A DNA stretch of 30,126 nucleotides from Methanotrichaceae archaeon (lineage in GTDB: Archaea > Halobacteriota > Methanosarcinia > Methanotrichales > Methanotrichaceae), in contig CAVVKN010000014.1 of assembly GCA_963748825.1 (NCBI GenBank), positions 1-30,126 of the forward strand, in the 5' to 3' direction. Shown piece after piece: positions 1-30,126 of the stretch. How positions within the stretch are numbered: position 1 is the stretch's first letter; each line of letters begins with the position of its first letter. The position numbers were made by a program, and so were the translations under genes. A model generated the notes under the pieces. That model saw nothing but the letters and a program-made list of their open reading frames with translations. It had not been told where the DNA came from and made no database searches.

Positions 1-2
1 AA

Positions 3-87
3 TGCGGGAGACGGGATTCGAACCCGCGAACGCCTGCGCGACAGGGCCCTCAACCCTGCTCCTTTGACCTGGCTTGGAAACCCCCGC
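3..87 (-). tRNA. tRNA-Leu (anticodon GAG)
   Basis: Reverse complement reads GCGGGGG...CAGGG-TTGAGGG-CCCTG (anticodon arm), a long variable arm, a GGTTCGAATCC T-loop and acceptor end CTCCCGC-A. CCA is not encoded. Confidence 0.95.
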
Positions 88-136
88 TCGAAATGGGTGT
101 GTAGATCGGACTCCTGCTGAGCCGATCCTTATGATT

Positions 137-931
137 CTAAGCTAGCTCTGCCAGCTTTGCGTCTAAGTCCTCTGCCCTCATCTTGATCTCTTCAGCCGCC
201 TTCGCCACCAGATCCTTGACGGGCAAAGTGCCGCTGCTTTCAATGGACACCACGAATGAGTCCATAATGGGCGAGAGCTTAATGGCCCCCGGCTCGCACG
301 CATCAACACAGAGCTTGCACAGGGAGCATTCCAGTATATTTGTAGTTTTCGCTCGGCCGCCAACCACTGTCAGGAGGTTTCTGGGACAGACCTCAACGCA
401 CTTTCCGCATCCATCGCAGGAATCAGCCACCACTATGCAGGGCTGATTCTTGTAGCCGCACAGCGTGCCAGCCTGCCACTTGGAGTGCTCTTTGCCTACA
501 TGCTTGGTGGCATAGCCCTCAATGACCAGCTTCTCACCCTCTCCTAAGATGACGATGGGAATTTTGTCGAAAGCGGGCTTGACACCTGGATCGGCGAACT
601 GAATGTCTTCGGAGTAGACCATGCCCGGCCCTTCCGAGGAGAGCATGAACTCCACACGACAGCCGGGACAGCCGGTTCCGCCGCACTGGCAATCCTCCGG
701 CTGGGAGAAGATATCCAGATCCTCAGCCTGCAAGGGCACCTCTCCTAAGCGCAGTCCAATCTGCTCATCGAAGAGCACCGATGTGTTGTCATAGAGACCA
801 ATCTCGTCTATGGCCAGCACAGGCACTTCACTCATGCAGGCGCGACGAATGCCGTTGGCAAAAGCAGCGGTGACGCCGCTGAGGAGGTACCGGATGCGGT
901 CCTCCTCGAGCTGCAGCAATTCAAACTTCAA
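137..931 (-). CDS. rpoD: DNA-directed RNA polymerase subunit D (Rpo3) with ferredoxin-like Fe-S domain
   Basis: ANGIRRACMSEVP, NTSVLFDEQIGLRLG and EHSKWQ motifs; two CxxCxxCxxxCP/E clusters; position after rps11. Confidence 0.96.
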   Translation of the reverse strand: MKFELLQLEEDRIRYLLSGVTAAFANGIRRACMSEVPVLAIDEIGLYDNTSVLFDEQIGLRLGEVPLQAEDLDIFSQPEDCQCGGTGCPGCRVEFMLSSEGPGMVYSEDIQFADPGVKPAFDKIPIVILGEGEKLVIEGYATKHVGKEHSKWQAGTLCGYKNQPCIVVADSCDGCGKCVEVCPRNLLTVVGGRAKTTNILECSLCKLCVDACEPGAIKLSPIMDSFVVSIESSGTLPVKDLVAKAAEEIKMRAEDLDAKLAELA

Positions 932-934
932 ACT

Positions 935-1324
935 CTACACCCTTCGACCCCTCTTTCCGCCGGCAGGCTTGGTGCCGTCGTGGGGTATGGGGGTTGCATC
1001 CTCTATTCTGCCAATGCGCAGGCCCGCGCGAGCAAGAGCACGTATGGCTGCCTGAGCTCCTGGCCCAGGAGACCTCTGCTTGTTGCCGCCGGGAGCGCGC
1101 ACTTTAACGTGAACCCCGACAATCCCCTTGTCTTTCACAGCGTCAGCGACCTGCATGGCCATCTGCATGGCTGTGTAGGGACTACTCTCGTCTCTGGCCG
1201 CCTTTACCACCATGCCGCCCGAGATCTTCGCCAATGTCTCGGCTCCGGTCACGTCGGTGATGGTGATAAGCGTGTTGTTAAAGGACGAGTAAATATGGGC
1301 AATGCCCCATTTTCCTTCTGCCAT
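935..1324 (-). CDS. rps11: 30S ribosomal protein uS11
   Basis: [13 protein letters not shown]...[13 protein letters not shown]...TPIPHDG. Start moved to ATG 1324 (MAEGKW), which has GGTGGGTG upstream. Confidence 0.97.
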
Positions 1325-1325
1325 T

Positions 1326-1862
1326 TTAAGCACCCACCTTGGATGTTCGGGATGCCCTCTCTGGATGGCCTTCCTTGGCCATTGGGGAACCCATGTAATA
1401 ATCAATGCTCATTTCCTCGCCCCGCTTTACCAGAAATCCCGGAACGTCAACTCTGCGCCCGGAGACCTGGATATGGCCGTGAACTATGAACTGCCGGGAC
1501 TGCTTCAAGGAATTGGCGAGACCCTGGCGGTAGACCTGCGTCTGCAGTCTCCTCTCCAAAACGTCGGCAACCTTCATGGAAAGGACTGCGTCGAGATCTC
1601 CTTCCGTTTTGAGCATTCCCAGCCTCTTTAAGCGAGCGAGAATGGCTTCTGCCTCTTGGGGTGCCTGACCGATGGAGACGGCTGCGAGCATCTTTCTGCT
1701 GATCTGCCTGTACTTCCGAAGAAATGCCTGAGCTTTCCACAGTTCCCTCTTGTTTCTAAGGCCAAAGGCCTTGACGACCTCTACTTCCCCAGCGATGCGC
1801 TCCGCCTGCCAGGGAGTGCGGGGCCGCTCGTACATCTTGCGGCTCTTACCTGGATATCCCAT
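1326..1862 (-). CDS. rps4: 30S ribosomal protein uS4
   Basis: [32 protein letters not shown]...RQFIVHGHI (S4 domain). Confidence 0.97.
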
Positions 1863-1872
1863 TGTTTACCAC

Positions 1873-2424
1873 CTACTCCTTGGTTGCAGCTGGTGCTGCG
1901 GCTGGTGTTCCTTCCTTCTTGCGGCTGACACCAACGATGGCGCCCGTGCGTCCGGAAGATCTGGTCCTCTGGCCTCGGACACGCAGTCCTCTCTCGTGCC
2001 TGATGCCCTTGTAGCTCCTCATCTTCTTCATGAGGTCCAGGTCTTCGCGTAGCGTCATGTTGAGGTCCATGGCCATAACGTGGATATCAGTGCCGGTTTC
2101 GATATCACCGCGGCGGTTGACCATCCAGACAGGCAGGACATTGGTGGCGTCCTCCTCGATGACCTTCTTGAGCTTGTCGATCTCCGAATCGGGAAGTAGG
2201 CCCAGTGTGGCATTGGGATCCACGCCTGCCTTATCGGTAAAGACCTTGGCGCATCTGCGGCCCACACCTTTGATGCCCGTCAGGGCCATGTGAACCTGCT
2301 GCTTTCCGACCAGGTCTGTATTTAGAATGCGAACTATGTATCTGAGATTTTCATCTACAGCGGCCTTCTTAGGCTTCTCATCAGCCTTTTTAGGCTTCTC
2401 TTTTCCTGCATTTGGTTTAGCCAA
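1873..2424 (-). CDS. rps13: 30S ribosomal protein uS13
   Basis: ALTGIKGVG, SYKGIRHERGLRVRGQRTRS. TTG start with GGAGG 5' of it. Confidence 0.97.
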   Translation of the reverse strand: MAKPNAGKEKPKKADEKPKKAAVDENLRYIVRILNTDLVGKQQVHMALTGIKGVGRRCAKVFTDKAGVDPNATLGLLPDSEIDKLKKVIEEDATNVLPVWMVNRRGDIETGTDIHVMAMDLNMTLREDLDLMKKMRSYKGIRHERGLRVRGQRTRSSGRTGAIVGVSRKKEGTPAAAPAATKE

Positions 2425-2452
2425 GTTTGTCCTCCAGGGAGTTTAAATCCAC

Positions 2453-2516
2453 TGGATCAGCCCCGGGTCAGAGCCCGACGCCGCCCGCTCACCACGTTGG
2501 GGGGCGAAATAATCCA
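2453..2516 (-). promoter_or_regulatory. Candidate structured 5' leader of the rps13-rps4-rps11-rpoD operon
   Basis: TATA-like TTTTATA at about 2551-2545 on the minus strand. The downstream GC-rich leader can form nested stems UGGAUUA/UGAUCCA, GCCCC/GGGGC and GUCGG/CUGAC. Confidence 0.35.
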
Positions 2517-2972
2517 TTGAACCAAAGTGATGCTATGCTCCTCGTATAAAAGACTTATGAGGATTTTAGCTCGATCTGCGTTTTCCCGACACCATTCGCG
2601 CAGGGCCTCTTCCTCACGATGGCTTTCGAAATCGTACCATTTCTCCAATAGATCCCTGTGCTCCAGAAGGTCTTTGAACCTGCGGTAAGCTCCGCGATTG
2701 CTGAAGATCTCCTGGACGCGGTCGAAGTCGTTCGGCATTTGCTATTCTACAAATTCGAAGACAAGGCTCTGGCCTAAATCAAGGTCATTCTTATGGGGGA
2801 TCACGACGAAATTGTCACAGTCGAATTCGTCTTCATCCAGCTCATCGAAGACTCCATCTTCGGAATGGTAATATATTTCACCGTTATCCTGACAGAGGAC
2901 CGCTCTATTCATCCCGTATCCGTCTGAACTTACGAATAGGAATGCATCATGAATCTCGTCGAATGTAGCCAT
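2457..2972 (-). pseudogene. UPF0158-family protein interrupted by an in-frame TAG
   Basis: ORFs 2742..2972 and 2457..2738 are in the same frame (…FVE*QMPND…). Motifs IPHKNDLDLG, GAYRRFKDLL and EWCREN are typical of UPF0158. The C-terminus runs on into the rps13 promoter. Confidence 0.7.
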
Positions 2973-3047
2973 CTGGATCTATCCTCGCCGATTTCTCTCT
3001 TTTCGCTGCTGCATCTGCAAGCTATTCACGGGAAGGCAGGAGGCTGC

Positions 3048-3467
3048 TCAATTTATATTTTTCGGCATTTTGAGCTTTAGCTTTGGTTTCTTGGGTGGTT
3101 TGCCAGAAGCCGGAGTTGACATACTTTCCTCAAGCTTGGCTTTCTTGGCCGCAAGCTCTGCTTTCCTGGTCGAAAGCACGATTAGCTCTTGCTCTATTTC
3201 AGCTATCTCTTTCTTGATTTTCTGCAGCTCAATTTTGCCCCTGGCTTTTGCCAGGTATTCCGGTCCCAGCTCGGATGTGATGTATTCTTCAAGCTGGCGT
3301 CTTAGAATCCTGATAAAAGGACTGCCCCATACGGATGAATAGCGGAATTCAAGTTTGCCGGCCTCTATGCCTTTGATGATGAATTCCTGATCCACCTTGT
3401 ACTCTTTCCTTGCCGTTTTATCGCTGAGCGACGCGCCCTTTCGATTCCATTCACCGTATTCGGCCAT
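3048..3467 (-). CDS. Hypothetical protein with a C-terminal coiled coil and Lys-rich tail
   Basis: 139 aa ORF with GAGAGGA RBS and plausible protein composition. Family not recognised. Confidence 0.75.
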   Translation of the reverse strand: MAEYGEWNRKGASLSDKTARKEYKVDQEFIIKGIEAGKLEFRYSSVWGSPFIRILRRQLEEYITSELGPEYLAKARGKIELQKIKKEIAEIEQELIVLSTRKAELAAKKAKLEESMSTPASGKPPKKPKLKLKMPKNIN

Positions 3468-3487
3468 TTATCCTCTCACAGCGCAAG

Positions 3488-3694
3488 TTAGCTTCTGGGC
3501 TTCGCCATTTCTCTTATCCTTTTTGAATCCGCCTCAATCTTGTCCAGCAATGGACTGTCCTTGAGGGCACCGAAGTACAGAGAAAGGTCCGTTCTATCTT
3601 TCTCGCCTTTGGACACCGCATCTATCCGGGATATGCTCCTGCAAATTCGCCGGTCATAAGATGCGTCCTTATCCTGATAGTCTGATGTAGGCAT
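3488..3694 (-). pseudogene. Degenerate archaeal VapB-like antitoxin (orphan)
   Basis: C-terminal LSLYFGALKDSPLLDKIEADSKRIRE resembles small archaeal antitoxins. The N-terminal half looks scrambled and no toxin is adjacent. Confidence 0.4.
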
Positions 3695-4040
3695 GATCTT
3701 TCACTCCGGCAGACGAGTCGCCAGGAAAACTTCGGCAAGCATGAATCTCGTAGACGAAGACGCCTTCTTTTACTGCCGGATCTTCGTCCATGATCGATTT
3801 TACTTCGTCGATATCTGCATTAAAGATTCCGACACCCGATACATTGCTTTCATCAAAGACCGGGCAGACAATCGATAGCAATCCTTCACCTCGTAGAGCG
3901 AAATTCCTTCTCCCGTGCTCCCAGATGATCTTTTCCACTCCGGGCTTGTTCCGGTTCGGCCCGGCCTTTAGAATTACGACGCAGTAGTTCCTGGTGCGGG
4001 AGATCATTTGCCGCATGAACTCGTCGGTAATTTCTGTCAT
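3669..4040 (-). CDS. YciI-like (dimeric alpha/beta barrel) protein
   Basis: IIWEHGRRNF…GVGIFNAD…IMDEDPAVKEGVFVYEIH pattern. Probable start ATG 4040 (MTEITD) after GAGGTG. Confidence 0.65.
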   Translation of the reverse strand: MTEITDEFMRQMISRTRNYCVVILKAGPNRNKPGVEKIIWEHGRRNFALRGEGLLSIVCPVFDESNVSGVGIFNADIDEVKSIMDEDPAVKEGVFVYEIHACRSFPGDSSAGVKDHAYIRLSG

Positions 4041-4213
4041 GTGAATGAGCACCTCAAGCGAGACGATAATCTAACATTTGCATCAAAGATCTGGTCTCAA
4101 TCAATATATCTAATTTGGCTGAAATCAATGAGCTAGGGTGCAATTTGTGTCGCATCCGTTCCCGATGGACTCTTGCTAGCTGCAAATCACAAGAATGCAC
4201 ACCCTCCGACTTC

Positions 4214-4665
4214 CTAGCCTAACGGTTTCTGCACCGCCCACAGCGTGAACGTCCCCTGGAAGCCCTTCATGGCCGCGCCATCGTGCCGCTGCCATCTTAA
4301 CCGCTTGTGCTGTCCGGCACCGAGCCGATCGATATCTTCTTTGGCTCGATTGCTGAGCCAGACTTCTGCGCCGATGAAGGCTCCGATCACCCGTGAGGCG
4401 AAGTTCACTTGCCGCCAAACACATCGCCTTCCTCCACATGCATCGGCCCGATATGAATGCCGGCACGAATTTGTATCCTTTAAATTTAAACTGGGCGATC
4501 AGCATGCGACTCTATGCAAAGTGAGCACAGCGGACAAGGTTCAAGGCATTGTATTTGATTTTTTGGCACGGTACAGTCGAGCCGACAACATCTATGAACA
4601 CAATCGCCAGCGTGACCCAATCTCCGCCAGCCCATTCCTGGAAGCTCCTCGTGCTCGTCTCACCT
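4214..4665 (-). pseudogene. Decayed class III adenylate/guanylate cyclase domain
   Basis: Reading across frames gives VTLAIVFIDVVGST, an internal TAG, QIRAGIHIGPMHVEEGDVFGG, then VNFASRV…EVWLS…MKGF…LWAV. These are ordered class III cyclase motifs with a central deletion and frameshifts. Confidence 0.75.
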
Positions 4666-4672
4666 TCATTGA

Positions 4673-6655
4673 TCAGGCCCACTCTTTTGGAATTAGAGCA
4701 TCGCCGTCTCGCCAGCGTTCTACAAGATGGATATTATCGATACCTTCCCAAGCTATCTCATCAGCGTGCTCAATCACTATTATCTGCAATTTTCCCTTTG
4801 TTCTTATGATGCCAGCCGATAGGGCTTGAAAAATCTTTCGTGTCCGATTTAAATCATCGCTATTAGGCTTGTTTAAAGGCTCTTCCGGCTTTCTGGGATG
4901 GGGATCTAGTGGCCATCTTTCTGGAAAATATACTTGACTTGGTTGATCGATAATTAAAAATTGGGGAACGAAGTTCTTATGCAATGATATGAAATATTCA
5001 TGCAAAGCCAAAAGTGTTGATATGTGATAACCCATCCAGTTAGCTCCACTTCCAATTTCCCATAGGAAATCCTTTCTGTTTTTATCTGATTGGATTCTCA
5101 CAGTTAAGTTAGTAGTATCGATTAAAACTAAATCATTTTGGTGTTCTACCTGAAGTATCTGAGCATAATATGATATAACCTTTGATATTTGATTGATCAC
5201 CAATTCCAGGCGTCTTTTTTCTCCAATAGGATCAAGTTGTGATTTGATGTTTTGAATTTCGTACTTTAGATTATCTACTTCTTTTGCCAAACCGCTATCA
5301 GATTGTACTTCAGAAATATTATTAAGTGATTGCTCAAGGCGACCAACAAACCGATATACTTCATATACCGATTGTCTATTCGCACTTTCTTCAAGGAATT
5401 CTCTTTGAATTCTTGTATCTTTTAAAATATTTTCTAAATCTCTTAATTCTCTTTTAAGATTGCTAATCTCTTTATCTAAAATAGGAAATGTATTTTTTAC
5501 CTGACTGGAAGAACCAAGAATCTCATTACTAAGACTAATAAGTTCTTTGAGGTTCACTAAGGCTAATTCATTTCTCGACCCGCAGAAAGGACAGGATGGA
5601 TTTTCACTCAATTTATCTGAAAACCAATTGGCTCCTTCTAATCTATGTTGTTGGATTATTAGTGCGGATTCATAGTTCTTTTCTGCCATAAAGAGTCTAT
5701 GCATTTTAGATAATTTATTTCGGCGAATTTCAATTTCGTGAGCAACTTCATCCTCTTTTCGTTTTAATTCGGTTAACCAATCAACAGATCGCTCTGTATT
5801 ACCCTCTTCAATTTCGGGCAAATATAGTTTTGAGATATATTGTGGTATAGATTTTAAGTAATTGAGGTATTCTTGCAGCGAAGATCCTACCATACTAAAG
5901 GAATCGGGCGCATCAGGCAATAAACCTAATTCTTTGCCATAAGAATAAAAAGCCTTAATATTAGCCAACCAAGCATCGACTGCAACTTTCTTGGCATCCA
6001 ATTCTTTTTGTTTAATCTTAAGAATTTTTTCTGAATCTTTTAATTCTCTCTTCAATTTCAAAACTTTATTATCAATAATACCTAATACTAAAGGGAATAT
6101 TGTTTTTAATTTTTCTTGATGTTCGAATGTGTCTGCCTTAAAAAATAAGGTATATGGATTGGCAATAATATGCTGAGGCTGAAATTCGAATGCACTCATA
6201 TCACGAATGCTTGGAGGATTTTTAAAAGAAGTCTGTATATCTGCATCTTCAAAATCCAAATTAGATAAACCGGATAACTCATTGAGTCTGCTTTTAACGG
6301 CATCAGTGTTGCATATTTTGTATGGTCGACGAATTTCTTTTATTGATATCGATTCGTGCATATACATGTCTGATGTTTGATCTTGATCTCCTGGCTCTCT
6401 TCTTGCGAGAAGCATTTGCGTAAAACCTAAATCGATTAGTATTTCGAACCATTCAACAGTATCTCTTATAGTGCGTACGGGTATTGCGCATTTATTGCTG
6501 CCTAAGCAATAGTCTATTATAGGTATAAGTGCTGATTTTCCTGTTTGACTTTGTCCTGTAATGACATTAACTTTGTCCGTTTCGAATTTTATTTCGCGCT
6601 TATCTTTTGAAGTATCTTTTGGCCATAGAATAATAGATTTAATTTTCATTTCCAT
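4673..6655 (-). CDS. Lamassu/ABC-3C SMC-like ATPase (DUF3732, LmuB-like)
   Basis: Walker A ITGQSQTGKS, long coiled coils, central CPFC zinc-hook, EIGSGANWMGYH signature, IIDQPSQVYFP Walker B and IEH H-loop. Start ATG 6655 after AGGTGG. Confidence 0.88.
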   Translation of the reverse strand: MEMKIKSIILWPKDTSKDKREIKFETDKVNVITGQSQTGKSALIPIIDYCLGSNKCAIPVRTIRDTVEWFEILIDLGFTQMLLARREPGDQDQTSDMYMHESISIKEIRRPYKICNTDAVKSRLNELSGLSNLDFEDADIQTSFKNPPSIRDMSAFEFQPQHIIANPYTLFFKADTFEHQEKLKTIFPLVLGIIDNKVLKLKRELKDSEKILKIKQKELDAKKVAVDAWLANIKAFYSYGKELGLLPDAPDSFSMVGSSLQEYLNYLKSIPQYISKLYLPEIEEGNTERSVDWLTELKRKEDEVAHEIEIRRNKLSKMHRLFMAEKNYESALIIQQHRLEGANWFSDKLSENPSCPFCGSRNELALVNLKELISLSNEILGSSSQVKNTFPILDKEISNLKRELRDLENILKDTRIQREFLEESANRQSVYEVYRFVGRLEQSLNNISEVQSDSGLAKEVDNLKYEIQNIKSQLDPIGEKRRLELVINQISKVISYYAQILQVEHQNDLVLIDTTNLTVRIQSDKNRKDFLWEIGSGANWMGYHISTLLALHEYFISLHKNFVPQFLIIDQPSQVYFPERWPLDPHPRKPEEPLNKPNSDDLNRTRKIFQALSAGIIRTKGKLQIIVIEHADEIAWEGIDNIHLVERWRDGDALIPKEWA

Positions 6656-6660
6656 ATGTG

Positions 6661-7143
6661 CTACCACCTGACTTTTAAATAGAGGCCAATTTGCTCAAAG
6701 CTTAACTCAGAGAACCAAAGTCCCAATCTTTGCGATGCACGAATAATCTTATTTGTCTCATCATTGTACAACCGGATGGACGGAGGTTTTTGTTTTGGAA
6801 TAATTTGGGTATTTAAATTATTATACTCCAAAATACCTGATGCAAATGCTAGATTTAATGATCGTAATGTTTTTTCAGCCATTGCTTCCATACGCTGCTG
6901 AAGACCTACCTGGATAATTTTATCCTCTGTGATTGCCCTATAAAATCCACCTACTTTATGTCTTTTGTATATCAACGATACAGTTTCTTTATGTAGAACC
7001 ATAGGTAATACTGGCATTAAGAGAGGCAAAGTTGGGCCATATTTCTTTTCGTTGTTTTTATAAAATTCGTAACTAAAATTCCATAACGCTAAGGCACCAA
7101 GAGCATAATTCTGGACGATATCATATTCTTTTATATTTCTCAT
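6661..7143 (-). CDS. ABC-3C middle component (LmuC-like)
   Basis: 160 aa with QNYALGALALW…LPMVLH…RLGLWF. Lies between the effector and the ATPase, with an ATGA overlap at 7140-7143. Confidence 0.82.
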   Translation of the reverse strand: MRNIKEYDIVQNYALGALALWNFSYEFYKNNEKKYGPTLPLLMPVLPMVLHKETVSLIYKRHKVGGFYRAITEDKIIQVGLQQRMEAMAEKTLRSLNLAFASGILEYNNLNTQIIPKQKPPSIRLYNDETNKIIRASQRLGLWFSELSFEQIGLYLKVRW

Positions 7144-8324
7144 TTATATCCTCTTCGCCTTAGTTCATTTTTATAATCTGGATGCCATCCTATTGTCAAG
7201 TCATCAGCGAGTTTATGATAAGTTCCCCTTGTCAAATAATATTCTACTGTCTGTTGATCGACCAAAATTTCTCTATGATCAAGTGTTTTATAATAGATAT
7301 CTTTACCTATTGATTTTTCATCATCTTGTTGTGTTTTTCCTATCTTGCACTTAAGTTCTCTAGAAATATTTTTCCATCTATCTTCTAAACGATCTTCAAA
7401 AGCATCAATATCCTTGTCAGTAATAGACCCCTCATCAGCAAACCTAGTTAACTCATGTTTTGAACATAGATAATCAGTTATTGCCTCGATGATCTCATTA
7501 TCATCTTCAATAGATAATATTATTAGTTGATTTATAAAATCTTTCCCCAAATAGTTTCCTTTATCAATGTCTAATATTGGGACCAAATCTCTCTGTGTTC
7601 TCTCCCTAAAGAGTTTATTATTATATCTTGATACAATTTTAATATAACTAATGGCAAAATCTTTTTTGGTTATCCAAGCAGGTTCATTTGTTTTCCATAA
7701 ATTCATTACTCTTGTATGCATCCATCCCAATACATCGTTAATAATATCATCTGATGGTAATTCCGTGGATATATTTAGGGTTGCAGCAATAGTTGATCTA
7801 AACTCTTTTCCATCATTCGTATCGGTATTGGTATAATATATCCTTTTAATTAGCTCTTCTAATGTATTTTCTTCACACGATGTCACCACATTTGCAAAAG
7901 GAGCTATGCTTTCAGAGGGGGATTTTCCGATTTCCTTCAATTCATTTATACATTGCCGAATCTCTTTTTCATCTTTTTCTATTTTGCCAATCTTCGTAGC
8001 TAAGCCTTCAGGTATTTTTTTGTTTGTAACTAAATAAAATTCTGTTTTATTAATGTCTACCTTTTTTTCATTTATTGCGTCCACCCATATCTTCAGGGTT
8101 TTCCAAAGACCTTCACTCCGATCTGCAAAAGGGTTTCCTTTTATTGAGCATTTATCTTGTTCAATAATTGTTTTACCTTTTTCTTTTTTCGTTACATCAT
8201 CATCGGTTTCAATGCCTACTTTAGCTTCATAATCTCCACTCTTCGCTAACCAGTATAATGCACGATCAAGCTGAAAAAAGTAACCATAAGCTTGGCCTGG
8301 TGCTGCATGGTTCGACCTTGTAAT
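7140..8324 (-). CDS. Lamassu effector LmuA-like: Cap4-type PD-(D/E)xK nuclease plus ABC-3C C-terminal domain
   Basis: The frame stays open 80 codons upstream of the listed 8084 start: HAAPGQAYGYFFQ…VGIETDDDV…EQDK…NPFADRSEGLWKTLKIW. C-terminus RGTYHKLADDLTIGWHPDY. No canonical in-frame start; ATT at 8324 follows GAGGTG. Confidence 0.82.
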   Translation of the reverse strand: MTRSNHAAPGQAYGYFFQLDRALYWLAKSGDYEAKVGIETDDDVTKKEKGKTIIEQDKCSIKGNPFADRSEGLWKTLKIWVDAINEKKVDINKTEFYLVTNKKIPEGLATKIGKIEKDEKEIRQCINELKEIGKSPSESIAPFANVVTSCEENTLEELIKRIYYTNTDTNDGKEFRSTIAATLNISTELPSDDIINDVLGWMHTRVMNLWKTNEPAWITKKDFAISYIKIVSRYNNKLFRERTQRDLVPILDIDKGNYLGKDFINQLIILSIEDDNEIIEAITDYLCSKHELTRFADEGSITDKDIDAFEDRLEDRWKNISRELKCKIGKTQQDDEKSIGKDIYYKTLDHREILVDQQTVEYYLTRGTYHKLADDLTIGWHPDYKNELRRRGYK

Positions 8325-8545
8325 TTTTCCACCTCTTTTATTATTAAATATGGATTTAGAAGGACTTAATTCAAGTTCCTTCTAGAAATATTTAAATCTT
8401 TTTAGATTCCTTTACTCATTTTAAATTGAATATCCCCATAGATTGCATTAGGTACGCTTTTAGACTCTAAGAGGCAGGATGGGTCCTAAGAAGAAAACGA
8501 GTCACATGATCTCCCACACCCCACCAGCACCCACCTCCATACCAT

Positions 8546-8770
8546 CCCATCCCCTCCATCTGCCGAAAAATCCAGGATAGCTCACATCCACTGCCTCAGC
8601 CGTATCGATCCGCGTCCCTCCCCACCAATCCCGCCACTGTCAGCGCCATGACAATCCGGTGCTTTTGGCCGTGCACGCTGGCCCCCTTGCAGCTTTCCGC
8701 CAGCGACAGCCTAGGCCCGCCCGGCCGCTCCCGGCCCCTGCCATGCGGGCCAGGCTTCTCGGCCATGGCA
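8546..8770 (-). repeat. Degenerate copy of the aroA 3' end (copy C)
   Basis: Aligns by eye with about 11670-11890, e.g. CATCTGCCGAA.AATCC.GGATAG..ACATCCAC.GCCTCAGCCGTATCGATC and GCCGTGCAC..TGGCCCC…GCAGCTTTCCGCC. Confidence 0.85.
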
Positions 8771-8855
8771 CGACCTTTGATCAGCTACAGGCCGCCTTGC
8801 AGAGCGAATTGCTTGGCCGCAAGCTATATTCCATTATCAACGGGTTCTGCCTACG

Positions 8856-9089
8856 ATGAGGACGCTGAGTTATCGAATCACTCTTAGAAAAGAGCCAGAA
8901 GGAGGTTATACCGTGCTGGTCCCGGCGCTTCCGGGATGTGTCACCTACGGAAAAAAGGTAGAGGAGGCCATCGAGATGTCCAGGGATGCAATCACGGGTT
9001 ATGTGGAGAGCCTCATTGAGGATGGCGAGCCCATTCCCATGGAGGACGACCCGATCGAGTGCAGAGTAACTGTGGAGGCTCATGTCTAG
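8856..9089 (+). CDS. HicB-family antitoxin (orphan)
   Basis: EPEGGYTVLVPALPGCVTYG…EEAIEM…DAITGY…GEPIP. No recognisable hicA nearby. Confidence 0.85.
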   Translation: MRTLSYRITLRKEPEGGYTVLVPALPGCVTYGKKVEEAIEMSRDAITGYVESLIEDGEPIPMEDDPIECRVTVEAHV

Positions 9090-9146
9090 TATACAGCGAG
9101 GCTTAATTAAAGCCATTCATGGTTGTCTTCTTCGCGCCGATCACGG

Positions 9147-9185
9147 CTTCGCGTGAGATTCAGCAGGGTCCGGTTTCACGCGAAG
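9147..9185. repeat. 12-bp inverted repeat (REP-like element or terminator) between convergent hicB and vapC
   Basis: CTTCGCGTGAGA … TTTCACGCGAAG. Confidence 0.5.
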
Positions 9186-9225
9186 GCGCAAAGCCGATAC
9201 GTTGGTTTATATTGGCCCGGCTGTA

Positions 9226-9675
9226 CTAGAACTCTACTACTTCCAGAAAGTGAACTCTTCTAAAGTCCCGATCGAAGGTTGCGATCTTTATAATCTCGTT
9301 GCATAAGCAGGTCGAAGCTATTAGCGCGTCATATGGCAGAAGCCTGTATTTCAGCATGGTCTCCCGCCAATGGTTCATATCATCATTGACTGGCACGAGG
9401 GAAATGCGTCTTGCATCGATGAAGCGGAATACGGCATCGATCTCTTTTTCAAATGGCCCATATCCGTTATCAACGATGAACCTCTTGAATGAGGTATGGT
9501 TTTTCGTTCCATAACGCTCTTCGCACAGATCCCGAACCGATACAAGAATCAGCTCATGTATGACCGTAGATGATGTGACAAGTTTGTGATTCTGATCAAA
9601 AAATCTCCTGGCTGAGTTAGAAAATTTTGTGTCAAAGAATGCATTATAAAATACATTAGTATCAATAAATATCAA
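9226..9675 (-). CDS. VapC PIN-domain toxin
   Basis: IFIDTNVF, VIHEL, LLPYDALIAS and IATFDRDF acidic PIN motifs. Confidence 0.92.
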   Translation of the reverse strand: MIFIDTNVFYNAFFDTKFSNSARRFFDQNHKLVTSSTVIHELILVSVRDLCEERYGTKNHTSFKRFIVDNGYGPFEKEIDAVFRFIDARRISLVPVNDDMNHWRETMLKYRLLPYDALIASTCLCNEIIKIATFDRDFRRVHFLEVVEF

Positions 9676-9869
9676 AGGTAGACCTCGCCCTCAAGCTCTT
9701 CGAGCCTCTCTGCAGAAGCTTTGCCAAACATGCCGTAGTATTTCGAAAGATCTACCTTTTCGATTTTGATCTTTAGCTTGGTTCCTTCCTCTAGATTTAC
9801 ATTTTCCACCGGTTTGAAGACGCCGCCTTCGTATACACATTCAATGGTCTCACTGGCACTCATGCTCAA
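9672..9869 (-). CDS. Antitoxin, AF2212/DUF104 family
   Basis: TIECVYEGGVFKPVENVNLEEG. Overlaps the vapC start by 4 nt. Confidence 0.88.
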   Translation of the reverse strand: MSMSASETIECVYEGGVFKPVENVNLEEGTKLKIKIEKVDLSKYYGMFGKASAERLEELEGEVYL

Positions 9870-9942
9870 GTCTCCTTCTTCGCGTAGAATCTATATATTT
9901 CAACTTCTTGCTATTCAATCTTCTCCCCTGGACACTGCTCCT

Positions 9943-10059
9943 TCAAGATCCTTTGTCCACCAACCTCCCCGCCGCCAGCCTTCCGATCATCAGCTCCTCC
10001 AGCATGGCCCTGAAAAGATCATCGTGCAGGCGGGCCTCGTGATCGAGGGCAACGATCAC
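9943..10059 (-). pseudogene. C-terminal remnant of a type I restriction specificity subunit (HsdS)
   Basis: IVALDHEARLHDDLFRAMLEELMIGRL…* resembles the conserved HsdS terminal helix (LFxxLLxxLMTG). Confidence 0.45.
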
Positions 10060-10165
10060 AGTACATTTGATGAAAGAGAGGTGAAACGGCGGCGGCTCAC
10101 CCGCACAGAAAGCTGCGGGGTATTGCGTTTAAAAATAGATAGCGAAGATCCTTAACGTGCCCCTT

Positions 10166-10365
10166 TCACCCAATCTCTGCCCTCGCCCCCAGCCCCGCCA
10201 TCCGCTGGAAGAATCCCGGATAGGACACTTCCACACCTCCGTCGTATCGATCTGCGTCCCACCGGCCACAAAGCCCGCCACCGTCAGGGCCATGACATTC
10301 CGGCGCTCTTGGCCGTGCACGCTGGCCCCGTGCAGCTTTACGCCCTCGATTCTCCCGCCCGTTCC
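10166..10365 (-). repeat. Degenerate copy of the aroA 3' end (copy B)
   Basis: Translates as KLHGASVHGQERRNVMALTVAGFVAGGTQIDT, then after a shift SYPGFFQRMAGLGA. This matches the AroA C-terminus KLHGANVHGWHDHRIVMALTVAGFVAGETKIDT…SYPGFF. Confidence 0.88.
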
Positions 10366-10369
10366 GCGA

Positions 10370-11176
10370 TCATCCCTTTCTCCCCGTCGCTTTGAAAAAT
10401 GTGTAACAGAATACGCCATCCTCTTCCGTTGTCCTGTAGAGGTCCTTCACACCAGCCTCAAAATCCCCCGGCTCGATGATTCCCGCCTCGACCGCCTTCT
10501 CACGAACGCCCTCAATCATGGCCGTAAACGTCCTCCTGGTGAAGCCCTCCACAAGCTCGGGCTTGCTGGAATCGACATAAACCATGCGAGGAGAGACGGA
10601 GACCTCAGAGAAGCCCGCCTGGCAGAGCAGCGGATAAAGCTCCCTGCCAATCATGGCATTGCCACCTGCTCTCCTCTGCAGCTCGACCTGGCACGAAATC
10701 GCTCTGTGGGCCGCGTCACTATCGGGATAGAAGTAGGCAGAACCATGATCCCCTTCGATTGCTGTGATCGTGCCGCCGGGCTTGATGAAATCCTTCAGGA
10801 CGCGTAGCGCCTCGACCGGTTGGGGGAGATGCTCCAGAACAAAACAGATGAAAAGATGATCGAAAGACTCCGTCTGAAAAGGCAGATTGAAAATATCACC
10901 TTGCAGAACCTGCACATTGGTCAGGCCCGCCGCAGCCACACTCCTCCGGGCCTCGCCAGCAGAGGCTTCTGATATATCGACAGCAGTAATCAAAGAATGC
11001 GGGCTATTCCGGGCGAGAGGGACGGTCTGTGCTCCCACGCCACAGCCGGCTTCAAGAATGCGAGATCCCGGCGGAAAATGAGTGTCAGAGTGCAAGAGTT
11101 CTTCCAGAGTGGAGGCCTGGTCCTGCAAGCGCGTGTTTTCTCTCGGATGGTAGCCATGAACATACGCATTAACCAT
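10370..11176 (-). CDS. Class I SAM-dependent methyltransferase
   Basis: ILEAGCGVG, AVDIS, GDIFNLPF, FVLEHL and IKPGG. Start taken at ATG 11176 (MVNAYVHGY). Confidence 0.9.
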   Translation of the reverse strand: MVNAYVHGYHPRENTRLQDQASTLEELLHSDTHFPPGSRILEAGCGVGAQTVPLARNSPHSLITAVDISEASAGEARRSVAAAGLTNVQVLQGDIFNLPFQTESFDHLFICFVLEHLPQPVEALRVLKDFIKPGGTITAIEGDHGSAYFYPDSDAAHRAISCQVELQRRAGGNAMIGRELYPLLCQAGFSEVSVSPRMVYVDSSKPELVEGFTRRTFTAMIEGVREKAVEAGIIEPGDFEAGVKDLYRTTEEDGVFCYTFFKATGRKG

Positions 11177-11232
11177 GTGGCCCGTTCGCTGCTGATTTAT
11201 ATCAGCTTTTCCGCTCGATGACCGGACGACGA

Positions 11233-11623
11233 TCATCCATCAGCGTTTCTCTTTACCAGCTGCAAGTTGTTGCCCCAGGGGTCGCTCAATACTATGAGAT
11301 TCTCCCCGGCCTCGTGATGGGGCATCTTTCGATAAATAGCGCCCATTGATACCAGATATTTTGCGTCCTTCTCCGGATCGTCGCTCTTTAAAGCGATGTG
11401 CAGTTGCAGATGGTGACTTAATCCTCCGCCAGGGGCAGGACATCGGGAAGCTTTCCGAGTTCGAGCATAACCCTGCCGCCACCATCTGTGAGAAATGCCA
11501 CGCCTTTTCATCGTCCTCTGCCGAGAACTTGATCTCAAAACCCAATGCTTCCTGATACCAGTTCGCCATCTTGATGGGCTCTTTCTCATCAATTCCTATG
11601 TGCTCTATTTCAAATCTTTTCAT
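11233..11623 (-). pseudogene. VOC/glyoxalase-family protein with multiple frameshifts
   Basis: Three frames give MKRFEIEHIGI…WYQEALGF, VAFLTDGGGRVMLELG and HLQLHIALKSDDP…SDPWGNNLQLV. Confidence 0.75.
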
Positions 11624-11637
11624 GGTTGATAGATCTC

Positions 11638-12899
11638 TCACCCCACGCTCACACTCGCCCCCAGCTCGCCATCTGCCGAAGAATCCCGGATAGGAGACAT
11701 CCACCGCCTCAGCCGTATCGATCTTCGTCTCCCCGGCCACAAAGCCCGCCACCGTCAGTGCCATTACGATCCTGTGGTCGTGCCAGCCGTGCACATTGGC
11801 CCCGTGCAGCTTTCCGCCCGTGATCTCCAGCCCGTCCGGCCTCTCCCGGATGTCGGCGCCCATTTTCGAGAGCTCCACGGCCATGGCATGCAGCCGGTCC
11901 GTCTCCTTGTGGCGCACGTGCTCGGCATTGACGACGGTCGTCTTGCCGCTCGCCACAGCGCCCAGCACGGCGATGGTGGGCACCAGATCCGGCGTGCGGC
12001 TGGCGTCTACCTCCACGCCCTGCAAGTCGCCGCCCTTGATGTGGAGGTCCCCTTTCTCCTTGTCCCAGGAGACCTTGGCGCCCATGCGGCTCAGGATATC
12101 GATGATGGCCGAGTCGCCCTGCCTGGAAGGGAGGACGCCTTTGACGGTGACCTCGGATGCCGGTGACGGCAGCCGCAGCCAGCGGGTAGGATGCCGAGGA
12201 GAAGTCTCCGGGAATGGTGTAGCTCTTCATGCCATAGCTTTGCCCACCCGGCACAAAGAACTCCTGCTGCTGCGCCTGCACCCGCACGCCCGCGTCGGCC
12301 AGCATGTCCAGGGTGATCTCGGCGTAGGGGCGCGACTTCAGATCGCCCTCGATTACTATTCTAGTGTCCGCTTCCGCCAGCGGCGCAGCGATGAGCAGCG
12401 CGGAGAGAAACTGTGAGCTGACGCCCCCGTTGAGGTGCGCCGTGCCGCCCCGCATCTTTCCCTTGATCACCAGCGGGGCCTTGCCGTTGTTGCGGATGGA
12501 AAAGGCGGTGGCGCCAAGCTCGGAGAGCGTGCTCAGAAGAGGCCCGTTGGGCCGGGTGCGAATGGAGGCATCGCCCGTGAGAACAGCACCGTCTGTCAGA
12601 GCCGCCACAGCCGAGCAGAAGCGCAGGGTGGTGCCCGAATTTAAAACGTTGATGACATCCTCCGGGGTCTGGGGCCGGTCGTAGACGCCGGTGATTTTCA
12701 CTTCGTCGTTAAGTGAGATCTTGGCTCCAAAGGCCTCGCTGGCGGCAACTGTCGCTCGGGTGTCTGCAGAGAGGAGGGGCCGCTTAACGGTTCCGCCTGG
12801 GCCTAAGGAAGTTATGAGGATAGCGCGGTGGGTGTAGCTTTTAGAGGGCGGGGCATAGACCTCACCGGAGAGAGAAGAGCGCTCGACTGACGCAATCAT
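11638..12899 (-). pseudogene. aroA: 3-phosphoshikimate 1-carboxyvinyltransferase (EPSP synthase), frameshifted as sequenced
   Basis: PPSKSYTHRA, NSGTTLRF, SSQFLSALL, RHKETDRL and DHRIVMA. An extra base near 12160 (GIRGH should read GSEVTVKG) and further indels near 11660-11680 may be sequencing errors. Confidence 0.9.
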
Positions 12900-13131
12900 G
12901 ATCGCGGAAATGGTAGCGCAAGTATAAGAAATGTGTGCTATGATATGTCTTGACATGGCAACGAAAAAATCCGAAAAACAAACTGTCACAAACTCTCAGG
13001 AGCATCCCGTCATTTAAGCATAAGGCAATTGACGGAAGAATGACGGACCGGAGATGAGCCGCCATTTTCCATTAAGCTGGTGATCAGGGAGTGAGAAGCC
13101 CCTATTCCGCTAGCGTGAAGCCTTCTCTATA

Positions 13132-14586
13132 CTAAATCTTGGCTACGTGCTTCGTACATTTCCCCAGGGCCACCACCGCCGATGATCCCGATCTCTTCAG
13201 CTCCTCGCACACCACAGCCTCCACCTCTTCCTCAGAGCCGGGCAGCTCCAGGTAGCGCGTCGGCACCAGCGCCTCCACCAGCTTCGTCAGGTCGGGCGCT
13301 TCCTGCCCGCCCGTCATGGCCGCCACATCATTCTTGAGGACGATGACGAGAACATCGCGCTTCTGCCAGACGGCATTGATCAGACCCTGCAGGCCCGAGT
13401 GCGCCAGAGCAAAGTCACCCACCACGGCAATGCCCTTTTTGGCAAAGCCCGAGGCTACGCCCACCGATGAGCCCAGGCCGTAGACCACGTCCACTGATTG
13501 GAAGGGCTCGCGGGTGGCACGGATGGCGCAGCCCGCATCCCCGGCCACGGACACGTCCACTTTTGCCAGTGCCTGGAAAAGGGGTATGAAAGGGCAATCG
13601 TGGCAAACACCCGCGTAGCCTCTTTCCGCCACGCTCTCGTAGACCTGCGGCTTTTTCTCCGGCTTCTCTTCCAGACTCTCCAGCGCCCGGATAATGTCTG
13701 CCCTCTCCAGAGGTCCGCGGGGCAGATGGCCGGTGAGCTTTCCTCGCACTTTGGGGCTCAATCTGAGCTGCGATTCGATGAAGGGCTCCGGCTCCTCTGC
13801 TACCAGGATTGTGCGGTGGCCATCCATGAAGCGGCGCAGGAGCTTTTCCGGCAGTGGATTGCTGTAGCCTACACAGAGGAGCGAGACACCCAGCCCTTCA
13901 GCCAGAGCCGCCGGGCGGCCGCTGGCGATGATGCCCACATTTCCGGAGATCTCCAGCCGGTTCAGGGTCGTGGACTCGGAGGCCTCCTCGGCAAAGGCCA
14001 GGATTTTGTCATGATGCCTCTGATGCCGCCCGCGCATGGTTAAATCCCAGCCCTCCCTTTCGAACTGCTGGGCTGCACCCTTGCTGGGCCGCGGCAGGAT
14101 CTCCGGCCCCTCATCGGCCAGAAGGCGTGCAGTCACCCGCACGATAACCGGAATTCTCAGCCGCTCGGAGAGCGTAAAGGCCTCCAGAATAGAAGCGTGC
14201 AAAGCGACAGGGCTGCTGGGATCAAGCACCGGAATCTCAGCCAGCGGACCGTAAAATCTGCTGTCCATCTCCGCCTGTGAGCCCCTCGGGCCCAGATCAT
14301 CTCCGGCAATGATCACCAGCCCCGAGCCGATGGTGTGCGTGGCCGATATGACCAGTGGATCGGCCAGAATATTCATGCCCACCTGCTTGACGATAACCAG
14401 GGAGCGCAAGCCCGTAGCTGACGCCCCCAGGGCGATCTCCAGAGCCACCTTTTCATTGACCGAGATCTCGGCATCGAGCGCGGCCGCCAGATCAGTTATA
14501 GGATAGCCGGGAACGTAGGTTCGAACCTCGACTGCTCCGTCCTGAGCAGCCAAAGCAGCTGCCTGCAAGCCGTTCATAGACTTCAT
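13132..14586 (-). CDS. iorA: Indolepyruvate:ferredoxin oxidoreductase alpha subunit-like ThDP enzyme
   Basis: VPGYP, NEKVALEIALGAS, KQVGMN, CxxCP, GDAGC and the ThDP motif GDFALAHSG…NDVAAMTGGQ. No iorB adjacent. Confidence 0.8.
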   Translation of the reverse strand: MKSMNGLQAAALAAQDGAVEVRTYVPGYPITDLAAALDAEISVNEKVALEIALGASATGLRSLVIVKQVGMNILADPLVISATHTIGSGLVIIAGDDLGPRGSQAEMDSRFYGPLAEIPVLDPSSPVALHASILEAFTLSERLRIPVIVRVTARLLADEGPEILPRPSKGAAQQFEREGWDLTMRGRHQRHHDKILAFAEEASESTTLNRLEISGNVGIIASGRPAALAEGLGVSLLCVGYSNPLPEKLLRRFMDGHRTILVAEEPEPFIESQLRLSPKVRGKLTGHLPRGPLERADIIRALESLEEKPEKKPQVYESVAERGYAGVCHDCPFIPLFQALAKVDVSVAGDAGCAIRATREPFQSVDVVYGLGSSVGVASGFAKKGIAVVGDFALAHSGLQGLINAVWQKRDVLVIVLKNDVAAMTGGQEAPDLTKLVEALVPTRYLELPGSEEEVEAVVCEELKRSGSSAVVALGKCTKHVAKI

Positions 14587-15482
14587 AGAATTGCAGGCAC
14601 AATGGACTCATCCGGCTGAGCGCAGAAGGGCAATGCAGCCACAGCTCCAATCAATCCCTGGCCGTCCATCATGATCTGAACTCCATTAACCCGAGCCGCC
14701 TCCAGAGCATCCTCATACTGCACCCTCTCTCTCTTGCACCTTATGCCAAAGGCCAGAAGCGAGGAAGGATCAAAGTCCCGGAAGACGGCCATGCCCGTCT
14801 GCTTGGAGACGGAGTACTTCCTTAGCAGGACTTTGAAGTCAGAGAGCATGGCTTCCGCTTTGCCGGGCAGACAGGCGAACTCCACCGCCGTGGAGACGCA
14901 GTTCTGGGTCTTTGTCGGCACGGGAAAGAGCTGCACCAGGGAGTGAGAGATATAGCGCGCCTCGGGTCGATCAACTTTACTGGAGATGTTGTGAATAAGG
15001 GACCAGGTGGCCCCCTCCGTCTTGGAATCAGTATCATCAACTCCAATGATCAGCCTCTCTCTTCTGGGCAAGACTATGGTGCCGCGAGCGACGCGCCCTC
15101 CGCCGCACTCCGTTACATCATAGCGCAAGACATCCTCTGCCTTTGCACGGGAGAGGGTAGCGCCTACACCACCACCGCCGAGGCCCGCATAAGTTACCTC
15201 CACCTCATTGCCGTTGACGATTACCGACTCGATGCCTGCCGATCTCTTGGAGGAGACAAGATCCAAATCGACCTTGCCAGGTGTTATCATATAACGGAAC
15301 CATTCGCCCAAATTGCGGGAGCTTTTCACCAAGGGCCCATTAGAGTAATGGTATCTGGCCCAGGCCGATCCACCGTAGCAACTGGAGCGCTCCATGAGCT
15401 CCACCCGGCTGCCCTCATCATCAACCACGGCATGGATCTGCTTGTAGACCACAACGTATGGATCATCTAATTCTAGTTGCAA
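14583..15482 (-). CDS. mmp11: Methanogenesis marker protein 11
   Basis: DPY…ERSSCYGGSAW…Y, YAGLGGGGVGA, IGVDDTDS…GATW and VQLFP…KTQNCVST. Start TTG 15482 overlaps the truD end. Confidence 0.8.
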   Translation of the reverse strand: MQLELDDPYVVVYKQIHAVVDDEGSRVELMERSSCYGGSAWARYHYSNGPLVKSSRNLGEWFRYMITPGKVDLDLVSSKRSAGIESVIVNGNEVEVTYAGLGGGGVGATLSRAKAEDVLRYDVTECGGGRVARGTIVLPRRERLIIGVDDTDSKTEGATWSLIHNISSKVDRPEARYISHSLVQLFPVPTKTQNCVSTAVEFACLPGKAEAMLSDFKVLLRKYSVSKQTGMAVFRDFDPSSLLAFGIRCKRERVQYEDALEAARVNGVQIMMDGQGLIGAVAALPFCAQPDESIVPAIL

Positions 15483-16759
15483 GGCACATTCCTCTTCATA
15501 TACTCTCTCAATACTACGGTGGCATAGCTTCCTTTGGGCAGAACGAACTGCAGCTCTGCCCGGTTTTCCTCGACAGTGATTTGCGGTTTGACAGGGCATA
15601 GAGCCGCGCGCCTTGTCCCTCTTGAGCCCAGGTCCGGGTTTTCCGGAATATTAAAATTCTCAGGTGAAATGCCTTCTTCCCCAAGGATAGCCCTCTCTAT
15701 TTCACCCTGTGCGCCTTCTGCCAAAATTGTCTCAAATCCGATAAGCGGAAGAGTGAGAAATGCTCTGCCCCTCCCGGCCAGCCGGTCTATGGCTTCCAGG
15801 TTTTCGGTGGTTACTTTCTGCACTTTATCCATATCCGGCATGCCGCCTTTGGCAAAGCAGACTACATCGCCCAGCACTGCCCTATGCAGCGGCATTGCAG
15901 CGGCCAAACGGTTGCTGAGAATCCTGTTGAAGAGATAAGACTGATAAGCATGTACAAAGAGCCGCTTTAAATTGACGGAAAGAACATCAAAAGAGTGAGC
16001 ATAATCGCCGGGATGCTCTACCAGAAAATTTAGCATGGCCAGCTCGTAATGCAGGTACTCTGGGAACTCCTTTAGGGCGACAGGAATGTCTCGATTGACC
16101 CAGAGCTTTTCCCGAGCCACTCTCGTCCTATCCAGCTCGCCGGGAAAAGGCAGGGCCAGATAGATAAAGACCGCTTCTTCGATATTGCCTCTTGCCAGAG
16201 CCTCGCCTACTTTATGAGTGACGGGCCTGATGTCCCCGAACCTCTGCACGCCGAAGTAGTTGGGAACGCCTCTTTGCTTCTCTATCTCCTCAGTGATGAC
16301 AGTCATTCGGGCGGCAGGATCCGGGCAGCAGAGCTCTCTAATCATGATGCGAAAACGATTGCCAAGCAAATCTCCCAGGCCCACGGCCCGGTTTGTCCTG
16401 CCGAGCACCTTTATTTTCAGATCTGGCAAGTTAATCTTTGTGAGCTCCGATTCATCCAGGTTCATGATGCTAATGCGCTGGCTTGTTACCGCCCTCTTGT
16501 CCTTGGTGCCGGCCCAGCCGAATCTCTTCTGGCTGATGCGCAGCCTTCTGGCCATCTCATGGATGAGGTGATGCGTATCCCAGTTGGTCTTCTCCACATC
16601 CAATACCAGATACCTTCCGCCTTCGTAGCCCAGCTCTTCGAATACCTCTGAAACTATGAAGTCCTCCGCACAGCTCTTGATGACGCCCCCGCAGCCTGAG
16701 CTGTCCGTGATGTAATAATCCATACCCAAGAACCGGTCACGATCGCTTGCCGAAATCAT
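15473..16759 (-). CDS. truD: tRNA pseudouridine(13) synthase
   Basis: EDFIVSE, AGTKDKRAVTSQ, GDLLGNRF, PNYFGVQRFG, HAYQSYLFN and LPKGSYATVVLRE. Confidence 0.96.
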   Translation of the reverse strand: MISASDRDRFLGMDYYITDSSGCGGVIKSCAEDFIVSEVFEELGYEGGRYLVLDVEKTNWDTHHLIHEMARRLRISQKRFGWAGTKDKRAVTSQRISIMNLDESELTKINLPDLKIKVLGRTNRAVGLGDLLGNRFRIMIRELCCPDPAARMTVITEEIEKQRGVPNYFGVQRFGDIRPVTHKVGEALARGNIEEAVFIYLALPFPGELDRTRVAREKLWVNRDIPVALKEFPEYLHYELAMLNFLVEHPGDYAHSFDVLSVNLKRLFVHAYQSYLFNRILSNRLAAAMPLHRAVLGDVVCFAKGGMPDMDKVQKVTTENLEAIDRLAGRGRAFLTLPLIGFETILAEGAQGEIERAILGEEGISPENFNIPENPDLGSRGTRRAALCPVKPQITVEENRAELQFVLPKGSYATVVLREYMKRNVPCN

Positions 16760-16794
16760 TCATGCCTCAAAGATCAGAGTATCTCTACCTGCTT

Positions 16795-17148
16795 TCAGAC
16801 GAGCTTGAGCTTGCTCGTCACTTTGTCCATCAGCTTTCCGTGAGCTGGGCCTAGTCCCAGTGCAGTTATGGTGCCGGCAGGAATCTCAGTCAGCCCGGCA
16901 TCGGCAACAATGGCACAGGCTATCCCCGCCCTCTCTGCGTCCTCTCGCAGCCGGAAAAGGTCAGGCACCCCAGGTACCTTCAGGACAACTTTTTTTTGGC
17001 CCTCTGCCTTCCATTCCGAGACCGTGGATCTGTCCATTTTTTCAGCTCTTTCCACAGCCATAACTGCAGCATGAGCCACCTGCACTGCCAGCTTTCCCGC
17101 CGAGAGCTTCAGATCCTCTCTAATCACAATGCATTGCTTGAATTCCAT
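16795..17148 (-). CDS. pth2: Peptidyl-tRNA hydrolase Pth2
   Basis: KQCIVIREDL…GKLAVQVAHA…GQKKVVLK…DAGLTEI…LGLGP. Confidence 0.96.
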   Translation of the reverse strand: MEFKQCIVIREDLKLSAGKLAVQVAHAAVMAVERAEKMDRSTVSEWKAEGQKKVVLKVPGVPDLFRLREDAERAGIACAIVADAGLTEIPAGTITALGLGPAHGKLMDKVTSKLKLV

Positions 17149-17239
17149 TAGATGTAACCTCGCTATAAATAAAATTTCTCGAAATCATGCCTGATATGTG
17201 CAAAAAATATACAAAGGTTAAGGAAAAGAGGCGAGAATG

Positions 17240-18580
17240 CTACGCCTCTTTGGTTAGAACCTTGACGCAGGACGGGCTCTTGGCGATATTTCCCATCTTG
17301 GCGCCGATGAGATATTCCAGGCCCTTATCCGCTGCTATGTCTAAGATGCGCTGCGTTACGACGCCATCGAAGATCACGCCGTTCACGTCCCCATTTGTTT
17401 CCTTCAGCTCTCTGGCCAGATCTCTTACTGCCACCTGCTTGAGGACATTTTGATTCCTATCCATTATCCTGGCAGAAAGAGTTCCGTCCAGTTCATCCAC
17501 ATGCTGTCTGAACCATTCTCTCTGTGGCTCTGGCTCAGGAACAGGTTCAGGAGCAGCTACAACTACTTGTTCTATTACTGGGACTGGGACCGGGACGGAT
17601 TTGGGCACGACTTCGCGAGGCACGACCCGGCGCGGCGCGATAGCCTCGGCCCTCTCTGTCGTGTTTCGCACGCAGAAGGGCTTCTCGCGGATGAGGCTCT
17701 TTCTCTTGGTGGTGATCTCACGCCTTTTCTTGGGTTGGTTTTTGATCTTATATTGATCCAGCACCTGCTCCACGGGGATCTTCTGGCGCAGCGCCCGGAC
17801 AATCTCTTTTTGGGTCATGTCCTCGACGCTCTTTCCCTCCGGAGCCCTGGCCACAAAGTCGATGTCTGCTACCTGGAGAAGCTCTTTAATAATCAGCTCT
17901 CCGCCCCGGTCGCCATCGGTGAAAGCGGTAACGACCTTCTTGGCGCACAGATCGGCGATGGTTGGCGGCACATTGGTTCCGCCCACAGCCACGGCATTCT
18001 TGATGCCGTACTTGAGCAGATTGAGCACATCCGCCCGGCCCTCAACCACCAAGATGGCATCAGAGTCCAGTACATTGGGCCCGGCAGGCAGGTTGTCCTT
18101 GCCCAGGTGGATTATCTCTTCCACGCGAACTGACTGCTTTATCTCCTCGGTGATCTCTTCCGTCTCCAGGATGTTCTCGTCGAACATCTCCACCAGGATG
18201 CGCTTGGCCCGTTCTATGACATACCTTCTCTTGGCGGCGCGCACATCTTCAATGCGGTTTACAGCGATGCGAGCGATGCAGGGTCCCACTCGGTCTATGG
18301 TCTCCAGGGCGGCGGCCAGTATGGCTGTCTCGACCTTATCAAAGCTGGAAGGAATGGAGATGGTGCCGCTGGACTTTCCGGCGGCGGATGCGATTTGGAC
18401 GTCGATCCTGCCCAACCTTCCTGTTTTTTGGAGATCCCTTAAATCGAGGTCGCTTCCCAGAAGGCCCTCGGTCTGGCCGAAGATAGCGCCGACCACGTCC
18501 GGCCGCTCCACTATCCCCTCCGCCGTTATATCCGCATAAATAACATATTTAGTTGTATCAACATTTTGCATATAAGACAC
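17240..18580 (-). CDS. dnaG: Archaeal DnaG-type primase (exosome-associated)
   Basis: [15 protein letters not shown]…[23 protein letters not shown] and DGDRGG, C-terminal FDGVVTQR. Start may be ATG 18571. Confidence 0.95.
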
Positions 18581-18983
18581 CTCTTATTTTAAAATAGATA
18601 GATAAAAGTCACACCCATACCCAAAGAGCCAACGCTATCTACGACCTACAGAGGCCAACTCGCGACCCATTGTCGCAATCGTAGCCATGCCGTATTACAG
18701 GCAGGCAGTGAGCAGTGAATGATGGTGAATATGAGATTCATCTAACTATTTCAGTGTCCATTTACTAATATCATGGAGCATCTGATAGAAATGCCCACAC
18801 ATGAGCCTATTTGTCCTCACTTATAGCTGGCATTTCATCGCCCGAAGTTCCACTCAGGGCTTAATTATCATGTGATTTGAAGCTCAAATGCGTGCTTCTA
18901 CCAATTAAAATTGCACGAAACTAGTTTAATAACTTTGTGGTGGGTATAGAGTCAGTAAACTTATCCAAAATATATAAAAGTTC

Positions 18984-20024
18984 TTACAATACAATAAATC
19001 CGTCCGCTGTTCTTACTACCTTTACATCTTCTCCAGGCTCAACCTGCAGATCCCTGGGACGAGCCGCGAAAGCTGCCCTGTAAGTCTCCGGGTCCATGAT
19101 CTCCAGAACGTCATCATCTTTGGATATCACCATCGCGGCACGCGCATCGGTAGTATTCCCCAAAATCGCCACCGTCTCTGAGTCCTCCTCGTTCATGGAA
19201 GACCTGCGGCGCTCTCGAATGGAGGAGATGAGCGTCGCCTTGCCGTCAAAGCCGGCCACAGAGAAGAGCGATCCCCGGAAGGATACAATGTCACCTCGCT
19301 TAAGTCTTGGGAACCTGACCAGTAGGGTAGAGCGGTAGACATTGCGGCTGTCCTTTTTGCCTACCAGTTTAGCCGTTTCCAGGAGCTTGCCGCCAAAGCG
19401 CTCGACAAATGCACGGGCCATGCGTCTGCCTAGCTGCGTTGAGCCCAGGATGATATCCAGACCGCCTTTGACCTCCTTCATCTCCTGGATAAAGGATAGA
19501 TGATCTCCCCCGTGATAACCGGAGTCGGCCATATCCTGGGCAGTCTTCTTGCACTCTTCGATCTCTCTCTCTGTCATGGATCGGACAGTATTTCCGCGTA
19601 GCTGGACTGTGGACTGAAAGTACTTGCCAGCCATGCGGCTACAGCGATCGCAGGCCATCAGCTTAATGCGGACAGGAATTTCGCATTGCTCGCTTATGCT
19701 CTGGCCTCTGAAACTGCCGTCGATATTGACTTTAGCCAGATATCGGGTGGCTCCAACTTTTCGGAGGTCAAGCTCAATCTGCGGCTCTGCCAACTCTTTA
19801 TGAAGACAAAGAGCATCTATTGCCGCTTGATGGGCCTGCTCCTCCACACAGCAGCTGTCTGGAAGCAGCCACCTGGATTTTACCTGCCGGGAGCCGCAAA
19901 CGGAACAGATGACCACCTCGACCTTGTCAGGATAGCTAACAAGCGTTGCTTTTTCCAGGGTGCATTGTTGGCAAAGCCCTTCAACTGTTGGCAGGCCGCA
20001 CCGATGACAGATGGCTTGCATCAC
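18984..20024 (-). CDS. nmd3: NMD3-family ribosome biogenesis protein
   Basis: Four CxxC pairs, CDRCSRMAGKYFQSTVQLRG, GGLDI and YRSTLLVR. Confidence 0.9.
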   Translation of the reverse strand: MMQAICHRCGLPTVEGLCQQCTLEKATLVSYPDKVEVVICSVCGSRQVKSRWLLPDSCCVEEQAHQAAIDALCLHKELAEPQIELDLRKVGATRYLAKVNIDGSFRGQSISEQCEIPVRIKLMACDRCSRMAGKYFQSTVQLRGNTVRSMTEREIEECKKTAQDMADSGYHGGDHLSFIQEMKEVKGGLDIILGSTQLGRRMARAFVERFGGKLLETAKLVGKKDSRNVYRSTLLVRFPRLKRGDIVSFRGSLFSVAGFDGKATLISSIRERRRSSMNEEDSETVAILGNTTDARAAMVISKDDDVLEIMDPETYRAAFAARPRDLQVEPGEDVKVVRTADGFIVL

Positions 20025-20312
20025 ATTCTCACCATCTGAGCGTAAAGAACTCCATTGATGGAGAGGACACAGTCTCTCTCCACGTAGCCCAGGGAGATGG
20101 CATGCTCGACGGTTTTGCAGCCCACGAAGTTGGCCATTGTTGCTGCAGCGAGTGCCGCCTCAACCTCGGAGCAGGAGGCTTTCTCGCCTCCGAAAAAATC
20201 AGGACTGACATCTATCTTAAGATGGCCTTCGTGCGAACTTCTTTCCCAGGATATCGCAGTCACAGACTGCAATGAGGGTATGTGCTCCGTGCTGGTGGCT
20301 TTTCAAATACAT
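20021..20312 (-). CDS. DUF424-family protein (+1 frameshift as sequenced near 20232)
   Basis: MYLKSH…LIAVCDCDILGKKFA in one frame continues as EGHLKIDVSPDFFGG…ANFVG…INGVLYAQ in the next. The span is 3n+1. Confidence 0.8.
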
Positions 20313-20401
20313 CTCTTTCCTTTCCGTATCTTCAGGCATATTGGACAATCGCAATCATTGTTTTGCTTGTATTTAACTTGTAGGATTGCGAATGACGAAT
20401 A

Positions 20402-21686
20402 TCGCTGACCGCGGGTCAGCGAGAGTTTCGACGAGAAGTCGAAACACCGGTAAGTCCCCATCCTTCAGGGTGGGGATGAACGCGGAGTCCTTTGCTCCTG
20501 CTTCAGCCTAACAATAACTATTTAACTTCATAATACAACCATCTAATAATGCTTAAAACGTATCGCTACAGGCTCAAACCTACAAAATCTCAGGTTACTA
20601 TCTTAGAACGGCAACTTGAGCTTTGCAGATTTGTCTATAATGATACGCTTGCATATCGAAAGAATGCTTGGGAATTTAAGCAAAGAACGGTCAAACGATT
20701 TGAGACTCAGGATAGATTACCTCAACTGAAGCTGGAGGTACCCGAACTCAAGGATGTCTATTCACTGGTTCTTCAGAATGTAGCTCTTAGGGTGGAACTG
20801 GCGTTCAAAGCGTTCTTCCGAAGGGTCAAGGCAGGAGAAGAACCAGGGTTTCCAAGGTTCAAAGGAAAGAGTAGATACGATAGCATCACGTACTCCCAAT
20901 CTGGTTTTGAGTTGGATTCCGAAATGCTCCATCTTTCCAAGATTGGAGATATCAAGATCAAGTTGCATAGGCCGATTGAAGGTAAGATTAAGACCTGTAC
21001 TATTCGCAGAATGCCAACTGGTAAATGGTTCGCTTGCTTCTCCGTCGAGATGGGAGCTATCCCACGGCCTCCTTGGAAAGATGGATCTGTTGTAGGAATC
21101 GATGTAGGCTTGGCGAGCTTTGCCACCCTCTCAAATGGCGAGAAGATTGATAATCCTAGATTCTTCCGAGAAGATGAGTTGGCATTAGCCAAAGCACAAA
21201 GCAAACGCGATAAGCTTCCTAATGGATCTTCTCTCAGACGAAAAGCGTCCAAAGTTGTGACTAGAATTCATGAACGAATCGGAGACAAGAGAGCCGATTT
21301 CTCCAATCAGGTTAGTCGCCAATTGGTTAACCGTTTTGGCGTAATAGTCTTTGAAGATCTTGATATTCAGAACATGCTCAAGAATCATCACCTGGCTAAA
21401 TCCATCTCGGACGTTGCATGGGGAATGCTGGTAAAAGCAACCGAGAGCAAAGCAGCATATGCTGGCTCCAAGGTTGTCCTGGTTGATCCCAAGTACACTT
21501 CTCAGATGTGTTCACGGTGCGGCATGATAGTCAAAAAAGATCTCTCTGAAAGAATCCATAGCTGCTCGGAATGTGGCTTGACTATGGACAGAGATCTCAA
21601 TGCAGCAATCAACATTCTCAGACTGGGGATGCAGTCTGTTCGCAAAAGCGATAGAAGCCCCGTCCTTTAGGGCGGGGAGCGTTCAC
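20402..21686 (+). mobile_element. IS200/IS605-family (IS1341-type, TnpB-only) insertion sequence
   Basis: Matching subterminal hairpins TCCCCATCC-TTCA-GGGTGGGGA (20455-20476) and CCCCGTCC-TTTA-GGGCGGGG (21658-21677). The right end finishes TTCAC at 21686. No tnpA. The left boundary is approximate. Confidence 0.85.
20549..21670 (+). CDS. tnpB: RNA-guided endonuclease TnpB
   Basis: HTH start YRYRLKP, RuvC residues GIDVG / VFEDL / DRDLNAAINI and zinc finger CSRCG…CSECG are all intact. Confidence 0.95.
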   Translation: MLKTYRYRLKPTKSQVTILERQLELCRFVYNDTLAYRKNAWEFKQRTVKRFETQDRLPQLKLEVPELKDVYSLVLQNVALRVELAFKAFFRRVKAGEEPGFPRFKGKSRYDSITYSQSGFELDSEMLHLSKIGDIKIKLHRPIEGKIKTCTIRRMPTGKWFACFSVEMGAIPRPPWKDGSVVGIDVGLASFATLSNGEKIDNPRFFREDELALAKAQSKRDKLPNGSSLRRKASKVVTRIHERIGDKRADFSNQVSRQLVNRFGVIVFEDLDIQNMLKNHHLAKSISDVAWGMLVKATESKAAYAGSKVVLVDPKYTSQMCSRCGMIVKKDLSERIHSCSECGLTMDRDLNAAINILRLGMQSVRKSDRSPVL

Positions 21687-24325
21687 GGCAGCTTCAACAT
21701 TCCCGGCCTAGGCTCAAATACGTCCCCATCTCTTCTCATGCGGTCGATGATCTCTTCCGCTTTAGCTCTTTCTATGCCCAGCTCCTCGGCCCTATCCAGG
21801 ACGGCGTCCCTGGGGGCCGGGCCCTGTTGTTCTTTGCTCACATCCCTTATGATGTCGATCACCGATTTAGTTCTATCTCTGGTGCTCTTGGTGGTACCTG
21901 AGGCAATGATGTCCGCATCCAAAAAGCCCGTCTCCGGATCGACGCCTACTTTTCTTAGGCATGCTTCCAGGATCTTGACTACCCGCTTGGCATCATCCAG
22001 GGTGACTTTATCGGAGAGGCGAAGGCGAGCGCTTGCCTCACCCAGGCGTATCAGCGCCTCCAGTTGCCTGGCAGTGACAGGCACAGGCTTGTTTGTATCC
22101 TGCCCCTGGCTCCGGAGACCCACGTAGTACTTGAGGAAGTATTCTTTGGCCTCCTCGCTTAAGGTTGGGAAGATGTTCTTTCGGGCATAGGCCACGTACT
22201 TTCGCAGCATCTCCGGATCAATGACCGGCATTATCACCATCAGGGCGTTGTCGATGTCCTCTTGAGAAATATCCTGGTTCCAGGCAGCTTGGGTAGCCAG
22301 CTCTCCGGCATAGTTGCTCTTCAGGATGTGCTGGGCAATGGCAGAATCCCTCTTGGTGTCCGGATCGTCGGTCAAAACGAAGATCAGATCGAAACGGGAC
22401 ATGAGTGCAGGGGTGAGGTTGATCTGAGGGGCGATGGGCTCGTACTTGTCGAAGCGGCCAAGCTTGGGATTGGCGGCGGCGAGCAGCGAGCAGCGGGACT
22501 TGAGGGTGGCCATGACTCCTGCCTTGGCGACGCTGATAGTGTTGTGCAGAATAAGGCCCTGGGAGACGAATGTGTGGGTGGGCTCGACAGTTAGGTCATA
22601 AACGAAATCTGCATAGTGCTCGTCCTGGTTAGGGACGATTTTTACATCGATGATTTTCAGATATCCGATCTCACAAAATGAAGCATTTTCAGATTTATCT
22701 TGCCTTTGTTTTTCTCTATCATCCGACATTTCTGACATCGATTTCGGTGCAGGGGCAAGATCTCCTGTTTTGATCTGGCAGGCTGGGATGCAAGCAATCC
22801 CATCATTGGCTAAATAAACAGGATGCTCTGGTGTGACAAGAATCTCACTGCCATTAGAATAAATGATTCTTATGAAGTGGTCAGGGGCCCGGTGCCTGCT
22901 CACTCTATCAACCGGCAGATCGAAGATACTGCTCATGTCGGTGCTTCTTATTTTGATATCCTCATTAAGCGGCAGTATCTCGCAGTCCTTTCCGGGAATT
23001 ATCTCCAAAGGCCGATCCATCATCAGCCTGTCTACAAACTCGCCGATGCGCACCTTTCGTCCGTCTGCCAGCTGGATCTCTGTCAGAGGATGATAGCTTT
23101 GCTGCTCCATCGCTTCGTGCAGCGCACTCTTGTCCTCATTGTCCATCTTGTCCATCTCGTCTATGGCGGCGATGCCCTTGTCCGCCAGGACCAGCGCTCC
23201 GGCCTCGATGGTCCAACGACCGTCGCCCAGCTCGTCCTTGACCGCTGTAGCTGTCAGACCGGCTGAGGTGGAGCTCTTGCCCGAAGTGTAGATGCCGCGA
23301 GGCGAGATCTTGATCATGTAGCGCAGGAGCTGAGATTTGGCTATGCCCGGATCGCCCACCAGCAGAATGTGGATGTCGCCGCGAATGCGCGCTCCGTCCG
23401 GCAGGTGCTTTTCGAAGCCAGAGACCAGCTGCAGCGCTAACGCCTCTTTCACATCGTCGTAGCCGTAGATGGAGGGAGCGATGGATCCCCTGATCTTTTC
23501 GTAGATCTCCGGGTCACAGGACATATCTAAGATCTGCTTCTCCTCCTCGGGATCGATCTCAATCTCCTCGAACTCCTGCTCGGTCATCTCCACACTGATG
23601 CCTTTGTGAACGAGGTCGAAGTAGGTGCTCTTGCCCTGCTGGGGAGAGGAACGCTGGTATGACTTGAGTATGCCATTGACGATGACTCGATCTCCGGGAA
23701 AGATCCTTCCGGCCAGGTCGTCCTCCAGCTCGACGTCGAGCGTCTGCGGCTGCGCTCCGCCCCGCAGGTCCTCAGGGGACTCCTGCACTCTTATTTTTTG
23801 GGCATCCACGAACTTGGACTGGGCGAGCAAGAGCTTGAAGGGCCCGCCCCGGTCGCAGGCCTGGTTCATGCACTTGAGGCTCTGATCCTCGAATTTGTTG
23901 CCCGTCTGCTCCTTGAAGAAGGTGAAGCCGCACCTCTGGCACTGGAAGGCGGCAGAGATGATCTTGGGCCGAACCTCGGTGGCTGTCCGCACCAGACCGT
24001 CGATGGCCAGCAATTTGCCGATGTGATCGCTTCTTAGCTCCCGGGTCTTGAAATGGCGGGGCAGCTCGATAATGCGCACATGGGCCCGGTCCATGTAGAC
24101 ATCCATGGGCAGGTCCAGCTCCAGGAGGGCAGCGTGGGCCGCCTCCAGGATCTGCTCCGGATTTTCCAGCAGCTCCTCGGCGAATTCGGAATCGAACCTG
24201 TCAATGTCTGAGAAGCGAATCTTCAGGCTGCGCTCGTCGGGGTAGGAGTCGGCCAGCTTCAGCAACTCATCCCAGTAACGGGAGCGGAGGAACTCCGCCC
24301 ATTTGGCGACAGGATCGGCGGGCAT
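21683..24325 (-). CDS. mcm: Replicative helicase MCM (intein-containing)
   Basis: Zn finger CQRC…C…C, Walker A GDPGIAKSQ, IDEMDKM, ALMSRFD and TARQLEALIRL. Confidence 0.97.
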   Translation of the reverse strand: MPADPVAKWAEFLRSRYWDELLKLADSYPDERSLKIRFSDIDRFDSEFAEELLENPEQILEAAHAALLELDLPMDVYMDRAHVRIIELPRHFKTRELRSDHIGKLLAIDGLVRTATEVRPKIISAAFQCQRCGFTFFKEQTGNKFEDQSLKCMNQACDRGGPFKLLLAQSKFVDAQKIRVQESPEDLRGGAQPQTLDVELEDDLAGRIFPGDRVIVNGILKSYQRSSPQQGKSTYFDLVHKGISVEMTEQEFEEIEIDPEEEKQILDMSCDPEIYEKIRGSIAPSIYGYDDVKEALALQLVSGFEKHLPDGARIRGDIHILLVGDPGIAKSQLLRYMIKISPRGIYTSGKSSTSAGLTATAVKDELGDGRWTIEAGALVLADKGIAAIDEMDKMDNEDKSALHEAMEQQSYHPLTEIQLADGRKVRIGEFVDRLMMDRPLEIIPGKDCEILPLNEDIKIRSTDMSSIFDLPVDRVSRHRAPDHFIRIIYSNGSEILVTPEHPVYLANDGIACIPACQIKTGDLAPAPKSMSEMSDDREKQRQDKSENASFCEIGYLKIIDVKIVPNQDEHYADFVYDLTVEPTHTFVSQGLILHNTISVAKAGVMATLKSRCSLLAAANPKLGRFDKYEPIAPQINLTPALMSRFDLIFVLTDDPDTKRDSAIAQHILKSNYAGELATQAAWNQDISQEDIDNALMVIMPVIDPEMLRKYVAYARKNIFPTLSEEAKEYFLKYYVGLRSQGQDTNKPVPVTARQLEALIRLGEASARLRLSDKVTLDDAKRVVKILEACLRKVGVDPETGFLDADIIASGTTKSTRDRTKSVIDIIRDVSKEQQGPAPRDAVLDRAEELGIERAKAEEIIDRMRRDGDVFEPRPGMLKLP
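22541..23098 (-). other. Mini-intein (186 aa, no homing endonuclease) in MCM
   Basis: The insertion splits EAMEQQ|TISVAKAG. It begins SYHPLTEI, has block B VTPEHP and block F/G VYDLTVEPTHTF…LHN, followed by Thr. Confidence 0.93.
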
Positions 24326-24497
24326 TTATGGGCTTGTGGTAAGAAGACAAAGTATCTAAAGCTATGCGGTGCGGGGCGAAAGAAATCCAGATATGGATCA
24401 AAGGATGCTGAAAATGAAATGTTTCGGAGGGCTCTGCCTCCTTGCCCACCATGCGTTCAGATGCATGCAAAGCAAACCGTGACCCCAGCGCCCCGAC

Positions 24498-25442
24498 CTA
24501 TTCGCCCCCCAATATCTCCCGAATCGCCTTCTGGCTCTCCTCCGGCGTCCCTCTGGTGTTGACCTCATGCACCTTCGCCCGGGCGAAGAGCGCCCGGAAG
24601 AAGTGGCTTCTCAGGTGGCTCTTGAAGTCGCTTTTCACCAGCAGGTGCGGATTGAAGTAGCCGTTTGCCTCCAGTATTGCCAGAGCCTCCCTGGCCTCCA
24701 GCTCCCGCACCGTCTCCTCCTGCCCAGGATCGCGCTTGAGGATGATCACATTCTCTAAAGTTGTGAGCGGCAGGATGCGTCCCTTGCCTATCACCCAGCG
24801 AAGGTCCACCACCGCCCGCCCTTTCTCGTCGAAGACTGCTTTATCGACAAGCCCGGAAAACTCCTTCCAGATATCCGCCAGATCGGCGCGAATGTAGAAG
24901 TTCTTCTCCGATCCATAGGCCAGGATCTCCTCGCCAAAGATCCGGGCAAAGAACCAGTCGTCGGAGACGACGCGCGCTCTGGGACTCCTCAGCAGGCCGT
25001 AGGTGTGGGTGGTCTTGCCCGCCCCGGATCCGCCTAAAATGCAAACCCCCTGGCCCCGTATATCCAGACAGGCCCCGTGCACTGAGTAGATGCCGTGATT
25101 GTCCTCCAGGATGTCTCCGGCCACAGAGAGCGCCAGGGACTTTATCCATCCGTAGTAGTCCATGTTGAATAAAAAGCAGCTCTTGGAATGGGGATCGTAG
25201 TAAACCTGGTTCTCACCAAGGGACTTGTCCTCCAGAACATAAAGCCGCCCGTGGGAGCGAACGTTCTGGGATGCAAAATAGAAGCTCTCTTCCCATGCAT
25301 TCTTGACGGAAGAGCTGCCCGTGAGAAGCTTGATACAGCATCCGTAAATCTCCGACTTGATCTCGTAGAGCACCCTGTCTGCATATTGCTCAACTAGCTT
25401 TTCCTTCTGCTCCATAGATATGATCTCTACCGCATAAGCCAT
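24498..25442 (-). CDS. HprK/PEP-carboxykinase-like P-loop protein of unknown function
   Basis: HGAC…ILGGSGAGKTT…VSDDW. The His, Walker A and DD arrangement is shared by HprK and PEPCK nucleotide-binding domains. Confidence 0.65.
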   Translation of the reverse strand: MAYAVEIISMEQKEKLVEQYADRVLYEIKSEIYGCCIKLLTGSSSVKNAWEESFYFASQNVRSHGRLYVLEDKSLGENQVYYDPHSKSCFLFNMDYYGWIKSLALSVAGDILEDNHGIYSVHGACLDIRGQGVCILGGSGAGKTTHTYGLLRSPRARVVSDDWFFARIFGEEILAYGSEKNFYIRADLADIWKEFSGLVDKAVFDEKGRAVVDLRWVIGKGRILPLTTLENVIILKRDPGQEETVRELEAREALAILEANGYFNPHLLVKSDFKSHLRSHFFRALFARAKVHEVNTRGTPEESQKAIREILGGE

Positions 25443-25466
25443 CCCCAACACTCCATTAAAAATTCC

Positions 25467-25509
25467 CTCTACGTGCGTTCTCTGCGCGCTCTGTGACTCT
25501 GTGGTTAAA
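25467..25509. repeat. Short degenerate CTCTG(T/C)G tandem motif, REP-like
   Basis: CTCTACGTG-CGTTCTCTGCG-CGCTCTGTG-ACTCTGTGGTTAAA in the gap between gpmA and the P-loop gene. Confidence 0.4.
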
Positions 25510-25516
25510 TTCCGTC

Positions 25517-26236
25517 TTATTTTCCTTTTTGCCGGCCATCCGGCGCGCTTCCCAGATAGCGGCGGCCCACCAGACGCATCTGATCATCCAGCTCGTAGAC
25601 CAGGGGCTGCGCCGTGGCGATTTCCACATTTTCGATCTCCTGATCAGAGATGTTTTCCAGATGCTTCACCAGGGCGCGGACGGTGTTGCCGTGCGAGACA
25701 ACCAGGACATTCTTGCCCTTCTGCAGCTCCGGAGCAATCAAGGCCCGCCAGAAGGGCAGCACGCGCTCCTGCGTGTCTTGCAGGGATTCCGTCCTGGGCA
25801 GCAGGCTCTCCTGCACATCCCGGTAGCGCGCATCCATGCCGGGATAGCGATCGTCATCCACGGAAACAGCGGGTGGCCGCTCTGAAAAGTCCCTCCTCCA
25901 CATCTGAACCTGCGCGCACCCGTACATCTTTTCCATCTCTGCCTTGCTCTTCCCCTGCAGATCTCCGTAAAAGCGCTCGTTGAGCCGCCAGCAGGGCAGA
26001 GCCGGAATCCACATCAGATCCATCTCATCCAGCACGATCCACAGCGTTCTGATGGCACGCTTTAAAACTGAGGTAAAGGCGATGTCAAAGGAAAGGCCGG
26101 AGCTCTTCATGAGCCATCCGGCCTCACCGGCCTCAGCTCTGCCCCTCTCGGAGAGATCAATATCCATCCAGCCTGTGAACCTGCCTTCCAGGTTGAAGAG
26201 GCTCTGGCCATGCCGCAGCAATACCAGCTTCGCCAT
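25517..26236 (-). CDS. gpmA: 2,3-bisphosphoglycerate-dependent phosphoglycerate mutase
   Basis: LVLLRHGQS…NLEGRFTGW, LNERFYGDLQG, ESLQDT…R and SHGNTVRALVK. Confidence 0.95.
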   Translation of the reverse strand: MAKLVLLRHGQSLFNLEGRFTGWMDIDLSERGRAEAGEAGWLMKSSGLSFDIAFTSVLKRAIRTLWIVLDEMDLMWIPALPCWRLNERFYGDLQGKSKAEMEKMYGCAQVQMWRRDFSERPPAVSVDDDRYPGMDARYRDVQESLLPRTESLQDTQERVLPFWRALIAPELQKGKNVLVVSHGNTVRALVKHLENISDQEIENVEIATAQPLVYELDDQMRLVGRRYLGSAPDGRQKGK

Positions 26237-26267
26237 TTAAGTTCCCCTCTGGCATCGTCTCCCAGAG

Positions 26268-27218
26268 TTAGTCTCCTCCCCGGTAGATCTTGTAGGCCTC
26301 ATCAACGCTGGCATTCTCCACGGTTATAGCGTAAATGGCATTGCAAAGGCGCACTGCCTCTGCCAGAGGCCTCTGGTGGATGTTTCGGCCTGTGGCATTT
26401 CCGGCCGCGCCGCTGATATGGATCTGGTCATGAAGCCTCTGCAAAAATTCTCGCGCATCGGTGCTTTCCCCACCGGCGCAGACAACCCTGGTGCGACCCG
26501 CTGCCGCCGCAACCTCCCGGAAGATCAAAGCCGAATCCTGGCCCACTTTCTGAGGATAGTTGACCTTGACAAAGTCAGAGCCAAGTGTTGCGGCCACGCC
26601 AGCAGCACCGGCGATGAGGTGAGGATCCTTCTCGTCCTTCACCGCTTTTCCGCGGGGGTAGATCCAGAGCACCGTCACCAGTCCCGCTTGATGGGCCTGG
26701 AAGACCAACTGTGCCGCCTCGCGAAGCATCGCTCCTTCGTGCTCGCTTCCCAGATAGATGGTATAGCCCACGCCCAAAATGTCCAGTCCACAGCTCTCCT
26801 TAAAATCAACAACCTGTCTTACATCGATCCACTGCGGACTGCAGGGATCTGCCTGGGCCGTCTTCACCAGATTGGTCTTGGAGTTCAGCTTCACCAAGTA
26901 AGGCACATTGGAATAGTCCATGCCGTAGCGAGCGATGAGGCCGAGCTGAGCGGCAAAGACGCCGATATTGCCTTCCGCAGCAATACGGAAAAGATGCTCG
27001 GGATCGTTATCTTGCGGGTCTATCCCCGGCCCAAAGAAATCGTCATTGAGATGCTCTGCTTTCTGATCTCCGGCAAAGAGCATCAACCGACCGCTGCCTT
27101 TGGTGATCTTTAGGTAGTTATCCTTGTATTTGGAGCGGCTCTCTTCCGGCACATCCAGAGGAACTATGATATTTTCTGCCATTTCACTCACCCCTTTTTC
27201 CGCCTTCTGCTCGCTCAT
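26268..27218 (-). CDS. Class I (DhnA-type) fructose-bisphosphate aldolase
   Basis: LFAGDQKAEH, GYTIYLGSE, LWIYPRG, DFVKVNYP (Schiff-base Lys) and GRNIHQ. Confidence 0.9.
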   Translation of the reverse strand: MSEQKAEKGVSEMAENIIVPLDVPEESRSKYKDNYLKITKGSGRLMLFAGDQKAEHLNDDFFGPGIDPQDNDPEHLFRIAAEGNIGVFAAQLGLIARYGMDYSNVPYLVKLNSKTNLVKTAQADPCSPQWIDVRQVVDFKESCGLDILGVGYTIYLGSEHEGAMLREAAQLVFQAHQAGLVTVLWIYPRGKAVKDEKDPHLIAGAAGVAATLGSDFVKVNYPQKVGQDSALIFREVAAAAGRTRVVCAGGESTDAREFLQRLHDQIHISGAAGNATGRNIHQRPLAEAVRLCNAIYAITVENASVDEAYKIYRGGD

Positions 27219-28153
27219 GCTCTCTCGGAAAGCACGGTCAGCTTCACCTGTGGCACCAACCGCTCGAAATCATCCTTCTGGGCCAGCGCCGTCCCCTGAT
27301 ACAAAGTGGTAGCCGTTCCGGCTGCTGCAGCATAGACCAGGCACTCTTTCAGGCTCTTGCCCTGCATCAGGCCGCTTATGAATCCTGCCACTGAGGAGTC
27401 TCCCGCTCCAATGGTACTCTGCACATCCACGTAGGGAGGTACGGCCAGATACTCATGGCCTTCCGAGACCAGCAGGATGCCTTTTCCCCCCATGGATACA
27501 AGAACGATCTTCACGCCCTGCCGGTTGATCTCTCTGGCGGCAGCGCAAATCTCATCCAGCCCCTTGAGCTCTCGGCCCACCAGCTCAGACAGCTCATGAA
27601 TATTGGGCTTGATGACATCTGGTCGGGCCAGAATTCCCGCGCGAAGGGCTTCGCCATCAACATCCAGCACCACAGTGGACTGGCATTTTTTTACTATTGT
27701 TATTATCTTTCTGTAAATCTCAGGAGTAACGCCCAGGGGAAGACTGCCTCCGATGGCCACCAGATCGCTGCAGGGCAGCCTCTCCAGCAGCTCCACGAAC
27801 TCCATAATCTCTGACGGCTTTATCTCCGGGCCGCGAGCATTGAAGGCTAGCTGCTTTGCCGTTTCCTTCTCATGGATGATAATGTTCGTGCGCGTCTCAC
27901 CCGAGACATGAACAAAATCCGTCTGAATGCCCTCGTTGAGCAATCTACCCTCCAGCTCCCGGCCAGCGAAGCCTCCCACGAATCCTAAAGCGATGTTGTC
28001 CACTCCCAGGTTCTTAAGCACTTTAGAGACATCAACGCTTTTGCCTCCTGCGAAGCTCTTCTCCTCCAAGATACGGTTGGACACATCGTCGCGTACCTTT
28101 TGAATCCAAAGGGTGCGGTCCAGTGCCGGATTGAGAGTAATCGTGTAGATCAT
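27215..28153 (-). CDS. pfkB: PfkB-family 1-phosphofructokinase-like hexose-phosphate kinase
   Basis: MIYTITLNPALD, GGKSVDVS, TRTN, IKPNIHEL and STIGAGDSSVAG. Start ATG 28153. Confidence 0.9.
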   Translation of the reverse strand: MIYTITLNPALDRTLWIQKVRDDVSNRILEEKSFAGGKSVDVSKVLKNLGVDNIALGFVGGFAGRELEGRLLNEGIQTDFVHVSGETRTNIIIHEKETAKQLAFNARGPEIKPSEIMEFVELLERLPCSDLVAIGGSLPLGVTPEIYRKIITIVKKCQSTVVLDVDGEALRAGILARPDVIKPNIHELSELVGRELKGLDEICAAAREINRQGVKIVLVSMGGKGILLVSEGHEYLAVPPYVDVQSTIGAGDSSVAGFISGLMQGKSLKECLVYAAAAGTATTLYQGTALAQKDDFERLVPQVKLTVLSERA

Positions 28154-28297
28154 GAGGGAGTACTTTCTGCGGCAAATGTATTGACTCTTTTGCCCGGGCC
28201 CGGCCGTGCAGCCGCAAGAAAAAGCCCGGCTTTGAATTCCTTCGGCAATTGCCATTAGTAGAAACTATTATATACGTTGATGACCGTATTGGATGTA

Positions 28298-28353
28298 GGC
28301 AAAGGTCAAGCCAGATCAAATCCCTCCTATTCATTGACTTTTGCTCCCCCTCC
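28298..28353 (+). ncRNA. Putative anti-Shine-Dalgarno hairpin sRNA, copy 1
   Basis: GGCAAAGGTCAA/TTGACTTTTGCT stem, loop containing AATCCCTCCT, C-rich tail. GAAA…TTATATA starts 30 nt upstream (28268). Confidence 0.65.
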
Positions 28354-28477
28354 TAATTATAACATAATTCGGCATGCCCTGCGGAAAACGGCTTTTGAGG
28401 ACTCTACCGTTTTGGATTCTAGAGCTTTTTGAAGGCCACCGAAAGGCTTATAACGTCATATGTCGGAGTCAGTTTAA

Positions 28478-28532
28478 GGCAAAAGTCGACGACCATCAAT
28501 CCCTCCTACAAGTGGACTTTTGCCCTCCCTCC
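28478..28532 (+). ncRNA. Putative anti-Shine-Dalgarno hairpin sRNA, copy 2
   Basis: GGCAAAAGTC/GACTTTTGCC stem, loop containing AATCCCTCCT, tail CTCCCTCC. CCGAAAGGC-TTATAA starts 30 nt upstream (28448). Confidence 0.65.
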
Positions 28533-28603
28533 TTCTCACAAGATGCAGGAAAGGCTCTTTCAGACCGATAATTTTATATCCGTTTAATGTCGTTAGATTT
28601 TTA

Positions 28604-28658
28604 AGCAAAGGTCGAAATATCACAATCCCTCCCAAGGAATCGACTTTTGCTCCCTCCC
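28604..28658 (+). ncRNA. Putative anti-Shine-Dalgarno hairpin sRNA, copy 3
   Basis: AGCAAAGGTCGA/TCGACTTTTGCT stem, loop containing AATCCCTCCC, tail CCCTCCC. CCGATAA-TTTTATAT lies 30 nt upstream (28574). Confidence 0.65.
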
Positions 28659-28724
28659 ATTATCAACCACGTCGATCGCCTAAGCCGAAAGGCTTATATT
28701 CGTCAAGCGTCGTAACCATGCATT

Positions 28725-28778
28725 GGCAAGAGTCAAGCATTTTAATCCCTCCTACACCACTGGCTTTTGCTATTCCTC
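28725..28778 (+). ncRNA. Putative anti-Shine-Dalgarno hairpin sRNA, copy 4
   Basis: GGCAAGAGTCA/TGGCTTTTGCT stem, loop containing AATCCCTCCT. CCGAAAGGC-TTATAT starts 31 nt upstream (28694). Confidence 0.6.
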
Positions 28779-28824
28779 GTTATTCGCTTGTTTTAGATAT
28801 CGCAGGCACTGTAGCCTCCTTTTT

Positions 28825-29068
28825 ATGCCAGATCCTGTGCATCACCGACACGCACATCCAGGAATGGGATGACATCAAAAAGGCCTTCGGAGAAGGGAAA
28901 GCCGTGCTCTTCTGCATCGACCTGGCCTACAAGGATAAGCATGTTGAAGAAGCGCTGGCGGGTTTAGGCATGGTGTACAACATCAACCGCCCGGAGGATC
29001 TTGTCTCTCTGGTGGTGGATGTCGCAGGGCGAGTCTATTGCGGGGAAAGTTTTATCTACTCGCAGTAG
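28825..29068 (+). CDS. Small hypothetical protein (probably about 80 aa, start apparently frameshifted)
   Basis: The GC-richer 3' part of ORF 28520..29068 (QILCITDTHIQEWDD…ESFIYSQ) looks coding. ATG at 28825 is one base out of frame. The 5' part of that ORF merely crosses the hairpin array. Confidence 0.4.
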
Positions 29069-29084
29069 ACTGCAATTCTGGCGT

Positions 29085-29156
29085 GCCGGGATAGGGTAGT
29101 GGTTATCCTGAGGGACTGTGGATCCCTCGAGCTGGGTTCGAATCCCGGTCCCGGCC
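29085..29156 (+). tRNA. tRNA-His (anticodon GTG)
   Basis: GCCGGGA/TCCCGGC acceptor, AGGGA-CTGTGGA-TCCCT anticodon arm, GGTTCGAATCC T-loop and C73 discriminator. GAAAG-TTTTAT promoter at about 29045-29055. Confidence 0.95.
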
Positions 29157-29489
29157 CCTAAATCGATTTTATGCAAATTATATATTAGAATTTCAATGAT
29201 AGGCTCGTTTTTTCTCACTTTGCATTATCTGCTAACCGCCTTCTCGAATGTCATGTTCTCCCCCGGCCCCCAGCGCATCTTGATGTCCTGCCATTTGGCC
29301 AAGTACAAAGCCAGTTCTCTCCAAAAAGCGCTCAGTCACTCCCGTCTCTGGCGATCGCTCCAGCCCTCCGCGGAGCCGTCCAGCTCGCGGGCTTCGCTGC
29401 CGGGCCACGGCCTCCTCACAGCCGCACGAACCCGCAGTCCACACGCGCGCGGGCGGGGCCGCATGGCTCCGGCATCGCTTGAATCAGGC

Positions 29490-29735
29490 TTATGCCTTTA
29501 GCGCCACTTCTCCCGCCGCTAGAGGCTTTGCCAAGAGCTTTCCCGCGAAAAATTCCTCCATAACCTCATCTATCTTCTCAGAGATTTCAGGAGTGATATA
29601 CGCTTCATCGCAGCAATCACACACCAGAGCAGGAACGTCCCTAATGACGATTACTTCATTCTTTACTTTAACAACAAATTCTTTTTTACCTTCGTGCAGC
29701 TTGCCCTTGCAGCAACCACAAGTATCTGGAATCAT
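29490..29735 (-). CDS. YgiT-type zinc-finger (MqsA-like) antitoxin
   Basis: CGCCKG…VIRDVPALVCDCCDEAY. Start ATG 29735 in an ATGA overlap with the upstream gene. Confidence 0.85.
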   Translation of the reverse strand: MIPDTCGCCKGKLHEGKKEFVVKVKNEVIVIRDVPALVCDCCDEAYITPEISEKIDEVMEEFFAGKLLAKPLAAGEVALKA

Positions 29736-30061
29736 TCGTTTTTCCTCAGGCAGTAATTTATCCATCTCTCTTCATCAGGCCAATATACTGTGATGATCCG
29801 CAAGTGGTCCTGGCAACAGGCCACAACTGCGTGACACGGACGGCCGGACACAAGCCCCATTATGAGAACTGCTGGACACGGCTCCTTGTCCGGATACTCC
29901 TCTATTATCTCTCCGTTGATTATTAAGTCTACCAGGTCCCTGTTGAAGATGCGCCTTTCAAACATCCTGGCGCGGGCGTGAAAAGTCAGCCGATAGTTGC
30001 GTTCGTAAACATTCTTTTTAATTTCATCGATGAGGCTAATTGGTTTCACCTCTTTGACCAT
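29732..30061 (-). CDS. DUF4258-domain putative toxin
   Basis: TFHARARMFER…GEIIEEYPD…LIMG…HAVV…IITVYWPD…W. Confidence 0.85.
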   Translation of the reverse strand: MVKEVKPISLIDEIKKNVYERNYRLTFHARARMFERRIFNRDLVDLIINGEIIEEYPDKEPCPAVLIMGLVSGRPCHAVVACCQDHLRIITVYWPDEERWINYCLRKNE

Positions 30062-30126
30062 TCAACGCCGATTGGTATCTCAGATTCAGGTCTTCCGCTG
30101 CATGGATCATAACCTTTTCGCATCTC

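Follow-up and report, generated by a model that had tools for sequence, protein, structure and literature searches.

Four tandem hairpin units in a Methanotrichaceae genome belong to an apparently undescribed family of predicted archaeal small RNA genes

Anatomy of the four-unit array

The window (the whole stretch of DNA analyzed, 30,126 nucleotides from a Methanotrichaceae archaeon) contains an array of four units on the + strand, each composed of a BRE/TATA promoter, a 12-bp stem enclosing a loop of 24–25 nt, and a C/U-rich tail; 3′ of the array, in the same orientation, lies a tRNA-His gene with a BRE/TATA of its own (GAAAGTTTTATCT, ∼30 nt upstream). The TTATA of units 1 to 4 starts at 28268, 28448, 28574, and 28694 and the stems start at 28298, 28478, 28604, and ∼28725, specifically 30, 30, 30, and 31 nt after TTATA; a reading of the window sequence confirmed these distances as well as the four units, with their features and positions, as given in a preliminary description of this DNA. 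All four loops contain an invariant AAUCCCUCC, and AATCCCTCC, GCAA, GTC, and CTTTTGC are each invariant in the four-way alignment of the units.

The promoter of unit 1 (28259–28290, + strand) consists of a weak BRE-like GAAAC and the TATA box TTATATA (28268–28274), followed by the motif ACGTTGATGACCGTA; the predicted RNA (28297–28358, + strand; 77.7 bits with R1, a covariance model built from the four array units) has its stem at 28298–28309/28334–28345, a 24-nt loop with AAUCCCUCC at 28319–28327, and the tail UCCCCCUCCUAAUU. The motif ACGTTGATGACCGTA is an instance of the conserved motif between the TATA box and the predicted start, described below. Unit 2 has the BRE CCGAAAGG, the TATA box CTTATAA (TTATA at 28448), and the motif ACGTCATATGTCGG in its promoter (28438–28470, + strand), and a predicted RNA (28477–28537, + strand; R1 76.1 bits) with a stem at 28478–28490/28512–28524 that includes one G·G mismatch, AAUCCCUCC in the loop at 28498–28506, and the tail CCUCCCUCCUUCUC. 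In unit 3, a BRE-like CCGATAAT, the TATA box TTTATAT (TTATA at 28574), and the motif CCGTTTAATGTCGTTA form the promoter (28565–28596, + strand), and the predicted RNA (28603–28664, + strand; R1 79.3 bits) has a stem at 28604–28615/28640–28651 with an outer A-U pair and the CGA/UCG variant, AAUCCCUCC in the loop at 28624–28632, and the tail CCCUCCCAUUAUC. The promoter of unit 4 (28685–28716, + strand) again has the BRE CCGAAAGG, here with the TATA box CTTATAT (TTATA at 28694) and the motif TCGTCAAGCGTCGTA, and its predicted RNA (28724–28784, + strand; R1 72.7 bits) has a stem at 28724–28735/28761–28772 with three G-U/U-G pairs, AAUCCCUCC in the loop at 28744–28752, and a weaker tail, AUUCCUCGUUAUU.

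As a test of chance occurrence, the composite pattern TTATA-N25-28-GCAARRGTC-N24-30-CTTTTGC was searched, which gave four matches on the + strand, none on the − strand, and none in 100 dinucleotide shuffles; in the 2.88-Mb genome to which the window belongs, the exact motif AATCCCTCC-N5-14-CTTTTGC has no occurrence beyond these four sites. The start-to-start distances of the units are uneven (179/180, 126/127, and 120 nt), Tandem Repeats Finder returned 0 rows on the array, and the only inverted repeats in the array are the unit stems themselves. A CRISPR array or a simple tandem repeat, both already discounted in the preliminary description, is ruled out by the uneven spacing, the empty Tandem Repeats Finder result, and the presence of one promoter per unit.

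Family distribution and promoter architecture

To assess the size and distribution of the family, R1 was used to recruit further copies. In the same genome, 18 matches were obtained at E ≤ 10, and 16 of them share the same promoter-stem-loop-tail layout and fold, consisting of BRE/TATA, ∼27–31 nt, a GGCAAARGTCG stem, a C-rich loop, CTTTTGC, and a C/U tail; the two weakest were unconvincing. All 36 genomes searched in the same genus contained matches (3–14 each, often in tandem), as did all 74 other Methanotrichaceae genomes, from 15 genera, in an even draw of the class, and matches in the other families of that draw were found in 5 of 67, 2 of 4, 2 of 2, and 0 of 3 genomes. A broader model, R2, run on 150 genomes of the phylum, matched 4 of 4 genomes in the same family, 7 of 14 in a neighboring family (two genera), and 1 of 5 in one further family, with no matches in the remaining 23 families sampled; as these searches covered samples that include incomplete genomes, such results elsewhere mean not found rather than absent. 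With R1 and R2 alike, several Methanosarcinaceae genera had no match, and the largest genomes searched were among them. A few neighboring lineages hold weaker, single-copy relatives, in which the stem is kept, the loops are 40 nt longer, and the tails are without CCUCC. In a pattern scan of all species, the matches listed included Methanothrix sp. (two in tandem), Methanosaeta sp., Methanotrichaceae archaeon, and Methanosarcinales archaeon; the pattern was too loose, and the matches listed were mostly single chance ones in unrelated bacteria. One weak match (L167) resembles a terminator-type hairpin after a gene rather than a family member. The comparative evidence, specifically the promoters, the hairpin, and the occurrence in 74 of 74 genomes, supports the earlier proposal of a paralogous family of putative + strand archaeal sRNAs of ∼60 nt.

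A search with all Rfam families gave no match in the units, at E ≤ 10 on positions 27000–30126 of the window and at E ≤ 1 on eight related loci, which supports the suggestion that the family is not a described one. No published description of the family, or of small RNAs of Methanothrix or Methanosaeta, was found in a literature search confined to the main text of open papers, and an earlier mention elsewhere is possible. The array thus appears to represent a real, apparently undescribed family of archaeal sRNA genes, whose function may be approached by analogy.

The units had been described as individually promoted, and this was borne out by a BRE/TATA at a fixed distance in every copy examined, both among the 16 of the same genome and in relatives; the same promoter layout occurs in other genera and families. 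The consensus of 62 upstream regions, aligned ungapped, is accgAaa...TTAtattcGtc.a.tgtcgta.......tagGCAAAaGTCgA, with the BRE and TATA box (ccgAaa-N3-TTAtat) ∼31 nt before GCAA. Each copy is thus equipped as an independent archaeal gene, with its own promoter at a fixed distance. Between the TATA box and the start site lies a conserved, partly palindromic motif, ACGnC-N4-GnCGTA (for example TCGGCAATTGCCGTA and ACGTCATATGTCGT), which suggests a possible operator and one DNA-binding regulator for the whole family; a loose genome-wide scan for the promoter motif outside the family copies returned mostly unconvincing matches.

Archaeal TATA boxes are usually centered ∼26–27 nt upstream of the transcription start. 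From this geometry, transcription is predicted to start 1–3 nt before the stem, and the RNA would end in a T-rich stretch ∼10–14 nt after the stem, giving an RNA of ∼58–62 nt. Downstream of the stem, a conserved C-rich stretch of 8–9 nt is followed by a T-rich stretch, and conservation is gone ∼13 nt after the stem. In 36 of the 62 copies, a T-rich pentamer begins 5–14 nt past the stem; no strong oligo-T terminator was found, and 35 of the 62 have no T4 run within 45 nt, so the predicted 3′ end is uncertain. Assembled metatranscriptome contigs from RNA libraries (four RNA runs; depth 2–3.4, identity 90–99%) cover 28253–28396, 28492–28716, 28611–28769, and the tRNA-His region; RNA ends, strand, and level are not readable from these contigs, which also take in promoter and spacer DNA and are evidence neither for nor against short transcripts.

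Stem pairing, strand, and C-rich loops

On the + strand, the four units fold into a 12-bp stem, an open loop of 24–25 nt, and a free tail, with z-scores of −1.2 to −3.8, and their − strand folds are no better than shuffles (z of −1.1 to +1.1). The preliminary description held that differences among the stems keep pairing, which is true in general, except that the CGA/TCG variant is fully paired only in unit 3; it also held that all non-Watson-Crick positions are G-U, which does not apply to the loop-proximal pair of units 2 and 4, where the alignment places a G·G (also unpaired in the fold) and an A·C, respectively.

Pairing was tested on 62 copies from 36 loci aligned to R1, in which 93.6% of 737 cells were paired. 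None of 500 shuffles reached any of five pairing measures, and in slid controls, with the partner moved by 1–3 columns, pairing fell to 36–51%; these values come from model-fitted alignments of related sequences. Both sides had changed at five stem pairs (35 cells), with compensatory changes at the stem ends, and, most stem pairs being constant, true covariation is confined to the outermost pair (GC 28, AU 12, GU 12) and the innermost pair (AU 18, GC 17, GU 14). Variation within the stem is nearly always from A-U to G-U, and the 68 G-U/U-G cells among the 62 copies would be A-C on the − strand. A set of 30 more divergent matches was 95.5% paired, including two rows, left in, in which the same hairpins were matched on the opposite strand with lower scores. 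The sequence of ten of the 12 stem pairs hardly changes, even between families, and across 15 genera the stem GCAAAAGUCG/CGACUUUUGC stays nearly invariant. The compensatory and wobble changes on one strand that mark a structured non-coding RNA are thus present, and because the G-U pairs and compensatory changes fit only the + strand, they point to selection on a + strand RNA helix, as had been proposed. The gene-like anatomy, the structure and its strand, and the family-wide conservation are direct observations on the copies compared.

The loops and tails are rich in C. A CCUCC/CCCUC motif occurs in the loop of all 61 copies that could be parsed (one of the 62 rows was not), and a C-rich motif is present in the tail of 50 of them; G makes up 2% of the tails, and the loops are also G-poor. 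Since the 16S rRNA of the same genome ends in GGAUCACCUCCU, the RNAs bear up to two copies of the anti-Shine-Dalgarno core. Conservation in the loop covers UCCCUCCUAC, often with AUCC after it, or takes the split form CCCUCC...CCCUACAUCC; it is longer (UAC, often ACAUCC) than pairing with GGAGG requires. The layout of the RNAs also resembles the 3′ end of 16S rRNA (helix 45 and the anti-Shine-Dalgarno tail), where a hairpin is followed by a single-stranded CCUCC tail (...GCGGCUGGAUCACCUCCU in the 16S rRNA of the same genome and ...GACUUUUGCCUCCCUCCUUCUU in the sRNAs); the likeness extends to the layout and a motif of 5–6 nt, not to homology, and its functional meaning is speculative.

Specific targets were sought in the same genome, where GGAGGG lies upstream of only 82 of 2998 crude gene calls. 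Anchored complementarity runs gave no specific target above controls, and no convincing one came from scanning for sequences complementary to the conserved loop motif, whether or not G-U pairs were allowed. RNAduplex on 6427 candidate initiation regions likewise gave no convincing target, the best reaching −27 to −30 kcal/mol, against −23.6 to −27.3 kcal/mol in reversed-loop controls run on a quarter of the sites. The genome holds 15 GTAGGAGGG sites, nine of which lie on the opposite strand of the RNA loci themselves.

Proposed function and competing explanations

The closest analogue is the CcsR1-4/cuckoo group of alphaproteobacteria (RF02344), with which the array shares clustered paralogous sRNAs and a C-rich anti-Shine-Dalgarno motif in the loops; the likeness is one of analogy and not of homology. 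In the consulted parts of PMC4615179 and PMC8034643, the loops of these RNAs have anti-Shine-Dalgarno motifs, and the genes form clusters of up to nine copies, with four tandem copies of CcsR in Rhodobacter sphaeroides, as in the array, and whether their repression is global or specific is treated as an open question. Cuckoo RNAs are bacterial, whereas this family is archaeal; according to the same part of PMC4615179, they have 2–4 adjacent hairpins with variable stems and the loop motif CCUCCUCCC, whereas the array units have one hairpin with a near-invariant stem, a UCCCUCC(UAC) motif (UCCCUCCUAC), and a second C-rich site in the 3′ tail. CcsR1-4 are moreover cut by RNase E from one 3′-UTR transcript, as far as the consulted part of PMC8034643 describes them, whereas each array unit has its own promoter. 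Membership of RF02344 was rejected on the lack of an Rfam match, the single hairpin, and a loop motif other than CCUCCUCCC.

The array units may also be compared with sRNAs of a related methanogen, Methanosarcina mazei, which are likewise intergenic and are reported to mask ribosome-binding sites: in the consulted part of PMC5867862, loop 2 of sRNA154 masks the ribosome-binding site of glnA2, and sRNA41 masks those within polycistronic ACDS mRNAs. Both appear from that source, compared by description only, to be single genes, whereas the family described here has ∼16 copies per genome. Box C/D and H/ACA guides were rejected by inspection of the alignment, as it has neither conserved RUGAUGA/CUGA or ACA boxes nor an upper stem. 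Guides of the first kind are defined by their C and D boxes, and those of the second by a pseudouridylation pocket with a K-turn and an ACA box. G-rich ribosome-binding regions are bound through C-rich loops by the UCCC-motif RNAs (RsaE and others), sX13, and RepG; these RNAs are bacterial, unrelated to the array units in sequence and structure, and not known to form many individually promoted paralogues. The staphylococcal UCCC-motif RNAs, sX13, and RepG are named as cuckoo-like in the consulted part of PMC4615179.

The explanation we put first is that the four units are stand-alone genes of a multicopy archaeal sRNA family that pairs with ribosome-binding sites in trans; as a whole statement this is held with even confidence, higher for the stand-alone RNA genes and lower for the mechanism. 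Each RNA would consist of a 5′-terminal 12-bp hairpin displaying a G-poor loop of 24–25 nt with (A)AUCCCUCCUAC, and a single-stranded, C/U-rich 3′ tail, usually with a second CCCUCC. Both motifs are complementary to GGAGG(G), the sequence that the 16S 3′ end of the organism recognizes, and the RNAs would most likely act in trans, pairing with the purine-rich ribosome-binding sites that mRNAs carry and so hindering the binding of 30S subunits. Pairing in trans is favored by the C-rich motifs and by the masking reported for the M. mazei sRNAs and the cuckoo/CcsR RNAs. Since ∼16 genes would supply up to two sites per RNA, the effect would perhaps be broad rather than gene-specific, and one DNA-binding regulator at ACGnC-N4-GnCGTA would control the family jointly. 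Transcription, the RNA ends, the pairing with ribosome-binding sites, and the regulator are inferred.

Real sRNAs could instead act mainly as protein-binding decoys or scaffolds rather than as antisense regulators, which we consider unlikely, though far from negligible. The hairpin and CCUCC tail could imitate the 16S 3′ end and titrate a factor for that end or for C-rich RNA, or a protein could recognize the invariant stem directly. That GCAAAAGUCG/CGACUUUUGC is kept in single-copy relatives whose loops and tails differ, that the conserved loop motif exceeds the Shine-Dalgarno complement, and that no mRNA target stands out in the scans all agree with such a role, as does the resemblance of the 16S 3′ end (GGAUCACCUCCU) to the loop (AAUCCCUCCUAC), and the near-invariant stem hints at a protein partner more than at simple base pairing. 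The resemblance to the 16S end is short, however, and seed regions for base pairing just as typically consist of G-poor, single-stranded loops and tails. Candidates for a titrated factor would be Dim2/Pno1 or another archaeal KH-domain protein, or Nob1.

The genomic context bears on whether the units act as RNAs at all. Each of the four units represents its own sequence type, also seen in other species of the genus; a homologue of a pfkB-family kinase (79–95% identity) adjoins the array in 14 of 29 related loci, and a co-oriented tRNA-His lies 3′ of it in the window and in 4 of 35 other loci. From the recurring types and shared neighbors, the array is judged to be old and orthologous, with a copy number between one and four. 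These neighbors also leave room for the units as DNA-level or cis elements, such as regulator-binding promoters or leader or attenuator hairpins for pfkB and tRNA-His, as do the operator-like motif in each promoter and RNA-library contigs that cross the spacers. This is nevertheless improbable: the other twelve copies in this genome have unrelated surroundings, point in all orientations, and are often separated from the next ORF by hundreds of nt, a BRE/TATA of its own precedes tRNA-His, conservation stops 13 nt after the stem, and the G-U pairs and compensatory changes reflect selection on an RNA helix. Copies in this genome sit between crude ORF calls in every orientation to their neighbors, with the exception of one (C17) inside a single crude ORF call.

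It is very improbable that the true genes are tiny − strand ORFs. The reverse complement of the loop reads GGAGGGAUU followed by AUG or GUG in units 2, 3, and 4, resembling a ribosome-binding site and start (GGAGGGAUUGAUG in unit 2, GGAGGGAUUGUG in unit 3, and GGAGGGAUUAAAAUG in unit 4), and short − strand ORFs are listed at 28474–28635 and 28032–28334; however, the start codon is not conserved, being missing in unit 1 and many orthologues, loop lengths differ by amounts that are not multiples of three, the BRE is 5′ of the TATA box on the + strand in all copies so that the promoters face the other way, and the conservation is helix-like rather than codon-like. Miniature mobile element remnants or copies, or chance repeats without function, would account for multicopy, dispersed units at ∼16 loci per genome with unrelated flanks, and are just as hard to credit: conservation spans the BRE to 13 nt past the stem, a search for inverted repeats recovered only the stems and hence none of the MITE ends that would have spoken against the sRNA proposal, no target duplications accompany the units, the paralogue types (units 1–4) and the pfkB locus are kept across species, and occurrence in 74 of 74 Methanotrichaceae genomes indicates long-term purifying selection.

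If the units are stand-alone sRNA genes, a further and rather doubtful extension is that ∼10–16 co-regulated genes encode minimal mimics of the 16S 3′ end, with a hairpin, a CCUCC tail, and a copy of the motif in the loop. A repressor at ACGnC-N4-GnCGTA in every promoter would then govern them, its control switching all of the genes on together, and the RNAs would compete with ribosomes, or with a factor that binds the 16S end, for Shine-Dalgarno sequences, retuning translation genome-wide, for example during starvation of these slow-growing, acetate-using methanogens. If true, this would be a form of global translational control so far undescribed in archaea.

Methanothrix is among the main acetate-consuming producers of methane. 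The covariance model can be used in RNA family libraries to annotate Methanotrichaceae genomes, and the family, with its occurrence in 74 of 74 genomes, many promoted copies, two motifs per RNA complementary to ribosome-binding sites, and an apparently shared promoter motif, is a concrete candidate, open to testing, through which translation in the Methanotrichaceae may be controlled post-transcriptionally, possibly on a global scale.

Genes flanking the small-RNA array

Upstream of the array of four predicted plus-strand hairpin RNAs, the minus strand carries a run of three genes (25517-28153) encoding a pfkB-family sugar kinase, a DeoC/LacD-type aldolase, and a histidine phosphatase. The kinase likely starts at MIYTITLNPALDRT, at about 28153, rather than at the upstream ATG at 28255; no obvious Shine-Dalgarno sequence precedes the MIYTITLNPALDRT start. 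A weak SAM-IV riboswitch match on the minus strand (27204-27352; 21 bits versus a gathering score of 38, E = 1.3) falls within coding sequence and is probably due to chance.

Downstream of the array, a plus-strand tRNA-His (GTG) gene at 29085-29158, also kept in this position in four related loci, carries a BRE/TATA of its own, GAAAGTTTTATCT, near 29045-29058. This promoter lies within the 3′ end of a plus-strand open frame (28799-29068) that has no match in Pfam and no canonical start near its conserved part; among the 29 related loci, two gave a tBLASTn match, limited to its C-terminal half. The frame could be what is left of a gene, or else a small gene that has escaped annotation. Farther downstream, two overlapping small genes on the minus strand (29490-30061) encode a 109-aa DUF4258 protein and, after it, a protein of 91 aa whose weak match to an MqsA-like antitoxin fails the cut-off (E = 0.0015); together they look like a toxin-antitoxin pair.

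16S rRNA genes of the source genome

Four identical 16S rRNA 3′ ends were located in the source genome (contig:position C5:2537, C7:3420, C10:171712, and C18:3498). At least three of these are no more than about 3.5 kb from the end of a contig, so the assembly is probably interrupted at the rRNA operons.

Promoter motif and single-copy relatives

Every member of the small-RNA family contains, downstream of the TATA box and ahead of the predicted start, a conserved, partly palindromic motif, ACGnC-N4-GnCGTA, which occurs in the array at 28275-28290, 28454-28468, 28580-28596, and 28700-28716 and in all related copies (for example, TCGGCAATTGCCGTA), and which may be an operator common to the family. 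A loose genome scan also placed CGnCATTCnACGTA downstream of TA-rich boxes at three source-genome sites outside the family (C13:683, C18:18218, and C9:121227).

Single-copy relatives were found in other genera of the class (loci L164, at 1470-1590, L196, L166, and L201-L203) and in another taxonomic family (L204). These have the same promoter spacing as the array units and share their stem, GGCAAAAGUCG/CGRCUUUUGCC; their loops span 40-60 nt, with CCUCCUCCUACA present within that of L204, and their tails are not C-rich. The stem may be the ancestral part of the hairpin RNA, possibly recognized by a protein.

Follow-up and report, generated by a model that had tools for sequence, protein, structure and literature searches.

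A many-copy family of putative small-RNA genes with C-rich hairpin loops in Methanothrix and the Methanotrichaceae

Four hairpin units between a kinase gene and tRNA-His

The window—the whole stretch of 30,126 nucleotides analysed here—contains, between a PfkB-family kinase gene and the gene for tRNA-His, four similar plus-strand units designated w1 to w4 (Table 1). These are tandem duplicates sharing a common AUCA..AAUCCCUCC, and each of them is composed, from 5′ to 3′, of a BRE-like CGAAA element (with the variants GAAAC in w1 and CGATA in w3), a TATA element, a 12-nt quasi-palindrome, a variable spacer of about 10 nt, a stem, a loop and a tail. The stem consists of 12 bp (GGCAAAGGUCGA / UCGACUUUUGCC) and closes a loop of 24–27 nt with the motif CCCUCC(U/C); the single-stranded tail of w1–w3 carries a second C-rich, CUCCCUCCU-like motif, degenerate in w4. 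The minimum free energies (MFE) calculated for w1–w4 are −15.7, −21.8, −15.4 and −12.9 kcal/mol (z scores −2.25, −2.34, −2.98 and −0.69), and in all four predicted folds CCCUCC(U/C) is unpaired, lying in the loop of the MFE structure. The 3′ end of the 16S rRNA of this genome reads GGAUCACCUCCU.

It should be noted that four full-length 16S rRNA genes with equal scores are present on contigs C5, C7, C10 and C18 of this 25-contig assembly (G000). Just past tRNA-His there is a compact pair of genes, in which a DUF4258 gene (109 aa, E 2.8e-23) and the beginning of a 91-aa gene, itself without a family match, overlap.

Table 1 Coordinates of the features. Positions refer to the window unless another sequence is named; R1, covariance model built from eight copies; identity, among relatives
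Feature	Position	Strand	Parts	Score or identity
PfkB-family kinase gene	27215–28255	minus		Pfam match
w1 promoter	28268–28286	plus	TATA TTATATA 28268–28274; quasi-palindrome CGTTGATGACCG 28275–28286	0.97 across 3 relatives
w1 unit	28297–28358	plus	arms 28298–28309 / 28334–28345; loop 28310–28333; loop core CCCUCCU 28322–28328; tail CCCCCUCCUAAUU 28346–28358	R1 63.4 bits, E 5.8e-12
w2 promoter	28440–28465	plus	BRE-like CGAAAGG; TATA CTTATAA; quasi-palindrome CGTCATATGTCG 28454–28465	0.94 (5 sequences) vs 0.49 for the next 12 nt
w2 unit	28477–28537	plus	arms 28478–28487 / 28515–28524; loop 28488–28514; loop core 28501–28507; tail CUCCCUCCUUCUC 28525–28537	R1 67.2 bits
w3 promoter	28566–28592	plus	CGATAA; TATA TTTTATAT; quasi-palindrome CGTTTAATGTCG 28581–28592	0.96
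w3 unit	28603–28664	plus	arms 28604–28615 / 28640–28651; loop 28616–28639; loop core CCCUCCC 28627–28633; tail CCCUCCCAUUAUC 28652–28664	R1 67.8 bits
w4 promoter	28687–28712	plus	CGAAAGG; TATA CTTATATT; quasi-palindrome CGTCAAGCGTCG 28701–28712	0.92
w4 unit	28724–28784	plus	arms 28724–28735 / 28761–28771; loop 28736–28760; loop core 28747–28753; degenerate tail AUUCCUCGUUAUU 28772–28784	R1 64.0 bits
tRNA-His	29085–29158			only genuine cmscan match in 27500–30126
DUF4258 and 91-aa gene pair	29490–30061	minus		
C4a, paralogue outside the window	G000:C4:78193–78258	minus		
C4c, divergent member	G000:C4:38936–39006			
Three tandem 242-aa genes	G000:C9:268209–271250 (L096 1711–4758)			
fpoH/nuoH-like gene	G000:C6:126122 (L149 323–1375)			
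Single-copy relative in another family	L047 1501–1584			

Promoters, a shared putative operator and transcription

Concerning the promoters, TATA is positioned about 25–27 nt upstream of the first stem base in w1–w4, and the BRE/TATA segments are conserved at 0.92–0.97 identity; the w1 promoter also aligns with seven other promoters of the family. With the TATA spacing customary in Archaea, transcription of the four units would start at the hairpin base. On the 3′ side, T-runs follow the units only at variable distance. A T-rich hairpin region that follows w3 in the loci L063, L067 and L062 is deleted in the sequence studied here and in L064.

The same promoter and hairpin anatomy is common to the eight aligned copies and to 14 copies displayed with their flanks. 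In all 14 the quasi-palindrome, with the consensus CGNCAATTGNCG, directly follows TATA; it is the perfect palindrome CGGCAATTGCCG at the dispersed copy C17 and occurs also in the C2, C3 and C23 copies of this genome. The element is better conserved than the spacer on its 3′ side and is probably the binding site of one common regulator; given that the units share it, in a position between TATA and the start, their co-regulation is probable.

In four metatranscriptome runs, assembled contigs were found over parts of the w1–w4 cluster; these carry no information on strand or ends, their origin from RNA is itself not provable, and stretches that they leave uncovered have no meaning. The contigs are compatible with transcription of w1–w4 and lend it slight support. 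Neighbouring units are bridged by contigs at 28492–28716 (w2–w3), 28611–28769 (w3–w4) and 28618–28752, the last having adapters at both ends, which, if derived from RNA, suggests read-through from one unit into another.

Size, distribution and stem of the family

In this genome the covariance model R1 yielded 13 matches with E < 1e-6 and, when E was allowed to reach 1, 18; its E values go down to 2.4e-15, so that the repeats together with their anti-Shine–Dalgarno (anti-SD) core are far beyond chance. Matches are present in all 24 genomes of the genus, 4–12 in each, and in all 74 sampled genomes of the Methanotrichaceae, covering 15 genera. In the rest of the class there are single weak matches, the counts for the families f2, f3, f4 and f5 being 0 of 3, 7 of 67, 2 of 4 and 2 of 2. 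No Rfam 15 family was matched by the hairpins (cmscan of 27500–30126, E up to 10), the same scan returning, besides tRNA-His, three chance-level matches outside the hairpins, and in the literature searched no paper on small RNAs of the genus Methanothrix was found. The units w1–w4 are members of an undescribed many-copy small-RNA gene family of Methanothrix and the Methanotrichaceae, with paralogues in one genome that have scaffold and promoter elements in common.

Among 71 distinct sequences the stem is paired to 93.7%; compensatory changes affect five of its pairs, and none of 500 shuffles reaches its score. Its central 8 bp are invariant in these 71 sequences, which points to a sequence-specific constraint beyond pairing. 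Of 41 related loci, 33 have the cluster next to the PfkB kinase gene; there 74 plus-sense matches make up clusters of one to five units, and the order w1-w2-w3-w4 is kept among the related PfkB loci.

Start codons in the loop complements

The initial annotation had read the variable loop segments as programmable guides, the reverse complement of each being an SD followed by a start codon and by a different downstream sequence. The four strings quoted there are exact and occur once each as reverse complements, at 28310–28328, 28488–28507, 28615–28633 and 28737–28753, within the unpaired loops of predicted 12-bp hairpins in all four copies; the start coordinate given, 28308, lies 2 nt too early. 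The presence of a start codon behind the SD in every loop complement is, in contrast, compatible with chance. When the 5′ loop segments were permuted and ATG, GTG or TTG at 3–10 nt behind GGAGG was counted, a single copy had such a codon in 27–66% of the shuffles, and all four had one in 6.7% of 20,000. The spacing from GGAGG to the start is 3 nt in w1 (TTG), 5 in w2, 4 in w3 and 7 in w4; among 320 GGAGG-bearing starts of this genome the mode is 7 nt, a spacing of 3 being found in six and of 4 in 12. The four “start codons” are, moreover, not independent, since the units are tandem duplicates and the codons overlap a common UUGAU-like string.

Over the whole family, ATG is present in 22 of 62 distinct 5′ segments, compared with 9.5 ± 2.8 after shuffling; the segments, drawn from 88 members, are related by descent, and the enrichment was discounted, TGA (31) and GAT (29) being commoner still. 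A functional role of the start codons read in the four complements is not established, and that reading should not be used as evidence for distinct targets.

Search for targets of w1–w4

The loops were scored against the start regions of this genome, the null being the same loops with only the 5′ segment shuffled. Since the gene set was made with our own script (2617 genes, 79% coverage) and the assembly is 94.9% complete, some targets may have been missed. The initial annotation expected each loop to be complementary to the initiation region of a different mRNA; apart from a weak match of w1, no excess of start-region complementarity beyond the common SD was seen for w1–w4 over the shuffles. 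For ungapped pairing with 2615 start regions (350 shuffles), the best-match p values of w1–w4 are 0.43, 0.26, 0.30 and 1.0, and with 21,729 candidate starts (60 shuffles) they are 0.74, 0.53, 0.38 and 0.36. By duplex energy on the 2615 start regions, w1 reaches −29.9 kcal/mol against −25.6 ± 1.8, none of 28 shuffles being as good, w2 is worse than all 28 of its shuffles (p 1.0), and w3 and w4 have p 0.8 and 0.16; the energy tests are based on few shuffles (18–28). An annotation-free scan of both strands gave no SD-plus-start site for w1–w4, and GGAGGGATT, the complement of the shared AAUCCCUCC, is found in none of the 2617 start windows.

The best match of w1, with the energy given above, is the start of an fpoH-like gene, a TTG internal to an operon. 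This TTG, the apparent start, is conserved and lies 12 nt after the stop codon of the upstream gene; its SD region, UAGGAGGGAG, hardly varies among 10 relatives, in which the w1 5′ segment changes. The pairing shows no co-variation, the means for cognate and non-cognate pairs being −25.9 and −25.8 kcal/mol, and together with a p of about 0.03 in only one of four tests this makes the candidate unconvincing.

Several other candidates were rejected. The match of w2 to a gene for an AcnX swivel domain (15 of 16 nt, with ATG aligned) involves a spacer that is not conserved in five relatives keeping the w2 loop, and no more than 3 of 59 genomes of the genus contain its motif at ≤1 mismatch. Other matches to the w2 pattern recur in further genomes, but their equivalents here are out of frame with the start and probably represent conserved coding sequence. 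The w2/w3 matches at C2:20856 and C10:80398 are internal codons of longer genes, the upstream sequence being coding-like; a w2 site on contig C1 occurs in 4 of 59 genomes, and its complementary part differs; a site of 22/25 nt for w1 on C22 falls at about codons 7–15 of a gene; and a match of the paralogue C23 on C25 belongs to an open frame of only 14 codons.

As for targets nearer by or outside the chromosome, the initial annotation saw no convincing one within the window, and this holds, the top genome-wide matches located there being only the antisense of the RNA genes themselves. The viral or toxin mRNAs that it had also considered were not found as targets of w1–w4: exact 18-mers gave 0, 1, 0 and 6 matches to viral contigs, and all seven were rejected as gene starts of the generic SD-plus-ATG type that nothing connects with Methanothrix.

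Conservation of the loops among orthologues

Mean pairwise identities were calculated from close relatives, five in number except for w1 (three), and the 5′ loop segment was compared with the spacer that precedes the hairpin. The values for the 5′ loop, the upstream spacer and the 3′ loop are 0.72, 0.73 and 0.89 in w1; 0.95, 0.49 and 0.72 in w2; 0.75, 0.67 and 0.95 in w3; and 0.86, 0.64 and 0.90 in w4. Loops that vary at random among orthologues would speak against guides, and in this respect the units differ: the 5′ segments of w1 and w3 drift in a roughly neutral way, with substitutions and indels at greater distance, that of w2 is clearly constrained, and w4 is intermediate. The w2 5′ loop, CCATCAAT / CCAUCAAU, is kept in 10 of 11 orthologues, and to judge from this alignment the flank is under purifying selection. 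In w1, w3 and w4 the better-conserved paralogue-specific bases are situated 3′ of the anti-SD, which would mean pairing upstream of the SD rather than over the start codon.

The paralogue C4a and its predicted target

Complementarity to a specific start region beyond the SD is found for C4a, a paralogue outside the window, and not for w1–w4. The loop of C4a contains a perfect 18-nt complement of the SD, the spacer, the AUG and two further bases of a gene for a 242-aa protein. This gene is one of three that are arranged in tandem and nearly identical; the loop is exactly complementary to AGGAGGGAAAGAAAUGAG at its start, and the remaining two genes read GGUGGGAAAGAAAUGAG at this place. The best ungapped score is 44 against 32.8 ± 2.9 for shuffled loops on 2615 start regions (p 0.009; top-5 p 0.003), z is 3.5 on the 21,729 candidate starts, and the duplex energy of −34.8 kcal/mol, against −30.0 ± 1.5, was reached by none of 18 shuffles.

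The 17-nt target motif (≤2 mismatches) is present in 57 of 59 genomes of the genus, from which a reversed control is nearly absent. In 30 loci fetched by this motif, 14 matches are small-RNA genes and 19 are starts of the 242-aa gene family. As this set was selected by the motif itself, the orthologues were redefined by synteny with a neighbouring 413-aa gene, which gave 17 small RNAs from 32 loci of the Methanotrichaceae; CATTTCTTTCCCTC is retained by every one of the 17, while their 3′ loops differ in sequence and are missing for the most part in eight. The invariant 5′ segment next to a drifting 3′ loop is the signature that would be expected of a selected anti-spacer/anti-AUG guide.

The proteins of the 242-aa trio have a hydrophobic N-terminus and a Cys-rich C-terminus; no Pfam family was found at the gathering score, nor any usable Atlas match. 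A second recurrent site for C4a, with one mismatch, lies at an ABC-ATPase gene.

Interpretation and alternatives

Based on the above results, it appears on balance probable that w1–w4 are tandem sibling small-RNA genes, the loops of which pair with the SD regions of mRNAs, with flanks that bias the choice of target. A separate BRE/TATA promoter would drive each unit, with the transcript beginning at the hairpin base, and the RNA would present one CCCUCC(U/C) in a loop of about 25 nt and, in w1–w3, a second one in the single-stranded tail. These C-rich motifs may pair with SD regions and so block initiation, and the bases flanking the loop motif may lengthen the duplex and bias each paralogue to particular mRNAs. 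Of the guide model proposed in the initial annotation, the architecture of the family—a constant scaffold, an anti-SD seed and a variable flank—is borne out, as is the fit to a target in the case of C4a; for the copies of the window the model is unproven in w2 and w4 and unsupported in w1 and w3.

It is possible, but less probable, that the RNAs are redundant or additive general maskers of SD sequences, or “sponges”, in which only the two C-rich motifs would matter, the 5′ segments would be drifting spacers and copy number would set the dose. Agreement with this comes from w1 and w3, whose 5′ segments carry indels and vary roughly as much as neutral spacer, as well as from the lack of target enrichment for w1–w4, from the copy number of the cluster, ranging from one to five among relatives, and from the complement of w4, which is a generic strong start region with its 18-mer at six unrelated viral gene starts. 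Mere spacers would, however, not be expected to show the strong conservation of the w2 5′ segment (0.95 vs 0.49) or the invariance of that of C4a, which matches a specific conserved start region; every paralogue type, moreover, keeps its own 3′ loop bases across species.

The invariance of the central stem pairs in 71 sequences, and the retention of the stem in a distant relative that is single-copy and has another loop, would also fit RNAs acting as protein decoys, the stem and the 16S-like loop (AUCA..CCCUCCU, compared with GAUCACCUCCU in 16S rRNA) binding a factor that recognises the anti-SD tail or the stem. Archaeal proteins that bind the 16S anti-SD tail do exist. This explanation is nevertheless quite improbable: the complementarity of C4a reaches well past any 16S-like motif and tracks an mRNA, and dispersed copies carry U-rich segments unlike 16S.

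That the units are non-functional repeats or elements acting at the DNA level, with a coincidental likeness to ribosome-binding sites, agrees with expression not having been seen directly; it is highly improbable in view of the conservation family-wide and in synteny, the compensatory changes in the stem, and promoters conserved far better than the adjoining spacer. Scarcely credible is a functional minus strand, on which the loop complement would be the real ribosome-binding site and start codon of a small-protein gene: in w2 and w4 that strand does offer a strong SD with an ATG and, behind it, open frames of about 25–30 codons, but no conserved promoter is found on the minus side, BRE/TATA being on the plus side of every unit, 1-nt indels fall within the frame between close relatives (alignment columns ~231–242), the peptides predicted for the C4a orthologues change frame and length, 4 of 10 copies outside the window (C17, C2a, C13 and C3) lack ATG, GTG and TTG alike in the complement of the 5′ loop, and 27 of 62 distinct segments are without a start codon 3–10 nt behind GGAGG.

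The Methanotrichaceae may even carry a natural modular platform for silencing translation, in which an anti-SD seed and a guide flank that can be exchanged are joined to a stem that is invariant and probably bound by protein. Tandem duplication would create new specificities, one repressor site would govern all units, and each of w1–w4 would have its own target; in this full form the idea is speculative and rather unlikely. If true, the effect of the platform would be to tune proteins of the envelope (the trio of 242-aa genes) as well as energy metabolism (the fpoH-like gene). Methanothrix ranks among the main methane producers that use acetate, and the mechanism is known for very few small RNAs of Archaea. 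A family of at least 13 copies, present in every sampled Methanotrichaceae genome, offers a system for studying archaeal post-transcriptional control, together with a common promoter operator and one clean predicted pair of small RNA and target, C4a and the 242-aa gene.

Comparison with known systems

By design the family resembles LhrC, the csRNAs and the pair sRNA41/sRNA154, this pair being compared by mechanism only; by sequence it belongs neither to LhrC nor to the csRNAs. LhrC1–5 of Listeria monocytogenes are encoded by multicopy, partly tandem genes under a single regulator for all copies; their CU-rich (UCCC) motifs, which are redundant and located both in the loop of a hairpin and in single-stranded sequence, block translation by pairing with the G-rich SD, and the copy number of the siblings was proposed to set the dose (PMC4132741). 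The multicopy, partly tandem arrangement and the C-rich motifs in a loop and a single-stranded stretch are thus features in common (PMC4132741). LhrC is, however, bacterial and non-homologous, with three motifs and an intrinsic terminator hairpin (PMC4132741), whereas the present family belongs to Archaea and has BRE/TATA promoters and two motifs, its stem does not vary, its copies number at least 13 and the loop flank is specific to each copy.

The five highly similar, CiaR-dependent csRNA1–5 of Streptococcus have an unpaired region complementary to SD and AUG (PMC4387999), which is the anti-SD plus anti-start design that the initial annotation proposed here. In these bacterial RNAs the anti-SD/anti-AUG region is described as lying between two stem-loops (PMC4387999), unlike the family studied here, in which the motif is within the hairpin loop, and a constrained anti-start segment is seen here only in some paralogues (C4a, perhaps w2).

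Closer in taxonomy, sRNA41 and sRNA154 of Methanosarcina mazei are intergenic small RNAs proposed to mask ribosome-binding sites, including those within polycistronic mRNAs (PMC5867862); the best match of w1 is likewise an internal operon start, that of the fpoH-like gene. The two M. mazei RNAs differ from the present family in being single-copy and nitrogen-regulated (PMC5867862). RsaE and other C-rich (UCCC) small RNAs of Firmicutes also target the SD with an unpaired motif, but these are single genes, unrelated in sequence, as against a large paralogous set (PMC4132741).

Divergent members of the family

The divergent member C4c has a longer loop with the complement AGGAGGAAACAAUGGUC, and its start-region matches exceed those of shuffled loops (top-5 p 0.049, top-20 p 0.016), with a signal, weaker than that of C4a, also on the 21,729 candidate starts; the top matches include a duplicated gene start, GGAGGAGGAAGCAAUGG, on contigs C6 and C23. 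The single-copy relative from another family of the same class (L047) has an identical stem, GGCAAAAGUCGA/UAGACUUUUGCC, closing a 48-nt, different C-rich loop, AUCCAUCCCCUCU, and lacks the C-rich tail; with the same stem around another loop, the stem appears to be older than the anti-SD design.
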